Positions 1 through 64,000 of a stretch of DNA of 64,000 bases are shown here, piece after piece (the first letter of the stretch is position 1; every line of letters starts with the position of its first letter). The translations under genes were made by a program, and so were the position numbers. Source of the stretch: Ktedonobacteraceae bacterium (GTDB lineage Bacteria; Chloroflexota; Ktedonobacteria; Ktedonobacterales; Ktedonobacteraceae); NCBI GenBank assembly GCA_034431765.1, contig DAOUDD010000010.1:23403-87402 (forward strand), given 5' to 3'. The notes under the pieces were generated by a model, which saw only the letters and a program-made list of their open reading frames with translations, ran no database searches and was not told the origin of the DNA.

Positions 1-14
1 TCCATGTTTTGCAT
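1..14 (-). CDS. 5' end (about 4 codons, MQNM..) of a leftward gene that leaves the window
   Basis: ATG at 14..12 preceded by AGGAGGT (reverse complement of 24..30) at 9-nt spacing; too short to identify. Confidence 0.2.
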
Positions 15-496
15 AAGTACCTTACCTCCTTACAAGATTCTAGCAGAGAATAACATACCTGCTTTGCTACATCATAAGAATGCTGTTACGCGCCCCAAAC
101 CTATGATCCATGGAAACTTCGTAACAAACATGTTCAATATCATCCATTCACAATGTTTGATATTGTAATCAACAAATAGTATTACGAAACTGGGCAAGCT
201 GAGGTATACAGAATCAGAAGGATTTTTGATCGAACTCTCGATTCTAAGAGCTAGACAAAACTTTGCTGCTCGTTTGTAAGCAGCAGTATTTTGCTAGAAC
301 TATTTCAATTTAATCTAGAGATTTGATCAAGATAATAAAAAACGAAGGATAGTATCCATTCTCACATTATAAGTATAACAGAAATCGCTACGCATGTCTG
401 TAATTATACATACTGTTCTTAACGGCCTGGCAAAGTATACTCTGAAAAGATTTCTCTTCTTTCTATTCTCGTTTTCTTCCTCAAGGAGGTTATTTT

Positions 497-713
497 ATGG
501 ATCTTATACTCATCCGTCATGGTGAATGCAATACACACTCCATTGACGATACACTTACAGATGTAGGCAAACGGCAGGCACAACAGATTGGACAAAGGCT
601 AGCAAAGATGTCAATTACAGCGCTTTTGAAAGGAACAATAGATGGCTTATCTTCCGGCCATAGCAGTAGAAGTTCTGAGTATCAATGATCAATCCCACCT
701 CTACGGTTCGTAG
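497..713 (+). pseudogene. histidine phosphatase (phosphoglycerate-mutase superfamily) remnant with internal deletion/frameshift
   Basis: SD AAGGAGGT 483..490. Frame 497..688 begins LILIRHGE (catalytic RHG) and TDVGKRQA, then loses the core. A second frame 642..713 ends ..VEVLSINDQSHL, which is typical of the C-terminus of this family. About 70 aa of coding potential versus about 200 expected. Confidence 0.5.
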
Positions 714-809
714 TACACGATTCCACATGACACTCTCTCCATATTTAGGGAAAAATGAAGTACAATAAGAGGAAAAGATTCTATCTATGGTGGGGAGAAA
801 GAGTTTCTT

Positions 810-2777
810 ATGAAGCATCTGTTACTCGAAAGGCTCCAACAGGAACCGATTTTGTGCGATGGAGCGATGGGAACGCTGCTCTATCAGCGCGGTGTTACCT
901 ATGATCAGGGGTTTGATGCGCTGAACCTGTTCCAACCAGAACTCATCCAGAGCATTCACAGTGAGTATTTGAGCGCGGGAGCGCAGATTATCGAAACGAA
1001 TACGTTTAGTGCAAACCGGGTGAAGTTAGAGGCGCATAATCTAGGGGATCGTGTGCGTGAGATCAATTCTCGCGCGGCACGTATCGCATTAGAGGCGCGC
1101 GAAATCTCAGGGCGTCCTGCCTTTATCGCGGGCGCTATCGGACCAACAGGGCGTCCATTACAGGCACCCGATGAGGGGCGTTTGAATGCACTGCGCGCAA
1201 TCTTTCGCGAGCAGATCGAGGCACTACAAACGGGCGGCGTCGAGCTACTGATTCTTGAGACGTTTTCAAACTTGGCCGAACTGCGCCAGGCTGTGCTGGC
1301 GGCAAAAGAGGTCGGTGGCCTGCCGATTGTAGCGCAGATGAGCTTTCACGAGGATGGTCATACGCTTTCGGGTCAATCAGCGGCACGAGTTGCCACTGTA
1401 TTGAGCGATCTGGGTGTCGATGTTATGGGAGCGAACTGTAGCGTTGGACCTGCCGCAACACTGAATGTGCTCAATGAGATGATCACAACCGTGAAAGGGC
1501 TTGGCATCAGCGAACCGCTGTTCTCGGCACAGCCAAATGCTGGTCTGCCGATGCGTATCGACAATCGTTTCTTCTACGTCTCCACTCCTGACTACTTTGC
1601 CGACTACGCACTGCGCTTTGCAGAGGCAGGAGTGCGTTTGATCGGTGGCTGTTGTGGCACTACGCCACGCCATATCGAAGCAATGAGTAAAGCCCTCGCA
1701 GAACGCTACGGTTCATCCTCACAATTTTCGTCTGCCGGTGTGACAGTCAAAGAGACAGGGAAGGTTTCCGAGAAGAATAGCACGAACGGCAAATCTCAAG
1801 GTCAGGCGGTGACGCGACTGATTGAGGAGGAGACGATACTGCCTCAGGAAGGAACACGGACGCGGCTACAAGAAAAGCTAGAGGCGGGTGAGTTTGTGAT
1901 CAGTATCGAACTGGACCCACCGAAAGGCTTGAATCCGACGAAATTGCTGACAGGCGCGGCGCTCCTGCAAGAGGCGGGGGCGGACTTTATCAATATTGCA
2001 GATAGCCCGATGGCACGTGTGCGCATGAGCTGTATCGCTCTAGCGCGCTTGATTCAAGACCACCTGGGCATTGAAACGATCATTCACTTTACTACACGTG
2101 ACCGCAACCTGATGGCGCTGCAATCAGAACTGCTGGGAGCGCATGCGTTAGGCATCCGCAATATTCTGGCTCTGACCGGAGATCCGTTGCGCGTTGGTGA
2201 CTATCCTAATACAACTGGTGTGTGGGACGTTGACTCGATAGGCCTGATTCAGGTGATTCGCGGCATCAACGAGGGTCATGACGCAGCGGGTTCTCCTCTG
2301 AGCGCAAAATCGTCGTTTCACATTGGCTGTGCACTCAATTTGAACATGACAGATGAGGAGACGGACCGCGAGATCGAGAAATATCAGCGCAAACTTGAGG
2401 CGGGGGCAAACTTCATCATGACGCAGCCAATATACGAGATGGCTCCACTTGAACGCTTTCTGCAACGTGCAGGGAAGCCACCGGTGCCAATGTTACTGGG
2501 CTACGTTCTGCTACACAGCTCGCGACACGCCGAGTACCTGCATAACGAAGTTCCTGGAATCACCATTCCAGAGGAGGTACGGACGCGTCTCAAGGGTGCA
2601 GGGGAACATGGACATGAAATGGGCTTGCAGATTGCGCAGGAGTTGCTCCAGCAGGCAAACAATGCCATTCAAGGAGTCTATCTGCAACCGTCATACCGGC
2701 GCTACGATGTCGTCAGTGAGTTGATCCAGACATTGCGCGCAACGCATGAGACAAAGAAAGAGAATGCACAAACATGA
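810..2777 (+). CDS. yitJ: bifunctional homocysteine S-methyltransferase / 5,10-methylenetetrahydrofolate reductase (YitJ-type fusion)
   Basis: 655-aa ORF. The N-terminal half has Hcy-methyltransferase motifs (ILCDGAMGT, GANCSVGP, GGCCGTTP zinc cysteines). The C-terminal half is MetF-like (ELDPPKG, TTRDRN, LALTGDP, IMTQPIY). Confidence 0.9.
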   Translation: MKHLLLERLQQEPILCDGAMGTLLYQRGVTYDQGFDALNLFQPELIQSIHSEYLSAGAQIIETNTFSANRVKLEAHNLGDRVREINSRAARIALEAREISGRPAFIAGAIGPTGRPLQAPDEGRLNALRAIFREQIEALQTGGVELLILETFSNLAELRQAVLAAKEVGGLPIVAQMSFHEDGHTLSGQSAARVATVLSDLGVDVMGANCSVGPAATLNVLNEMITTVKGLGISEPLFSAQPNAGLPMRIDNRFFYVSTPDYFADYALRFAEAGVRLIGGCCGTTPRHIEAMSKALAERYGSSSQFSSAGVTVKETGKVSEKNSTNGKSQGQAVTRLIEEETILPQEGTRTRLQEKLEAGEFVISIELDPPKGLNPTKLLTGAALLQEAGADFINIADSPMARVRMSCIALARLIQDHLGIETIIHFTTRDRNLMALQSELLGAHALGIRNILALTGDPLRVGDYPNTTGVWDVDSIGLIQVIRGINEGHDAAGSPLSAKSSFHIGCALNLNMTDEETDREIEKYQRKLEAGANFIMTQPIYEMAPLERFLQRAGKPPVPMLLGYVLLHSSRHAEYLHNEVPGITIPEEVRTRLKGAGEHGHEMGLQIAQELLQQANNAIQGVYLQPSYRRYDVVSELIQTLRATHETKKENAQT

Positions 2778-2870
2778 TCTCTTCTGATTATTAGAAGAGA
2801 CCATGCAGATGCTTTTTCAGATCTAGCGAAAGCGGTTACCTTTTTTAAAAGAATTGGCAGAACTCAGTCT

Positions 2871-2898
2871 AATAGAAAGAGCCAGAAAATTCTGGCTC
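2871..2898 (-). terminator. intrinsic terminator downstream of the 2928..3287 gene
   Basis: 8-bp stem GAGCCAGA / TCTGGCTC (2879..2886 / 2891..2898) with a 4-nt loop, followed on the minus strand by TTTCTATT. Confidence 0.5.
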
Positions 2899-2927
2899 CA
2901 TCCTCCCCCATCTCGTCTAGTGAACGA

Positions 2928-3287
2928 TTAGCGATGATAGTCTTGAGACGCATCAAGAGATAGGAGCAAAAGCGGCTCAGGAGCCAGTTCCTGAAACGAA
3001 CTTTCTGTTTCTTGAGGGGTACGAGACAGTTGCTGCGATGGATACCTGAGGGCATACTGTTTACTCGTGGCGGGGAGATAGAAGCCGTCAGGAGCCATCC
3101 ATCCAGTAGGACGCGAGACAATTTTGATCTGAGGAAGATGCGCAGGGAAAGGCAGGTGATAATCGCGTAGATAACAGGTAAGCAGCGTTACAAGATGCTC
3201 TTCGGCGTCCAGCACCGTCTCCGCGTAGATAAAAGAGTAGACATCATGTGTTCCAACAGTGGCATGACCCGTATAAAGAGTCTTCAT
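2928..3287 (-). CDS. hypothetical protein (119 aa, MKTLYTGHATVGTHDVYSF..)
   Basis: Internal ATG of the 351-aa ORF in the track. The upstream two-thirds of that ORF is antisense to infC and looks spurious. This short version has its own terminator about 30 nt after the stop. No family recognised. Confidence 0.4.
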   Translation of the reverse strand: MKTLYTGHATVGTHDVYSFIYAETVLDAEEHLVTLLTCYLRDYHLPFPAHLPQIKIVSRPTGWMAPDGFYLPATSKQYALRYPSQQLSRTPQETESSFQELAPEPLLLLSLDASQDYHR

Positions 3288-3569
3288 CGAAAAACCCTTT
3301 CTGCTAGAGGGAAGATGAGGATTTGTGTAGCTCTGTGCTAAACCGTACGACATTCCTGCGTATATTATACTTGTCGGGGAGATAATGTGCAATTGGTTAG
3401 AGGGGCAATTTTCGAGAAAGCGGGAAGGGCATTCTTGAGAATGAACACGGCGTATTGTCACAGTGGGAAGTGGTAAAACGAGGCTTGCAAACCAGCCGCA
3501 CACGTAGTATACTGAGTGCAATCGCTTTCTATTGTCGTAGCTAGTTTTATAAAAGAGGAGATTTGGCCT

Positions 3570-4220
3570 ATCAACAGGGATTTTCGGGGGAACGACCGCC
3601 CGCGTGAGACACGAGTAAATGAGCGTATTCGTGCGCGTGAAATACGCCTGATTGACGAGAATGGTGAGATGCTGGGAGTGATGCCTCCAATACGGGCCCT
3701 GGAGATCGCACGGGATCGAGATCTTGACCTGGTCGAGGTATCTCCCAATGTGGTTCCACCTGTGTGCAAGCTGATGGACTATGGGCGTTTCAAATACGAG
3801 CAAGCGAAGAAAGAGAATGAGGCGCGCAAGAACCAGAAGACCATCACGCTTAAAGAAATTCGTATGCGGCCACGTACCGACGAGCATGATGTCGAAGTAA
3901 AGACGCGCAAAATCCAAGAGTTCCTCGCGGAAGGTGACAAAGTACGTGTCAGCGTGCAATTCCGTGGACCGGACATGCGCCATCCTGATATTGGTCGGAA
4001 GTTGCTGGATGGGATTGCAGATGCACTAAAAGGAATGGCGACTATCGAGCGCACCCCTGTGATGGAAGGTCGTATGATGTCGATGATTGTTTCTAAGGCT
4101 CCCGGTTGGGAACCGCCCAAGAAACAGACAGCCTCTTCCGCAGACAAAACCAATGCATCGCATGCAAGCCACAATGATTCGTCAGATACCGATGACGAAT
4201 TAGAGACTGAGCAGGAGTAA
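3570..4220 (+). CDS. infC: translation initiation factor IF-3 with probable non-AUG (ATC, or ATT at 3561) start and about 45-aa acidic/Ser-rich C-terminal tail
   Basis: Conserved IF-3 core (INERIRAREIRLIDENGE, DLDLVEVSP, PPVCKLMDYGKFKYE-like, ITLKEIRMRPRTDEHD, VRVSVQFRGPD). SD GAGGAG 3555..3560 lies 9 nt before ATC 3570. The track ATG at 3516 would add a non-conserved hydrophobic leader. Confidence 0.9.
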   Translation: MNRDFRGNDRPRETRVNERIRAREIRLIDENGEMLGVMPPIRALEIARDRDLDLVEVSPNVVPPVCKLMDYGRFKYEQAKKENEARKNQKTITLKEIRMRPRTDEHDVEVKTRKIQEFLAEGDKVRVSVQFRGPDMRHPDIGRKLLDGIADALKGMATIERTPVMEGRMMSMIVSKAPGWEPPKKQTASSADKTNASHASHNDSSDTDDELETEQE

Positions 4221-4289
4221 ACGCTCTTCTGTAGGCTGTTCAGGGTATTCTTCTCTAGAGAACAGCTACACATAGCATACAAACGTACA

Positions 4290-4320
4290 GGTGTAGTTCG
4301 GCTGAACTACACCTTCTTTC
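4290..4320 (+). terminator. intrinsic terminator after infC
   Basis: Perfect 10-bp stem GGTGTAGTTC / GAACTACACC, loop GGCT, followed by TTCTTTC. Confidence 0.8.
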
Positions 4321-4535
4321 TATTGTGCTCGATACTCTCAATTACTGCACTTACCCTATTGTTCTCTGGATCGCGTCGTTCTACTGTAAATGTGTAGAGA
4401 ATTGGGTGTTGCGAGTAGGACAATTGACTTTTTCAAGCAGAGCGAAGTAAGATAGGATACTATAGAATGTCTAAGAAAGTATGTACCTCCAGCGACACCA
4501 CTTACTCGTGTAGAGGTATATAGGGAGGCCACGCA

Positions 4536-5996
4536 GTGAGTAGATACGACGATCCAAGCTGGTATGAAGATCCACCGAATATACATAATAATCCGACATC
4601 TTCCAGGCCAATGGGACAGCCGGCACAACCGATGTATGATGATTTTGATCGCTACCCGTTTCTCCCGCCTGAGAACGGGTTTCGCCCCCCTACTCCTCCG
4701 GCCACCACTCCCCCTACCCCACGTTTTAACTGGCAACGTTTTCTTGGGCAAGGATTGGTATTGATCGCTCTTCTGGTTATCGCCTTCTGGGGAGGTTGGC
4801 TCTGTCACCAGTTCTTCGGACAAAGCTTTGACCAGAGCAATCAGTCGAAAGCATACTCGCAACTCGTCCAGGACGCATGGAACAAGATCGATCAGAACTA
4901 CGTTGATCGCAAAGCGTTAGACTATAAGAAAATGGCGTATGCAGCGATCAATGCCATGACACAATCTCTTGGGGATACCGGGCACTCGCGCTTTATGGAC
5001 CCGAAGACGGTCCAGAGCGAGAATCAGCAATTGAGCGGCAAATTTACAGGCATTGGCATCTATCTGCACCAGGATATGAATACCAAACAACTGGTTATCA
5101 CAGCTCCCATTCCTGGCTCTCCGGCGGAGAAAGCAGGTCTCAAACATGGCGATGTCATTGTAGAGATCAATGGCACCAACATGCAGGGAAAAGATACAAA
5201 TGCAGCGAGCAGCTTGATTCAAGGAAGCGCCGGTACAAATGTGACACTTAAGATCAAGCGTTCAGGCGAGGAGCAGTTGCGCGCGTTCACTATCACGCGT
5301 GCAGAGATCCAGGTGCAGAACGTCATTATGCATTACATACCTGAAAGCCATATCGCGCATATTCAGGTGGTGCAATTTGCCAGCAACGTTGCTAAAGACG
5401 TGCGTGACCAGGTGAACAAAGCGAAAAGCATGGGCGCGACAAAGATTATCCTGGACCTGCGCGACAATCCCGGTGGTATTCTCAACGAGGCCATTGACAT
5501 GAGCAGTCTCTTCCTGAAAGATGGCAATGTCCTGCTCACCCAGGACAGTTCAGGACGGCGCACACCTATTGCGGCCAAAGGAAATCCGATAGATACGACC
5601 TCACCAATGGTTATTCTCGTGGATAACAACTCAGCAAGTGCGGCAGAAATCGTTTCGGGAGCACTCAAAGACAATAAGCGTGCTACTATTATCGGTCAAA
5701 AAACTTTTGGTACAGGAACAGTCCTCGATCAGTTTTCTCTTTCAGACGGTTCAGCCCTGCTGCTTGGTACGCAAGAGTGGCTCACGCCCAACGGACAGTT
5801 TATTCGCCAGGACCCCAATAAACCTGGTAGCGGCGGCATCGTTCCCGACATTACTGTTCCTAAAGAGGGGGAACAGAATCCAGTAATTCTGACACCGAAC
5901 GATGAAAACGCTGCCAATATGACGGAGCAACAGATCATCGGTAGCGGGGATGTGCAGATGAATGCGGCGCTCCAATATCTTAAGGAGCAAAAGTAG
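4536..5996 (+). CDS. S41 carboxyl-terminal processing peptidase (Pro-rich cytoplasmic N-terminus, TM helix, PDZ domain)
   Basis: GTG start behind AGGGAGG. One TM helix (GLVLIALLVIAFWGGWL), a PDZ-like segment (GIGIYL..GSPAEKAGLKHGDVIVEING) and the S41 catalytic region (DLRDNPGG, NNSASAAEIVSGALKD, TFGTGTV). Confidence 0.9.
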   Translation: MSRYDDPSWYEDPPNIHNNPTSSRPMGQPAQPMYDDFDRYPFLPPENGFRPPTPPATTPPTPRFNWQRFLGQGLVLIALLVIAFWGGWLCHQFFGQSFDQSNQSKAYSQLVQDAWNKIDQNYVDRKALDYKKMAYAAINAMTQSLGDTGHSRFMDPKTVQSENQQLSGKFTGIGIYLHQDMNTKQLVITAPIPGSPAEKAGLKHGDVIVEINGTNMQGKDTNAASSLIQGSAGTNVTLKIKRSGEEQLRAFTITRAEIQVQNVIMHYIPESHIAHIQVVQFASNVAKDVRDQVNKAKSMGATKIILDLRDNPGGILNEAIDMSSLFLKDGNVLLTQDSSGRRTPIAAKGNPIDTTSPMVILVDNNSASAAEIVSGALKDNKRATIIGQKTFGTGTVLDQFSLSDGSALLLGTQEWLTPNGQFIRQDPNKPGSGGIVPDITVPKEGEQNPVILTPNDENAANMTEQQIIGSGDVQMNAALQYLKEQK

Positions 5997-6027
5997 AGAC
6001 AACACAGTCAGTCAAGTAGGTCAGCAT

Positions 6028-6951
6028 TCAGGTGGTGGCGCACATTGCCGCCTGGTAGTACTTGCTCGTTGGAGCATGACCGAGGAGTGGAGCGATAAAG
6101 CGTGTTGCCTCCACTACCTTGTCTAGATCAACTCCCGTCTCTATGCCCATGCCATGCAGCATATAGACAAGGTCTTCAGTGGCAAGGTTACCTGCGGCAC
6201 CAGGAGCATAGGGACAGCCACCCAGACCGCCAGCAGCGGAATCAATGGTGCTTACCCCTATCTGCAAGGCCATTAGAACATTGGCTAAAGCGGTACCGCG
6301 TGTGTCGTGGAAGTGCACACCCACCTTTGCAAGTGGAATACCTCCTTCGTGTACCAGGAGATTAAGCATGTCTACGACCCCTTTTGGAGTCGCAACACCA
6401 ATAGTATCGCCAAGGGAGAGTTCAGCAACACCCATCTCTAGAAGGGCCTGAGCAACAGAGAGAACACGTTGAGGATCAACTGCCCCCTCATATGGGCAGC
6501 CGAAGACGGTTGAGATGTAGCCGCGTACCGCCACACCCTCTTGCTGAGCCAGAGCTACTACAGGACGAAAGTTTGCTAAGCTTTCGGCGATGCTAGCGCG
6601 AATGTTATGCCTCGTGAAGCTCTCACTGGCAGCGGTAAAAACGGTGACGGAACGCACGCCAGCGGCAAGGGCACGTTCCATTCCCTTCATATTAGGCACT
6701 AACACAGGATATGCTGTATTGGGGAGTTGTTGGAGTTGGGCCATCACCTCGCCTGCATCACTCAATTGAGGAATTGCACGCGCGCTAACGAAAGAGGTCG
6801 CTTCCACGACGGGAAGGCCTGCATCAGCGAGCAATTGGATAAACTGAACTTTTTGTGCAGTAGGAATAGTGACCTTTTCGTTCTGCAAGCCATCACGTGG
6901 CCCGACCTCAACGATCCTTACCGACGTTGGTAAAGAAGAGTAAGCTTGCAT
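6028..6951 (-). CDS. hydroxymethylglutaryl-CoA lyase
   Basis: VRIVEVGPRDGLQNE, HFHDTRG and GGLGGCPYAPGAAGN motifs. Start moved to the internal ATG 6951 (MQAYSS..), 4 nt after the upstream stop; the track start at 7077 overlaps the upstream gene. Confidence 0.9.
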   Translation of the reverse strand: MQAYSSLPTSVRIVEVGPRDGLQNEKVTIPTAQKVQFIQLLADAGLPVVEATSFVSARAIPQLSDAGEVMAQLQQLPNTAYPVLVPNMKGMERALAAGVRSVTVFTAASESFTRHNIRASIAESLANFRPVVALAQQEGVAVRGYISTVFGCPYEGAVDPQRVLSVAQALLEMGVAELSLGDTIGVATPKGVVDMLNLLVHEGGIPLAKVGVHFHDTRGTALANVLMALQIGVSTIDSAAGGLGGCPYAPGAAGNLATEDLVYMLHGMGIETGVDLDKVVEATRFIAPLLGHAPTSKYYQAAMCATT

Positions 6952-6955
6952 AGCA

Positions 6956-8410
6956 TTATGCTCCCCGATATTCATAGTGAGAAGGCTCCTTTGCCTCCTC
7001 GTGTCCTTTGCTCTCTTGCTGCCCCTGTTTCTCACGCTCTTCAGGAGATGGTAGAACCAGGAGGCCAGCATGCTCATCCATCTTCTGCAGCTCGCGAACG
7101 ACGCGAATCTTCAGGATACGTCTCCCTCGCGTTGCAAGAACAGTGAAGAGCAGATTCTCAAAACGAATTGTATCACCGCTACTGGGGATCTTATCAAGCT
7201 GAGCGTAGACGAAGCCACCGAGCGTCTCGTAATCCACATCTTCAAGTTTCATATCCATCAGCTCGTTGAAATCGTAGATGCTCATCTTCGCATCGATAAT
7301 ATATTCATCCTCACTGATCTTCTCGTAGAGCTTCTCTTCGTGGTCGTATTCATCCTGGATATCACCCACAATCTCTTCCACGAGATCTTCAATCGTCACC
7401 AGGCCAGCCACAGAGCCATACTCGTCTACCACAATCGCCATATGAGTGCGGCTCTGACGCAGTTCGCGCAGCAGATCATCAAGTTTCTTCGTTTCCGGTA
7501 CATAATAAGCCGGACGGACCAGCGCACGAATGGGAGCGCTTGCATGATTCTCACGCATCTCTCTGAGCATATCTTTCGTGTACAAAATGCCCACGATCTC
7601 GTCGAAACCGACGCTCTCTTCATAAACCGGGATACGCGAAAAACCGCCTTGGAGCGCCACATCAACCGCCTGTGTCACAGTTGCCACACTCGACAGCGTC
7701 ACCATATCGATGCGCGGCACCATCACCTCACGTACCGTCGTATCGGCGAACTCGAAGATACTGTGAATCATCTCTGTCTCTTCCTCTTCGAGCACACCCT
7801 CTTCCTCACCAACCGTCACAAGCAGGCGCAACTCCTCCTCAGTCACAAACGGGCTACGATTGCGTCCAGAGCCACCGAGGATACGAACAAAAACAGAGGT
7901 AATCGCGCTGAGAAACCAGATCAGAGGGCGGAGCAACCAGGCGACGGCACGTACAGGACCAATCAATGCACGCGCCCAACGCAATGGATTTTGTACAGCA
8001 GAAGTTTTGGGAGAGATTTCGCAGAAGATTAAGACAACCAGTGAGATAAGGACACTTGCCAGCAGCTCTCCCCAGGCCTCCGAGAAGCGCAATGCCAGCA
8101 CCGTCGCCATACTTGAAGCAACAATGACCGCAACACTATTCACAACGAGGATAGTTGAGAGAAAAATGTTAGGCTGAGCGAGGAGTTGCTCAATCTTGAT
8201 CGCTGTAGGATCACCTTCTTCAACGAGATTCTTGAGCTTAATACGGCTGATAGAAGTCAGAGCCGTTTCAGCAGCGGAAGCAATTGCACAAAGGATGAGG
8301 GCTACAACCAGAATAATAAGTTGTAGCCACGACTCACCAGTAAATTGCGGAATACGAAAGTCTATACCGGCGGCTAAACTAGCTAAGCCAGGGCCGTCCA
8401 TATGTAACAC
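6956..8410 (-). CDS. CNNM/CorC-type hemolysin-family membrane protein (DUF21 + CBS pair + CorC_HlyC domain)
   Basis: Four N-terminal TM helices, a CBS-pair region (VREVMVPRIDM..IPVYEE..) and a C-terminal CorC/HlyC segment (GGFVYAQLDKIPSSGD). GTG start directly abuts the glmU stop; an alternative ATG lies at 8401. Confidence 0.85.
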   Translation of the reverse strand: MLHMDGPGLASLAAGIDFRIPQFTGESWLQLIILVVALILCAIASAAETALTSISRIKLKNLVEEGDPTAIKIEQLLAQPNIFLSTILVVNSVAVIVASSMATVLALRFSEAWGELLASVLISLVVLIFCEISPKTSAVQNPLRWARALIGPVRAVAWLLRPLIWFLSAITSVFVRILGGSGRNRSPFVTEEELRLLVTVGEEEGVLEEEETEMIHSIFEFADTTVREVMVPRIDMVTLSSVATVTQAVDVALQGGFSRIPVYEESVGFDEIVGILYTKDMLREMRENHASAPIRALVRPAYYVPETKKLDDLLRELRQSRTHMAIVVDEYGSVAGLVTIEDLVEEIVGDIQDEYDHEEKLYEKISEDEYIIDAKMSIYDFNELMDMKLEDVDYETLGGFVYAQLDKIPSSGDTIRFENLLFTVLATRGRRILKIRVVRELQKMDEHAGLLVLPSPEEREKQGQQESKGHEEAKEPSHYEYRGA

Positions 8411-9844
8411 CTATTCCTTTTTTGTATTCCCCCCTACAGGAACGTCATCGTCCGCAGGCAGCATACGAAGCAAGCGAGCAGGAACGCCAACAACCAGAGC
8501 GTAGGGGGCAACATCTCTGTTTACAACAGCACCAGAGCCAGTATAGGCGTGATCGCCAATGACCACAGGTGCCACTAATATGGTATCAGAACCGATAGAC
8601 GCATGATCGCCGATCTGCGTCTGATGTTTCTGTTTGCCATCGTAATTTGAGGTAATCACACCGGCAGCGATATTCACATGCTCGCCCACCGTCGCATCGC
8701 CAATGTAGCTGAAGTGATGCATGTCCGTTTCGGCCCCGATGTAGGAGTTTTTGACCTCGCCAAAGTTCCCCATGCGCACACCACGAGCCAGGTGTGCCCC
8801 AGGACGGCAGTGAGCAAAAGGACCAGCCGTCACGTCATCCTCAAGCTGTGATTCTTCGATCACAGAGTTGCGGATTATACATGTATTACCAATAGTTGAG
8901 CTGTCAATTGTTGTATCTGGCCCAATGCGACAGCCAGAGCCAATGCTTGTCTTTCCACGCAAGAGCGTTCCAGGCAAAAGTGTTGTGTCGGGGCCGATCT
9001 GCACATCCTCATCGATATAGGTAGTAGCAGGATCGAGCAGCGTTACACCCGCATACATATGGCGCTCTAGAATGCGACGGCGCACGACCTGTTCTGCTTC
9101 AGCAAGCTGCACGCGATTATTCACACCCAGCGTTTCATCGAGTGTGCCCTCAACAGTAGCAATCGTGCGCTTCTGCCTTGCAGCGAGCGCGATCAGATCT
9201 GTCAGATAGTACTCACCGGAGGGATTACGTGGGAGCGTCTCTAGATGAGACCAGAGCCACTCGCGCTCAAAGCAGTAGACTCCCGAATTCACCTCGCGAA
9301 TGAGCAGTTGTTCCGCACTCGCGCGCTTGACCTCAACAATCTCCAGGACACGGCCCTGGGAATCGCGCACGATGCGTCCATAATCAGATGGTGACTCGGT
9401 ACGTGCCGTCAAAAATGTCACCGTTGCCTGCTGCTCCAGATGCGTTGTCAAGACCTGAGCCAGCATCTCGCTACGTATCAGAGGTGTATCGCCATAGCAG
9501 ACGAGCACAGTTTGAGGAAGAGGTTCTAAAGCATCAACGATTGAACGTGCGGAAAGGACCGCGTGACCGGTACCGAGTTGTTCTTCTTGAGTAGCATAGA
9601 GACAGCGCTCTCCAAAGGCGGAAACGATCTGGCCTGCTTCATGTCCAAGCACAACAATAGGGCGATGTGTCTCCACATCTAGAGAGTGGGAAGAAAAAGC
9701 ACGTGTAGTAGGAATAGCTTCAACAGTTGTGAGTACATGTGCCAGGAGGGGACGACCAGCCAGAAGGTGAAGCATCTTTGGTAATGCCGAGCGCATCCGA
9801 GTACCCTTGCCTGCCGCAAGGACGACGGTTGCATATGTGTTCAT
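8411..9844 (-). CDS. glmU: bifunctional UDP-N-acetylglucosamine pyrophosphorylase / glucosamine-1-phosphate N-acetyltransferase
   Basis: N-terminal VVLAAGKGTRMRS..PK nucleotidyltransferase motif and a C-terminal left-handed beta-helix of hexapeptide repeats; 477 aa. Confidence 0.93.
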   Translation of the reverse strand: MNTYATVVLAAGKGTRMRSALPKMLHLLAGRPLLAHVLTTVEAIPTTRAFSSHSLDVETHRPIVVLGHEAGQIVSAFGERCLYATQEEQLGTGHAVLSARSIVDALEPLPQTVLVCYGDTPLIRSEMLAQVLTTHLEQQATVTFLTARTESPSDYGRIVRDSQGRVLEIVEVKRASAEQLLIREVNSGVYCFEREWLWSHLETLPRNPSGEYYLTDLIALAARQKRTIATVEGTLDETLGVNNRVQLAEAEQVVRRRILERHMYAGVTLLDPATTYIDEDVQIGPDTTLLPGTLLRGKTSIGSGCRIGPDTTIDSSTIGNTCIIRNSVIEESQLEDDVTAGPFAHCRPGAHLARGVRMGNFGEVKNSYIGAETDMHHFSYIGDATVGEHVNIAAGVITSNYDGKQKHQTQIGDHASIGSDTILVAPVVIGDHAYTGSGAVVNRDVAPYALVVGVPARLLRMLPADDDVPVGGNTKKE

Positions 9845-9952
9845 AGTGAATAGATAAACCTTTTTTTTATTTTTCAGAGGTGTTAAATATACTCGATACC
9901 GCTAGCGGAAACCCTACGACCTTCCTCCGCCCTCTGATATCGAAGATATCGG

Positions 9953-10024
9953 ATCGGGTACCAGGATTCGAACCTGGGAATAGCAGATCCAAATTCTGCT
10001 GCCTTACCACTTGGCCATACCCGA
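9953..10024 (-). tRNA. tRNA-Gln (anticodon UUG)
   Basis: Manual cloverleaf fold. Acceptor TCGGGTA/TACCCGA with a U1:A72 pair, anticodon stem GCAGA/TCTGC, loop ATTTGGA, T-arm CCAGG-TTCGAAT-CCTGG. Close to E. coli tRNA-Gln. CCA is not encoded. Confidence 0.9.
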
Positions 10025-10078
10025 ACACTTCAGAGAAGCTTTCTTCTTTGGAGAAGGGCTGCTCTTCTGTACGGATGT

Positions 10079-10107
10079 ATATTACACGAAAGCCTCGATT
10101 TTGTCAA
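10079..10107 (-). promoter_or_regulatory. sigma-70-type promoter for tRNA-Gln (and possibly glmU operon)
   Basis: On the minus strand: TTGACA (10107..10102), 17-nt spacer, TAATAT (10084..10079), about 50 nt upstream of the tRNA 5' end. Confidence 0.55.
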
Positions 10108-10274
10108 CATATTTTGCAGGAAAATTTCTCTTATTTTTCCTTGAGGAGTCTCTCCACTCGCAGAGTTACATGTCTGCTAAACCGACACCTTTTTCACCAT
10201 CAGACTGCAATCATGTAATGCTACGCTCTTTATAGAGTTCGGGAGAACTGAAGTATTGAAAGGATAATTTATCA

Positions 10275-11087
10275 ATGGTAACACACGAAAACACAGCTAG
10301 CATCATTACTTCTCACACAGCAGCGGAAGAACAGGTAGCACCCCGTCGCACCATTCTTAAAGGAGCGGTCGCTGGTATTTCCAGCCTGACATTGCTGGGA
10401 GTCGCATCACAAATCGCACATGCACAGCCTCAAACTCATCTCGGTGGAGGTGGAGGCGGAGGTGGGAAGTGTACACAGGACTCGATTGTTGACATTCTAA
10501 CAGTTGCACGCACTGCTGAGCAGTTGGCAGTCACATTCTATAGCAATGGCTTGGCGAACGCGGACAAGCTTGGCTTACAAGGCGAGGAATTGAAATATAT
10601 CAAAGCAGCGCTGATTGAGGAACAGATTCACCAGCAGTTTTTCACATCCGTGGGTGGAAAATCGCTGGCGACAACGTTCAGTTTTCCCAAAGGGAAACAG
10701 ACGTTTGAGGATCTGAGGACCTTCATCGAGACACAGCAGCAGCTTGAAGGTGTCTTTGACTCAGCATTTCTTGCCGCGATCAAAGAGTTTGCCCAACTTG
10801 GTCGTGGCGATCTGGCACAGATAGCAGGACAGGTAGCCTGCATCGAAGCGGAACATCGTGTGCTTGGTCGGGCAATTCTTGGCCTCTCACCCGCCGACAA
10901 CTGGGCATTCACACCAGTGTTTCTCGCTCGTGTAGGTGACGCCCCCAAATTAGTAAGCGATGCGGGCTATCTCAGCCCTGTGAAAGGCAATAGTTACACA
11001 TATGAAGAAGTGAGCACTGCTGACAATGGCGTCGAACAGCGTACTCCTTTCTCGGTTGGAAACTGTACAGCAGGAGGGGAACGTTAA
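10275..11087 (+). CDS. Tat-exported ferritin-like domain protein
   Basis: Twin-arginine signal (APRRTILKGAVAG..AHA), a Gly9 linker, then a ferritin-like four-helix pattern (ILTVARTAEQLAVTFY, EEQIHQQFF, IEAEHRVLGR). Confidence 0.75.
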   Translation: MVTHENTASIITSHTAAEEQVAPRRTILKGAVAGISSLTLLGVASQIAHAQPQTHLGGGGGGGGKCTQDSIVDILTVARTAEQLAVTFYSNGLANADKLGLQGEELKYIKAALIEEQIHQQFFTSVGGKSLATTFSFPKGKQTFEDLRTFIETQQQLEGVFDSAFLAAIKEFAQLGRGDLAQIAGQVACIEAEHRVLGRAILGLSPADNWAFTPVFLARVGDAPKLVSDAGYLSPVKGNSYTYEEVSTADNGVEQRTPFSVGNCTAGGER

Positions 11088-11135
11088 ACAATTGACGCAT
11101 CTTCATAGAGGAAGATAACAGTATTCTCCATCATA

Positions 11136-11176
11136 GGAAAGAGCAGAACGAACACAAGAATCGTTCTGCTCTTTCC
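11136..11176. terminator. bidirectional intrinsic terminator
   Basis: Perfect 16-bp stem GGAAAGAGCAGAACGA / TCGTTCTGCTCTTTCC with a 9-nt loop, between convergent genes. Confidence 0.8.
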
Positions 11177-11194
11177 CAAAGAATTAATTCTTAG

Positions 11195-11359
11195 CTATAT
11201 TTCGCTTTTAGGCTCTAGCTCGAACAATATCGCATCCAAAGCATTAACCGGATTTTTTCTACGAGCAACACGCCGAAAAAGCACAACGCTACAGATTGTT
11301 CCAACAACAAGTGCAATAAGGGTTGTTATCCAGAAAACAACAAATCCACTTAAACTCAT
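11195..11359 (-). CDS. small single-pass membrane protein (54 aa)
   Basis: Internal ATG gives MSLSGFVVFWITTLIALVVGTICSVVLF followed by a basic stretch. The stop is 19 nt from the bidirectional terminator. Weak SD. Confidence 0.35.
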   Translation of the reverse strand: MSLSGFVVFWITTLIALVVGTICSVVLFRRVARRKNPVNALDAILFELEPKSEI

Positions 11360-11655
11360 CTTCCCTGACCTTTCATCGAGCCGAAATTGCCAGTGTACAA
11401 GTGGCACGTGACAGTGATATATACAATGCACTCAAAGTACGATTCGTATAAACTATACAACGTATTCATAGACGATATACAAACGGATAGCCGCTCAGCT
11501 GATGCGTCCAAAGGGGACGAAAGCAGAAGCGCAAGAGTCAGTGAAATTGCGCTAGACGTTTCAAGAAAGTTTGGGAAGGTTCGAGGCAAGCATGCTCCCT
11601 ACGCTCCGTTAGGTACAGCCCTCGCTGTACCTTCAGCTTCCATTGAATAAATTGA

Positions 11656-12081
11656 TCACACATGTTCGATAGCGCCCTCAGTCACGCTTCCATCAGCAGC
11701 GATTTTGAAGACGCGTGCGTAGGGAGGATCGGGATAGAAACGATGCGAAAAGATAATATAGAGATAGCCACTCCGTTTGGCCCAGTCGATATCACGAGCC
11801 GAGGGATAGGCTTCCGATTTGGGATGCGAGTGATAATAGATCAGATCCCCATCATATGCATCGATATCATTGTAGATGCGCACAATATCGCTTTCGCTGA
11901 TAATTGAGAAGTCGTCGGGATGCTCAGCGGCGTTGGCGGTGGGGTAGTCTTTCACCACGAGTTCTCCTTTGCTTCCTAAAGCTCCACATGCTTCATCTGG
12001 ATAGCCAGCCACAATATGCTCAAGCATCGCTTGATAGATCGTTTCAGGGATACGCACAACAAATTCCGAATTGCCTACCAT
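11656..12081 (-). CDS. mec: JAMM/MPN+ metalloprotease (Mec-type, CysO-processing)
   Basis: Exact JAMM signature E..HSHPKSEAYPSARD (H-x-H-x7-S-x2-D). The start overlaps the cysM stop (ATGGTAG). Confidence 0.85.
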   Translation of the reverse strand: MVGNSEFVVRIPETIYQAMLEHIVAGYPDEACGALGSKGELVVKDYPTANAAEHPDDFSIISESDIVRIYNDIDAYDGDLIYYHSHPKSEAYPSARDIDWAKRSGYLYIIFSHRFYPDPPYARVFKIAADGSVTEGAIEHV

Positions 12082-13004
12082 AATATTTTTGCCTCTACAT
12101 CAATACTTTCCAGGTCACGCGTCCAGATATCTTCGCTCAGATACTTCCAACCGCCATCCGCCAGCAGGACAACGATTTTGCCCCGTTCCATACTCTCTGC
12201 AACTCGCAAAGCCGCATGTAAAGAGGCACCGCAGGATGGACCGCCAAAGATACCTTCCTGATCTTTAAGCTGACGAGTCCTGCGAATCGCATCTACTGCC
12301 GAAACGAGAACCTTAGCATCAAGCAGGGATGCATCAAAGACAGGAGGGACAAAGCCATCATCCAGGCTACGTAACCCCTGTACACCTTCTCCCTGCTGCG
12401 GCTCGGCAGCAACAATTCTGATAGTGGGATTATACTCTTTCAATCGTCTTCCATTACCTGTGAGTGTCCCGCCGGTGCCTAAACCAGCAACAAAGACATC
12501 GAGATCGGGAAGATCAGCGATAATTTCAGGAGCCGTCCCATCATAGTGCGCACAGGGATTCGCAGGATTGCCATATTGATAGAGCATGACATAGCGCTTC
12601 TCCCGCTCAACCAGCTCATTCGCAAGCTTAACAGCGCCATTGCTTCCGAGCGCACCATTGGAAAAGACTATGCTGGCTCCGTACAGCTCTAACATCTGGC
12701 GACGTTCGGAAGTGACGTTATCGGGCAAGACTGCAATAAACGAATAGCCTTTGATGCGTGCAATCATAGCAAGAGCAATACCGGTGTTGCCGCTTGTTGG
12801 TTCCAATAGAGTCGAGCCGGGTTGCAGCCTGCCGTTCGCCTCAGCCTCCTCGATCATTTTCAGAGCAATACGGTCTTTCACACTCCCGGTTGGATTTGCC
12901 CCTTCTAGCTTGGCATAGACCTGGACGCCTGGGCGAGGGCTAAAGCTTTTCAGTTCCACAAGCGGAGTATTGCCGATAGTTTCCAACAGGCTCCCGTAGC
13001 GCAT
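12075..13004 (-). CDS. cysM: cysteine synthase (CysM-type PLP enzyme)
   Basis: PLP-lysine motif GSVKDR, TSGNTGIALA, GTGGT loop; 309 aa; located between cysO and mec. Confidence 0.9.
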   Translation of the reverse strand: MRYGSLLETIGNTPLVELKSFSPRPGVQVYAKLEGANPTGSVKDRIALKMIEEAEANGRLQPGSTLLEPTSGNTGIALAMIARIKGYSFIAVLPDNVTSERRQMLELYGASIVFSNGALGSNGAVKLANELVEREKRYVMLYQYGNPANPCAHYDGTAPEIIADLPDLDVFVAGLGTGGTLTGNGRRLKEYNPTIRIVAAEPQQGEGVQGLRSLDDGFVPPVFDASLLDAKVLVSAVDAIRRTRQLKDQEGIFGGPSCGASLHAALRVAESMERGKIVVLLADGGWKYLSEDIWTRDLESIDVEAKILW

Positions 13005-13023
13005 AGTGCTCTCCTGGCGTCTC

Positions 13024-13296
13024 CTAGTGTCCTCCTGCCATAGCAGGTAAGAGGATCACAGTATCATTGGCTCCGACTGTTGTCTGGAGTCCCTGCAGAT
13101 AGCGAACATCCTGATCGTTTACATAGACATTGATGAAGCGGCTCAATTCTTGCTCTGGCTGAATCTGCTCCTTCAAAGCAGGGTAGTGCTGAAAGAGATC
13201 GGAAAGCACCTCTGCGAGTGTAGAACCCTGAGCCGTAACCTGCTTGGAGCCACCAGCAGATGAACGTAGGACAGGCGCTAAGCGAACGGTTGCCAT
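13024..13296 (-). CDS. cysO: MoaD/ThiS-family sulfur carrier protein, C-terminus ..AMAGGH
   Basis: 90-aa beta-grasp-sized ORF from the internal ATG 13296 behind GGAGGA. It ends Gly-Gly-His, one residue past the diglycine. The track start 13437 adds an unlikely leader. Confidence 0.8.
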   Translation of the reverse strand: MATVRLAPVLRSSAGGSKQVTAQGSTLAEVLSDLFQHYPALKEQIQPEQELSRFINVYVNDQDVRYLQGLQTTVGANDTVILLPAMAGGH

Positions 13297-13515
13297 GATT
13301 TCTTCCTCCAGTAGAATAACTAAGATCTTATACGAAAACGGACGCCGCTTCTCTTGGTAGACACAAACGGACGCTCTTCGCAGAGCGAGCTGCGCTCGGG
13401 TTTGTGCAAGGAGTGTATCGCGGCTCGTGCCTCGCACTCAGGTTTGCGGGTAAGCACTAAATAAAGTGACGCGAGGATAGAGTTGTTCTATCCTCACGTG
13501 TTGTGCACGCACTGC

Positions 13516-14703
13516 CTAAGCAGGAACGGCACAAACATCTGCATAGGTGGGGAGATTCTCAGGGTGAGCGTTCTCGCCGCAGGCCAGACACTTGGGGTCG
13601 CGGTAGAGACGCAGTTCATTGAACTCGCCAGCTAGCGCATCATATGTCTGGAGGCGACCAACAAGCGGCTCACCGAGAGAGAGGAGCAGCTTGATTGTCT
13701 CTGTCGCCTGCAACAGCCCAATAATGCCGGGTAGCACACCGAGTACACCAGCTTCAGCGCAACTTGGAGCAAGCGCTGGTGGAGGTGGCTCAGGATAGAG
13801 ACAGCGATAGCAGGGTCCGTCGTACGGCTTAAAGACAGTGACCTGTCCCTCGAAACGGAAGACGCTACCATGCACAACGGGTTTCTTCACCATCACTGCG
13901 GCATCGTTGAGCATATAACGGGTCGGGAAATTGTCAGTCCCGTCAATAATTACATCGTATTCCGCGACGAGCGAATGCACATTTGTCTCATCCAGGCGCT
14001 CAATGTAGGTGATCACATTTACATCGGGATTGAGCGATTTGATTGTCTCGCGCGCCGACTCCGCCTTGTACTCACCCACGCGCTCGGTATTATGGATAAC
14101 CTGGCGCTGCAGATTGCTCTCATCCACGACATCGGCATCGATAATGCCAAGCGTCCCAACACCAGCAGCAGCAAGGTAGAGTGCTGCGGGAGAGCCCAGG
14201 CCACCAGCACCAATGAGCAGGACACGTGAATCGAGCAGTTTTAACTGACCTGCCTCGCCAACTTCCGGCACGAGCAGATGGCGGCTATAGCGGCGGGACT
14301 GTGCCTCGCTCAGAGTGTGAGGTTGGACAAAGTTAAAGCCAGCAGCCTTCCACTGTCCAAACCCACCAGCCATGGACACAATATCTTTGTATCCCATCTG
14401 CTGTAAAGTGCTTCCCGCCATGAGTGAGCGAACGCCACCAGCACAATATAAGACAACTTTTTCAGATTTGTCAGGCACAACCTCTTCGATCTGCGATTCG
14501 AGGTGTCCACGTGGCACATGCACTGCGCCAGAAATGTATCCTTCATTCCATTCATGCTTTTCTCGCACATCGACCAGGACAAAATCCTGTTTATTCTGGT
14601 CCTTAGTGCTCTGGGAGGCAAGCGCCTCATTTACTTGGACGGGAGACCATTCCGGCACATGCTTTCTTGCCTCGCGCATAATTTCGCGAAAAGCCTCACC
14701 CAT
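13516..14703 (-). CDS. moeZ: sulfur-carrier adenylyltransferase/sulfurtransferase (MoeZ/MoeB-ThiF family) with N-terminal rhodanese domain
   Basis: aa 1..125 are rhodanese-like (VDVREKHEW..YCAGGVRS active-site loop). The remainder is the E1-like fold (LLIGAGGLGSPAALYLAAAGVG, NLQRQ, CYRC..CLAC zinc site). Confidence 0.88.
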   Translation of the reverse strand: MGEAFREIMREARKHVPEWSPVQVNEALASQSTKDQNKQDFVLVDVREKHEWNEGYISGAVHVPRGHLESQIEEVVPDKSEKVVLYCAGGVRSLMAGSTLQQMGYKDIVSMAGGFGQWKAAGFNFVQPHTLSEAQSRRYSRHLLVPEVGEAGQLKLLDSRVLLIGAGGLGSPAALYLAAAGVGTLGIIDADVVDESNLQRQVIHNTERVGEYKAESARETIKSLNPDVNVITYIERLDETNVHSLVAEYDVIIDGTDNFPTRYMLNDAAVMVKKPVVHGSVFRFEGQVTVFKPYDGPCYRCLYPEPPPPALAPSCAEAGVLGVLPGIIGLLQATETIKLLLSLGEPLVGRLQTYDALAGEFNELRLYRDPKCLACGENAHPENLPTYADVCAVPA

Positions 14704-14760
14704 TACAGCACCTCAATGTTGACTAAGTTAATCAATTATGTTCTTTCACCAGTTACCAAA

Positions 14761-14790
14761 AGAGTACCACTTTCATTTTTTACCTGTCAA
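14761..14790 (-). promoter_or_regulatory. candidate promoter for moeZ
   Basis: On the minus strand: TTGACA (14790..14785), 18-nt spacer, TACTCT (14766..14761), about 60 nt upstream of the start codon. Confidence 0.3.
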
Positions 14791-15132
14791 GGGAAAGCAG
14801 AGCAGGAAAGTGCTCCTTGGAAAGCACCTGTTATACTCGCTGCTCTCGCCGTTTGGAGAAGGGAGAGGATTATAGCGTAGACGCCACACCTTTAGCCTTA
14901 TGTTTTTGCCGTAGCACCAAAGGCCGGGAACTCCCCAAAATAGAAATGGGATACTCTTGCAATCTCTATACGAGAGAACACAGAGGGTCACAGAAATATT
15001 CCGCTGGTCGAGCACCTATTACACAGGGTTTCTGAGCGCAGCAAAGTAAGTCTGTACTCAAATCAGCAATTCTTCCAAAGAAGATAAGTACAAACATAGT
15101 ACGATAAGCCAGGTTGTATAGAGAAGCAACAG

Positions 15133-15879
15133 CTACGATTGCATGAAGCGCACACGACGACGTAAGTATAGATCAGCAAGCAAAACGAGAACGAAAGCAA
15201 CAGCGGGAGCAATAATCTGAACGGCTGGAAAGGACTCGAAGAAATGGTACAGGGAATCGTCGCCTAAAAAAATCTGCGCTGCGGCCCACCCAACAATCAA
15301 ACAGGCAAGATCAAGCAACCACGGAAAACGTGTAATAAGATCAGCAACAAGAACACTGCCGAGCAGTAGAAAGGTGACACTGAATACCAGACCAACGATA
15401 AGAAAAGGGATATTCCCATTAGCCAGGCCACCAACAGCCAGCACATTATCCAGACTCATGGTTACGTCTGCGATGACAATCGTGATGACAGAGGAAAGCA
15501 GACTTTTCCCTGCAGTCTTTTGCTGTTCCTCTGTAGCAGAGCTTTTTTGTATCTGCTCCCCTTCGAGCCGAGGTTTGACCCTGGCCTGTTGGTGCTCACG
15601 CTTTTGTTCTTGATAGCGCTCAAGTAGCAAATGAATCGCCACGCCAATAAGCAGGACACCACCGATCACGCCGAGCAGGGGTAGTTGCAATAGATATGTA
15701 GCAGTTGAAGCAAAGACAATGCGTAGAAAAATAGCACCGCCTCCACCAAGCACAATAGCCATGACACGCTGCTTTCGTGGCAAGCCTGCTGCCGCAGCAC
15801 CAATTACAACCGCATTATCTCCACTCAATACCAGGTCAATCACAATAATCCCCAGAACTGAACTGAGCCAGGTCAACAT
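15133..15879 (-). CDS. TerC/YjbE-family integral membrane protein
   Basis: Duplicated LSGDNAVVIG / MSLDNVLAVGG motifs in TM helices, with a central charged loop; 248 aa. Confidence 0.85.
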   Translation of the reverse strand: MLTWLSSVLGIIVIDLVLSGDNAVVIGAAAAGLPRKQRVMAIVLGGGGAIFLRIVFASTATYLLQLPLLGVIGGVLLIGVAIHLLLERYQEQKREHQQARVKPRLEGEQIQKSSATEEQQKTAGKSLLSSVITIVIADVTMSLDNVLAVGGLANGNIPFLIVGLVFSVTFLLLGSVLVADLITRFPWLLDLACLIVGWAAAQIFLGDDSLYHFFESFPAVQIIAPAVAFVLVLLADLYLRRRVRFMQS

Positions 15880-16011
15880 AGAATACTTCTACCTTCCAGA
15901 TTGCAAATTTCTACAAACTTGCTATATATAAACGTAAGACCCTCGCAAAAATAAAAAGGGGATTTAGATAGACGCAAAACTGCCTGAAAAATAAAATTGC
16001 AAGGAAGCAGA

Positions 16012-16051
16012 CTTGCTCTATCAGTAGCCCAGGCGGAACAGCTTTGCTCTA
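16012..16051 (-). repeat. tandem pair of ATAGAGCAA(G/A) boxes in the TerC leader
   Basis: Minus-strand TAGAGCAAG (16020..16012) and TAGAGCAAA (16051..16043), 31 nt apart. The same 9-mer recurs at 32602, 32631 and 25114. Confidence 0.5.
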
Positions 16052-16212
16052 TATTAGGTGCTAGAGCACTTGTCTTCTCTTGTAGGAATCTGTAGTGATC
16101 ACAACGAAATCTCTGTGTCAATTGAGCGAATCGGATGCGCGTAGTACTCTCAGGATAGACAATTTGACATACAGAGGTAAGCTCACTACAATCATATATA
16201 TCGAATGTATAA

Positions 16213-17283
16213 ATGTATGTAAAAAGTTTGAGTGAAGTGGCTTTCATAGCCTCCCAATCGGGGGTAGAAGTGAATAATTCTTCTCAGAACTTACACACTG
16301 GAAATTATCTTCTTCTGGAAAAAGTGGGTCAAAGTGACTTTGCCGAGATCTATCTTGGTAGGCATCGCGATACGCAGCAAATTGTGGCAGTGAAGCGTCT
16401 TTATGGACGTATGTTAGATGAAGAAGCCGAGATCTTTTTGCAACGCACAGAGGAACTGGTCGGGCTACAGCACAGACACATTGTATCAGTTCTGGATTAT
16501 GGTATAGAAGACGACACAGCCTATCTTGTTATGGACTATGCTCCGCAGGGAAGCTTACGAGACCGTCATCCCAAAGGTACCCGCATACCCCTGGAAACAG
16601 CCCTGGATTATGTACAACAGATTGCCTCGGCCTTACAGTATATTCATGATCGAGGGCTGGTACACCGGGATATTAAGCCACACAACATGTTGATAGGGAT
16701 GCGAGGGGAAGTAATGCTCAGTGACTTTGGTGCGATGATCAGTTCGTATAGTTTGCAAGTGCGTCCGGGCCGTTCCTATCTCAAGCACTTCGAGGGAACG
16801 GTCCTCTATACGGCCCCTGAGCAGCTTCAAGGAAAGCCACGCCGTAGCAGTGATCAATATGCATTAGCAATCGTAATATATGAATGGCTCTGTGGAACCT
16901 GGCCGTTTTCCGGCTCGTTTCATGAAGTTGCACATCAGCATCTTTTTGTCTCTCCACTACCACTCCAGCATCACGGTTATGCCTGTCCACCAAATATTGA
17001 GCGCGTGCTTCTGCGAGCACTTGAAAAAGATCCCTCAAGGCGTTTCAGCACAATTACGCAGTTTGCGGATGAACTGCAATGGGCATACAAAGTTGCGCAA
17101 GCGAAGGGCTATCTTTCATCCCCCATCCCCTCCACACCAGCTACAAGCAATGAAACAGAACCGATCAGCGTGCACATGGTGCAATCCGCACGGCTTGAGG
17201 TCGAGACAAAGACAGAAAAGCCTCTCGCAATTAAGCAACAATTTCGCTCACCGACACCATTCACCCCACAAGCCCTTTCCTGA
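16213..17283 (+). CDS. Hanks-type Ser/Thr protein kinase (soluble, no sensor domain)
   Basis: VAVKRL, HRDIKPHNMLI, DFG and TAPE motifs. The glycine-rich loop is degenerate (VGQSDFAE). Start uncertain. Confidence 0.85.
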   Translation: MYVKSLSEVAFIASQSGVEVNNSSQNLHTGNYLLLEKVGQSDFAEIYLGRHRDTQQIVAVKRLYGRMLDEEAEIFLQRTEELVGLQHRHIVSVLDYGIEDDTAYLVMDYAPQGSLRDRHPKGTRIPLETALDYVQQIASALQYIHDRGLVHRDIKPHNMLIGMRGEVMLSDFGAMISSYSLQVRPGRSYLKHFEGTVLYTAPEQLQGKPRRSSDQYALAIVIYEWLCGTWPFSGSFHEVAHQHLFVSPLPLQHHGYACPPNIERVLLRALEKDPSRRFSTITQFADELQWAYKVAQAKGYLSSPIPSTPATSNETEPISVHMVQSARLEVETKTEKPLAIKQQFRSPTPFTPQALS

Positions 17284-17328
17284 ACACACTTCACACAACT
17301 GCAACAATTTCTAGAGCAGCACTAAAAC

Positions 17329-17375
17329 GTACCACTATCTGGTGAACATTTCTTCACCGGGTAGTGGTACTTTCC
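17329..17375 (+). terminator. intrinsic terminator after the kinase gene
   Basis: 18-bp stem GTACCACTATCTGGTGAA / TTCACCGGGTAGTGGTAC (two G:U or mismatch positions), loop CATTTC, then TTTCC. Confidence 0.7.
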
Positions 17376-17714
17376 TATCAAAAAAAGTTCATTGTAAAGA
17401 ACCTTCCAGGAAAGCGTGGTAATATCCAGAACAGAGCTACAACATAAAAAAGTAGCGTAGTATTTTATGGAGTAACAAAAGTCAAAAAGAAACGCTTTTC
17501 TTCTCTTCATCCTGAGAAAAGAGATAGTCAGAAAAACGCAGTGATTTCGTTTTTAGACAACATCTTACCTAGAAGCCATACATGTTTATGTATGTGATTT
17601 TCTTAACCCTCTAGAGAAGAAATGATGAAGCGAAACAGGCAATAGACAGCAGACAGGCAGTCTTCCATTTTTTGACAACGGTTTTTGGTAGGAGAAATAG
17701 GAGTAAGCATACTA

Positions 17715-18908
17715 ATGTTCAAGCGTAACTTACGAACACTGATTATCAGCCTCGGCATTCTAGGAGTGGTGGTCGCACTCATTCTTACCTCTGTCGCAAC
17801 GAACACTTTCGCGGCAAGCCACAATAGTTCAGGCGATAGCAATCGAGCAGCCCAACGTGGAGATGGAGATAATGATGGGAATGAGAGAGTACAGACGATC
17901 AATAACCTCAAGCGTATCTCGCTTGTAGGCAGCACTGCTGCGATTCTGGACCCGAAAGGGCAACACACCGTTATGGCAGATGCAAATCCTTACAAGGTTG
18001 TCATCGTGCCAGACAATATAAACATGCCAGGCTTGAAGGCTGGAGATCTTCTGGTAAGCAATATTGGAGGGGAAGATAAAGGGACGACGCTGGTCAGCTT
18101 CCCTAAGAAGATGGGCCCAGGGCATCAGTTTAATGTGATGGAGAGTGCTGGTCTTGTTGGCCCTGCGGGTATTGCCTTCAACATGCAAAGCGGCACAATC
18201 TGGGTTGCTTGTATGGGAGCGAACGATGTACAAATTCTGAAGCCGGACGGCAACGTTTTCTCCACCATCACAAGTGGCATGTTCGCTAAACCCTGGGGTA
18301 TTACAAGTAATAATGGAATGGCGAATAAAGCGATTGGTTCGACAGGAGCCTTCTTCGTGAGTAACGTTGCAGATGCAACGATTGACCGCATTGACATTCT
18401 GCCTCAAAGAGGACAGGCACTCCCGCAGTTTAAGGTCACACAAATCGCACAACTTACAAAAAATGGTGAAAAGACGAAAAGCGAGTTGCGCTGGCTCCCC
18501 AAACTGAACGTCAAGGGCAAAGAGCTAAAAGACGTCCTTCTTGCAATCGATCCAGCAAATAATCGTATCGCGGCCTTCCCTAACAGTAGCACAATAGCTA
18601 AAGCTGCTAACCAGGGTGTGACAGTCTTCCAGGGCAAACCGCTCAATGTCCCAGGTGGATTTGCTATCAACCCGATCAACGGTGATCTGCTGGTGGTTAA
18701 CCTTGCTGACAACAACATGGTAGAACTCAACATGGCCAGAGGCAAAGTTGTCGCCACAAAACAGGTTGACAACGTTCCAGTTGATCCAACCAACAACAAT
18801 GGTTCAGCTCTTTTCGGTGTCACAGCAACGAAAGACGAACAAGGCAACCTGCTTGTCTACTACACAGACGACAACACAAACGCACTGCACATGCTCAGTA
18901 GATCTTAG
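17715..18908 (+). CDS. membrane-anchored/secreted beta-propeller-like repeat protein (NHL/SMP-30-like)
   Basis: Start at MFKRNLRTLIISLGILGVVVALIL (signal/anchor) behind TAGGAG. Repeated segments of the type GPAGIAFN..G.IWVA, PWGITSN and PGGFAINP.NGDLLVVN. Confidence 0.6.
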   Translation: MFKRNLRTLIISLGILGVVVALILTSVATNTFAASHNSSGDSNRAAQRGDGDNDGNERVQTINNLKRISLVGSTAAILDPKGQHTVMADANPYKVVIVPDNINMPGLKAGDLLVSNIGGEDKGTTLVSFPKKMGPGHQFNVMESAGLVGPAGIAFNMQSGTIWVACMGANDVQILKPDGNVFSTITSGMFAKPWGITSNNGMANKAIGSTGAFFVSNVADATIDRIDILPQRGQALPQFKVTQIAQLTKNGEKTKSELRWLPKLNVKGKELKDVLLAIDPANNRIAAFPNSSTIAKAANQGVTVFQGKPLNVPGGFAINPINGDLLVVNLADNNMVELNMARGKVVATKQVDNVPVDPTNNNGSALFGVTATKDEQGNLLVYYTDDNTNALHMLSRS

Positions 18909-18919
18909 TCTCGCTCTCC

Positions 18920-18953
18920 AACGTTCCCAGGTATTCGTACCTGGGAACGTTTT
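18920..18953 (+). terminator. intrinsic terminator
   Basis: Perfect 14-bp stem AACGTTCCCAGGTA / TACCTGGGAACGTT, loop TTCG, then TT. Confidence 0.8.
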
Positions 18954-19397
18954 GCAAGATCGTGGAAGAACGATACAGGAAACGATTTTTACTTCTCCCC
19001 TTGACGCTCCTGGTCTATTTAACACACCTCCTCACTTTCTGAAGAATATGACAGCCAGAATGAGCTGGAAACTGTCAAGCGCATTGTTAAAGTTTTCTCA
19101 TTCAGAGCATCGCGTCTTTTTTGTCACAAGTTATACAAGTTACATAGGAACGTTATAGTAAAGAGAAGCTTATCTTTTCAAAGTTTATGTAGAGTTCTAC
19201 CAGGTAGTAGACAGAATGGAGTACTTTTCCTTCTCTACATCCATGAGATTTATCCTATTTTTGTAGCAATCCCTGCTAAAACTACACAGCGAGGAGAGAT
19301 TTGTTGACCGGCTCTGTATGCTTACGGAGTATGGCTGAGGAATGTAAGAAAAGAAGAAAAGAGTTTTCGTTTATTTACGAATGAGGAGATTCAAGGC

Positions 19398-20255
19398 ATG
19401 GAAACTACTACGCCATCAAACGACGAAACGCAAACTCAAAATAGCTATATTATTGATTCAGAGCGAGCGGCGGAACTGCAACGGTTGCGCATTCAAGACC
19501 AGCTCATTACAGAAGAGATGGGAGGATCTTTGCCGGAGTTGTCCGACCTCTCGGCCTTTAAACGGGTGCTTGATGTCGCCTGCGGACCAGGTGATTGGGC
19601 TCTAACGCTTGCTCAGGATAACCCACATCTAGAGGTAGTTGGTATTGATATCAGTCAAAGAATGATTCATTTTGCCAATGCACGCAGGTTGGCAAATACA
19701 ACGTTTCGTATAATGGATATATTGAATCCACTTGATTTTCCTGACGAAAGCTTTGATATTGTCAACGCGCGTTTACTCTTTGCAGTTCTTCCCAGGAGCA
19801 ATTGGCTGCAATTGCTGGCGGAATGCCACCGTATTTTGCGACCGGGCGGCTTTTTGCGCTTATGTGAGTCCGAATGGATCGTAACAAACAAAGAATCGAA
19901 TCAGCGTTTCAATAGATTGATAGCACAGGCGTTGTATCGTTCAGGTCACAGTTTCTCACCGGACGGTTATCAGATAGGCATCACACCTATGTTAACAGGT
20001 TTCCTCAAAGAGGGAGGTTTTCACAGCATTCGGCATCGTGCCTTTGCCATTGATTGTTCCTTTGGAGAAGAGGGACACAAAGCGACAGGTGAGAATGGTC
20101 GAATCGCAGGACTGCTACTACAACCATTTCTTCTAAAAATGGGAGTTGCCACACAGGAGGAACTGGCTGAGTTGTACGAACAGGCCTTTCAAGACTTTGA
20201 AGCTCCCGATTTTCGCGCCTGCTGGTCCTTCCTTGTAGCCTGGGGAAGGAAATAA
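19398..20255 (+). CDS. class I SAM-dependent methyltransferase
   Basis: Motif I VLDVACGPGDW and post-I/II motifs. Paralogous to 51085..51981, with a shared N-terminal Y(I/V)IDxExAAE..(R/A)Lxx(Q)D.L segment. Confidence 0.85.
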   Translation: METTTPSNDETQTQNSYIIDSERAAELQRLRIQDQLITEEMGGSLPELSDLSAFKRVLDVACGPGDWALTLAQDNPHLEVVGIDISQRMIHFANARRLANTTFRIMDILNPLDFPDESFDIVNARLLFAVLPRSNWLQLLAECHRILRPGGFLRLCESEWIVTNKESNQRFNRLIAQALYRSGHSFSPDGYQIGITPMLTGFLKEGGFHSIRHRAFAIDCSFGEEGHKATGENGRIAGLLLQPFLLKMGVATQEELAELYEQAFQDFEAPDFRACWSFLVAWGRK

Positions 20256-20414
20256 GGGAGAAAAAGTCCTATTATCCACCTTCTCGAAAGGCTTGATCTC
20301 CAGTTCAAGTGATATGATAACGAGAGATTTCAGATTTCTGTACAGCAGGATTGAAGGACAAATCCCTGTTGACAAGGCAACAATCACTGATGGAGAAAGA
20401 AGGAAAATACAGGA

Positions 20415-21014
20415 ATGACAACACGCGATACTCGCCTTGATGGGCCACCCTTTGGTGACTGGAAGGTAGCTATTCCTTTGCCTAAGGATGAAGAACTTTC
20501 CCAGGAACATCGTGAGCAACTTGCAAGGATGGCACCGATCAATGTCGTTCGTATGTTTGCTGGTACAGAAGACCTTTTTCATGGAAGTGCAGCTCTCTCT
20601 CAAGCCATCTTCACCTCCAAAGATATCGATCCCAGATTGCGGGAGATCTTGATGTTGCGCATCGCCCATCTTCTCAATTGCGCGTATGAATGGCAGGCAA
20701 ATGTGGCATTTGGACGAAATGTTGGGCTGACCGATGATCAGATTGCTTTGTTACGCAACGATGGTCCAGTTACCGAGCTAGATGCGGTGAGCAATCTGAT
20801 CTGTCATGTTACAGACGAAATAACATTGCATCATGAGGTAAGCGACGAGGCACTGTCTCAACTGATCGCTCTCTATGGTCCTAGAATTGCTTCCAAATAT
20901 ATCCTCACAATCAGTTGGTTCAATCTGCTAGGCAGCTTCTTGCTCTCGACAAGAGTGCCACTCGAAACTGACGCCGCAGCGCTTGCAAGCCGAACATCAC
21001 CGTTTGAACCATAA
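20415..21014 (+). CDS. carboxymuconolactone decarboxylase (AhpD-like) family protein
   Basis: REILMLRIAHLLNCAYEWQANV.. helical CMD-type motif; 199 aa. Confidence 0.7.
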   Translation: MTTRDTRLDGPPFGDWKVAIPLPKDEELSQEHREQLARMAPINVVRMFAGTEDLFHGSAALSQAIFTSKDIDPRLREILMLRIAHLLNCAYEWQANVAFGRNVGLTDDQIALLRNDGPVTELDAVSNLICHVTDEITLHHEVSDEALSQLIALYGPRIASKYILTISWFNLLGSFLLSTRVPLETDAAALASRTSPFEP

Positions 21015-21086
21015 CAATTTCTTCTCAAAGGACTCAATGGTACTTGTGACCATCGAGCCCTTCTGTTTGAGCATACCTGGCATTTT

Positions 21087-24000
21087 TTAGGCAGGCCAGA
21101 CATCGACGAGATAGCGGTTGCTTGCGACGAGGTTGTCGAGCCAGTGTTGAGCCTGTTGCTCATCGTTGCCAGTCATGTCACGATAGACAGCGGTGAATGC
21201 TTGCTGTACGGTTGGAGCCATGTTGCTGGCATCACCACAGATGTAGATGATAGCACCGTCATTGAGCGCCTGCCAGACGCGCTCTTTCTGCTGACGAATT
21301 GCATCCTGGACGTACATCTTCGGGTGGTTTTCCCAGCGGGAGAACGCGGTGAAGAGTTCTATGATGCCCTCGCGTTGAAAGTTGTGCAACTCCTCTCTGT
21401 AGAGAAAATCTTGCTCTGGATGGCGGCAGCCAAAGAAGAGGAGCGAAGAAGCGATATGCTCTCCTTGCACTTGTAGAGCGGCTCGCTCCTGTAAGAAGCC
21501 CCGGAACGGGGCCAGACCTGTTCCGGGTCCTACCATAATGAGCGGAGTTGTGGGGTTTTCGGGCAGCATGAAGAGCGAATTGGTATCCTGCACAAAGGCG
21601 TAGATCTCATCTCCCTCTTTCTGATGCAGCAAGTAGTCTGTACAAACACCATGGTATTGTCCGTGTCCAGAACGTGCCGGTCCATCTACCACCACAAAAG
21701 TCAGGCTACATGCGCGTGGATTCTGAAGCGGTGATGACGAGATCGAGTAGTAGCGCGGGCGCAAAGCAGGGAGCTGCTCCAGGTAGAGGTTGAAGGGCAG
21801 CTCGCATGCCGCAAACTCTTCGAGCACGTCGATCAGAGATTTGCGTTTCGCAAAAATCTCTTCTTTATAAAGAGTAGCACCGGCCTCGTCCTCTGCTGAA
21901 AGTGCATGGAGACGCCGTTTTTCAGGTGGACATTGTGTATGCTCAGCCAGCAATTGAAGCTGCTTGCGCGTCGCAACATCCTGCAATTCGACGTAATCAG
22001 CCAGCAAGTCATAGACTGAGATGGGCTGCTCAACCGGCAATGTCGTTTTGCGTTTATCGCTCTTGTGAAGGACGATCTTCGTGTTCTTGTGGAAGCCGAA
22101 GCGGCGTGCAACCCGCTCAATCTGTTCGCGGCTATTGCGTGGAATAACGCCCAGATGTAGCCCAGTTCGATACATCACGCCCTCAGGTAGCGCTATCTCC
22201 ATATGGCGGGCGGAACGTTCGGAGGGATGCAGCCCTTCTTTCTGATGCAGTTCGCGGTTGACAAGCACTTTCAGCGCATGCGCACCAAATGAGGCCACAA
22301 TAGGATGGGTATGCTCTACATCTACCACCTCAACCTCGATGTTGCCTACGCTGGCCCGCTCTGGTAGCGCATTGGCCAGGCCAAATTCTTTGTAGAGTGC
22401 CTCCCATAGGTGAGAGTACCAGGACTCGAACTGCCCATCGAAGTCATCGCGCGCATCTCCCTCGCCACGAGGATAGACACGTTTCGCACCGAAGCGCTCT
22501 AGCTGGCTGTCAACCAGGCGAGGGGTAGCCTGAAAAGTGCCAGCCCAGTCACGGTTGCCACAGCCAAAGACGGTGTAACGGACACCAGCAAGCGCATTGC
22601 GCGACAATTCGCTAGCCTTGAGCCAGTCACAGAATTGCTCAGCGTTGTCGGGTGGTGTACCATTATATGATGAGGTGACGACGACAAGCGCACCCTCTTT
22701 TGGAAGTTTACCCGTGTAGTCATCCATCGAGGCAACCGTTGTAGCCAAACCACGATCCTCGCCGTCGTTGGCAATCCGATTCGCCAGATCTTCAGATGTG
22801 CCCATATTGGAGCCGAAGAGGACAAGCAATGAGGTCCCGTGCGATTGCACTTCAGGCTTCGCAACCGACTCTTGTCGGACTGGCGCACCCCCAACTGTTA
22901 GCGGCTTCACCTGGACAATCGTGCGCTCCGCGTCTGTACGTTTGCGGATCTGAATCTTGAAATCTTCTGGTTTGAGCGTGAGTGCCTCACGTACTTTGAA
23001 TTGATAGTGCTTATGATCGACGAACTTGTAGCGCTGCAGCAGGATGCCCAGGACCAGCGTCGCTTCCTGTAAAGCAAACTGCCTGCCAATACAGGCACGT
23101 TGACCATTGCCGAAGGGCTTATACGCGTTAGCAGGTCGATTCTGCTCCACAGCTTGAGCAAAGCGCTCAGGATCAAACTCCTCCGCGTTATCTCCCCAGA
23201 TGGCGGGGTCGCGATGCAACATCGGAATCAGAACGGAGACCTGGTCTTCGGGGGTGAGGTGATACTTGCCACCCAGCGTTGTCTCTTCATATGGGTAGAG
23301 TGCGAAAAGTGGCGCAGTCGGCCAGAGACGGAGCGTTTCTTTGAGAATTTGCGAGACATATTGCAGACCATTGACCTGCTTGAACGTCGGCTGCACATGT
23401 AAATCACTCCCGAGGACGCGATCCACTTCTGCGTATGCTTTTGCCAGCACCTCTGGATGATGCAACAAATTATAAAGTGCGAAGGAGAGTAGACCACTGG
23501 TCGTTTCATGACCGGCAATTAAGAAAGTGATGATCTGGTAGCGAATATTCACATCATCCAGCTTTTCACCCGTCTCCTTATCAGCACCATTGAGCATGTA
23601 GCTCAACAGGTCTTTCTTGTCGGATGCCCCTTCGCCAGCGTGTTTGCGCTCTTGAATGATACGGTCAACCGTCGAGTTCATCAGCTCAACGTCTTCCTGG
23701 AACTGTTTATTGTGCAGGAAGAGCAGCTTGTTGCTGAGCGGAAGACGGTGCAGACGTTCCAACGACTCGCGCAGTGCTCGCATCATACTGTTGACAAAGG
23801 GATGCATATCCTCGCGGTAAAACGAGTTGAAACGGTAATCGAAACCGCACAGCCCGATGGTATCGAGCGTCAGACGGGTCATGTCTCCGACAACATCGAT
23901 TTCATCATCGGCATTGAGGCGATCCCACTTGCCCACAAGCTGTTCCGCGATATCCAGCATCATCGGCAGATACCCCTGCATTGCACGCATGCTGAAGTTG

Positions 24001-24338
24001 GGAAGAAGGATATTGTGCGCTTTGTGCCAGTTGGGTTCCTGGGTATGTGCGGTAAAGAGCCCATCCCCAGCAAAAGAGCGTACATTTTGCAGCGGTGCCC
24101 AGACTTTTTTATCGAAGCGCTTCTCGTCACATAGCTCGTCTGTTAGCTCGAAGCTAGAGACGACAATCTGTTTGCGACCGGGAAACGTTAATTGGTAGAT
24201 CGGTCCATACTCTCGTGTCAGGCGCATCAGATCCTGTACTGGGGTCTCACCGCTGACATCGAGCGTATTGCCAATAAAAATTTTCTCTTTTGGTTGTGGA
24301 ATTTCTTCAAAAGTTGTGTGTGTCTTCATAGCTTGCAT
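21087..24338 (-). CDS. self-sufficient cytochrome P450 / NADPH-P450 reductase fusion (CYP102, P450-BM3-like)
   Basis: Near-colinear with BM3: IPQPK.., AGHETTSG, haem loop FGNGQRACIGRQFALQEA, then flavodoxin-like FMN and FAD/NADPH domains (RYYSISSSP, MVGPGTGLAPFRGF); 1083 aa. Confidence 0.95.
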   Translation of the reverse strand: MQAMKTHTTFEEIPQPKEKIFIGNTLDVSGETPVQDLMRLTREYGPIYQLTFPGRKQIVVSSFELTDELCDEKRFDKKVWAPLQNVRSFAGDGLFTAHTQEPNWHKAHNILLPNFSMRAMQGYLPMMLDIAEQLVGKWDRLNADDEIDVVGDMTRLTLDTIGLCGFDYRFNSFYREDMHPFVNSMMRALRESLERLHRLPLSNKLLFLHNKQFQEDVELMNSTVDRIIQERKHAGEGASDKKDLLSYMLNGADKETGEKLDDVNIRYQIITFLIAGHETTSGLLSFALYNLLHHPEVLAKAYAEVDRVLGSDLHVQPTFKQVNGLQYVSQILKETLRLWPTAPLFALYPYEETTLGGKYHLTPEDQVSVLIPMLHRDPAIWGDNAEEFDPERFAQAVEQNRPANAYKPFGNGQRACIGRQFALQEATLVLGILLQRYKFVDHKHYQFKVREALTLKPEDFKIQIRKRTDAERTIVQVKPLTVGGAPVRQESVAKPEVQSHGTSLLVLFGSNMGTSEDLANRIANDGEDRGLATTVASMDDYTGKLPKEGALVVVTSSYNGTPPDNAEQFCDWLKASELSRNALAGVRYTVFGCGNRDWAGTFQATPRLVDSQLERFGAKRVYPRGEGDARDDFDGQFESWYSHLWEALYKEFGLANALPERASVGNIEVEVVDVEHTHPIVASFGAHALKVLVNRELHQKEGLHPSERSARHMEIALPEGVMYRTGLHLGVIPRNSREQIERVARRFGFHKNTKIVLHKSDKRKTTLPVEQPISVYDLLADYVELQDVATRKQLQLLAEHTQCPPEKRRLHALSAEDEAGATLYKEEIFAKRKSLIDVLEEFAACELPFNLYLEQLPALRPRYYSISSSPLQNPRACSLTFVVVDGPARSGHGQYHGVCTDYLLHQKEGDEIYAFVQDTNSLFMLPENPTTPLIMVGPGTGLAPFRGFLQERAALQVQGEHIASSLLFFGCRHPEQDFLYREELHNFQREGIIELFTAFSRWENHPKMYVQDAIRQQKERVWQALNDGAIIYICGDASNMAPTVQQAFTAVYRDMTGNDEQQAQHWLDNLVASNRYLVDVWPA

Positions 24339-24419
24339 TTCCGTATATGCTTTATATTGTATCCCTGTCTCTGGAGATATATCTATACCTCAGGCACATT
24401 ACAAACGTGCCATCACTTT

Positions 24420-25052
24420 TCAAGAGGCGGTATCTTCGCCGGTGATAAGTCCGCGAGGCAAGCCCCGAGAGAGCAGAAGTAACACTTGCTCAGCCATCAT
24501 ATCTGGCAAAGGCTCATCTTGTTCAAACCACCAGATGATGCCCTGAGTAATAACACCGGTAATGAGACGCGAGAGCAGGACGAGATCATAGCCCGGCAAC
24601 TGTCCCTGTGCCGCGACACGTTCGAGCATATTCATCAGCCCTTGCGCAATCATATCTTGCACGTGAAATGTACGGGCGGCTTGACCCCCACTGGTCAAGC
24701 CAATACGAAAGAGGTCACGCTGCTCGTACGCATGCTGAAAAATGGCTTGTACGATCCCTGCTAGTGTCGGCTGCCCATGTCGCCTCACCTCTATCGTCAC
24801 TTGCTCACGCAGACTGTGCAGCACCTCTTCGATGAGCGTGTTAAATGCCTCATCTTTATCACGAAAGTGCAGATAGAATGTACCAACCCCAACATCGGCG
24901 GCGGCTGTGATGTCGAGAATGCTCGTGTCGTGATAGCCGCGTTGGGCAAACACTTTACGCGCCGCCGCTAATAAATCAGCCCGTGTCCGCTCACGCTTCT
25001 TCGCAGCACGTTGTGGTCTGGAACTCTGTTGATTTTCTGAATCTCTATTCAT
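24420..25052 (-). CDS. TetR-family transcriptional regulator
   Basis: Internal ATG 25052. HTH region RADLLAAARKVFAQRGYHDTSILDITAAADVGVGTFYLHF. Lies immediately upstream of and co-oriented with the P450. Confidence 0.88.
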   Translation of the reverse strand: MNRDSENQQSSRPQRAAKKRERTRADLLAAARKVFAQRGYHDTSILDITAAADVGVGTFYLHFRDKDEAFNTLIEEVLHSLREQVTIEVRRHGQPTLAGIVQAIFQHAYEQRDLFRIGLTSGGQAARTFHVQDMIAQGLMNMLERVAAQGQLPGYDLVLLSRLITGVITQGIIWWFEQDEPLPDMMAEQVLLLLSRGLPRGLITGEDTAS

Positions 25053-25117
25053 AACTGAATTATAATTCGCTTTTAGAGCTGTGTCAAGTGGTGAAGCAAT
25101 ATGTCTTCCAAAGTAGA

Positions 25118-25155
25118 GCAAGAGGGATGCGATTCTGAAGTCGCATCCCTCTTGC
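25118..25155 (-). terminator. intrinsic terminator after the lutBA fusion gene
   Basis: Perfect 15-bp stem GCAAGAGGGATGCGA / TCGCATCCCTCTTGC with an 8-nt loop, 30 nt after the stop. Confidence 0.75.
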
Positions 25156-25184
25156 AGTAACATGCTTTCTCCTAAATATTCTTC

Positions 25185-27548
25185 CTACTCCAGATGCTCG
25201 GCGAGCAGTTGCGCGAGGTGGAGGACGCGAAGGGGTCGTCCCTGAGCATCAACGCCTCCACGCAGGTGCATCAGGCAACCGGGATTGTCGGCTACTAGCA
25301 GGGGAGCGCCTGTCGCTTCGGCGTTTTTTAGCTTGTTTGCCAGCAACTTCTTGGCAACGGCAGGATGCTCTAATGAGGTTGAGCCTCCAAAACCACAACA
25401 CACATCGGACTGCGCCATCTCGCGCAATTCTAATCCCAATGTCTCCTGAATAATACGACGTGGCTCAGTGCGTATCCCAAGGCAGTTACAGGACTGGCAG
25501 GAGTCATGATACGTTATGCTCTCTTTTTTCTGTATGTCTTCACGAACCGGAAGCTTCATGCCACGAGAGAGCACGACACGCTCTAGAAAACTGGTGAAAT
25601 CCAGGATTTTCTCTGCGAGCACCTGTGTACGCTGTAACCAGCCGTGCAACCCCAGATCTTCAAACAGGCGCAGGTAGTCCTGCACAATTGTTACAACACA
25701 ACTGGTGGAGGCGCTGACGATATAGTCGGCATTGTTCTGCTCAAACTCTCTCTCCAACAGCACAATCGTCTGCTTCGCCATAACCACCCCATCACGCCGA
25801 TCTCCTGAATTCAATGCAGGCAACCCACAACAATTCTGCTGCTGCGGAAAGGTTACTCTTATCCCCAGAGCATGCAATACCTTGAGCACAGCCTCCCCCA
25901 TCTCAGGGTAGAGGCGGTCAGTCATGCAGCCTGCGAAGTAACAGACAGTTATATTAAAAGTACCTCTTTGTTTTTGACTATAAGAAGAGGCATGTGTGTG
26001 CACACGATCACGGAGTGGACGGAGGACAAAGGCGGGTAGGCTGCGCCAGGATGCAAGGGCAGCGAGCGATTTCAGTAAAGGAAGTCGAGCGAGCAAGCCC
26101 ATACTTCGTGTGCGTACATACTGACTGCCACGTGTGAGCGGTAACTGACCGATGCTCCCTAAGCGTGTGAGCAAGCCAAAGATTCGTGGACGGGACATGA
26201 GCGCAAAAACAAGCTTCTTGATGTTCGGCAAACCCTTTTTCTCGACAGTGCGGCTACGCACATCAAGGATGAGGCTGGGAAGTGGAATTTCGACGGGACA
26301 GACGGTTTCGCAGGCGTTGCAGCTCACACACAGGCTTTGCGGCCCGGCGGCGGCTTCGATACCGTGGTGAAATGGTGTCACGACCAGACCAATTGCTCCG
26401 CTATAGATATGACCGAAGGAGTGGCCACCCACTTGCTGATATGGTGGACAGATATTGGCGCAAGCAGCGCAGCGAATGCAGCGCAGGGCATCTTTGAAAC
26501 GTGGATCGGCACGCATCTCGCTACGTCCGTTATCCACCAGCACGATATGCATCTCCTTCTCAGGTGTAGCAGGACCGGTGATGAAGGTGGTATAGCTTGT
26601 GATTACTTGAGCAGTTGCGCTACGGGCAAGTAGACGAAGTTGTGTCATCGCTTCAGCATAGGTGCCGATCAGTTTATCGTAGCCTGCAAGGACAACGTGT
26701 ACAGGTGGGAGTGATGTCACAAGACGACCATTTCCCTCATTGGTCATCATCATCACAGTGCCGCTCTCAGCAATCAGCGCATTGGCCCCGCTTATGCCCA
26801 TGCCAGCGGTTAAAAATGACTTGCGATGCTCGGTACGAATGACCGCTACCTGTTCCGCAACGTTCTCGCGTGAAATTTCCCTTCCGGTAGCCTGAGAGAG
26901 AATCTGTCCAACCTGCTGACGTGTCTTGTGAATAATCGGCATCACCATATGAGAAGGGCGCTCATGATCAAGCTGCGCAACCCACTCGCCGAGGTCCGTC
27001 TCTATAGGAGAAATACCACGTGCCTCCAGATAGTGATTCAGCTCGATCTCTTCGCTCACCATCGTTTTTGACTTTACAACTAGATCGATGCCCTTACGTT
27101 GACATAGCTCATACACATAACGATTCGCATCTTCTGCTGTTTTCGCCTCGTAGATAATGGCTCCGGCTGCCTCAGCCTGTGCTTTGAACTGCGCGAAGAG
27201 TTCTGGCTGCTGCTCAATAGCAGCGTCCTTTGCCTGCCGTAAAGTATGACGCAGATGCTCAAAGCTGTATGCGGGACCGTAGTCAGCTTCCTCATTCTCA
27301 AATACCTGCTGACGGGATTGTTTCCAGAAAGGGGCAAAACGTGCTAACGCACCTTGTAGATGAAAATCGCTCAGGGAATGCTGCAGACGCTCCTCAAAAG
27401 GCTGATGCTCGTTTGTCGGATTGCGATCATCCTTTTGCACGATGCCTTCGGCAGAGCTGGTATGTGTCAAAGCCTGTTGCGCCGCTGGTAGCGGCTGTGA
27501 AGCTACCGAGGAACGCTCTTGAGAGAATGAAGAGTGATGTGTAGTCAT
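25185..27548 (-). CDS. lutB: fused LutB-LutA-type lactate utilization Fe-S oxidoreductase
   Basis: N-terminal LUD/DUF162 region plus 2x[4Fe-4S] motifs (CIRCAACANICP, CVSCNACETVCP). The C-terminal half has two CCG cysteine-rich domains (FAGCMTD..QNCCGLP; HDSCQSCN..DVCCGFGGS). The start overlaps the lutC stop (ATGA). Confidence 0.85.
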   Translation of the reverse strand: MTTHHSSFSQERSSVASQPLPAAQQALTHTSSAEGIVQKDDRNPTNEHQPFEERLQHSLSDFHLQGALARFAPFWKQSRQQVFENEEADYGPAYSFEHLRHTLRQAKDAAIEQQPELFAQFKAQAEAAGAIIYEAKTAEDANRYVYELCQRKGIDLVVKSKTMVSEEIELNHYLEARGISPIETDLGEWVAQLDHERPSHMVMPIIHKTRQQVGQILSQATGREISRENVAEQVAVIRTEHRKSFLTAGMGISGANALIAESGTVMMMTNEGNGRLVTSLPPVHVVLAGYDKLIGTYAEAMTQLRLLARSATAQVITSYTTFITGPATPEKEMHIVLVDNGRSEMRADPRFKDALRCIRCAACANICPPYQQVGGHSFGHIYSGAIGLVVTPFHHGIEAAAGPQSLCVSCNACETVCPVEIPLPSLILDVRSRTVEKKGLPNIKKLVFALMSRPRIFGLLTRLGSIGQLPLTRGSQYVRTRSMGLLARLPLLKSLAALASWRSLPAFVLRPLRDRVHTHASSYSQKQRGTFNITVCYFAGCMTDRLYPEMGEAVLKVLHALGIRVTFPQQQNCCGLPALNSGDRRDGVVMAKQTIVLLEREFEQNNADYIVSASTSCVVTIVQDYLRLFEDLGLHGWLQRTQVLAEKILDFTSFLERVVLSRGMKLPVREDIQKKESITYHDSCQSCNCLGIRTEPRRIIQETLGLELREMAQSDVCCGFGGSTSLEHPAVAKKLLANKLKNAEATGAPLLVADNPGCLMHLRGGVDAQGRPLRVLHLAQLLAEHLE

Positions 27549-28120
27549 TGAGGCACTTCCATGTTTTGAACAAAAATGACATACAAGGTACGAGGTCCCT
27601 GAACACCGATGGTAAGCGTGCGCTCGATATCGGCGGTACGGCTGGGACCGGTGACCAGCGAGATATAGCGCCTCTGTCCTGCTCCTGGCCTTGTGTAGTG
27701 CTGGAGACGCACACCAACCTCATCAAGCATTGGCACAAGATCTGCAACACGAACCAGCACAAAATGAGTAAGTGTGAGCATGCTTACAATACGAGCTTCA
27801 AGCGCATTTTCCGTAAGTAAGACTGAACCTGTTTCAGCAACAGCTAGTTCGGCGGAAGAGAGGCCAGCCGGCGCGTCAGCAACTTCGGCTGGAGATGTTG
27901 CAGCATGGACCTGCACATCCTGTTGCCGAAGCAGTGGTATGATGTTTCCCCAGAGAAGGTGCTCAGAGAAGGCAGGCGGCACTATCAGGCTTTTCGCCAC
28001 GAGCGCCTCGTGTACAGCAATTACGCGCGCGGCATCCTGCAACGTCTCCACATATTGACAGTCTCCCCCAGCAGAAGTGAGGCGCTGTCTGAAGCGTTGA
28101 AGAAGATCACCACTATACAT
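27545..28120 (-). CDS. lutC: LutC-type lactate utilization protein (LUD domain)
   Basis: 191-aa LUD-domain-sized ORF behind AAAGGAGG, translationally coupled to lutBA. Confidence 0.75.
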   Translation of the reverse strand: MYSGDLLQRFRQRLTSAGGDCQYVETLQDAARVIAVHEALVAKSLIVPPAFSEHLLWGNIIPLLRQQDVQVHAATSPAEVADAPAGLSSAELAVAETGSVLLTENALEARIVSMLTLTHFVLVRVADLVPMLDEVGVRLQHYTRPGAGQRRYISLVTGPSRTADIERTLTIGVQGPRTLYVIFVQNMEVPQ

Positions 28121-28210
28121 ATGCCTCCTTTCGTTATCACAACTATCCTCTAGCTATGATATCATATTCTTACCGCACATATATTGCTCTTTGCTTCCGT
28201 TTTCGTTCTC

Positions 28211-28239
28211 TTGACAGAAAATGAAAGATATGTTATAAG
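28211..28239 (+). promoter_or_regulatory. candidate promoter of rhaR-rhaI-rhaB with embedded TGAAA-type repeats
   Basis: TTGACA (28211..28216), 17-nt spacer, TATAAG (28234..28239). The spacer and flanks contain GAAAATGAAAG and AAATGAAATGAATTGAAAC. Confidence 0.45.
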
Positions 28240-28284
28240 TAAATGAAATGAATTGAAACACAATAAAACCACGTGAGAGTTTTG

Positions 28285-29103
28285 ATGAAGCTTAATCCTA
28301 CTCACCTTTCGTTAGAGAAAAGTACCTCATCGGGATCTCCCCTCTTTACGTATGAGCGGCGACAGAAGATCGCACAGATCCTCAGTGAGCAACAGCGTGT
28401 CACTGTACCGGAATTAAGCCGCTTATTTTCCATCTCTGAAGTTACTATTCGTAAAGATCTGGCGTGGCTCGAAGCCCATGCGCTTGCGGTACGCACACAT
28501 GGAGGAGCGATGCAGATGCCAGCGCAGGCAGCAGAGATCGGCTTCGACGTTCGCGAGCGGCTGCAAGAGAGCGAGAAAGAACGTATTGGAGCCTCAGCGG
28601 CAACCTTTGTGCAGGATGGCGAGACGATCGCCCTGGACGCAAGTACGACTGCGCTGGCAATGACCTCATTTCTGCGGGAACGCCGTGAATTGACCGTTGT
28701 TACCAATGGATTACGAGCCAGTATGGACCTCGTCTCTGTTCCGGGTATCTCTGTACTCATTCCGGGAGGGATGTTGCGCAAGGAATCCTTTTCACTGGTT
28801 GGTAGCTGGGGAGCAGCAGTTCTGCAACATATCCACATTAGCAAGGCGTTTGTTGGGGCACGTGGGCTGGGAGTGGACGAGGGCTTGACAGATGTGAATA
28901 GTGAAGAAGTCGAGTTAAAACGCGTCCTTGTCCAATCTGCAAAAGAAGTCATCGCAGTGCTTGATTCGAGTAAATGGGGTCAGGTTGCTCTTGCAACCTT
29001 TTGTCCATTAGAGCGACTCACACGCATCATTACTAATGCTAAAGCGCCCGAACAGATGGTGGAACAGATACGGAGCAGAGGTATAGATGTCTTACTTGTT
29101 TGA
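28285..29103 (+). CDS. DeoR-family transcriptional regulator (RhaR-type)
   Basis: N-terminal HTH (RRQKIAQILSEQQRVTVPELSRLFSISEVTIRKDLAWLE) and a C-terminal DeoR sugar-binding domain. An alternative GTG start lies at 28273. Confidence 0.85.
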   Translation: MKLNPTHLSLEKSTSSGSPLFTYERRQKIAQILSEQQRVTVPELSRLFSISEVTIRKDLAWLEAHALAVRTHGGAMQMPAQAAEIGFDVRERLQESEKERIGASAATFVQDGETIALDASTTALAMTSFLRERRELTVVTNGLRASMDLVSVPGISVLIPGGMLRKESFSLVGSWGAAVLQHIHISKAFVGARGLGVDEGLTDVNSEEVELKRVLVQSAKEVIAVLDSSKWGQVALATFCPLERLTRIITNAKAPEQMVEQIRSRGIDVLLV

Positions 29104-29150
29104 GTAACGTAACACACTTCACCACAGTAGCAACAAGAGAGGAAGTCGTC

Positions 29151-30371
29151 ATGGCAGACTCAGCGTACACGCTCTTCCAACGACAACAAACAGATCGCGG
29201 GATTGATCTTGAGCATGTGAAAACACGTTTGAAGACGTTCAAAGTCGAGACACCTTCATGGGGCTATGGGGATTCAGGGACACGCTTCAAGGTCTTTCAG
29301 CAAGTAGGCATTCCACGTACAGCATTCGAAAAGCTTGAGGATGCGGCACAGGTACATAAGGTTACCGGTATGTGCCCTACCGTCGCATTACATATTCCCT
29401 GGGATAAAGTGGAGGATTATAACGAGCTTCAGCAACATGCATTATCGTTGGGATTACAGCTCGGCGCGATCAATCCAAACCTGTTTCAAGAAGATGATTA
29501 TATTTTTGGTAGCCTCTGCAATTCGCGCCCTGCAATCCGGCGGAAAGCGATTGAGCATGTGCTGGACTGTATTGAGATCGCACGAACACTTTCTTCCTCT
29601 ATTATCAGCCTGTGGCTTGCAGATGGCACCAACTACCCTGGACAGGATAGTATTCGTGGGCGCAAACACAGACTGCTGGAATCCCTTCAGGAAATTTATA
29701 CAGCGCTTGCTCCACAGATGCGTCTGCTGATCGAGTACAAATTTTTTGAGCCGGCTTTCTACCACACGGATCTCGGCGACTGGGGCATGGCGTACACAAC
29801 AGCCTTAAAACTGGGTCCGCAGGCTGAAGTGCTTGTCGATACCGGTCATCACGCACAGGGTACGAATGTCGAGCAGATCGTCGCCTACTTACTGGATGAA
29901 CAGAAATTAGGAGGCTTCCACTTCAATAGTCGCAAATACGGCGATGATGATCTGATCGTCGGTACAATTAATCCTTATGAACTTTTCCTCATTTTCTATC
30001 AGATTTTAGAGGCGGCCTCCGACAAAAATCCGAATGTTCAGCGCAATGCGGCACAGATTGCCTATATGATAGATCAGAGCCATGCCATTGAGCCGAAGAT
30101 CCCCGCAATGATCCGTTCTGTTCTCAACATTCAGACACAATACGCAAAAGCCTTGCTCATCAATCTAAATGAGGTCAGGGAGGCTCAGGAGCGACAGGAT
30201 GTGTTAGGAGCCGAAAATGCGATTCGTAGTGCGTTTGAGTTCGATGTGACGCCGCTGCTCCAGGTTATTCGCGAGGAGATGGGTGTGCCGGTTGGTCCAA
30301 TGCATGCCTACCTTAAAAGTGGCTACGGACAGAAAATTCTTGCGCGTGGCAAAGGTGGTGCAAGTTGGTAA
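29151..30371 (+). CDS. rhaI: L-rhamnose isomerase (RhaI type, xylose-isomerase-like TIM barrel)
   Basis: ETPSWGYGDSGTRF and DTGHH metal-site motifs. ATG 29151 lies behind GAGGAAG; the track TTG 29100 is less likely. Confidence 0.8.
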   Translation: MADSAYTLFQRQQTDRGIDLEHVKTRLKTFKVETPSWGYGDSGTRFKVFQQVGIPRTAFEKLEDAAQVHKVTGMCPTVALHIPWDKVEDYNELQQHALSLGLQLGAINPNLFQEDDYIFGSLCNSRPAIRRKAIEHVLDCIEIARTLSSSIISLWLADGTNYPGQDSIRGRKHRLLESLQEIYTALAPQMRLLIEYKFFEPAFYHTDLGDWGMAYTTALKLGPQAEVLVDTGHHAQGTNVEQIVAYLLDEQKLGGFHFNSRKYGDDDLIVGTINPYELFLIFYQILEAASDKNPNVQRNAAQIAYMIDQSHAIEPKIPAMIRSVLNIQTQYAKALLINLNEVREAQERQDVLGAENAIRSAFEFDVTPLLQVIREEMGVPVGPMHAYLKSGYGQKILARGKGGASW

Positions 30372-30373
30372 GC

Positions 30374-31846
30374 ATGCTGGCCTTCGATCTGGGAGCCAGT
30401 AGTGGACGTGCGGTGGTTGGCACCTTTGACGGCGAACGTCTAAAGAGCGTGGAAACGCATCGCTTCGTGAACGAACCTGTACGTGTGCACGGCCACTTGC
30501 ACTGGGATATTCTGCGTCTGCTTCACGAAATTCAACGCGGATTGATCACAACACGACTCCAGGAGTACAATACGCTTCAAAGTCTTGGCATCGATACCTG
30601 GGCCGTTGACTTTGGCCTGCTCAATGCAGATGGTGAGCTGCTGAGCAATCCTTACCATTATCGAGATTCTCAAACAAGCGGTATTATGGAAGAGGTACAG
30701 CAGATTCTTTCACATGAAGAAATTTTCATGCGTACCGGCATTCAATTCCTTCCATTCAACACAATTTATCAGCTCTACGCCCTCAAAAAAGCGCGCTCTT
30801 CTCTGCTTGACGCCGCGCAATCGCTTTTATTTATTCCCGAACTATTGCGCTACTTCCTCACAGGCGAGCGGGTGAGCGAGTGGACACTCTCCTCAACATC
30901 ACAGCTCTGCAATCCCATCACGCGCACCTGGGATACTGAACTGATGGAGCGATTGGGCTTGCCAACACACCTCTTCACTCCACCAGTTGCACCTGGTTCA
31001 CCTGCTGGTAGTCTACTCCCAGGCGTTTGTGAAGAGACCGGTTATGCGGAGTTACCAGTGATCGCGGTTGCAGAACATGACACAGCATCAGCAGTTGTAG
31101 CCGTGCCAGCAGAGCAAAAGGACTTCGCGTATTTAAGCTGCGGCACCTGGTCGCTGATCGGGACAGAGATTGCGCAGCCAATCGTCAACGAGCAGGCGTT
31201 AAAGCTGAATGTCACCAACGAAGGCGGTATTTTCGGTACGACACGGTTGCTCAAAAACGTTACTGGCCTCTGGCTCATGCAAGAATGTCGCCGTGTGTGG
31301 CACAACGAAGGACGCTCCTTCTCCTATGCGGAGGAGATCCAACACATAGAGCTAGCATCTCCATTCCAATCTCTGGTCAATCCCGATGCCCCTATGTTTC
31401 TCAGTCCTCTTCACATGCCCAGGCAGGTTCAGCAGTATTGTCAACAAACGGGGCAGCATATTCCACAGACAGAGGGGGAGATTTTACGCTGCATCGTCGA
31501 AAGTCTGGCGCTACGTTATCGCTTTGTGCTTGAAGGCATTGAACAGCTCATGCACAAACGTTTTCCTGGCCTGCACATCGTTGGTGGAGGTGCACAAAAT
31601 CGCATTCTCTGTCAGGCAACCGCCAATGCACTCGGACGACCTGTCTGGACAGGACCGTATGAAGCAACCGCTATCGGCAATCTACTCGTTCAACTGCTCG
31701 CTCAGGGTCACATACAGGATCTTCAGCACGCGCGCCGCGTGGTACGAGCATCGTATGATCTGGAAACGTATGAACCTCGCGATAGTGATGCGTGGGAAAG
31801 CGCATACGCGAGGTTCTGTATGATTTTGCAGGAAGGCGCTTCTTAG
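30374..31846 (+). CDS. rhaB: rhamnulokinase (FGGY carbohydrate kinase)
   Basis: MLAFDLGASSGR N-terminal motif and GGGAQN near the C-terminus. ATG lies 2 nt after the rhaI stop. Confidence 0.85.
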   Translation: MLAFDLGASSGRAVVGTFDGERLKSVETHRFVNEPVRVHGHLHWDILRLLHEIQRGLITTRLQEYNTLQSLGIDTWAVDFGLLNADGELLSNPYHYRDSQTSGIMEEVQQILSHEEIFMRTGIQFLPFNTIYQLYALKKARSSLLDAAQSLLFIPELLRYFLTGERVSEWTLSSTSQLCNPITRTWDTELMERLGLPTHLFTPPVAPGSPAGSLLPGVCEETGYAELPVIAVAEHDTASAVVAVPAEQKDFAYLSCGTWSLIGTEIAQPIVNEQALKLNVTNEGGIFGTTRLLKNVTGLWLMQECRRVWHNEGRSFSYAEEIQHIELASPFQSLVNPDAPMFLSPLHMPRQVQQYCQQTGQHIPQTEGEILRCIVESLALRYRFVLEGIEQLMHKRFPGLHIVGGGAQNRILCQATANALGRPVWTGPYEATAIGNLLVQLLAQGHIQDLQHARRVVRASYDLETYEPRDSDAWESAYARFCMILQEGAS

Positions 31847-31854
31847 CAAGCAGT

Positions 31855-32379
31855 TTAAGCTGATAATTCTCTCTCAGCAATCGATGACTTTTCGCTCGCA
31901 GGACGACCTGACAATGAGCTTGATGCATTGGCATTTGCGCCATTATCGACGCCTATTCCCAGCCGGTCAACAAGCTCACCACCTAACCACGCTGTCATAC
32001 CGCCAAGCAGGACGCCCAGTACTGAGCATAAGAAAGAGAATAGCGAAATTTCGCCATGAGGTTGAGCATACAAACGTACTGCCCAGCCAACTGCGAAAGC
32101 GGTGAGCACGAAGAGATTGCCAATCGCGTGATATTGTGCAATTTTGGCCGCTCTTGTACCACGTGGAATCGCCACATAATCGACCAGTCCTGCTGCTCCT
32201 GCCAGAAGACCGCCAATGAGACCGGCACTAATCATCCAGAAAGCAACTTCAGCAAAAAAGACGTTGCCACTGATAAAACGAATCACATCAAAGACAAAAG
32301 ACGTTATGAATAAGCCCAGTGGAAACACGATCAATATCGGATGTAGGGGATGACCAAGAACTTTAAGGCGACTTTCCAT
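31855..32379 (-). CDS. DUF2231-family membrane protein
   Basis: GHPLHPILIVFPLG start motif and four TM helices; 174 aa. Confidence 0.7.
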   Translation of the reverse strand: MESRLKVLGHPLHPILIVFPLGLFITSFVFDVIRFISGNVFFAEVAFWMISAGLIGGLLAGAAGLVDYVAIPRGTRAAKIAQYHAIGNLFVLTAFAVGWAVRLYAQPHGEISLFSFLCSVLGVLLGGMTAWLGGELVDRLGIGVDNGANANASSSLSGRPASEKSSIAERELSA

Positions 32380-32601
32380 TTTTCATTACTCCTTTAAGAG
32401 GACATCGTCTCTTGTGGACATCGGTTCCTATCGAAATCCCTCAGGTAGTTAGCGCTGTTATCACTTGTGATACGCCTGGATGGAATGACGGGTAACATTA
32501 TGTAACTGCTATTACGTCACATTCCAGGGTTTACCACCTTACGTCTACCTTCACCCCCTTCTCAGCTTCGCCAAACAACATCCCATTTAGCACAGAGAGC
32601 A

Positions 32602-32639
32602 TAGAGCAAGCCTATCACGCTAGCAGGGTTTAGAGCAAG
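32602..32639 (+). repeat. tandem pair of (A/T)TAGAGCAAG boxes upstream of the ThuA-like gene
   Basis: TAGAGCAAG at 32602..32610 and 32631..32639, 29 nt apart. Complementary GGCTTGCT follows at about 32654. Confidence 0.5.
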
Positions 32640-32739
32640 GCGCGATCCAACTCTGGCTTGCTTCTGTTGCCGAGTCGTTGTAGGATGAAAACAGAAGAAA
32701 ACAGGAGTGCTATTCATACAGGAAAGGATGCATAGAGGG

Positions 32740-33384
<645 letters not shown>

Positions 33385-33806
33385 CAGAGCGAGGAGAGTG
33401 CACTACGCCCACCCTCTCCGACTGAAATTTTCGCCTGTTTGATAACGGACAAGGCATAACGGATGTATGCCTCCATGTATTGAGGGAAACAAGAACAACC
33501 AGGCTCCTTTTCTATAGAGAAGCACTGGTTGTTCTATCTACTCGGTACTCCAGGTGATAAAAAGTTATTGGCCCACGATGTGACGCCGTTCGACAGAGAG
33601 AACGCCACTTTTACGCCCAAGCTGAATAACCTGGATAATTTTCATCAGTTGATCGGTTGTCGCTTCACGCTGTATCAACGACTCTGCTCCAGAGAGTGGT
33701 TTCCTCGCAGCCAAACTCGGTTCTACTGGATACACTCATGAACTTGCTCAGAACATCTGTTGATAAAAATCCTTATATGAGAAGAGATAGTAAGATAGCT
33801 TTCTTA

Positions 33807-33825
33807 GAGAGTGTAAGGTTTGCGT
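33807..33825. repeat. IS left inverted repeat GAGAGTGTAAGGTTTGCGT
   Basis: Exact reverse complement of 34737..34755. Confidence 0.9.
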
Positions 33826-33828
33826 GGT

Positions 33829-34297
33829 TCACGGAAAAGTAGGAGCCAAGTGGGAGAGCATGCGCCGACTTGCCGAGAGTTTGATGAATGCCTCACTCGT
33901 CTCAGGAAGTCCTTCATGATCGCGAGCCAGACGACGCCATCGGGTAATCCAGGCGAAGCTGCGCTCAACGACCCATCTGCGGGGAAGCACGCGAAAGCTT
34001 CCCTTTGCCCCTTTCTCCTTGGGTTCCTCTGGCTGTGTGTTGACCTGTGGAGCGGTTCCCAGACCCTGCACTCCGTGCATGTCCCACCCCACGTGCTCTT
34101 TCACCCACGCAATGAGCGTGCCCCTGTAATGACTATCTCCCCAGATGAGCTGCATGCGTGGAAACGCATCTGCCAGTGGCTCAAGCAGCGTCTTGGCTCC
34201 TACCAGATCGGAAGCAGAGGCGGCTGTCACTTTCACCTCCATGAGATGGCCCTGCGTATCAACGAGCACGTGCCTTTTGCGACCCCAGATTTTTTTT
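33829..34297 (-). CDS. IS5-family transposase OrfB (DDE domain), expressed by -1 frameshift from OrfA
   Basis: DDE_Tnp_1-like sequence (GRKRHVLVDTQG, IWGDSHY, VERSFAWI..RRLARD). The -1 frame is entered at GGGAAAAAAAATC (A8 = 34290..34297). Confidence 0.85.
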
Positions 34298-34675
34298 CCC
34301 CGCGTCGTAGCCCTTGTCAGGACCGCGAACCGCGCTCGTTTTGATCGATTGGCTGTCAATCACAGCCGCACTCGGCCCTTGCTCTCGGCCTGCGTGGTGC
34401 CGAACCTGTTTGAGCAGGCTTTTTTGAACGTCGTCCCAGATGCCTTCCTTGCGCCACGTACGGAAGTAGTCATAGAGCGTTCCCCAGGCTGGCAAGTCAT
34501 GGGGAACCAACCTCCACGGACAGCCGCTGCGCAACACGTAGAGAATCCCATTGACAATTTCGCGCCGCGTGTACACCACGTTGACCGCCTCTGGCGAGAT
34601 GGCTGGAATCAAGGGTTCCAACAGCTCCCACTCCGCATCTGTCAGATCCGAGGGGTAGGCTTTCCGATCACACAT
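34259..34675 (-). CDS. IS5-family transposase OrfA (DUF4096-like DNA-binding part)
   Basis: ATG 34675 behind GGAGG, inside the IS. Sequence DLTDAEWELLEPLIP..GCPWR..LP. The track start 34777 lies outside the element. Confidence 0.85.
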   Translation of the reverse strand: MCDRKAYPSDLTDAEWELLEPLIPAISPEAVNVVYTRREIVNGILYVLRSGCPWRLVPHDLPAWGTLYDYFRTWRKEGIWDDVQKSLLKQVRHHAGREQGPSAAVIDSQSIKTSAVRGPDKGYDAGKKNLGSQKARAR

Positions 34676-34736
34676 TCCTGCTCCTCCAATGCTTCCGCTT
34701 GTTCTTGTTTCTCTCCTTCCCTTTATCGGCTTGAGG

Positions 34737-34755
34737 ACGCAAACCTTACACTCTC
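34737..34755. repeat. IS right inverted repeat
   Basis: Exact reverse complement of 33807..33825. Confidence 0.9.
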
Positions 34756-35132
34756 TTAGAAGAAGGGAGCGCAGCAATGAAAGAATTTACTCACTTTCGC
34801 CTTATACCCGGCCCATTCAGATTATTTTCCTTGCCCAGATACTATCCCTGACTTCAGTCAGTATGATGAATCATAAATCACACTGAAATACATGGTAATG
34901 CTAACCATCTTACGTCGCAGAGAAAGAAAAGTAAATACTTTTAGGTGGTATGCAACGATATTTCGTCACCTAAAAACATTTCCGACAACGTTCCTCCGTT
35001 GATACTCAAATAATATTCTTTTCCATCTCTTTGCTATATATTCTTTGTTCAATAATATACATTTCTATATACAAATAATGTTCTTTTTGCTAGCTTTATA
35101 CGTTAAGAAAAGAGAAGGATCAGCTATCAGAT

Positions 35133-37082
35133 ATGTGGAGGAGGAAGAAAGTGACCCTAAAGCAGACCCCATTGCCAGTTGCGGGCATTCAACACCGCAA
35201 CAATCTTGTCCCATTAACTGAACAAGAGATACGCTTCGAGATTGATATGTGTATTGGTTGTGATCGCTGTATGCGTGCATGTCCCTTACCGCTTTCAAGC
35301 CAGATGAATATCGCTGAACTCAATCTCGCAACTGTTTCTCATGAGGTTGCCCCACACATTGCTCGCTTCACGCAGGAGTGTGTGATGTGCAGCTCATGTG
35401 TGCCGGTCTGTCCGGTGAATAATCATCGTGACCTGTTAATGTTCTCACTTAAACAACGACTTGGAGTACCCTGGGACGGCAATGTAGATCTAAGCCGGAT
35501 TCTGGGGTATCTGCCTGAGGGTTGGAGTTTACCGCAGTTGCTCAGTCGTTTACGCAAGCAGCCGATGTTCACAGACGAGCACCTCGTGCCGGAGCACTAT
35601 CTCAAACACCTTCTTGCAAGCTCAAGGCTGCGCGCTCTCGCTCCTGGAGCAACTGTTATCCGGGAAGGAACGTATGGACGCGAGATCTATTTTATTCTTG
35701 ATGGGCGCTTCCTTATCTCTTCTCCTGGTCCTAATAGTCAGAGTGTTCCGATCGCCATTCTCTCCTTAGGAGAATGCATGGGTGAGCGTGAAATGCTGAC
35801 GGGTCAACAGCATACAGCGAACATCCAGGCTCAGACAAGAGCGCTGGCCCTGGAAGTGCCCGAACAGGTCATGCAGCGGATGATGGAGATCATACCCAGC
35901 GTGCGTAGCTACTTTGAGAGTCTGAATAATGGCCGTTCCATTGAGTCTATCCTGAAGCGTATGGCGCTGTTCAGAGGAGTTACTGAACCTGATCTACAAT
36001 GGATAGCCAGAAAGATAATGATCAAGATATATGAGCGCGATCAACTGCTCTTCTCCATGAAAGGTGAGAGCAAACCTGAGCGCGAGGTACTCCACATCAT
36101 ACTGGAAGGATTTGTCAAAGTAACGCGTGCAATACTGCATGGAGCAGATGCGAGAAAGGAGTCTGAACGTATTATTGCTTATCGGCAGAACGGCGACTAC
36201 TTTGTTGGAGGCCTGGATATGCTTGGAGATGGGAAGGCAGTTATAGCAACAGCTATTAACAGAGTACGAGTCGCAGAGATCGGGCAACAGGATTTCCTGG
36301 CAATTCTCTCACGTTATCCAGAGTTGCAGCAACGCTTTATACAACATTTTCAGGAATATCAAGAACTTGTCGTTCAAGCATCTGACAAATCCAAAGAGTT
36401 TCTCCCCTCTGGTGAGTCTGGTATTCTGTCGGAGGCAGAGACCCGTGTTGGTCTGCGTGCACTCGTTGGAGGAGGGGTTGTAGAAGGGACAGAAGTACTG
36501 GTAATTGACCTGGACAAATGTGTCCACTGCGATAAATGTGAGGATGCATGTGAACGTCGTCACGGCCATTCAAGAATGAATCGTAAAGGCATGGTTGTAG
36601 GCAACATCAGTATTGCCACTGCCTGTCGTCACTGCCAGGACCCTGTCTGTATGCTCTGTAGCCGTGCAGGGATAGCACGCATGCCAAGTGGTGAAGTATA
36701 TATCACGGATAGTTGTATTGGCTGCGGCATCTGTGCTGAACGTTGTCCGTACGATAATATCTCGATCATTACCTTAACAGAAGAGCAGGAAAGCCGTTCA
36801 GTCTGGGAACGCTTTACACACTTTTTCACAAAAGGAATCGGGAAGGAATACGGAGGCCAGGCGCATCCTCTCGCCTCAAGCAACGGTAGTTCGCTCCCAG
36901 CCTCCGATACATACGATGCAGGTAGCGAGGTACGTAAAAAGCTAGCGATTAAATGCGACCTCTGTGCTGGATATAACAACCAGGCGTGCGTTCAAGCCTG
37001 TCCGACTGGAGCGGCGTTCCGCGTTCACCCCGTACAGTTCTTTGGCACTAGAGAAGAGACGCTTTATCCACGGGCACAATAG
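35133..37082 (+). CDS. multi-[4Fe-4S] protein with two internal cNMP-binding-like domains
   Basis: Six ferredoxin-type Cys clusters: CIGCDRCMRACP, CVMCSSCVPVCP, CVHCDKCEDAC, CRHCQDPVC, CIGCGICAERCP, CDLCAGYNNQACVQACP. They flank two CAP-fold-like segments. An alternative GTG start lies at 35151. Confidence 0.8.
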   Translation: MWRRKKVTLKQTPLPVAGIQHRNNLVPLTEQEIRFEIDMCIGCDRCMRACPLPLSSQMNIAELNLATVSHEVAPHIARFTQECVMCSSCVPVCPVNNHRDLLMFSLKQRLGVPWDGNVDLSRILGYLPEGWSLPQLLSRLRKQPMFTDEHLVPEHYLKHLLASSRLRALAPGATVIREGTYGREIYFILDGRFLISSPGPNSQSVPIAILSLGECMGEREMLTGQQHTANIQAQTRALALEVPEQVMQRMMEIIPSVRSYFESLNNGRSIESILKRMALFRGVTEPDLQWIARKIMIKIYERDQLLFSMKGESKPEREVLHIILEGFVKVTRAILHGADARKESERIIAYRQNGDYFVGGLDMLGDGKAVIATAINRVRVAEIGQQDFLAILSRYPELQQRFIQHFQEYQELVVQASDKSKEFLPSGESGILSEAETRVGLRALVGGGVVEGTEVLVIDLDKCVHCDKCEDACERRHGHSRMNRKGMVVGNISIATACRHCQDPVCMLCSRAGIARMPSGEVYITDSCIGCGICAERCPYDNISIITLTEEQESRSVWERFTHFFTKGIGKEYGGQAHPLASSNGSSLPASDTYDAGSEVRKKLAIKCDLCAGYNNQACVQACPTGAAFRVHPVQFFGTREETLYPRAQ

Positions 37083-37094
37083 GAGCAAGTTATC

Positions 37095-37997
37095 ATGGCA
37101 GTAAGTAGGTTTTCTCCTAAAAAGAGCAAGGATACCTCGACAAAACGCTTCTGGCACACACCTACATCCAGAGTGGCTAGAGCCTGGCTCCTCTTTGCTA
37201 GTGGGTATACAGCTCTCTTCTATATACTCTATCTAATTCTCCTGCATGTGAAGACGCGTTTTGTCAGTGGCCCTTTTTTTGATGTCGTCTTTCGCTGCGG
37301 AGCAATGTCCTATCTTATGATTCTAGGGGTTGCAGCTTACTCGCTGCGCACACGTTTCTTCCATGGTTTACCGTGGAAAGCACAAAATTGGGTCTGGGCG
37401 CACATCTGGGTTGGTATCACCTCACTCCTTCTGGCATTGCTCCATGCCGACTTCCGTTTTTTGTTGCACTTTGACTGTTCTGGCCTCCCTTGCGTGGCTG
37501 ATAAATATCTGGCGCTTCCTTCGCTTTATGGCCTGTTTATCCTCGTACTGAGCGGCGGCATTGGTCGTTTGCTTGACTCTTGGCAGACGAGAGTGATTGC
37601 TCTGGATGCACGTACAAATGGTGTTGGTATAGCGAAAGCGCTCAAAGTGTCGCTGGTTGAGTTAGAGTATATAGTGGAGCGATTGAGCGCAGGAAAGTCT
37701 GATGGGTTCAAACAATACTGTACCGATGCTATACAAAGCGTAAATGACCTATCTCCTGACATTCCGCCACTTCCTCTACAAGAGAGAGCTGATTTTCAAC
37801 AGGCTTATACAATTCTTCAGCAGCATGCGCGGCTCACAGCCTCACTACGACTCCAAACACGAGCACACACTATCTTACGTATATGGCGTAGAGTTCATAC
37901 TGTGCTCGCTCCACCAATATTACTGGTCATTTCATATCATGCCGTTGCAGAATTGATCCGTGTTCTCCAGGATCAGATTCACGTTCCTCCGTTATAA
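37095..37997 (+). CDS. polytopic membrane protein with intramembrane histidines (cytochrome-b/DUF4405-like N-terminal part)
   Basis: Starts 12 nt after the upstream stop, behind TAGGAGCAAG. At least 5 hydrophobic helices, with His in LILLHV, WAHIWVGITSLLLALLHA and LLVISYHAV. Confidence 0.65.
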   Translation: MAVSRFSPKKSKDTSTKRFWHTPTSRVARAWLLFASGYTALFYILYLILLHVKTRFVSGPFFDVVFRCGAMSYLMILGVAAYSLRTRFFHGLPWKAQNWVWAHIWVGITSLLLALLHADFRFLLHFDCSGLPCVADKYLALPSLYGLFILVLSGGIGRLLDSWQTRVIALDARTNGVGIAKALKVSLVELEYIVERLSAGKSDGFKQYCTDAIQSVNDLSPDIPPLPLQERADFQQAYTILQQHARLTASLRLQTRAHTILRIWRRVHTVLAPPILLVISYHAVAELIRVLQDQIHVPPL

Positions 37998-38211
37998 GAC
38001 TATATGTCTAGGGGACGTTTTTGAGAAAGGACCAGGAGATGATTAATCAGTTCATGATTCTCTTTGCTAGTAGTTGTCGTCTATACAGAAGATATGACAG
38101 AACTACACTCATCACAACTTCTTCGCAATGCCAACGATTACTTGATGCATATACTGTCATGCTATGCTGTAAAGCAGAGTTGTACTATTTTTTGTAATGG
38201 AGGTTATTGTT

Positions 38212-38958
38212 ATGCAAGAGAGCATCGCCCACATAAGGAATACGGTACTACCTCTATCAACACTCCAGGAGATGTATACCTCAGGACTATACCTGCAGAA
38301 ACATCCTCATTGGCACGTCGAAGAGTCACCATGGAAGGCAGCGCAAGTACTGCGTATGCTGCAACAAAACAGGCTTGCCCCAAAAACCATCTGTGAAATA
38401 GGGTGTGGTGCCGGAGAAATTTTGCTTCAATTACAGCACCAGATGGAGCATGACCGTCAATTCTGGGGCTATGACATCTCGCCTCAAGCGGTTGCTCTAG
38501 CAAAAACACGTGAAAATCTACGCCTGCACATACAATTGCAGGATGGCCCACAAGACCCAGATGCACACTTTGATCTACTCCTCTTTATGGATGTGCTTGA
38601 GCATATTGAAGATCACTTTGGCTTTTTGCGCAGCATGCGTGCAAAAGCCGACTATAAAATCTTTCATGTCTCACTTACTCTCTCGGTACAAACTATCTTA
38701 CGGAAGAGAGGGCTACTCAAAGTTCGTGAAAACTATGGTATGGTTAACCACTTTAGCAAAGAAACGCTGCTACAGACATTGAGCGATGCAGGGTATGAGA
38801 TTGTTGACAGCTTTTATACGACAGCCTGCACCGATCTTCCTTCGCAAGAACTGCAACGAAACCTGTTAAAAATCCCGCGTAAGTTCTTATTTGCACTTCA
38901 TCAGGATCTTGCTGTACGGCTGCTCGGTGGTTACCGCTTCCTCGTACTTGCACGTTAG
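38212..38958 (+). CDS. class I SAM-dependent methyltransferase
   Basis: Motif I ICEIGCGAGEIL and acidic motif LLLFMDVLEHI. ATG 38212 lies 8 nt after GGAGG; the track ATG 38197 overlaps that SD. Confidence 0.8.
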   Translation: MQESIAHIRNTVLPLSTLQEMYTSGLYLQKHPHWHVEESPWKAAQVLRMLQQNRLAPKTICEIGCGAGEILLQLQHQMEHDRQFWGYDISPQAVALAKTRENLRLHIQLQDGPQDPDAHFDLLLFMDVLEHIEDHFGFLRSMRAKADYKIFHVSLTLSVQTILRKRGLLKVRENYGMVNHFSKETLLQTLSDAGYEIVDSFYTTACTDLPSQELQRNLLKIPRKFLFALHQDLAVRLLGGYRFLVLAR

Positions 38959-38967
38959 ATAGACACT

Positions 38968-39831
38968 CTACTCATGCGTTGGTGTTGCCGAAGGAAGTGG
39001 AGTGATTGGTAATCCTGGTAAGGTATCGGGAGCAGCTTCAACTTGAACACGTTGAATGGAGGTGGAGACACCATCTGATGTTGCACCGTTTTGTACAAAA
39101 AGAGCGATCTGGCCGTAGTCGTAACTAGAGTCTACTATAGTTGCGGCTAATGAGCCATTCAACCAGAGCATCAAAAAAGGACCTTTTGCAATGATCACAC
39201 ACGTGTTTTGCTGCTGCTGTGGCTTAAGCGCTTGAGACTCTCGTGGCTCAATCAGAGACTCTGTCTGCTGCTTTTTCTGTGCATCTAAAAGCTCTTTGCT
39301 CACAGCAAAGGTATTGTTGGCAAAAATATCTATACGATAATCATGGTCCAGATTACTATCACCGCGCAGATAGAGACCAAAGCTATCATGCTCACCACCC
39401 TCAAGCTGCGTAAAATCGACGGTAAGAGTGAAATCTCGAAACGTTGTACTCGTCGGTAAACTCTCGATCAAGATTCTATGATTGGTATCAGTCAAGGTTA
39501 ACGATCCTTCGTCCATCTTGCGCTCATACCCGGACGTATCATTGTCGTTGCTCACTGCCCAACCCTGTTTATTATCAAGGAACGAGTCGAGAAAAATTGG
39601 CGTAGGAGTGAGAGAAACCGTATCAGTGGGTGATACTGTGGACGTCACGACCTTTGTGCTTGTAGGGGTTGCAGTGGTGCGATGGGGGAGACGTGAAACA
39701 GGTTTTCCATTCCCTTTTATGCTTGAAACAAATAACGCACCACTGACACCCAACAAAAATAGCAGGCAGACCAGGCCAGTTAGCAGACGTTGAAACCTAC
39801 GTTTATTCTTTATCTCGCTTGCGCGCACCAT
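38968..39831 (-). CDS. membrane-anchored protein with Thr/Pro linker and DUF1080/LamG-like (concanavalin-type) domain
   Basis: Internal ATG 39831. Basic N-terminus plus TM (LLTGLVCLLFLLGVSGALFV), a T/S/P-rich linker, then a W..S...........F.DFTLTVDF....G..DSFGLYLRG pattern. Confidence 0.55.
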   Translation of the reverse strand: MVRASEIKNKRRFQRLLTGLVCLLFLLGVSGALFVSSIKGNGKPVSRLPHRTTATPTSTKVVTSTVSPTDTVSLTPTPIFLDSFLDNKQGWAVSNDNDTSGYERKMDEGSLTLTDTNHRILIESLPTSTTFRDFTLTVDFTQLEGGEHDSFGLYLRGDSNLDHDYRIDIFANNTFAVSKELLDAQKKQQTESLIEPRESQALKPQQQQNTCVIIAKGPFLMLWLNGSLAATIVDSSYDYGQIALFVQNGATSDGVSTSIQRVQVEAAPDTLPGLPITPLPSATPTHE

Positions 39832-40252
39832 ATTGGTATATACCTTCTTGCAAGTAGAGTTCCATGTCACGTGTGCTGAGATACGCATCCTGCTTACATC
39901 TGTAATATATGCATGCAAAATGAATCACGAGACACACTTTATTAGACGTATTCATTGTTGGATTGTTCACAACGAAAACAATCCGGCCATAAAGCTAACG
40001 CCAGAGTAGATCTAGCCATGCGGCTGGATGCAGGTGGATGGACAGCATGTGACAAGGGAAGCCTGTAAAAGGCTCAATGGCAGACCACGTAGTCTACGCA
40101 CAGTTGCTCTTTGATGGCTCAGAGATACAGATGCAACGCTATGACCAATCGAAGAGGAAGTTGTTCAACCGTATGGGGTGATAGAAAGAGGCAGAGTCCT
40201 GGAAAACTTTGCCCCTAGTATACACAAAATACAGCTCAAATGCTTATAACAC

Positions 40253-41083
40253 TCAGTCTTGCTTGCTTGCAGATGAGCGTCTAGCGAAACGCGTAGCCTG
40301 GCGTTGTGCTTGCCAATTGCAAATATCTTCAAGATCAGCGACAGGAGCTTGAGTGTATGGTAACACCTGCAAATATCCTGGAGGGCCAAACTCTGGAGTT
40401 ACTGTTGATTCTTGTATTCCTCGTCGCTCCTGCGCGTCCCAGATCATATCCCACCAAGACTCGTGGGCTTCGAGGTGACGCGCAAACTCTGGCGCACGTG
40501 GATCAGAGACCTGTGGGCCTTGCTCATGACCAACGCGTGCATGCAGATGGATGCAACGTTCGGCACACAGTTGTATCGTTTCCAATTGATCATCGAGCAA
40601 ACGCTCACATACACAGACCCAGTGACTCAGATCACAGCAGAGCTGCAACTTCTCAAAGCGCTTGAGCATCTGATGTGTGATTACCGGGTGGAAGAGAATG
40701 CGGCTACGGTGGGTTTCATGCGCGACAGAAACACCCATTTGGGCTTCGATAGCTAGAGCTTGCCCAAAAAAAGAGAAAGCCTGTTCCAGACTCCAACTAT
40801 CCCGCCCACTGTGACAATTAATCATCTTTGGCCCGAAGCGTTGCGCACGCTCTATCTGTTGCCTGAACGATGTGAGATGTTCTTCGACTGTCTTTCCCTG
40901 TGTCAATACCTGCGGAATATATTGTAAATCATGCTCTTGCAGAAGATCGCTGAAACGCTCCTGCTCTTGAACATCCGGGAGAACAGATTCGATGGCAGCA
41001 TAGCCTTGCTTTTTGATACGAGGGAAAAGCTCTACTGGGGAACCTACCATTCCCCAGAGATGTCGAACCAGGAGTAATTGCAC
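40253..41083 (-). CDS. sugar phosphate isomerase/epimerase (xylose-isomerase-like TIM barrel) family protein
   Basis: GTG start behind AAGAAGGG; 276 aa with a TIM-barrel AP-endonuclease-2-type His/Glu/Asp pattern (INCHSG, AHETHR, CCDLSHW, HLHARVG). Confidence 0.7.
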   Translation of the reverse strand: MQLLLVRHLWGMVGSPVELFPRIKKQGYAAIESVLPDVQEQERFSDLLQEHDLQYIPQVLTQGKTVEEHLTSFRQQIERAQRFGPKMINCHSGRDSWSLEQAFSFFGQALAIEAQMGVSVAHETHRSRILFHPVITHQMLKRFEKLQLCCDLSHWVCVCERLLDDQLETIQLCAERCIHLHARVGHEQGPQVSDPRAPEFARHLEAHESWWDMIWDAQERRGIQESTVTPEFGPPGYLQVLPYTQAPVADLEDICNWQAQRQATRFARRSSASKQD

Positions 41084-41147
41084 AGCTATTCACCCTTCTT
41101 TAGGCAGACGATAACGACATACACAACAAGACAATTATTGAATATGA

Positions 41148-41182
41148 GAATAGGCAGGTCGATATGACTCACCTGCCTATTC
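41148..41182 (-). terminator. intrinsic terminator after the molybdopterin subunit gene
   Basis: Perfect 12-bp stem GAATAGGCAGGT / ACCTGCCTATTC with an 11-nt loop, 15 nt after the stop. Confidence 0.7.
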
Positions 41183-41196
41183 TCGTTCGATGCATA

Positions 41197-43548
41197 TTAT
41201 GCATGATCGTGCAATGCGGAGAAGACTCGCTCAGGAGTCATGGGTAATTGACGCACATGTGCACCGGTAGCATCGGCGATTGCATTTGCAATGACAGCCG
41301 CGACAGGTATTACAGGCGGTTCGCCAACACCCTTTGCACCAAAGGGTCCCAGACCGGAGGGAATCTCTACAAGAATCGGTGTGATATTCGGCACATCGTA
41401 GCTGTGTGGCAACGCATAGTCCATCAAAGTGGACGTAAGCAACTGACCGTTCTCATCGTATGAGAAGCCTTCAAAGAGCGCCCAACCAATGCCTTGAGTC
41501 ACCCCTCCGTAGATCTGCCCTTCAACCTCTGCTGGATTGATGGCATGCCCAACATCCTGAGCAGCTACAAAATCTAATACACGCACCTCACCAGTCTCAG
41601 GATCAACCGCAACTTTCGCTACCTGTGCAGTATACATAGGCACTGTCACATTGTTTGCAGCACGGCCACGTCCATAGACCGGCTCGAAACGACCAGCAAA
41701 GCGCATAGAGGCCGATGCGATATCGCGCAACGAAAGACGCTTCGCAGGTACTCCTTTGACGACAACAGCATCCTCTGATAGCTCCAGATCATCGACAGCG
41801 GCCTCCAGCATCTCGCTGGCAATGGTGAGAATCTGATTGCGAGCATCACGTGCGGCTGCAAGAACAGCGGGACCAAGAGAATACACTGTTTTGCTGCCAC
41901 CAGTGCCTCCACTATAGGGCATAGTATCTGTGTTAGCATGAGCAACGTTCACTGTTGAAGTGGATACGCCCAGACCTTCAGCGGCAATGAGAGCCATACT
42001 GGTATCGGAGCCGGTGAGGTCAACGGAACCGAGCACAACTGTCATCGTCCCATCTTTCTCCAGACGACATGCAGCGGCAGCAGGCTCTGTTCCGCCAGGC
42101 CAGCCCCCAACAGCTATACCGTAACCGATCTTCCAACCGGGCAACGCCGTTTCACTGCGTCTAGAGCCTTCGTCCTGTGCACGTTGCAGCCAGAGTGGAT
42201 GATGTTCAATCTGCTCAAGACATGAGAGCAGGCCGATCTCAGGAATGAGAGGACGACGTTTGTCCTGTGTAGGATTCGGATCGCCCTCGCGCAACACATT
42301 TTTCTTGCGGAACTGGATCGGGTCCATCGAGAGTGCCTGACACAATTCGTCAACTGCCGATTCCAGAGCAAAGGTAATCTGAGGTGCACCTGGAGCGCGA
42401 TAGGCTCCCACACCAACCTTGTTGGTCAGCACTTCATAGCCGCGAATAGAGATATTGGAGCAACGATACGTATTGGAGAGGATATATGCACCCAGGCCAA
42501 CACCGGCACCAGGATAAGCTCCGGTATCGAAGATCAATGTTGCCTCTAACGCAACCAGAGTTCCATCGCGTTTTGCTCCCAACTTCACCGTCATGACCGT
42601 CTGGGGAGCAGGATTGCCAGCCAGGAGATCCTCCTGTCGTGTGTAGACGAGGCGGACAGGTTTGCGCACACGAACAGCAGCAGCAGCGACGAGAGGTTCG
42701 ATCAAACCAAACTTTCCTCCGAAAGCACCGCCGATAGGAACTGACTCCACGCGAATCTGTCGCTCAGGTATCTTCAGCGCCTCAGCAATGTCTGAGCGCA
42801 CACCAAATAAGTGCTGTGTGCTAGGATAGACGGTAAGCTCATGACCAGAAGCACTTGGCACCACAGTAATCGACTGCGGCTCGATATACGACTGGTGTAC
42901 TGGAGGAGTGCGATACGTGCGCTCTACATGCAGCTCGGCCTCACGCCAACCTGCTTCAATGTCACCAACCTGCATATGACTCTTATCAGCGATGTTCTGT
43001 GAAAGCAGCTCTGCCTCTTCCTCCTCAATCTGCTCAGAAGAGACCGTTGCATGCGCGCCTCCACCTGCAATCTCGGCATCCTCGTTCTGCTCACGTGGAC
43101 GTGCCAGTGGAGCATCAAGCTGCATCCCCGTCATAGGATCTATCACTACCGGGAGCGGCTCGTACTCGACATCCACAGCTGCAACACCATCTTCAGCGAT
43201 TGCCTCTGATTCTGCCAGAACGATTGCTACCGGATGACCACACCAGAATACTTCGTCCTCTGCAAGTGGGAAATGTGAACGCGAAGTGCTCGGTGCCGAA
43301 GCCATACCGATCGTCTCATGAGTATAGACAGCTACGACACCGGGAACAGCGCGAGCAGCAGCAATATCGATCGAGACAATACGAGCATGGGCATAAGGAC
43401 TTAACACGAGGCGCGCGTGCAATAAACCAGCAAATGGCAGATCGCCAGCGTAACGTGCTCGTCCAGTTAGTTTATCGGGTGCATCCATACGCTGCGTCGG
43501 TTTGCCGACTGCATGATAGGAAGGTGTAGAATCAAGAGTTTGTGTCAT
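41197..43548 (-). CDS. xanthine dehydrogenase/aldehyde oxidase/CoxL-family molybdopterin-binding large subunit
   Basis: Internal ATG 43548. N-terminal a/b-hammerhead (VGKPTQRMDAPDKLTGRARYAGD) and GGAFGGK, GTGGS.. motifs; about 783 aa. Confidence 0.88.
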   Translation of the reverse strand: MTQTLDSTPSYHAVGKPTQRMDAPDKLTGRARYAGDLPFAGLLHARLVLSPYAHARIVSIDIAAARAVPGVVAVYTHETIGMASAPSTSRSHFPLAEDEVFWCGHPVAIVLAESEAIAEDGVAAVDVEYEPLPVVIDPMTGMQLDAPLARPREQNEDAEIAGGGAHATVSSEQIEEEEAELLSQNIADKSHMQVGDIEAGWREAELHVERTYRTPPVHQSYIEPQSITVVPSASGHELTVYPSTQHLFGVRSDIAEALKIPERQIRVESVPIGGAFGGKFGLIEPLVAAAAVRVRKPVRLVYTRQEDLLAGNPAPQTVMTVKLGAKRDGTLVALEATLIFDTGAYPGAGVGLGAYILSNTYRCSNISIRGYEVLTNKVGVGAYRAPGAPQITFALESAVDELCQALSMDPIQFRKKNVLREGDPNPTQDKRRPLIPEIGLLSCLEQIEHHPLWLQRAQDEGSRRSETALPGWKIGYGIAVGGWPGGTEPAAAACRLEKDGTMTVVLGSVDLTGSDTSMALIAAEGLGVSTSTVNVAHANTDTMPYSGGTGGSKTVYSLGPAVLAAARDARNQILTIASEMLEAAVDDLELSEDAVVVKGVPAKRLSLRDIASASMRFAGRFEPVYGRGRAANNVTVPMYTAQVAKVAVDPETGEVRVLDFVAAQDVGHAINPAEVEGQIYGGVTQGIGWALFEGFSYDENGQLLTSTLMDYALPHSYDVPNITPILVEIPSGLGPFGAKGVGEPPVIPVAAVIANAIADATGAHVRQLPMTPERVFSALHDHA

Positions 43549-43758
43549 CGCAAATCGATCTCCATTCCTAAGTGAAAAGTGGCACAGTGAAAGTGTATCA
43601 CAAAACACGGATGGAGAATGAGATGAAATGCTTCCTGTGGTGAGCATATGCTCTCCTACCGATCTTTTCTAACAATCTTGTATTTGGTAGAAAAAGCACC
43701 CAGATCTCATCTTTTTAGAATACGAGGCGCGCATGCTCTTTCCAGAGAGGAACCTTCG

Positions 43759-46308
43759 TCATCTCCGATCTTTGAGCTTTAGTGCAACGCTGGTCAAGAC
43801 AAAGAAAAAGAGGCCCATAAGTGCTAAAGCGAGCCACATAAGGAGCAAGTGATGCTGAGCGTTTGCCTGGCTGTACGTAGAGAAAAGCAGACCATGGTAA
43901 ATTTCATTATCGCCGAGTAGCTTGTCGCCCCCTAACATGGCATTATGTAAGCCGACTGTTGATCCTAAAGATCCTATAGACCAGCGTGCAATAAAGGTCA
44001 TTGCAATATACTGAGTGACCCAATTTTTAAAAGGGAAAACCGTTCCAGAAAAGATTACCTGTGGAATAAGAATGATCGGGATAAAGCTCATAGCACGATC
44101 TGTAGAAGGGGCGAGCGCTGAAATCGCCAGGCCCATCATCAAACTAGCGAGCGCAGTCAACGCAACCGTTATATATATCTCAAGGAAAACAGGAAAAAAG
44201 ATCCCTTTCCCCTGGTCAAATGGATCGAAGACATGAACAATTCCCACTAAAATTGCGCTCTGTACCAGACAAAGCAATGATAAAACACCTAACTTTGAGA
44301 ACACATATGGAAGGATTCCTAGATTGACAGCTCTCTCTCGCTTATAGATAGCGATTTCCTTAACGATCTCACGCGCAGCATTTACACTCCCAAACAGAAC
44401 AGCAGTAAAAGTAATGATAAAAAGAACTTTCTGCGCATCATCACCTGAGCCAACCTCCATGAAATCCTGGAGTGCATGCTCCGCTCCTCCTCGCTTTGAT
44501 GCATAGATTTTTCCTTGTGGATTATGCTTCAAAAAGTCCAGTACACGATTACACGAAAACGAAAAGCTTGGACGGCCAGGACCAACTCTGTCTGGAACCC
44601 CTACTGGATTCACTATTTCTTTTGTTGTAGGACATCTACTAATTCTTGCTTTGTTGAAAGTATCTGCACCTATTTCATACTTGACTAACGAGATAAGAAA
44701 TAGAGCGATGATAGGAGCCTGTAAAAGCAGTATCAGCAAATTTCCAGGATCATTTTTGATCCGTTCAAGGTAGCGCTCAGAGAGGATGGAAAATTGTTTC
44801 AGCGGTCCACAGCGTTGAGCATGTCTGGCACGAGGTAGCTTTGCACGTGGTATAGAGGTTAGAGCCTTTCTCTCTTCAAGAGGTGCTTTCACATACTGCT
44901 CATACTCTGATGACGCTTTGAAACGCCTCATCGCCATTTCAGGTGCATCTGGGAAATCAGGACGTGGCTCTAACAAGCTATACATTTCCGCAAAGTCTGA
45001 TGTATTAAAGTATTTTTGTGCTCCGGCAGGAGGACCAAAGTAGGCCAGGCGTCCCCCTTGTGCCAGAAAACAAATATAGTCGCACACATGGATATTAGCA
45101 GTTGCATGAGTTACCAACACAATCGTCTGCCCTTTATCTGCCAGCTTTCGGAGCAACAGCATCATCTTACGATCTAATCCTGGATCAAGACCGGAAGTGG
45201 GTTCATCCAAAAAGAAGATACCGGGACGATCAAGCAGTTCCAGGGCAATTGAGACACGCTTGCGCTGGCCACCTGAGAGCTTGCTAATCAAGAGATGCCG
45301 ACGGTCCTGTATCTCGACATCCTCTAGAACCTCGTTGATGCGTTGCCAGATCTGTGCAGAAGAAAAGTGACGGGGGAGACGTAAGCGAGCAGCGTAGTAC
45401 AGCGCACGTTCAACCGTCAGATCAGCATGGACAATATCGTCTTGTGGCACATAACCAAGTTCCTTGCTAAAGGTAGAGAGATGACGGTAGTAATCGTAGC
45501 CGTTGTAGAGAACTTTGCCCTTCTGTACAGAATGCCGTCCATTAAGAGCATTCATTAACGTTGACTTACCAGTGCCAGAGCCGCCGACAAGCGCAACAAA
45601 CGAACCAGAAGGAATTGAAAGAGAAATATCATTGAGCAAAATAGTACGCTTATTACTTTTTCTCATTAAACCAATTGCATCAATGGTTACTCCATGGCTC
45701 AAATCTTCTTGTATGATAAAAGATTCATCTTGCCTGTGCTTTGCTTCAGTGTCCGGTTCATTAAGAGAGAGAGTTTTCTGTTCAGCAACAGAACGTTTCC
45801 CTATTTTCTCGTCGGCTGATTGTGTATGCTCTGTTTGCGCCCTGTGCTCTTCCTTCTCTTCAGAAAAATCTGGTTCTATATGCCTTTCAGCATCTTTCGT
45901 ATGCTCATACTCTTCGATTTTCACGTTTTCATGTTGAAGCTTATGCGTTCCTTCTGGTATGGCCACACTGATTTCTTTTGTTCCAACCCCATTTTCAGCA
46001 TTTTCCTTTTTTTCACGAGCAGGCAATTGGGAAGTTTTGATCATGGCGATATCGGTACTCTCTTCATCTGTACCGTTTATTCCTCTATCTGAGGTACGAG
46101 GTATAACAAGAGCTAGCCTTGGCTGAGTATCCTCAAGATAATCATCATTCGTAGTGACAATCTTTGTATTTACTTCTTCCAACTGGTGAAACGGCTCTTC
46201 ATCTTTCACATACTCTCTATCTTTTTGTATCTTAGTAGTCGAATGAACACTATTTTCCTGAAACACACCATTCATAGAATGAGACACATTGTTATCAACA
46301 ATACTCAT
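43759..46308 (-). CDS. ABCG-like half-transporter: disordered acidic N-terminus + ABC ATPase + ABC-2 permease
   Basis: Walker A GGSGTGKST, signature LSGGQRKR and Walker B IFFLDEPTSGLD, then six C-terminal TM helices. The first ~200 aa are low-complexity and E/K/D/T-rich. Confidence 0.88.
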   Translation of the reverse strand: MSIVDNNVSHSMNGVFQENSVHSTTKIQKDREYVKDEEPFHQLEEVNTKIVTTNDDYLEDTQPRLALVIPRTSDRGINGTDEESTDIAMIKTSQLPAREKKENAENGVGTKEISVAIPEGTHKLQHENVKIEEYEHTKDAERHIEPDFSEEKEEHRAQTEHTQSADEKIGKRSVAEQKTLSLNEPDTEAKHRQDESFIIQEDLSHGVTIDAIGLMRKSNKRTILLNDISLSIPSGSFVALVGGSGTGKSTLMNALNGRHSVQKGKVLYNGYDYYRHLSTFSKELGYVPQDDIVHADLTVERALYYAARLRLPRHFSSAQIWQRINEVLEDVEIQDRRHLLISKLSGGQRKRVSIALELLDRPGIFFLDEPTSGLDPGLDRKMMLLLRKLADKGQTIVLVTHATANIHVCDYICFLAQGGRLAYFGPPAGAQKYFNTSDFAEMYSLLEPRPDFPDAPEMAMRRFKASSEYEQYVKAPLEERKALTSIPRAKLPRARHAQRCGPLKQFSILSERYLERIKNDPGNLLILLLQAPIIALFLISLVKYEIGADTFNKARISRCPTTKEIVNPVGVPDRVGPGRPSFSFSCNRVLDFLKHNPQGKIYASKRGGAEHALQDFMEVGSGDDAQKVLFIITFTAVLFGSVNAAREIVKEIAIYKRERAVNLGILPYVFSKLGVLSLLCLVQSAILVGIVHVFDPFDQGKGIFFPVFLEIYITVALTALASLMMGLAISALAPSTDRAMSFIPIILIPQVIFSGTVFPFKNWVTQYIAMTFIARWSIGSLGSTVGLHNAMLGGDKLLGDNEIYHGLLFSTYSQANAQHHLLLMWLALALMGLFFFVLTSVALKLKDRR

Positions 46309-46930
46309 GCGTTAGTAGACCTCTACAATGCGTAGTAAGGATTAGTAGTTAGTGTAGTGATTATGGTAGATGTGGCCCTCATAGAAAGGGTATGAGAGGA
46401 TCACACCTATTTGAAACAAGCCGTATTTACTATAACAGACACTATTTACACAAGAGAAGCACAGTAGCTTCAAAGTCATCTCTTTAGAGAGTACCGTAAA
46501 CAGGGCTGATTGACAACAAAATCTGCTCCGTATAGTATTTTTTGCTAGAACATATACAAGCACAATATCCTTATGTAAAGTTTGTTTGAATGATTCATTC
46601 ACGTCCATAATAAAGTATACATAAATGTATAATTATAGTCAACCATTCACAGCATATATATTATCATCACTATCTCCTTTCTATATACATACGTTAGCGT
46701 AATCAGAAAGATACGAAATATACACGCTCAGGGATAATTCTTCATCATCGTCGATCTTTAAGCTTTAGAACGAGAGTCGTGAGGCAGAAAAAGAAGCGCC
46801 CTATTTCCATCTTTTTGTGGCATGGAAGGTGCAATATGGGGGTAATTTGTAGGAAACGTGGCAAGCTTGTTTGAAGGAGGTATCACAGTGCTAGCAGCAA
46901 TGGCAAAGCATATTTAGGGGTATCATACTG

Positions 46931-47815
46931 TTATAAGAACCTTGGTACCACACGAGTCACAAAATGCTCAAGAGTGTCTAGATTCGGGATACGAAACATA
47001 AAATGAGTAACACCAAGAGTATGAAATTGCTCAAGTTCACGTGTCACCTGATCAGCATTTCCCGCAATGTAGTGTTTCGAGGGATGACGTTGCACCTGCG
47101 TGGGGTCTTCAGAAACGCTTAATGTTGCCAGGTATGTAAGCTTGATCTCAGCGAGATTACGTCCAACGCGTTCACAGTGTTGGCGAAGAACTGCTAGCTT
47201 ATGTGCATACTCTTCAGCAGAGCACGAGTTAAAATTCCACTGATCAGCGTAACGAGCGACGAGTGCCAATGTTCGCCTTTCACCACCCCCACCTATCAAA
47301 AGAGGTATTGTTGGTGCAGGTTGAGGAGAGCAGTAGGCATCGTGAATAGAGTAGTGTTTCCCGCCAAAGGTAGCAGGTTGCCTGGTCCAGAGAGCACGAA
47401 TTACACCGATGGCCTCTTCAAGTTCGTCCATACGCATGCCAGTTGAAGGAAAGGGATAACCGTACGCATGGTACTCCTCCTCTTTCCAGCCAGCACCCAA
47501 TCCGAGAATAAAGCGGCCTCGCGAAAGGGCTTGTATATTCGCAGCCATTTTTGCAAGCAGTGCAGGATTGCGATAGGACTGTGCCACCACCAGCGTGCCT
47601 ACAGAGAATTGTGGATACAGCGCAGCAAGATAGCTCAACGTCGTCAAACACTCCAGCTCGTCTGTCTCCCCGACCTGTAAATGGTCCTCCAACCAAAGGG
47701 TTGAAAAGCCTGCAGTCAGTCGTTCAATACATTGCCTGTTATACAGCATCAGGTCCTGTAAGGATTGACCGGGATCATTCTGACGCAGCATCAAGCCAAA
47801 ATCTACTGTGGCCAA
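46931..47815 (-). CDS. LLM-class (luciferase-like) F420-dependent oxidoreductase
   Basis: TTG start 8 nt after AGGAG. LGLGAGWKEEEYHAYGYPF motif; 294 aa. Confidence 0.8.
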   Translation of the reverse strand: MATVDFGLMLRQNDPGQSLQDLMLYNRQCIERLTAGFSTLWLEDHLQVGETDELECLTTLSYLAALYPQFSVGTLVVAQSYRNPALLAKMAANIQALSRGRFILGLGAGWKEEEYHAYGYPFPSTGMRMDELEEAIGVIRALWTRQPATFGGKHYSIHDAYCSPQPAPTIPLLIGGGGERRTLALVARYADQWNFNSCSAEEYAHKLAVLRQHCERVGRNLAEIKLTYLATLSVSEDPTQVQRHPSKHYIAGNADQVTRELEQFHTLGVTHFMFRIPNLDTLEHFVTRVVPRFL

Positions 47816-48195
47816 AGCGTGCTCTCCTAAAAATTCTTAGAATGGGACTAGAAACTCCTGCGTCAACCTGACAAAGCGTTATCATTTGCATCAATTCAGT
47901 ACGAGCAGAGAAGCTGCAAGCAGGCAATTTTATGCTGGGATGCATTCTGCCATGTGTACGAGACACACCATTCCACGCGCTACAGGTACATCCATCTCTC
48001 CCCATTGTAGAAGAACCTCCTGACACACGTCAAGAAGCAAACAGTATTTTTTGATAAGAGTCAGCAAGTTATGAGAAGTTTCAAAGAAACTTTCATGTTT
48101 TCGTAATCTTGACACAAGAAGGTTGGTACGCTAGGCTATGCAACACCTGACAAAGATTTGCAACCCATTGCATGGCGGGCGAGTAGGAGAGCAGC

Positions 48196-48948
48196 ATGCC
48201 CAGTTATATGACAACCCTCGGCTTTCCGGTGACAACAGAGCAGGACGTCAGACACTATATCTTTCTAGCAACAGAGTTTGGGCGCAAGATAGAAACATTC
48301 CACGGTTCATATACACTCTGGGAACCAGGTGAGGGACTTCAATTATGGGTACAAACAAATCTACATAAACGTATTCTCGGCATGCGACTTCATTTTTCCG
48401 GTCAAGCACGAATGCGCGTCGGCATTATCAGCACGATAACACGTCAAGGACAGAATATTCTGGATGGAACACTTTACGCCCTGGCTGATCCTGCTCACGA
48501 AGATCCAATGCAGGGGAAATATCCATTTGTATTTGATGTTCCTGACTACGACACTTATCAGAATCTCTATCTTCCAACACTGGGCGAGGTACAACTCGTG
48601 GCTTTCGCTTCGAGTATGAAGTGTTTTGCTACTGATAAGGCATACCAGGATACGTACCCTGCTCTAGCTCCAGAGTCGGTTATTGCTCCCACATTGCCCA
48701 AACCGGGTAGCAGGCGAAGAGAGCCACTGCAATCTGAAGTACATATGTATGGCCGCATTCTGGAGACACGACAGCTCACAAACCCGGTTACAGGCCTCAA
48801 ATTTTACTGGGCACACGTGCGTACAGATGGGGGTGAGATGGATGTCGTGGCCGATCCACAAATCGTAGAAGGAGCATTGGTAAATCATGGCATTCTCGGC
48901 GGCCTATTCTGGCTCTCAGGCCGCCTGCATCACATTTCTCAGGTTTAA
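48196..48948 (+). CDS. hypothetical protein (250 aa), no family recognised
   Basis: ATG 6 nt after AGGAG. Non-repetitive, soluble-looking composition. Flanked by redox genes. Confidence 0.6.
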   Translation: MPSYMTTLGFPVTTEQDVRHYIFLATEFGRKIETFHGSYTLWEPGEGLQLWVQTNLHKRILGMRLHFSGQARMRVGIISTITRQGQNILDGTLYALADPAHEDPMQGKYPFVFDVPDYDTYQNLYLPTLGEVQLVAFASSMKCFATDKAYQDTYPALAPESVIAPTLPKPGSRRREPLQSEVHMYGRILETRQLTNPVTGLKFYWAHVRTDGGEMDVVADPQIVEGALVNHGILGGLFWLSGRLHHISQV

Positions 48949-48965
48949 AGATCCATGCAATTTGC

Positions 48966-49979
48966 TTAGAGAACAGGCCAATCATGACCAGCAGCCTGAT
49001 AGATTGCTTCAATGGTTGCAATATTCTCAAACGATTCGCCAAGTCCCCTTGCAAGCTCTTCTCCAGAACGAATGCAAGAGGCAAAGTGTTCAACTTCAAG
49101 CTGATATTGATCGACAGCGGAAAAATCTTTTTCGCTCATCTGCCCATTTCTTGTAAGAAATACAGTCACATTATTTTTACCAGGAGTGAAGGGCACAGGC
49201 AAGGTAATTGTGCCGGACTCCCCAATAATTTCTGCGACCTGTCGTGAAGGGAGGCCAAAGCTGGAATCAATCAGGGCAAAGCAGCCATCTCCGTAATCCA
49301 AGACAGCATTTGTTGCTCTATCAACACTCACAGGACCTATTGTGTGAACACGAGCGGCCACAGAGAGCGGGGCACGTCCATACACAGCGCGACTTAGATT
49401 GAGGGGATAGCAACCGACATCCATTAATGATCCACCGGCCAGCTCAGGATTCAGTCGAATGTTATCGGGACGAGCACGAATATCGAATGAGAACGAGGAT
49501 CGTACGAGCCTGACAGGTCCAATGCTCCCTGCGTTCACCTGTTCAAGCGCCCAGACAATCTGCGGGTGAAAACGATACATAAAGGCTTCCATCAATAAGA
49601 CGTTGGCGGCACGTGCAGCCTCGATCATAGCAGTCGCTTCTCCGGTTGTGACTGCCAGCGGTTTCTCACACAGCACATGTTTGCCTGCCTGCAATGCTTT
49701 GATTGTCCATTCAGCATGCAAGCTATTAGGTAAAGGTATATAGACAGCCTCTACTTCGGGATTAGCGAGCACGCTCTCGTAGCCTTCAGAGATACGGACA
49801 TGTGGAGCAAAGGAATAGAGTTCACTGGCACGGCGTGTATCTCGACTACCAACAGCCACAAGCCGACCATTTGTTGAAGCTATAATTGCCGGTGCAACAG
49901 CCTTGACACCGATATTTGCTGTACTGAGAATTCCCCAACGAACGCGATCAGAATCGACCATTTTTTTAAAATCTATCAT
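48966..49979 (-). CDS. Gfo/Idh/MocA-family NAD(P)-dependent oxidoreductase
   Basis: N-terminal Rossmann segment VRWGILSTANIGVKAV..VAVGSRD and EKPLA motif; 337 aa. Confidence 0.88.
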   Translation of the reverse strand: MIDFKKMVDSDRVRWGILSTANIGVKAVAPAIIASTNGRLVAVGSRDTRRASELYSFAPHVRISEGYESVLANPEVEAVYIPLPNSLHAEWTIKALQAGKHVLCEKPLAVTTGEATAMIEAARAANVLLMEAFMYRFHPQIVWALEQVNAGSIGPVRLVRSSFSFDIRARPDNIRLNPELAGGSLMDVGCYPLNLSRAVYGRAPLSVAARVHTIGPVSVDRATNAVLDYGDGCFALIDSSFGLPSRQVAEIIGESGTITLPVPFTPGKNNVTVFLTRNGQMSEKDFSAVDQYQLEVEHFASCIRSGEELARGLGESFENIATIEAIYQAAGHDWPVL

Positions 49980-50206
49980 GCTAAGTTCAGCCTCTCTTTC
50001 TTAATACAATATATCTCTTCATTATTATATCAACATAGACTATCAATAATGAGGTCTAAGAAACTGATTAGAGGATAGTTGAGCACACTTTCACCGGTTA
50101 ATTCTTTAAACTTCATTATGTAACCAAAACTTGCACTTTCATTGAAGGTATGTCTACAATCAAATAGTATAATCTTTTACTACTCATCAAGAAAGGACAT
50201 ATCTTC

Positions 50207-51004
50207 ATGACTCAAAAGAGCACACATCGTCCAGTGCGCGTCGGTGTGCAACTTCATCCCCAGCATACCTCCTACCAGGATTATGCGCAGGCGGTGCAGC
50301 GTATGGAGGAGCTGGGTGTCGATACAATTTGGAACTGGGACCATTTTTTTCCACTTTACGGCGATCCGCAAGGGAACCATTTTGAAGGCTGGACACTGCT
50401 GACCGCCATGGCAACACTTACTAGACGCGCACAGGTTGGCTGCCTGGTGACATGTAACACCTATCGCAACCCTGCGCTCCTCGCGGATATGGCAAAAACT
50501 GTTGATCATATTTCTAATGGTCGCGTCATCTTAGGTATAGGTGCAGGCTGGTTTGAGCGCGACTACAAAGAGTATGGCTATGACTTTGGAACGGCTGGAA
50601 GCAGGCTCGCCGCTCTGGAAACAGCACTACCTATCATTCGTCACCGCTGGGAAGTTGATGCTCCTAAACCAGTGCAGTCGTCTATTCCTATCCTTGTTGG
50701 GGGCGGTGGCGAAAAGAAAACCCTGCGCATCACTGCTCAATATGCAGATATGTGGCACGGTTTTGGAGATGCGGAAACGCTCGCGCACAAAAATCAGGTC
50801 CTTGATACCTGGTGTCAAGAGGTTGGACGCAATCCACAGGAGATCGAGCGCTGCGCAGGTACAAACAAAGATGATAGCGACGAGAGGCGCGATGCATCTG
50901 TTCAGGCAGGAGTGACTCACCTAATTATAGGCATGCAGGCTCCCTGGGATTTCACAGCCATCGAGAAACTGGTGAAGTGGCGTGACAGCCGCAACGGACG
51001 CTAA
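50207..51004 (+). CDS. LLM-class F420-dependent oxidoreductase (short, Rv1855c-like)
   Basis: ILGIGAGWFERDYKEYGYDFG motif; 265 aa; paralogous fold to 46931..47815. Confidence 0.8.
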   Translation: MTQKSTHRPVRVGVQLHPQHTSYQDYAQAVQRMEELGVDTIWNWDHFFPLYGDPQGNHFEGWTLLTAMATLTRRAQVGCLVTCNTYRNPALLADMAKTVDHISNGRVILGIGAGWFERDYKEYGYDFGTAGSRLAALETALPIIRHRWEVDAPKPVQSSIPILVGGGGEKKTLRITAQYADMWHGFGDAETLAHKNQVLDTWCQEVGRNPQEIERCAGTNKDDSDERRDASVQAGVTHLIIGMQAPWDFTAIEKLVKWRDSRNGR

Positions 51005-51017
51005 ACATGCGACATTG

Positions 51018-51069
51018 TATTCAGAACAGAAAGAGAACTAAACTTCGGCACACTCCTCTGTTCTGAATA
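51018..51069. terminator. bidirectional hairpin between convergent genes
   Basis: 13-bp stem TATTCAGAACAGA / TCTGTTCTGAATA with a 26-nt loop. Confidence 0.5.
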
Positions 51070-51084
51070 GAGAAAATCCAAAAG

Positions 51085-51981
51085 CTACGCCTGCATAGGC
51101 TTCTTCGCCCAGATTGTCAGGCCAAATGAGATGGATGTAAAATCCTCTTGCAACATTTCTAGCAGCATCTGTTGATAGAGCTTATTGTAAGTTTCCTCAT
51201 CCACAAAACCTGCTCGCGTAAGGTATGGTTTGAGTAAAGCAAACGTAACCTCTGATTCCTTGTATGAATTGTAATACTGATCGGTCCCATAATCAGCAAC
51301 AAGACAAAAGGGTCGCCTGTTTATTTGCTCAAAGCCTGCATCACGCAACAGTCTTCCAAGTACATGCGCTAGACCAATAGAACGCTCATCGACAGAAAAA
51401 GTACGCTTCTGTTGAGCAAGTGCTTTAATGAGATATCCACCAAGGGTTTGTAAGGCAGGGCTACTGGATGTGCCAAACTCCGCTTCCGTTAAACGAACTA
51501 TTCCACCCGGTCGAACCACTCGTTTGCACTCAGCAAGTAGTACAGGCCAGGACACCTGATCCATGAAGCCTGTTATAAAGCGCGCATTGACGAGACCGAA
51601 GGAGTTGTCCTGAAATTCTAGCGGCTGACGTGCGTTCATGACCTCGAAGGAGACGTTCTGAAGTTCTTGCGTACGTGCCTGGGCAAAAGCGTAGTTTACC
51701 ATTGTCGGATTGATATCAATGCCGATCACATCTATATCCTGATACTGATGAGCGACCTCCAATGTCCAACCACCAGGGCCACAACCGATATCGAGCAATT
51801 GCTCAACAGTAGAAAGATCTGGTTGTTCAGGAAATAGACCACCCATCGCCTGTGTAAAAAGCTTGTCTTGCTCCATCAGCCGTGCCGTTTCGGCTGCTTC
51901 TTCAATATCTATCACATACTTGTTGTCCGGCTCTCGTGCATCAGATGCTTGCATGGAGAACGTGTCCTCCCTTCCTATCAA
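51085..51981 (-). CDS. class I SAM-dependent methyltransferase (paralogue of 19398..20255)
   Basis: Motif I LLDIGCGPGGWT. Same N-terminal extension and overall colinearity as the 285-aa paralogue. Confidence 0.85.
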   Translation of the reverse strand: MIGREDTFSMQASDAREPDNKYVIDIEEAAETARLMEQDKLFTQAMGGLFPEQPDLSTVEQLLDIGCGPGGWTLEVAHQYQDIDVIGIDINPTMVNYAFAQARTQELQNVSFEVMNARQPLEFQDNSFGLVNARFITGFMDQVSWPVLLAECKRVVRPGGIVRLTEAEFGTSSSPALQTLGGYLIKALAQQKRTFSVDERSIGLAHVLGRLLRDAGFEQINRRPFCLVADYGTDQYYNSYKESEVTFALLKPYLTRAGFVDEETYNKLYQQMLLEMLQEDFTSISFGLTIWAKKPMQA

Positions 51982-52142
51982 TCTTGATGGTCTCTCAAAA
52001 ATATCTATCCTATAGAAATGTTCTTCTTCGCATCATAATCATATTGATCATTCCCTGTCAAGAAGATCATGCCAGGATAGGTTTAAACCTTAGGGGGAAG
52101 TAGCATACAGCAAACTGTCTTCATCAAACTAAGCTTTCTCTC

Positions 52143-52529
52143 TCATTTGACGATAACAGTTAGATTCATATGCAGGTGTACGGTACAGTAGAACTGAAAC
52201 GTTCCCGCAACGGCAAAAGGTCCTATCTTGTGCGACTGACCTGTACCTGAGATTTGGAGATCAACCTTCGGAGCCCCCTTTTCTTGAAATCTCACATCAC
52301 CACCTCTGCCTTTCCAGGTTCCATTCTCGATGATGTGTACGGTAGGAACGTCATCTACCAGGGTAATCGTCTCGCCTTTCTGGATCGTGATGGAATGTAG
52401 AAGAAAATCTGTCTCGTTCATATGCACAACATTTTTCTCTTGTTCTGCTCCTCCACATGCACACAGCAGAACAAAGAAGAGCAGAACGGGTATTGTGGCT
52501 ATAAGACACATCAGATATCTTCTTCTCAC
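52143..52529 (-). CDS. cupredoxin-like (type-1 copper) lipoprotein
   Basis: Lipobox-like LLCAC after a hydrophobic signal. C-terminal YCTVHLHM supplies a Cys/His/Met ligand pattern. Confidence 0.7.
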   Translation of the reverse strand: MRRRYLMCLIATIPVLLFFVLLCACGGAEQEKNVVHMNETDFLLHSITIQKGETITLVDDVPTVHIIENGTWKGRGGDVRFQEKGAPKVDLQISGTGQSHKIGPFAVAGTFQFYCTVHLHMNLTVIVK

Positions 52530-52608
52530 AAAAATTGAGCCTTTTCTATCTTATCAAGTAGCGTTTCAGAGAAAATCCAACATTTCCTGAAATGTAGAAG
52601 CCATAAAG

Positions 52609-54600
52609 CTAGAGAGAGACATCCACAGTGAAAGTTGCCGAGTGGAGCTGATTCGCAGAAAGCACATTGATACGGAGTTCCCAATGCCCTCCCATACCGA
52701 AATCGCAGGTTGTTCGATAGGTTCCCGCTTCGGCAGCCTGAAACTGGAGTGGTGTACTTCCCATATCCATATCGAGCATAGTACTGTAGGCCGATACTCC
52801 GATATCATTGGGGACGTTTCCCTGGCTATCCTTTACTTTCACGATTAACTGGTTGCTACCAAAGCGATTCGGCGTCAGTGTGACATCAAGTGTAAAGATA
52901 TTATCCTTCGTTTTGATAATATTATGAAATGGTTGGGAAGGCTGAGAAGCACTCGCTGGAGAGACCGGTGTTGCAGGTAGCAATGTGCCAGAGAATACGG
53001 TGAGTAATCCTGTACACAAAAGCACAGCCACACCTAATAGGGGTTCCCAGGAGAGAACGCGTGTAATTCGTCTAAATTGACGCGCAACGTTTTGCTCAAA
53101 ACGTTTGAACTCTTCACCTGTAGCAGTCTTTTCGCTCTTTTCCCCTTCTTCTCCATTCCATTCGTTGTACAACTGATAGTCATATGCCAGGCGAGGTCGC
53201 CAGAAGAACACATGCAGAGCACTGACGAGTAACATTCCCCCTACAAGGGTGCTCTTGACGAGCAGTGTACGACCATATGCAGTAGAGAGCAATTGCTCCC
53301 ATGACTCCATACGAGTTGTCGCATTAAGCGGTCCGGTCACCGCCATCAGAACGACACCTGTGAAGGCCATAGGTGAGAAGTGCTTGAGAGTGGAGAGTAA
53401 CGCTGGAACACGCTCAAGTAGGGGTTTTGACCAACGGTGAACCGCTGGGAGACAAGCAAGGGCAAGATAGAGCATCCCGCCAATCCAAAGCGATGCAGCC
53501 AAGAGATGAGCCCAATCCACAAGCACAGCGTAGAGGAGAGATGTCGAACGAACAGCCGCTGCATGACCAGATAGAACTGTTGTCGTTATCAACGCTAAAG
53601 CAAGAAGAAAATTTCCCCAGGTTATAAAAGCTGGAAGACTCTTGTTCTGCCTGGCCATACGTCTTCCAAGAACAGCCAGTAACAGTGCAACGACGAGAAC
53701 AGCAGAACGAATTAGCCAGTAGCGACTGAATGAGCCACTGCTCAGCAGACCTTGCAGAATGTGGGGTGAGAGCGCCAGATCCCAGCGTCCATTTGTGAGT
53801 GTTACAGCTTGACCAAAGAGCACGCCCATATTGGCAACAAAAAGTACACACAGGATAGGAAGAGCTAACTGCCTGTGAAACACATGTGCTGCACGTTGCT
53901 GTAACTCTCCATCTTGTTGTGCTACTACGCCATCTTCAACCAGTTCGGGACTCTTCTTTTCACCATTTTCAGGAGTCAGGAATGTCTGCCAGAGTTGCGC
54001 ACCAACCCAAAAGACAATGCACAGCTCAAGAAGAGTAGTCATAAAGAGATTGAAGAGAGTCGTTCCATCCAATTGTCCATTTGATGTAACGGTACCAAAA
54101 CTGGGTAATGGAGGTAACTGACCATTATATTCTGGCACAACACCATTTGGCTGAGCAATCTTAAAGATAAAGTTGCCAGAGGCAATATGCCCATCATCTG
54201 CAGATTGTGTGCGGTAAATAACAGCGTAGACACCTGGAGGTAACAGTTTCAGCGACAGATCCATCTCCTGAGCGTTGTCAGGAGAGACATGGACATCCGC
54301 ATTGTCGAGATGATTGTGCGGATCTATCACATCCTTAACGTTGCTCTGGGCAGCGTTGATAACGTACGCGGTACTGAAAGAGGGGTTTAAGCTCTCCGTG
54401 AACCACATGCGTACCTGGGAAGGAGGATTTGTGAGGACAGCATCTCTTGCTGGATCGGAGTGATCAAGAAGAGCATGTGCCGATTGTGCAGATGCAAAGC
54501 CAGGCATGCAAATCAGCCAGAGCAGTGCTATAAGCAATGCATAGCAGAAACGTCTGATATATCTATCGATTTGCCAACGATGAGTATGCTGTACTGTCAC
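52609..54600 (-). CDS. copper resistance CopC-CopD fusion with C-terminal YtkA/FixH-like domain
   Basis: Signal peptide, then mature N-terminal His (AQSA/HALLDHSDPA) and a CopC beta-sandwich (YRTQSADDGHIASG). Eight or more CopD-type TM helices follow. The C-terminal Ig-like segment is LDMDMG..GHWELRINV. Confidence 0.85.
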   Translation of the reverse strand: MTVQHTHRWQIDRYIRRFCYALLIALLWLICMPGFASAQSAHALLDHSDPARDAVLTNPPSQVRMWFTESLNPSFSTAYVINAAQSNVKDVIDPHNHLDNADVHVSPDNAQEMDLSLKLLPPGVYAVIYRTQSADDGHIASGNFIFKIAQPNGVVPEYNGQLPPLPSFGTVTSNGQLDGTTLFNLFMTTLLELCIVFWVGAQLWQTFLTPENGEKKSPELVEDGVVAQQDGELQQRAAHVFHRQLALPILCVLFVANMGVLFGQAVTLTNGRWDLALSPHILQGLLSSGSFSRYWLIRSAVLVVALLLAVLGRRMARQNKSLPAFITWGNFLLALALITTTVLSGHAAAVRSTSLLYAVLVDWAHLLAASLWIGGMLYLALACLPAVHRWSKPLLERVPALLSTLKHFSPMAFTGVVLMAVTGPLNATTRMESWEQLLSTAYGRTLLVKSTLVGGMLLVSALHVFFWRPRLAYDYQLYNEWNGEEGEKSEKTATGEEFKRFEQNVARQFRRITRVLSWEPLLGVAVLLCTGLLTVFSGTLLPATPVSPASASQPSQPFHNIIKTKDNIFTLDVTLTPNRFGSNQLIVKVKDSQGNVPNDIGVSAYSTMLDMDMGSTPLQFQAAEAGTYRTTCDFGMGGHWELRINVLSANQLHSATFTVDVSL

Positions 54601-54715
54601 AAACTTCCCCTGGTCTAGCCGTAGAACCTGCTTTTCCTATAAAAGCACCTGTTTAGAAGCGCTTTCTCTTGCTGCTTCGTATTGTACGCCGCTTCTAGCG
54701 CTTTCTCAAGAGGTC

Positions 54716-55318
54716 CTATAACGGACGTTTGCGTGCGTTCATCCGGCCACTCACAAGACCCCCACCAACAGCACCAACCACTAACGCCAGCAATGCAATT
54801 CCACCTGCTAATAGAGGTGATATTCCTCCCGACGACGCGTTATTCGTCATACTCTGTGCATTGTTATTCTTAGCAGCGGCATTCGCAGTCATTCCTTTGA
54901 GCATGTCACTCATATTCACAAAGAAGCGGAAACTGCCACTGGTATGATGCCCATCATCTGCTGCTACTGTGCGCCACAGCACGACGTAGACTTCAGAGTT
55001 GTTTCCCTGGAGAGGTACTGTCATCTTCTTCTGATCTTTGGTATCAACCTGAGCTGTTCCTGTGCTAACTTCCTTCCCATCAACATCATAGATGGTAATA
55101 GCACTCCCTGTCGGATTCAGCTCTTCGGTAAAGGTAATCGAAACCGAGGATGGAGCAGCTTTCAAGTTTGCATTTTGAGCCGGATCAGAGCTTGCATAAT
55201 CGGCGTGAGCGGATGCTGTTCCTGAGAATAACAACAATGAACTCAGGCTCAAGCTCAGCGCGAATAGGAACAGAAGCACACCTCGTGTCCAGTATATGCG
55301 GGGCTTGCGAGAAATCAT
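54716..55318 (-). CDS. copC: CopC-domain copper-binding protein with C-terminal membrane anchor
   Basis: Internal ATG 55318 behind AGGAAGGA. Signal ..GTASA/HADYASSDPA, WRTVAADDGHHTSG, and a C-terminal TM helix LLAGGIALLALVVGAVGGGLV. Confidence 0.85.
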   Translation of the reverse strand: MISRKPRIYWTRGVLLFLFALSLSLSSLLLFSGTASAHADYASSDPAQNANLKAAPSSVSITFTEELNPTGSAITIYDVDGKEVSTGTAQVDTKDQKKMTVPLQGNNSEVYVVLWRTVAADDGHHTSGSFRFFVNMSDMLKGMTANAAAKNNNAQSMTNNASSGGISPLLAGGIALLALVVGAVGGGLVSGRMNARKRPL

Positions 55319-55848
55319 AGAAAATTCCTTCCTGGTCAAATAGATGCTTATTAGTTGGAGCAATGCGTCTTTTCTTGTACCTGGAAACATCTTTTGTTCT
55401 CCTACAGGTACCTTGTGAACATTAATACACTACCTCTTGCTAGACTATTCGTCCATTAGGATTACTGCCTATTTTTTCCCCTAAGGCGTAGCCTATGCTT
55501 AACAGAAAAACTCCTCGTTCTGACAAAATAGTTGCATAGCCAGAAGCTCCATATCACGCCTAAAGTGTAAAGCGAGTATTTCTATTTTGAATATCGCAAA
55601 ATGATTTTAACATGATTATTAGTTCTACAGCAGTAAAGTGGTTATTTAATACGCGCTTTCTCTGAAAAATAGGTACTTCTACCCATCCTATTTCCGCGTA
55701 GATCAAGGTATACTAGAGATATACAATTCTGTATGTTACCCTGCAATCGCGTATACACACTCCCTTTAAAGCGTCTTCTCCTATCTTATTTACATCCTCT
55801 ATATACCTTGTCGTGTCATCAAATTCTATTCAGGAAAGGATATGTGAG

Positions 55849-56655
55849 ATGCATGAAGTTTTTCGGCAGAACGTACTTCATCGCCTCACACAAAAGCACT
55901 CCCTTTTCTCCTTTTGGTCGGCGCTGGTGTATCCATATACACTTATTGTCATTTCCTGGGCAGCGCTTGTTCTGCTCGATACCACCCATCAGCTTCAATG
56001 GCTTGATCATGATTATTTACTCACGACAATACATTTACCGTGGCTACTGGTAGCAGGAGTTTTTTTAGCCGGTTGGCAGGTAATGATGATAGCAATGATG
56101 CTTCCAGCACTTCTGCCACTCGTTGCACAGATAGATAGTTCGAGGCCAGATATTGTTTCGCGCTGGAAGCTACAAGCAACGTTTCTGGGAAGCTATGCAT
56201 TGGTCTGGACGCTCTTCGCCATTAGTGTTTTTATAGGAGATTCAGCTATACATTGGCTAGTATCGCACTGGTTCTGGCTCTCTTCTCATGTCTGGCTTAT
56301 AGGTACAAGCATCCTGCTGCTTGCCGGACTTTTTCAGTGGAGTCCATACAAGAAAACTGCATTGAGTTCTTGCTCAGCAACAGATCTCACGTTCCTCCGT
56401 TCTTCCAGGACACTTCTATGCACTGCATGGAGGCTGGGAATACGTTACGGACGCGCCTGTTTTGGCTCTTGTTGGGTTCTCATGCTTGCAATGATAGCGA
56501 TGGGAATGAAAAGCCTTTTCATTATGACAGTAGGCAGTGTCATTATTCTGGCAGAGAAAAATAGCTCTGCACATCTCTCTATTCGCGTCGCTGTAGGAAT
56601 ACTGTGCCTCGGCCTTGCAGTTGTGTGGGGAATAAGCGCAGGCCACATTAGATAG
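55849..56655 (+). CDS. DUF2182-family predicted metal-binding integral membrane protein
   Basis: Hallmark WQVMMIAMMLPALLPLV motif and six TM helices. ATG 55849 lies 8 nt after AGGAAAGGA. Confidence 0.75.
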   Translation: MHEVFRQNVLHRLTQKHSLFSFWSALVYPYTLIVISWAALVLLDTTHQLQWLDHDYLLTTIHLPWLLVAGVFLAGWQVMMIAMMLPALLPLVAQIDSSRPDIVSRWKLQATFLGSYALVWTLFAISVFIGDSAIHWLVSHWFWLSSHVWLIGTSILLLAGLFQWSPYKKTALSSCSATDLTFLRSSRTLLCTAWRLGIRYGRACFGSCWVLMLAMIAMGMKSLFIMTVGSVIILAEKNSSAHLSIRVAVGILCLGLAVVWGISAGHIR

Positions 56656-56698
56656 TCCTATATCGTTTTGCATGTTTTGCAAAGGAGGATCTTTTTTC

Positions 56699-57253
56699 AT
56701 GGTTATGCTTCATGTTCGATCTCGTATTGTTATAAAAGGTGCAACATTTGGTGCTCGTGGCGATTCTTGCTCGTGTGACCCCTGCGACTGTGATCCCTGT
56801 ACCTGCGGAGACGCCTTAATACCCAATATTCCAGGCTGGCGTGTCAGTGGGTGCTCTATTCAGGAAGGGCAAATGGACTCTGTAGACGTCGCCGGTACGC
56901 TGCTCCTGAGCCTGGCGCTACCGGCAGATGAACAGGGCCATTTCTGGCAAGAAGTGCTGTTGGTTGACGAGCAGGTTAGCGATAAACTATTGTCAGCGCT
57001 CATACCGTTGCTGGAGGACTATTTGAAGAGTGTTCCGGCCGAGGGACAACGGCTTCCCGCTGCGCAACGAGCAATCTATAAACTGCCCATTCGGGCACAT
57101 GAGAGGCCTGAAGGACCTTTTGTGCAGGTGACATTTGAGCCAGACAGTGCGATGCTCTTACAAGAGGGAGCACCTGGCTGGCAAGAACGTCTACAGCCAT
57201 GGAGCTACGATGGATTGCTACGCATACGCAAGAACTTTGAGCTACACTCATAG
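56699..57253 (+). CDS. Cys-rich soluble protein, DUF1326-like
   Basis: ATG 56699 lies 9 nt after AAGGAGGA. It has an N-terminal CSCDPCDCDPCTCG cluster. The following V.VAGTLLLSLALP..EQGHFWQEVLLVDE...D.LL.AL segment resembles the DUF1326 core that normally partners DUF2182. Confidence 0.55.
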   Translation: MVMLHVRSRIVIKGATFGARGDSCSCDPCDCDPCTCGDALIPNIPGWRVSGCSIQEGQMDSVDVAGTLLLSLALPADEQGHFWQEVLLVDEQVSDKLLSALIPLLEDYLKSVPAEGQRLPAAQRAIYKLPIRAHERPEGPFVQVTFEPDSAMLLQEGAPGWQERLQPWSYDGLLRIRKNFELHS

Positions 57254-57273
57254 CTGTTTAAGCTGTTGAATCA

Positions 57274-57308
57274 AAAGGTGTGAAAAGTAGCCAGCTCTTC
57301 ACACCTTT
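57274..57308. terminator. bidirectional intrinsic terminator
   Basis: 11-bp stem AAAGGTGTGAA / TTCACACCTTT with a 13-nt loop, between convergent genes. Confidence 0.7.
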
Positions 57309-57390
57309 AATTATATACCCGAAAAGAGTGTACACTCCAGTCAGTAGCTAAAAATTTGTAATGTAAGTAGAGAAAGCACTACTGAGGGAC

Positions 57391-57645
57391 TTACTCAGCG
57401 GTAAGAGCTTCAGGTGCTTCTGCCTGTACATCTACATTAGAGATGGTGTGTCCAACCGTCCGTAAAGCTGTTGCAATCTGCTCCTGTGTCACAACATCTT
57501 TATCATAGCGTAGTGAAACGGTTTTAGAGGGAACGTCAGTGCTAAGTATCTCGACAGTGGGTACCTCGTTAAGCGCACGTACAACCTTTTTCATGCACCC
57601 CTGACACCCGATCTTTGGAAGCGTCATCACTTGTTCTTGTTGCAT
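57391..57645 (-). CDS. copZ: heavy-metal-associated (HMA) domain copper chaperone-like protein
   Basis: GCQGCMKKV (CxxC) in a roughly 70-aa ferredoxin-like fold; an alternative start lies at 57627. Confidence 0.75.
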   Translation of the reverse strand: MQQEQVMTLPKIGCQGCMKKVVRALNEVPTVEILSTDVPSKTVSLRYDKDVVTQEQIATALRTVGHTISNVDVQAEAPEALTAE

Positions 57646-58039
57646 ACATTTATCTCTTTCTACAATGTTCTTTGGTAGTCGTCATTCAAATAGAGGTTAG
57701 AGAATAGGATACACAGAGCATCCGCCTTGGTGAATGCTAGAGCATCCCATACCCCCTCTACATGCTCCACTCGGAACATAGCATGGAGTGTACGAGGAGA
57801 AGGGTTTTCTGTCTATTCGGAGAAGTACCTAGTATTTTTCTCATTGCAGTATCTTGAAACCGAAGCGAACTATACGCAATTTAGAGATACTCGTGGCCCA
57901 CCTCTTCAGCAGTATGAGTGTACCGGAGTATCCCAAGAGGATCAAAGTGATTTTGCATCAGGTATCCGAATCTAGAAACATCAAGGTCAGGAGAAAATTT
58001 CTGCAATTTCGTTTTGAGTGGTGCAAGAAAGGGAGGAAG

Positions 58040-58113
58040 GGTGACCGATGGGGCTTGAACCCACAACCGCTGGAGCCACAATCCAGAGCTCTGCCGATTG
58101 AGCTACGGCCACC
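58040..58113 (-). tRNA. tRNA-His (anticodon GUG) with encoded G-1
   Basis: Manual fold: G-1:C73, acceptor GTGGCCG/CGGTCAC, anticodon stem CTGGA/TCCAG with loop TTGTGGC, T-arm GTGGG-TTCAAGC-CCCAT. CCA is not encoded. Confidence 0.9.
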
Positions 58114-58139
58114 ACACACTGTGTCGTAAACACATCGCC

Positions 58140-58168
58140 AGTATAGTAGACCTCTTGCGTTTTGTCAA
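58140..58168 (-). promoter_or_regulatory. sigma-70-type promoter for tRNA-His
   Basis: On the minus strand: TTGACA (58168..58163), 17-nt spacer, TATACT (58145..58140), about 27 nt upstream of the mature 5' end. Confidence 0.6.
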
Positions 58169-58281
58169 TAGGCAGAGACACCTTTTTCTTACCAATTTTT
58201 TGTCATATCGTACAACAAGGTATTTTATGAAAACGTGGCGAGAAAATCACGATGTCTTCAGCTTCGTGAATGAACGCCCCC

Positions 58282-58941
58282 CTAACTGACTAGCTCGATA
58301 GTCGGATCAGCCCACTTCATCACCTTCGCAAACTCCCGTGCTTTTTCGACATAATCCTCGGCATCCAAAGTCCCAATCTGCCCGGGTCCATACATTTCGT
58401 TGCTTAAGCCCCAGTATTTAACGTTATAGGGTTTCTCGTGTCCATGTTCGCGGCGCAAATTAGCCCAATATGTGTTGCCAGTCCCATTACAATATTCAAC
58501 CCAGCCTTGCGCTTCATCCATGGTTCCGGTACCCATGTTGACACAGATGTATGGCTCAGTTCCTAATAGTTTACAGAATTGCATGAATTCATTTGTGCCA
58601 AAGCGATTAGGCTCTTCTTTATGCCAGGCCAATTCTCGACGGCGTGGGCGTTGCTTGACTGGTCCAACACCGTCAAGCCAATGGTAGCCACTGACGAAAT
58701 TGCCACCCGGCCAACCCATGATTGGATTGCGTAGTGGTCGCAATGCATCAAGCACATCATGGCGAAACCCCTGCTTATCACTTAATGGAGAGCCTTCCTC
58801 AAAAATACCACCATAGATACAGCGCCCTAAATGTTCGATAAAGCCACCGTAGATTTTGCTATCTACAGAATCTAAGTCCAAAGACGAAGGCTTCAATAGA
58901 CGTGCCAGATCTCCTAGCCCCGCTGTAAAGCCATAAGCCAT
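58282..58941 (-). pseudogene. GH51 alpha-L-arabinofuranosidase, 3'-truncated (N-terminal ~219 of ~500 aa)
   Basis: IYGGFIEHLGRCIYGGI, WPGGNFVSGYHW, RFGTNEFMQFC, EYCNG and VKYWGLSNEMYGPGQIG (acid/base Glu region) are present. The ORF stops after ..PTIELVS, and no downstream frame continues the family. Confidence 0.7.
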
Positions 58942-59325
58942 AGTACTGACAAGTACAAAGAAAAGTTTGGCTGAATAGAGAAAGGTTATAACTCATGAAT
59001 CATATTCTGTGCTACCATGCCTAAAAACACGTGTATTTCTATTGCATCGGACAAGCGTACATCTCCTTTATATAGATAAACAAGAATACACAAATAAAAC
59101 CATCTCAGAAGTAGTTTATATAATTTTCTATCCAAAAATCTCACTATGCCGAGTTTAATATTGCACAACTTATTTGTGGTATGTATAATATAAGAGAGTA
59201 GAACAAGAAGGAAACACGTGTGTTTCTTTCCCATGGTTCACCAGCTCCATTTTAGAATTTCGCATCACCGATATAGCATACCGTAAGAAGTATGTGGGAA
59301 GATTATGTGGAAAGGGTTGTATAAG

Positions 59326-59991
59326 ATGGCTCGCCGTCCAAAACTATTACCATATCCATCTGCCGAGACAGGTGTTCATGAGCAGACACAAAAGCTGCAC
59401 ACAGTTTTGCCGCTCTTTACATTGCCGATCAGCCAGACAAACCAGAGTATGTTAGAGGAGCCAACGGAGCGTATCCCGAACGTTGCTGCCCCTGCACCAA
59501 AACCACTGAGAAAGCCGCAGCGAGTACCTAAAGTGGTGAAGATCGGCTCAAAATATGAGAAATTTTATGTGACACGTCCATTCCTTCCGGCCCATCCTCA
59601 GTCACATATAGCAAAACAGCTTGTTCAGCAGAAAATTAACAGAAAGAAAAAGAAGCTTTCTCCCGCACGTCGCCTCGGAATGATTTTCCAGGAATTACTC
59701 TACCTGAGCATTGCGCTTACGCTGGGATTTCTCGTCCATATTGTTCTAGCAGGCAATCCCATTTACCAATTCGTCTGTTGGGCAATTATCGTAGTATTGT
59801 GGTCTAATTTCTCCAGTGCCACTTTACGCACGTATTCACGTAAGAAGATGAATAAGGTTCTTACAACTTTGCATTTACCAGCAATTCCTAAGACACTTGG
59901 TAGAACTGCACACCTGCGTTCTCTTCAGGACGATACTACAGCTTATCTCAAAGCTATTCGCAATCTCGGGTCGATGAAAGAGAGAAAATAG
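59326..59991 (+). CDS. hypothetical two-TM membrane protein upstream of the GT2 synthase
   Basis: MARRPK.. start 9 nt after GAAAGGG (the track ATG 59305 is also possible). Basic/Pro-rich N-terminus and two TM helices (LLYLSIALTLGFLVHIVLA, FVCWAIIVVLWSNF). The stop is 2 nt before the next start. Confidence 0.55.
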   Translation: MARRPKLLPYPSAETGVHEQTQKLHTVLPLFTLPISQTNQSMLEEPTERIPNVAAPAPKPLRKPQRVPKVVKIGSKYEKFYVTRPFLPAHPQSHIAKQLVQQKINRKKKKLSPARRLGMIFQELLYLSIALTLGFLVHIVLAGNPIYQFVCWAIIVVLWSNFSSATLRTYSRKKMNKVLTTLHLPAIPKTLGRTAHLRSLQDDTTAYLKAIRNLGSMKERK

Positions 59992-59993
59992 GG

Positions 59994-61355
59994 ATGTCAA
60001 AAATAAAAATTATCATTTATAGCTCCCTTTATATGCTTACCATTGCCATTTTCATATCAACTTTTGTTTTTCAGTCGCATCCTATTGAGAACACACCTAT
60101 TCTCGTTCTACGCACCATTATTGTTTTGTTTGCGACTATTTTGCTCACAAAATACACTTTGTACTTGCTTGTCTGTCCATGGTATGAAACATTTGGGAAA
60201 CCAGAGAAGAAGCAACAACAACTCTATAAAAATTACGAACCCCTCGTTTCAGTTATTATTCCTGCCTGGAACGAGGAGGTTGGTCTGCTTGCCACCATTA
60301 AAACGCTGCTCGCGAGCAGTTATCGAAACATGGAACTGGTCGTGGTAAATGATGGCTCAACTGATCGCTCCGATCAGATGATGAGAGAGTTTCAGACAAA
60401 GTATGACCGTGAAACAGCAGGCATGGAAGGGCGCATTGCTCTGGTCTATCACTATCAACAAAATGGGGGAAAGGGTTCGGCGCTCAACACAGGTATCCGC
60501 CTCTCTCATGGTGAGATTCTCATCAGTATCGACGCTGATTGTATCGTTCATGAACACGCGATTCGTAACTTCGTCAAGTGTTTTCGTGATCCAGAAGTGA
60601 TGTCGGCGGTAGGCAATGTACGCATTGGCAATAAGAAATCGCTTGTCGGCACTATCCAATACCTGGAATATCTCTTCTCATTCTATTTCAAGAAAGCCGA
60701 TTCGATCCTGAACACCATCTATATCGTTGGGGGAGCTGCAGGCGCATATCGGCGGGAAGTGTTTGAGAAGCTAGGTCCATATAGCACGAAGAATATCACA
60801 GAAGATATAGAACTCTCTGTGCGCATTCAGAAGGCGGGTATGAAGATTGTCTACGCACCTGATGCAGTGATCATCACTGAAGGGGCCAGCGATGTCAAAG
60901 GTTTGATGAAGCAGCGCCTGCGCTGGAAACGAGGTCGTTTTGAAACCTTCAGTGAACATCGCGATCTCTTCTTCAGCCTGAAAAAGCACCACAACAAGCT
61001 CCTTACCTGGGTCGTTCTGCCTCTGGCGGTATTCGGAGAACTACAACTCGGACTTGAGCTGCTGTTTATCTTGCTTCTTTACATCTTCTCATTTATAACC
61101 AGCGATTTCTCAGCGTTTATCTCAGGAGTCGTGGTTGTATCGCTGATTTTTTTCATCCAGATTTTCGAGGACAAGGAACATCGCAAGCTCTCATACCTGT
61201 TTCTCGCACCTATTGGCTGGCTACTCTTCTACTTTACGACCCTGGTCGAGTTCAACGCGCTCTTGAAATCACTCTGGGGGTTAATACGGAAAAAAGAGCT
61301 GAAATGGCAGAAGTGGCAACGTCAGGGAGCAGTTGATTCCAACCAGAAAGGATAA
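59994..61355 (+). CDS. processive family-2 glycosyltransferase (PgaC/IcaA/NodC-like synthase)
   Basis: Two N-terminal and about three C-terminal TM helices. Motifs VSVIIPAWNEE, VVNDGSTD, SIDADC, TEDIELS and the processivity motif KQRLRWKRG (Q-x-x-R-W). Confidence 0.88.
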   Translation: MSKIKIIIYSSLYMLTIAIFISTFVFQSHPIENTPILVLRTIIVLFATILLTKYTLYLLVCPWYETFGKPEKKQQQLYKNYEPLVSVIIPAWNEEVGLLATIKTLLASSYRNMELVVVNDGSTDRSDQMMREFQTKYDRETAGMEGRIALVYHYQQNGGKGSALNTGIRLSHGEILISIDADCIVHEHAIRNFVKCFRDPEVMSAVGNVRIGNKKSLVGTIQYLEYLFSFYFKKADSILNTIYIVGGAAGAYRREVFEKLGPYSTKNITEDIELSVRIQKAGMKIVYAPDAVIITEGASDVKGLMKQRLRWKRGRFETFSEHRDLFFSLKKHHNKLLTWVVLPLAVFGELQLGLELLFILLLYIFSFITSDFSAFISGVVVVSLIFFIQIFEDKEHRKLSYLFLAPIGWLLFYFTTLVEFNALLKSLWGLIRKKELKWQKWQRQGAVDSNQKG

Positions 61356-61439
61356 ATAAGGGATAATACAAGGGCGCGTAGCATCTACTAGCCAGCGCCC
61401 CCAATTTCCTTACTGGCTCAGAATGCTGTATAGAGACCC

Positions 61440-61468
61440 TTGACAAGCAGAGATGCCTATCCTACACT
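61440..61468 (+). promoter_or_regulatory. candidate promoter for the serine acetyltransferase gene
   Basis: TTGACA (61440..61445), 17-nt spacer, TACACT (61463..61468). Confidence 0.45.
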
Positions 61469-61521
61469 CCAAAGAGAGTAGCTAAAGTAGCTAAAAGCGA
61501 ATAGGGATAGTAGAGAAAGGG

Positions 61522-62331
61522 ATGCAATCAGGTATGTCCAGCACACCCAAGAGACCCTTGAGAGCGGCAGAAGATACAGGATCTATAGCAACAGGAGGCA
61601 CAGGTGTAGCCAGCCTTGACCAGCAGGAGCTAAGTGATGAGAGTAGCGAGGCAGACCTCGCGAACCTTCCAGAGCTTCCTCCAGGCATCGTTATTGCAGC
61701 ACCCAGTAAAATACCGCGTCGTCGCACACGCTGGATCGACGCTATCGACGTTATTTTTGAGAAAGATCCGGCGTGCACAAGCATCTTTGAGGCCCTGGTA
61801 TATCCGGGCCTCTGGGCTATCTTCTATCACCGTATTGCTCATGCACTCTACAACGCTCATATTCCTTTTATACCGCGAGTGATCGCCCAGTTTGCACGCT
61901 TCGTCACAGGTGGGATCGAGATTCATCCAGGTGCGCAGATAGGGAAGCGTTTCTTTATCGATCATGGAGCCGGTGTCGTCATAGGTGAAACGACAGTGAT
62001 CGGTGATAATGTGATGCTCTATCACCAGGTCACGCTCGGAGCTACAGGCTGGTGGCGTCCGGGGCCAGGGCGGAAACAGAAACGGCATCCGACTATCGAA
62101 GATGGAGTTACTATTGGCGTTGGAGCTGCTCTTCTTGGACCTATTACAATTGGACGAGGGAGCAAAATTGGCGCAATGGCTCTGGTGCTTGAGTCTGTCC
62201 CTCCAAATTCAGTTGTCGCAGCCAAACCTGCCGAGCTGCTTGTAAAAGGGGGTGAAACACTGGAAAAGCATCAGGAACTCACGCAAGGGTGGAATGGCAA
62301 TAACAGTTGGGAGATGGACTACCAGATTTAG
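61522..62331 (+). CDS. cysE: serine O-acetyltransferase with ~65-aa low-complexity N-terminal extension
   Basis: YPGLWAIFYHRIAHAL, GIEIHPGAQIGKRFFIDHGAGVVIGETTVIGDNV and a hexapeptide beta-helix. Confidence 0.88.
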   Translation: MQSGMSSTPKRPLRAAEDTGSIATGGTGVASLDQQELSDESSEADLANLPELPPGIVIAAPSKIPRRRTRWIDAIDVIFEKDPACTSIFEALVYPGLWAIFYHRIAHALYNAHIPFIPRVIAQFARFVTGGIEIHPGAQIGKRFFIDHGAGVVIGETTVIGDNVMLYHQVTLGATGWWRPGPGRKQKRHPTIEDGVTIGVGAALLGPITIGRGSKIGAMALVLESVPPNSVVAAKPAELLVKGGETLEKHQELTQGWNGNNSWEMDYQI

Positions 62332-62340
62332 CACCGCTGC

Positions 62341-63273
62341 TCACTCATAGAGGCAAAGTGTGTCGATTACTGTCTTCCAGAAACGTGGAACATCGAGATC
62401 GTACCCGACACGCATGTTAGAAGGTTTTCCCAGCATTCTATAAGGATCACACACAGTACGTCCGCTTGTCCATGTTCCAGTAAGTTCAATAGTCACATAC
62501 ATCGATGCAGCGAGAACAATCTCAGGCTCAATGACAGCAACAACTGCACATGGATCATGAACTGGTGGGTCTGAAAAACCAAAAACATCTCTATAGGTCT
62601 GTTTAAAAAAGATGAGCAGATCTGCCGCGAAACTCGTTACAGTACGCCCAGCATCATAAAGCTGTTGCACTATCCTTTCACTTGCTAGAGCGCGATGTGT
62701 TACTTCAAGTGGCACCATTGTCATTCGACAGCCAGATTCAAAGACGATAGCTGCCGCTTCTGGATCGCACCAGATATTAAACTCAGCAGCGGGATGCATA
62801 TTGCCCAGGCCAATAGCCCCTCCCATAAATGAGATTGCACAGATTTTTGGCACAATTGCTGGTTCCTTGCGCATAGCGGTTGCAATGTTCGTGAGTGGAC
62901 CCGTTGCAATTATCGTGATATCGCCGTCAGACTGAAGCAAAAGCTCGATCAATAGATCAACTGCATGGAGAGAAACAAGCTCCAGCGATGGCTCGGGGAT
63001 CTGTGGCCCATCCAGACCTGATTCTCCATGAATATTTGGCGCGAAACGTGGAGGGCGCGTTAATGGACGCGAGCATCCTTTTGCAATAGGAATATTGTCA
63101 ATTCGCGCAAGCGAACATACTTTTAGTGCATTGTGCGACGTTTTATCTACAGACTGATTTCCAGCAACCGTAGTGATCGCAAGTAGCTCCACAGCAGGAT
63201 GACGGGCTGCTAACAGGATTGCAATTGCATCATCGTGACCAGGATCACAATCAAGGATGATTTTTTGTCTCAT
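62341..63273 (-). CDS. nucleoside hydrolase (inosine/uridine-preferring family)
   Basis: N-terminal KIILDCDPGHDDAIAILLA aspartate cluster; 310 aa. Confidence 0.9.
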   Translation of the reverse strand: MRQKIILDCDPGHDDAIAILLAARHPAVELLAITTVAGNQSVDKTSHNALKVCSLARIDNIPIAKGCSRPLTRPPRFAPNIHGESGLDGPQIPEPSLELVSLHAVDLLIELLLQSDGDITIIATGPLTNIATAMRKEPAIVPKICAISFMGGAIGLGNMHPAAEFNIWCDPEAAAIVFESGCRMTMVPLEVTHRALASERIVQQLYDAGRTVTSFAADLLIFFKQTYRDVFGFSDPPVHDPCAVVAVIEPEIVLAASMYVTIELTGTWTSGRTVCDPYRMLGKPSNMRVGYDLDVPRFWKTVIDTLCLYE

Positions 63274-63591
63274 ACTCTCTTCCCTTAGAAACTTTCTGCA
63301 TCTTCTGTACAGAATAGAACATCTTGTTCTCCAACAAACACTTCTGAAACTGATACAATCACGGTTACATTACTGTTCTTCACGCTTACGAAGTTTGATT
63401 TATAGCAGGCAGTCTATAAAGACAAGGCAAGAGGTGTAATTTTATCCTAGCATGCAGACAAGTATTTTTCAAGTAAGAAATTGGAGAAAACACTCGACGC
63501 TGACTCCCGACCTTGCTATAATGTCGCTGAGAGGATGTGAAGCATTCTTCTCTCAACAAAAATATAAACTCTACTATTCAGGAGTATTTCA

Positions 63592-64000
63592 GTGTCAGTA
63601 CACACACCTGGTCACTTACTTATAGGACAATCAGGCGGCGCGACCGCCGTTATAAATGCGAGTCTCGTTGGTGCTGTGCAGACGGCCCTTGCTGATACAC
63701 GTATCGGAAACATCTACGGAATGCATTATGGTATTGAAGGACTGCTCAAAGAAGATATTCTCGACTTACGTCAGCAGCCTGCAATGCTCTGGTCGCAACT
63801 GCTTGATACGCCCTCTGCGGCGCTTGGTTCTTGCCGTTACAAACTGCAAGAGCATGATCCTGAGCGTGCGCTCGACATTTTGCGGCGCTATGATGTGCGC
63901 TACGTTCTGTATATCGGTGGGAACGACTCGGCAGATACAGCTCACCGTCTTGCCCAGACCGCGCGTCAGGCAAATTATGAGTTACACATCATCAGTGTTC
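63592..64000 (+). CDS. 6-phosphofructokinase family protein (ATP- or PPi-dependent), 5' part, runs out of the window
   Basis: GTG 63592 lies 6 nt after CAGGAG. The open frame to the window end reads LLIGQSGGATAVINAS..YIGGNDSADTA (PFK motifs). It is absent from the ORF track because no stop is reached. Confidence 0.75.
   Translation, partial: MSVHTPGHLLIGQSGGATAVINASLVGAVQTALADTRIGNIYGMHYGIEGLLKEDILDLRQQPAMLWSQLLDTPSAALGSCRYKLQEHDPERALDILRRYDVRYVLYIGGNDSADTAHRLAQTARQANYELHIISV

What the first reader, a model, noticed from the sequence alone, without database searches (positions are those of the whole stretch)
35133..37997. Multi-[4Fe-4S] protein with two cNMP-binding-like domains coupled to a His-rich membrane protein: candidate ligand-gated membrane redox module
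Seen in the sequence:
- The 649-aa ORF has two N-terminal ferredoxin motifs (CIGCDRCMRACP, CVMCSSCVPVCP).
- Two segments then look like CAP/CRP-type cNMP-binding barrels (GATVIREGTYGREIYFILDGRF..LGECMGEREMLTG; LFRGVTEPDLQWIA..VLHIILEGFVKV..GDYFVGGLDML).
- A DmsB/HybA-like block follows with four more Cys clusters (CVHCDKCEDAC, CRHCQDPVC, CIGCGICAERCP, CDLCAGYNNQACVQACP).
- Twelve nt downstream, behind its own SD, starts a 300-aa protein with at least 5 hydrophobic helices. It carries intramembrane His residues (LILLHV, WAHIWVGITSLLLALLHA, LLVISYHAV), the pattern of b-type cytochrome or DUF4405-like anchors.

Inference: this is an Fe-S electron-transfer subunit docked on a haem-b-like anchor, with activity set allosterically by cAMP/cGMP or another CAP-fold ligand. 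I know of no characterised complex with this composition. No catalytic subunit (molybdopterin, flavin or NiFe) is adjacent, so the substrate side is open. An IS element sits about 375 bp upstream.
Basis: partly seen in the sequence, partly recalled or inferred. Interest (0 to 1): 0.7.

Follow-up and report, generated by a model that had tools for sequence, protein, structure and literature searches.

The report
Signal-gated Fe-S/haem-b membrane electron conduit
These two genes encode an iron-sulfur "wire" protein with built-in ligand-sensor domains and a two-haem membrane protein; they form the core of a conserved but uncharacterised cassette that probably carries electrons from NAD(P)H across the cell membrane under signalling control, and this genome's copy lacks the usual flavoprotein input gene.

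Summary
ORF A (35133-37082, 649 aa) has 24 cysteines invariant in 61 homologues (2 + 4 [4Fe-4S]) flanking a PKA-R-like tandem of cNMP-binding-fold domains. ORF B (37095-37997, 300 aa) is a 5-TM protein with two invariant H-x13-H pairs, a divergent FRD/DUF4405-type di-haem b protein. An AGGAG overlaps the stop codon of A, so the genes are probably translationally coupled.

The pair is adjacent in 62/63 related Ktedonobacteria loci and in 5/5 distant loci. It is not a stand-alone module, however. In 56/59 loci a ferredoxin-reductase-type FAD flavoprotein carrying two FHA domains lies directly upstream. In about 30 lineages flavoprotein, FHA, Fe-S and CNB are one ~1500-aa protein. That fusion gene lies next to a version of B fused to an outward-facing pentahaem cytochrome c.

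The likely function is NAD(P)H -> FAD -> 6 [4Fe-4S] -> 2 haem b -> outer face, gated by a CNB ligand and by phospho-Thr signalling. The window copy lacks the flavoprotein gene, and its first CNB domain has His where the phosphate-binding Arg sits.

No member is characterised. I rate it a new variant of a known kind, of moderately high interest.

The parts
35133..37082 (+). Gene A: cytoplasmic polyferredoxin with a tandem cNMP-binding-fold insert (649 aa; alternative GTG start at 35151 gives 643 aa)
   Evidence: ORF; Pfam; 664+ homologues; no predicted TM segment
35229..35423 (+). N-terminal 2x[4Fe-4S] ferredoxin domain (aa 33-97; Cys 40, 43, 46, 50, 83, 86, 89, 93)
   Evidence: Fer4_7/Fer4_9/Fer4_10 hits; all 8 Cys invariant in 61 sequences
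35577..35927 (+). CNB domain 1 (aa ~149-265). Phosphate-binding cassette at aa 212-233 with Glu218 but His227 in place of the canonical Arg
   Evidence: PF00027 best stretch 167-252; alignments to PKG/PKA/HCN; family consensus E 58/61, R 47/61, H 9/61; AF2 pLDDT about 90
35955..36317 (+). CNB domain 2 (aa ~275-395), with a non-canonical but highly conserved cassette GDYF(A/V)GGLDMLGD.(R/K)AV
   Evidence: Second PF00027 stretch; weak Crp/Fnr PDB hit at E 1.4e-3; conservation; tandem CNB fold match to PKA-R/PKG
36498..37013 (+). C-terminal four-group Cys module, HycB/DmsB/ArrB-like, up to 4 [4Fe-4S] (aa 456-627; Cys 463-473, 498-509, 528-538, 608-623)
   Evidence: NCBIfam ArrB, AegA, DsrO and HydN partial hits, all far below cut-offs; PDB HycB4, HycB, ArrB, FdnH; 16 Cys invariant
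37081..37085 (+). Shine-Dalgarno AGGAG overlapping the stop codon of gene A, 9 nt before the ATG of gene B
   Evidence: Sequence read directly
37095..37997 (+). Gene B: 5-TM, N-in/C-out membrane protein, predicted di-haem b transmembrane conduit (300 aa)
   Evidence: ORF; TM segments and positive-inside count; 252+ homologues; PF01794 in 26/28 and DUF4405 in 17/28 family members
37401..37445 (+). TM3 His pair H103 / H117 (H-x13-H)
   Evidence: Invariant in 52/52 sequences, including 24 distant and multihaem-c-fused relatives
37575..37880 (+). Conserved ~100-aa cytoplasmic helical insert between TM4 and TM5 (motifs NGVGIAKA and ELEYxVERLSAGKS); candidate docking site for gene A's product
   Evidence: Conservation; AF2 pLDDT 84-94; the role is inferred
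37896..37940 (+). TM5 His pair H268 / H282 (H-x13-H)
   Evidence: Invariant in 52/52 sequences
33807..34755 (-). IS5-family insertion sequence in the upstream intergenic region. Not part of the system, but it sits where relatives have the flavoprotein-FHA gene
   Evidence: Inverted repeats 33801-33825 / 34737-34761; TTA(G) direct repeat read from the sequence; DUF4096 + DDE_Tnp_1

Best explanation
Gene A encodes a soluble cytoplasmic chain of six [4Fe-4S] clusters (2 + 4) interrupted by a PKA-R-like tandem of cNMP-binding-fold domains. Gene B encodes a five-helix, N-in/C-out membrane protein that binds two b-type haems. The inner haem is held by H103 and H268 and the outer haem by H117 and H282.

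The two are the invariant core of a conserved cassette. Its third core part, missing from this window, is a ferredoxin-reductase-type FAD/NAD(P)H flavoprotein carrying two FHA domains and a zinc ribbon.

The most likely working order is NAD(P)H -> FAD -> Fe-S chain -> inner haem b -> outer haem b -> an acceptor on the outer face. In distant relatives that acceptor is a fused pentahaem cytochrome c. In Ktedonobacteria it is unknown and could be O2, a metal, a quinone or a partner protein. Flux would be gated by ligand binding to the CNB tandem and by phospho-threonine signalling through the FHA domains and neighbouring Ser/Thr kinases.

In this window the pair stands alone and CNB-1 has lost its phosphate-binding Arg. 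This copy must take electrons from a reductase or ferredoxin encoded elsewhere, or it is in early decay.

Shown here: gene structure, domain content, invariant ligand residues, co-conservation, fusions and topology logic. Inferred: cofactor binding, direction of flow, the acceptor and the gating.
For: - Domains of A. All 24 Cys are invariant in 61 sequences.
- Tandem CNB fold.
- B: four His invariant in 52/52 sequences. Weak but consistent PF01794 (26/28) and DUF4405 (17/28) hits. Purified DUF4405 binds haem b through four central His: PMC11334425.
- Topology: 8 K+R in the N-terminal tail and 5 TM segments. In 10/10 fused relatives the five CxxCH motifs follow the last TM. Two of them carry an N-terminal FHA domain.
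- Synteny: A-B adjacent in 62/63 loci, flavoprotein in 56/59, FHA in 58/62. Distant loci L071-L075 keep A next to B.
- Rosetta-stone fusion: a 1520-aa protein with Pyr_redox_2, 2 FHA, Fer4, cNMP and Fer4 sits next to an FHA-TM-pentahaem-c protein and is flanked by kinases. About 30 such fusion clusters exist.
- Flavoprotein class: closest to 3lxd, BphA4, TodA and putidaredoxin reductase, with a Rubredoxin_C domain.
- Coupling: the SD overlaps the stop codon.
Against: - The window's own B protein gives no Pfam or NCBIfam hit. Family hits to FRD/DUF4405 are weak (best 1.4e-6).
- The AF2 model of B is poor in the TM region (pLDDT 50-65), and the fold search found no match at E <= 1e-3.
- The Fe-S modules of A are modelled poorly, so cluster-to-cluster and A-B geometry are untested.
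- Nothing here fixes the direction of flow or the acceptor.
- In the window the flavoprotein-FHA gene is absent from all 64 kb, with no remnant.
- The window's CNB-1 cassette is degenerate. A carries 17 substitutions at columns that are at least 90% conserved, against a median of 4.
- No member of the family has been studied experimentally.
Confidence: 0.6

Rival explanations
1. Quinone-linked respiratory module. B is a quinone-reducing or quinol-oxidising cytochrome b anchor in the manner of FdnI, NarI or HybB. The cassette would then be an alternative, regulated NAD(P)H:quinone oxidoreductase, and electrons would stop in the membrane rather than crossing it.
For: The C-terminal module of A is closest to HycB, FdnH, ArrB and DmsB subunits, which normally dock on quinone-interacting anchors. 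Two transmembrane-stacked haems are also the design of FdnI and NarI (established knowledge). The Ktedonobacteria versions have no fused external cytochrome.
Against: No family member was seen to hit the Ni_hydr_CYTB or NarI families. The only recurring hits are FRD and DUF4405. Distant relatives extend the same domain into an extracytoplasmic pentahaem c, which argues for through-membrane transfer. No quinone-site motif could be tested.
Confidence: 0.2
2. Inward electron uptake. Electrons enter from an extracellular donor, through the outer haem (or multihaem c in relatives), to the Fe-S chain and flavoprotein, which then reduce NAD(P)+ or ferredoxin.
For: A possibly related FHA-nonahaem-c / 5-TM / [4Fe-4S] cluster is expressed in the Fe(II) oxidiser Ferrigenium straubiae. 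Its authors proposed an inward route (bioRxiv 10.64898/2026.01.22.701106). Ferredoxin reductases are reversible (established knowledge).
Against: Moving electrons inward works against the membrane potential and uphill from typical b-haem potentials to NAD(P)+ (inference). Ktedonobacteria are aerobic heterotrophs with no fused c-type cytochrome. Homology of the Ferrigenium proteins to A and B was not tested.
Confidence: 0.08
3. Redox sensor rather than conduit. The haems and Fe-S clusters would report the extracytoplasmic or cytoplasmic redox state to the Ser/Thr-kinase/FHA and cNMP signalling network, without bulk electron flux.
For: The cassette carries an unusual density of signalling domains: 2 FHA, 2 CNB, and adjacent kinases in 27/42 clade II loci. 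In L072 two kinases flank it.
Against: Six clusters, two haems and a dedicated NAD(P)H flavoprotein make an expensive full electron-transfer chain. All 24 Cys and 4 His are invariant over deep divergence, and fusion to a pentahaem wire is typical of flux-carrying systems.
Confidence: 0.1
4. Specific to this window: the pair is a non-functional or decaying remnant of the cassette, left after the flavoprotein-FHA gene was lost in a local rearrangement.
For: It is the only one of 14 clade I loci without the flavoprotein and FHA genes, and none is found in 64 kb. Local synteny is broken: the luciferase-like gene that precedes the flavoprotein gene in Ktedonobacter and Ktedonospora now lies 9 kb downstream on the other strand. 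A has 17 substitutions at conserved columns against a median of 4, including five in the CNB-1 cassette.
Against: Both ORFs are full length. All 24 Cys and 4 His are intact and the coupled SD is intact. The five sequences with more deviations are simply the most divergent lineages. A flavoprotein gene may lie elsewhere in the genome, since only 64 kb was seen. An independent assembly shows the same intact genes.
Confidence: 0.25

Closest known systems
NOX / FRE (ferric-reductase-domain) enzymes, e.g. SpNOX and NOX5
   Same: Cytoplasmic NAD(P)H-flavin input. Two stacked b haems are held by two His pairs on two parallel TM helices, pairing inner with inner and outer with outer (PMC3591440). Electrons are exported to the outer face. 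Some members are gated by signalling domains (EF-hands in NOX5).
   Different: The NOX dehydrogenase is a fused FNR-type FAD/NADPH domain. Here the input is a separate glutathione-reductase-family flavoprotein plus a six-cluster polyferredoxin. B has 5 TM helices rather than 6, a 100-aa cytoplasmic insert, and H-x13-H in both helices (NOX2 has x13 and x12). It does not reach Pfam significance itself, and no NOX signature His at +4 was seen.
MsrQ (YedZ) with Fre and MsrP
   Same: A stand-alone FRD-type haem-b membrane protein is fed by a separate cytosolic flavin reductase and passes electrons to the outer side (PMC12525009 abstract).
   Different: There is no MsrP-like molybdoenzyme in the cassette. 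YedZ-type proteins have only 3 of the 4 His (PMC3591440). MsrQ has no Fe-S partner and no signalling domains.
DUF4405 / FezC / PepSY-like flavinylation-associated cytochromes
   Same: Small membrane proteins with four central conserved His, shown to bind haem b and proposed as transmembrane electron conduits (PMC11334425). 17/28 family members weakly hit PF14358.
   Different: Those proteins have six TM helices and are linked to ApbE flavinylated partners. Here there are 5 TM helices, no apbE was seen in the annotated loci, and the partner is a cytoplasmic polyferredoxin.
Four-cluster ferredoxin subunits (HycB, HybA, DmsB, FdnH, ArrB) on membrane anchors
   Same: The C-terminal module of A has the four Cys groups, and its best PDB matches are HycB4, HycB, ArrB and FdnH.
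   Different: All NCBIfam scores are far below the equivalog cut-offs (e.g. ArrB 47 against 450 bits). There is no catalytic Mo or NiFe subunit. A has an extra N-terminal dicluster domain and a CNB tandem inserted. A is cytoplasmic, with no Tat or TM segment.
PKA-R / PKG tandem CNB-A/CNB-B regulatory modules
   Same: These are the top structural matches over both domains (E 3e-18 to 1e-14). The CNB-1 cassette is canonical in most family members.
   Different: The tandem is embedded in a polyferredoxin rather than regulating a kinase. The window CNB-1 has His for Arg and CNB-2 has Gly for Glu. This is reminiscent of the trypanosome 'cAMP-independent' PKA-R structures solved with nucleosides, which also appear among the matches (6hyq, 6flo).
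Geobacter CbcL-type cytochrome b + multihaem c fusions (recalled from memory, not tested)
   Same: The distant relatives of B have the same logic: a di-haem b TM domain continued by a periplasmic multihaem c.
   Different: CbcL's b domain belongs to the HydC/FdnI family and works with quinol. No homology was tested here. The window protein has no c-haem domain.
Ferrigenium straubiae NHC cluster (bioRxiv 10.64898/2026.01.22.701106)
   Same: A cytosolic FHA domain fused to a membrane multihaem c, a five-TM protein with no InterPro match, and a cytosolic [4Fe-4S] protein, all adjacent. The function is unknown. This mirrors L072.
   Different: Its domain partition differs: FHA-1TM-nonahaem c with a separate 5-TM protein. 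Homology to A and B could not be checked here.

Membership tests
cNMP_binding (PF00027) / functional cyclic-nucleotide sensor | HMM match above the Pfam gathering score | tested here: met
   80.1 bits against 27.5, E 1.2e-22, two stretches
cNMP_binding (PF00027) / functional cyclic-nucleotide sensor | Phosphate-binding cassette with the conserved Glu and Arg (G-E...R-[ST]-A) | tested here: not met
   Window CNB-1 has Glu218 but His227 at the Arg position (alignments). The family has Arg in 47/61 and His in 9/61. CNB-2 has Gly360 at the Glu position in 60/61 and R/K368 in 53/61.
cNMP_binding (PF00027) / functional cyclic-nucleotide sensor | Binding of cAMP or cGMP | not testable with these tools
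   Needs ITC or fluorescence binding assays
2x[4Fe-4S] ferredoxin domains (Fer4 clan) | CxxCxxCxxxC(P) motif pairs, conserved | tested here: met
   Fer4, Fer4_7, Fer4_9 and Fer4_10 score above their cut-offs. All 24 Cys are invariant in 61 sequences.
DmsB/HybA/HycB-type four-cluster subunit (PF13247 Fer4_11; NCBIfam equivalogs) | Family HMM above cut-off | tested here: not met
   Fer4_11 scores 17.6 against 26.2 bits. ArrB 47/450, DsrO 40/200, DmsB 37/214 and HydN 35/260. This is a resemblance only; the best PDB matches are HycB4, HycB and ArrB.
DmsB/HybA/HycB-type four-cluster subunit | Adjacent catalytic Mo/W or NiFe subunit | tested here: not met
   None is present in the window pair or in the annotated relatives L001, L002, L071, L072 and L075. 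The Mo-hydroxylase at 41197-43647 is unrelated and not conserved.
Ferric reductase domain (PF01794) superfamily | HMM match | tested here: inconclusive
   The window protein has no hit at E <= 1. 26/28 family members have weak hits, best 1.4e-6, and some have precomputed PF01794 hits.
Ferric reductase domain (PF01794) superfamily | Four haem-ligand His on two parallel TM helices (NOX2 H101/H115 and H209/H222) | tested here: met
   H103/H117 on TM3 and H268/H282 on TM5 are invariant in 52/52 sequences. Spacing is x13/x13 against x13/x12 in NOX2 (PMC3591440).
Ferric reductase domain (PF01794) superfamily | Six-TM core | tested here: not met
   Five TM segments, with a ~100-aa soluble insert between TM4 and TM5
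NADPH oxidase (NOX) proper | Fused FAD_binding_8 / NAD_binding_6 dehydrogenase domain | tested here: not met
   B has no such domains. The NAD(P)H flavoprotein of relatives belongs to the Pyr_redox_2 family.
DUF4405 (PF14358) cytochromes | HMM match and four central His | tested here: inconclusive
   17/28 members have weak hits (best 1.9e-4) and the window protein has none. The four His are present.
Haem-b binding (any di-haem cytochrome b) | Spectroscopically detectable haem b, 2 per polypeptide | not testable with these tools
   Needs a pyridine haemochrome assay or UV-vis on purified protein
Conserved flavoprotein-FHA / polyferredoxin-CNB / di-haem-b cassette (defined here) | A and B adjacent and co-oriented | tested here: met
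   Window; 62/63 loci; 5/5 distant loci
Conserved flavoprotein-FHA / polyferredoxin-CNB / di-haem-b cassette (defined here) | Pyr_redox_2 + 2xFHA gene directly upstream, or fused | tested here: not met
   Absent from the whole window and from the pre-IS intergenic DNA. Present in 56/59 relatives.
Known anti-phage defence systems (PADLOC) | Match of the proteins to defence-system models beyond a shared generic domain | tested here: not met
   Only CNB-domain-level similarity of A to Pycsar effectors. B, the flavoprotein-FHA protein and the Zn-ribbon protein give no hits.

The most novel reading that the evidence does not exclude
The cassette is a bacterial, modular counterpart of the eukaryotic NADPH-oxidase 'respiratory burst' machine. 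It would be a switchable exporter of electrons from NAD(P)H to extracellular O2 (producing superoxide) or to metals, turned on by Ser/Thr-kinase phosphorylation read by the FHA domains and by a (cyclic) nucleotide read by the CNB tandem. Mycelial, sporulating Ktedonobacteria would use it for developmental or inter-organism signalling. Other phyla would have rewired it to a pentahaem wire for regulated extracellular electron transfer.
Probability: 0.15. Interest if true: 0.85.

Novelty: new variant of a known kind. Interest (0 to 1): 0.62.

Why it matters
Every part belongs to a known class: ferredoxin reductase, polyferredoxin, di-haem b conduit, and CNB and FHA sensor domains. Their fixed combination has not been described or characterised. 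It is conserved across Ktedonobacteria, often in two paralogous copies per genome. It recurs as single-polypeptide fusions and as multihaem-c-linked forms in other lineages.

If the model is right, this is a post-translationally gated route for moving cytoplasmic reducing power across the membrane. Phospho-threonine and a small-molecule ligand would act directly on the electron-transfer chain rather than on transcription.

The work also assigns a probable cofactor content to a 'hypothetical' five-TM family that has no database annotation. It may explain the unassigned five-TM and [4Fe-4S] genes beside the FHA-multihaem cytochrome recently noted in the Fe(II) oxidiser Ferrigenium. The system is small (three proteins) and directly testable in vitro.

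Tried and rejected
- Fold search of the AF2 model of B against the PDB found no match at E <= 1e-3. The TM part had low confidence and long helices attracted coiled-coil hits. Uninformative.
- The AF2 model of A modelled the Fe-S modules at pLDDT below 50, so no cluster-chain geometry could be derived.
- An Rfam scan of 33300-38300 found no riboswitch or RNA element upstream.
- The promoter/terminator scan of 34700-38300 found nothing above shuffled expectation.
- I considered that the IS element deleted the flavoprotein gene and rejected it. The IS has intact inverted repeats and a TTA(G) target duplication, so it is a simple insertion. The joined flanks hold no remnant of the gene.
- I considered the Mo-hydroxylase at 41197-43647 as the 'missing catalytic subunit' and rejected it. 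It is on the opposite strand, three unrelated genes away, and absent from relatives.
- I considered an anti-phage defence system, given the FHA, kinase and cNMP content, and rejected it. PADLOC matches only the generic CNB domain.
- H51 ('LILLHV') as a haem ligand was rejected: it is present in only 4/28 family members.
- Literature searches for the combined architecture found no characterised system. One search failed on term syntax.

Full report
OBSERVATION

A lies at 35133..37082 (+, 649 aa) and B at 37095..37997 (+, 300 aa). The 12-nt spacer holds an AGGAG that overlaps A's TAG stop and sits 9 nt before B's ATG, so translational coupling is plausible.

Pfam confirms PF00027 cNMP_binding in A (E 1.2e-22, 80 bits against a 27.5 cut-off, two stretches). 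It also confirms Fer4-clan domains at aa 33-97 and 456-627. B matches nothing in Pfam or NCBIfam. An IS5-family element (DUF4096 + DDE_Tnp_1) ends 377 bp upstream. An independent assembly shows the same gene order.

GENE A

In an alignment of 61 homologues all 24 motif cysteines are invariant. Eight lie in an N-terminal dicluster ferredoxin domain. Sixteen lie in four groups in the C-terminal module. That module's closest solved relatives are HycB4, HycB, ArrB and FdnH. All NCBIfam equivalog scores are far below cut-off, so it resembles that class but belongs to no named family. A has no predicted TM segment.

Between the two Fe-S modules lie two CNB-fold domains. AF2 models them with confidence, at pLDDT about 90 and 60-85. 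The best structural matches are the tandem CNB-A/B modules of PKA-R and PKG, at E down to 3e-18 over about 280 columns.

Residue-level alignment to PKG, PKA and HCN puts window His227 at the canonical phosphate-binding Arg. Across the family CNB-1 is canonical, with Glu in 58/61 and Arg in 47/61. The window copy deviates at R212L, G220E, R227H, T230N and R232Q. CNB-2 carries a highly conserved but non-canonical cassette, GDYFAGGLDMLGDxRAV, with Gly in place of Glu. Its ligand, if any, need not be a cyclic nucleotide.

GENE B

B has five hydrophobic helices. Its Lys/Arg-rich N-terminal tail (8 K+R) predicts an N-in/C-out topology.

In 28 family members the invariant histidines are H103/H117 on TM3 and H268/H282 on TM5. 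Each pair is spaced H-x13-H. All four remain invariant in 24 further distant relatives.

Scanned one by one, 26/28 family members weakly hit PF01794 (Ferric_reduct) and 17/28 hit DUF4405. FRD proteins bind two haems through exactly such His pairs on TM3 and TM5 (PMC3591440). Purified DUF4405 binds haem b (PMC11334425).

A profile search of 1.84 billion representatives finds only 268 relatives, so the family is small. Among them are 670-1070-aa proteins in which this TM domain is followed by multihaem cytochrome c domains. All ten examined have exactly five CxxCH motifs, all after the last TM. Two also carry an N-terminal FHA domain. Since c-haem domains mature outside the cytoplasm, this independently supports a C-out topology and a role as a transmembrane electron conduit.

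The AF2 model of B was weak in the TM region, and its fold search was uninformative.

CONTEXT IN RELATIVES

This is the main new result. In Ktedonospora formicarum (L001) and a MAG (L002), A and B are preceded by a Pyr_redox_2 flavoprotein and a 2xFHA + Zn-ribbon protein. The two are separate in L001 and fused in L002.

A scan of species-representative genomes returned 67 loci, all from Ktedonobacteria. They form two paralogous clades, often both present in one genome. The synteny counts are as follows:
- A directly upstream of B: 62/63 loci.
- Flavoprotein upstream: 56/59 loci.
- FHA: 58/62 loci.
- In clade II only: a small Rieske protein (27/45), an adjacent Ser/Thr kinase (27/42), and a downstream Zn-ribbon/TM/extracytoplasmic 453-aa protein (32/40).

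The flavoprotein is closest to NAD(P)H:ferredoxin, rubredoxin and putidaredoxin reductases (3lxd, BphA4, TodA). It also has a Rubredoxin_C domain.

In a distant locus (L072) one 1520-aa protein carries Pyr_redox_2, 2 FHA, Fer4, cNMP and Fer4. It lies next to an FHA-TM-pentahaem-c version of B and is flanked by two kinases. About 30 clusters of such full fusions exist. Four other distant loci, with B at 24-30% identity, keep A immediately upstream of B.

THE WINDOW COPY

The window is the only one of 14 clade I loci without the flavoprotein and FHA genes. Neither gene occurs anywhere in the 64 kb. The 796 bp of pre-insertion intergenic DNA holds no remnant.

The IS has intact inverted repeats and a TTA(G) target duplication. 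It is a simple insertion and not the cause of the loss.

The luciferase-like gene that precedes the flavoprotein gene in Ktedonobacter and Ktedonospora has a ~70% identical homologue 9 kb downstream on the other strand. The neighbourhood has therefore been rearranged.

A has 17 substitutions at columns that are at least 90% conserved, against a median of 4, ranking 6th of 60. All cofactor ligands are intact. Whether this copy works with a reductase encoded elsewhere or is in early decay cannot be decided from the window.

MECHANISM

Best-supported model (confidence about 0.6): NAD(P)H -> FAD (flavoprotein) -> [Rieske protein in clade II] -> six [4Fe-4S] clusters of A -> inner haem b (H103/H268) -> outer haem b (H117/H282) -> an acceptor on the outer face. 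The CNB tandem and the FHA/Ser-Thr-kinase signalling act as gates.

The conserved ~100-aa cytoplasmic insert of B is a candidate docking site for A. This is an inference.

Rivals:
- A quinone-linked respiratory module (0.2).
- Inward electron uptake (0.08).
- A redox sensor (0.1).
- For this copy only, a decaying remnant (0.25).

A defence-system reading is excluded at the level of PADLOC. The nearby Mo-hydroxylase is unrelated.

COMPARISON AND NOVELTY

Functionally the nearest analogues are NOX/FRE enzymes and the MsrQ-Fre system. Both take cytoplasmic flavin-derived electrons through His-ligated b haems to the outside.

The dehydrogenase here is of a different family. A six-cluster polyferredoxin is interposed. 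B has five rather than six TM helices plus an insert. Signalling domains are built into the electron carriers.

No paper describing this architecture was found. A 2026 preprint on Ferrigenium straubiae notes an adjacent FHA-nonahaem c, an unannotated five-TM protein and a [4Fe-4S] protein of unknown function. It states that FHA plus multihaem had not been reported before. This looks like a permutation of the same cassette, but homology could not be tested here.

I rate the finding a new variant of a known kind, with interest 0.62. The architecture is real, conserved and uncharacterised, and it is directly testable. The instance in this window is an atypical, stripped-down copy.

Noticed in passing
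window 33807-34755 (-): IS5-family insertion sequence with 19-bp terminal inverted repeats and a TTA(G) target duplication. Its two overlapping ORFs, DUF4096 (34259-34777) and DDE_Tnp_1 (33829-34359), suggest a programmed frameshift transposase.
   Followed up: yes
window 46931-47815 (-): This luciferase-like monooxygenase gene is ~70% identical to the gene that lies directly upstream of the flavoprotein gene in Ktedonobacter and Ktedonospora loci (L001, L004, L005, L007). Here it lies 9 kb downstream of the pair on the opposite strand, which indicates a local rearrangement or inversion.
   Followed up: partly
window 41197-43647 (-): Molybdenum hydroxylase large subunit (Ald_Xan_dh_C, MoCoBD_1, MoCoBD_2), 3.2 kb downstream. 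It is not conserved next to the cassette in relatives and is probably unrelated.
   Followed up: partly
window 16213-17283 (+): A Ser/Thr-protein-kinase-like ORF that the cassette-associated kinases of L001 and L002 hit at 29-36% identity. It is 19 kb from the pair, so a link is unproven.
   Followed up: no
L071 4494-5905: In a distant relative an independent IS5-like element (DUF772 + DDE_Tnp_1) is inserted between the flavoprotein-FHA gene and the Fe-S gene. This is the same junction that holds an IS in the window.
   Followed up: no
L008/L054, L009/L047, L015/L056 and others: Several Ktedonobacteria genomes carry two paralogous cassettes. Clade I is flavoprotein-FHA, A and B only. Clade II adds a Rieske protein, a kinase and a Zn-ribbon/TM 453-aa protein.
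   Followed up: partly
L002 10918-12279: The clade II accessory protein has an N-terminal zinc ribbon, a Pro-rich linker, one TM helix and a ~330-aa extracytoplasmic domain with no Pfam match. It is a candidate outer-face partner of the conduit.
   Followed up: partly
window 37476-37493 (B residues C128 and C133): A CxxxxC pair in the predicted outer loop between TM3 and TM4 is invariant in 28 Ktedonobacteria sequences and mostly absent or gapped in distant relatives. It may form a disulfide or a redox-active or metal site near the outer haem.
   Followed up: partly
L022, L056, L060: The cassette genes are split over several reading frames in these MAG loci. This could reflect long-read indel errors or pseudogenes.
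   Followed up: no
L072 695-8000 and 15600-17741: The fused cassette is embedded among two Ser/Thr kinases, a separate FHA protein and a 1128-aa GAP1-N2/GAP1-M protein, which is a dense signalling neighbourhood.
   Followed up: no
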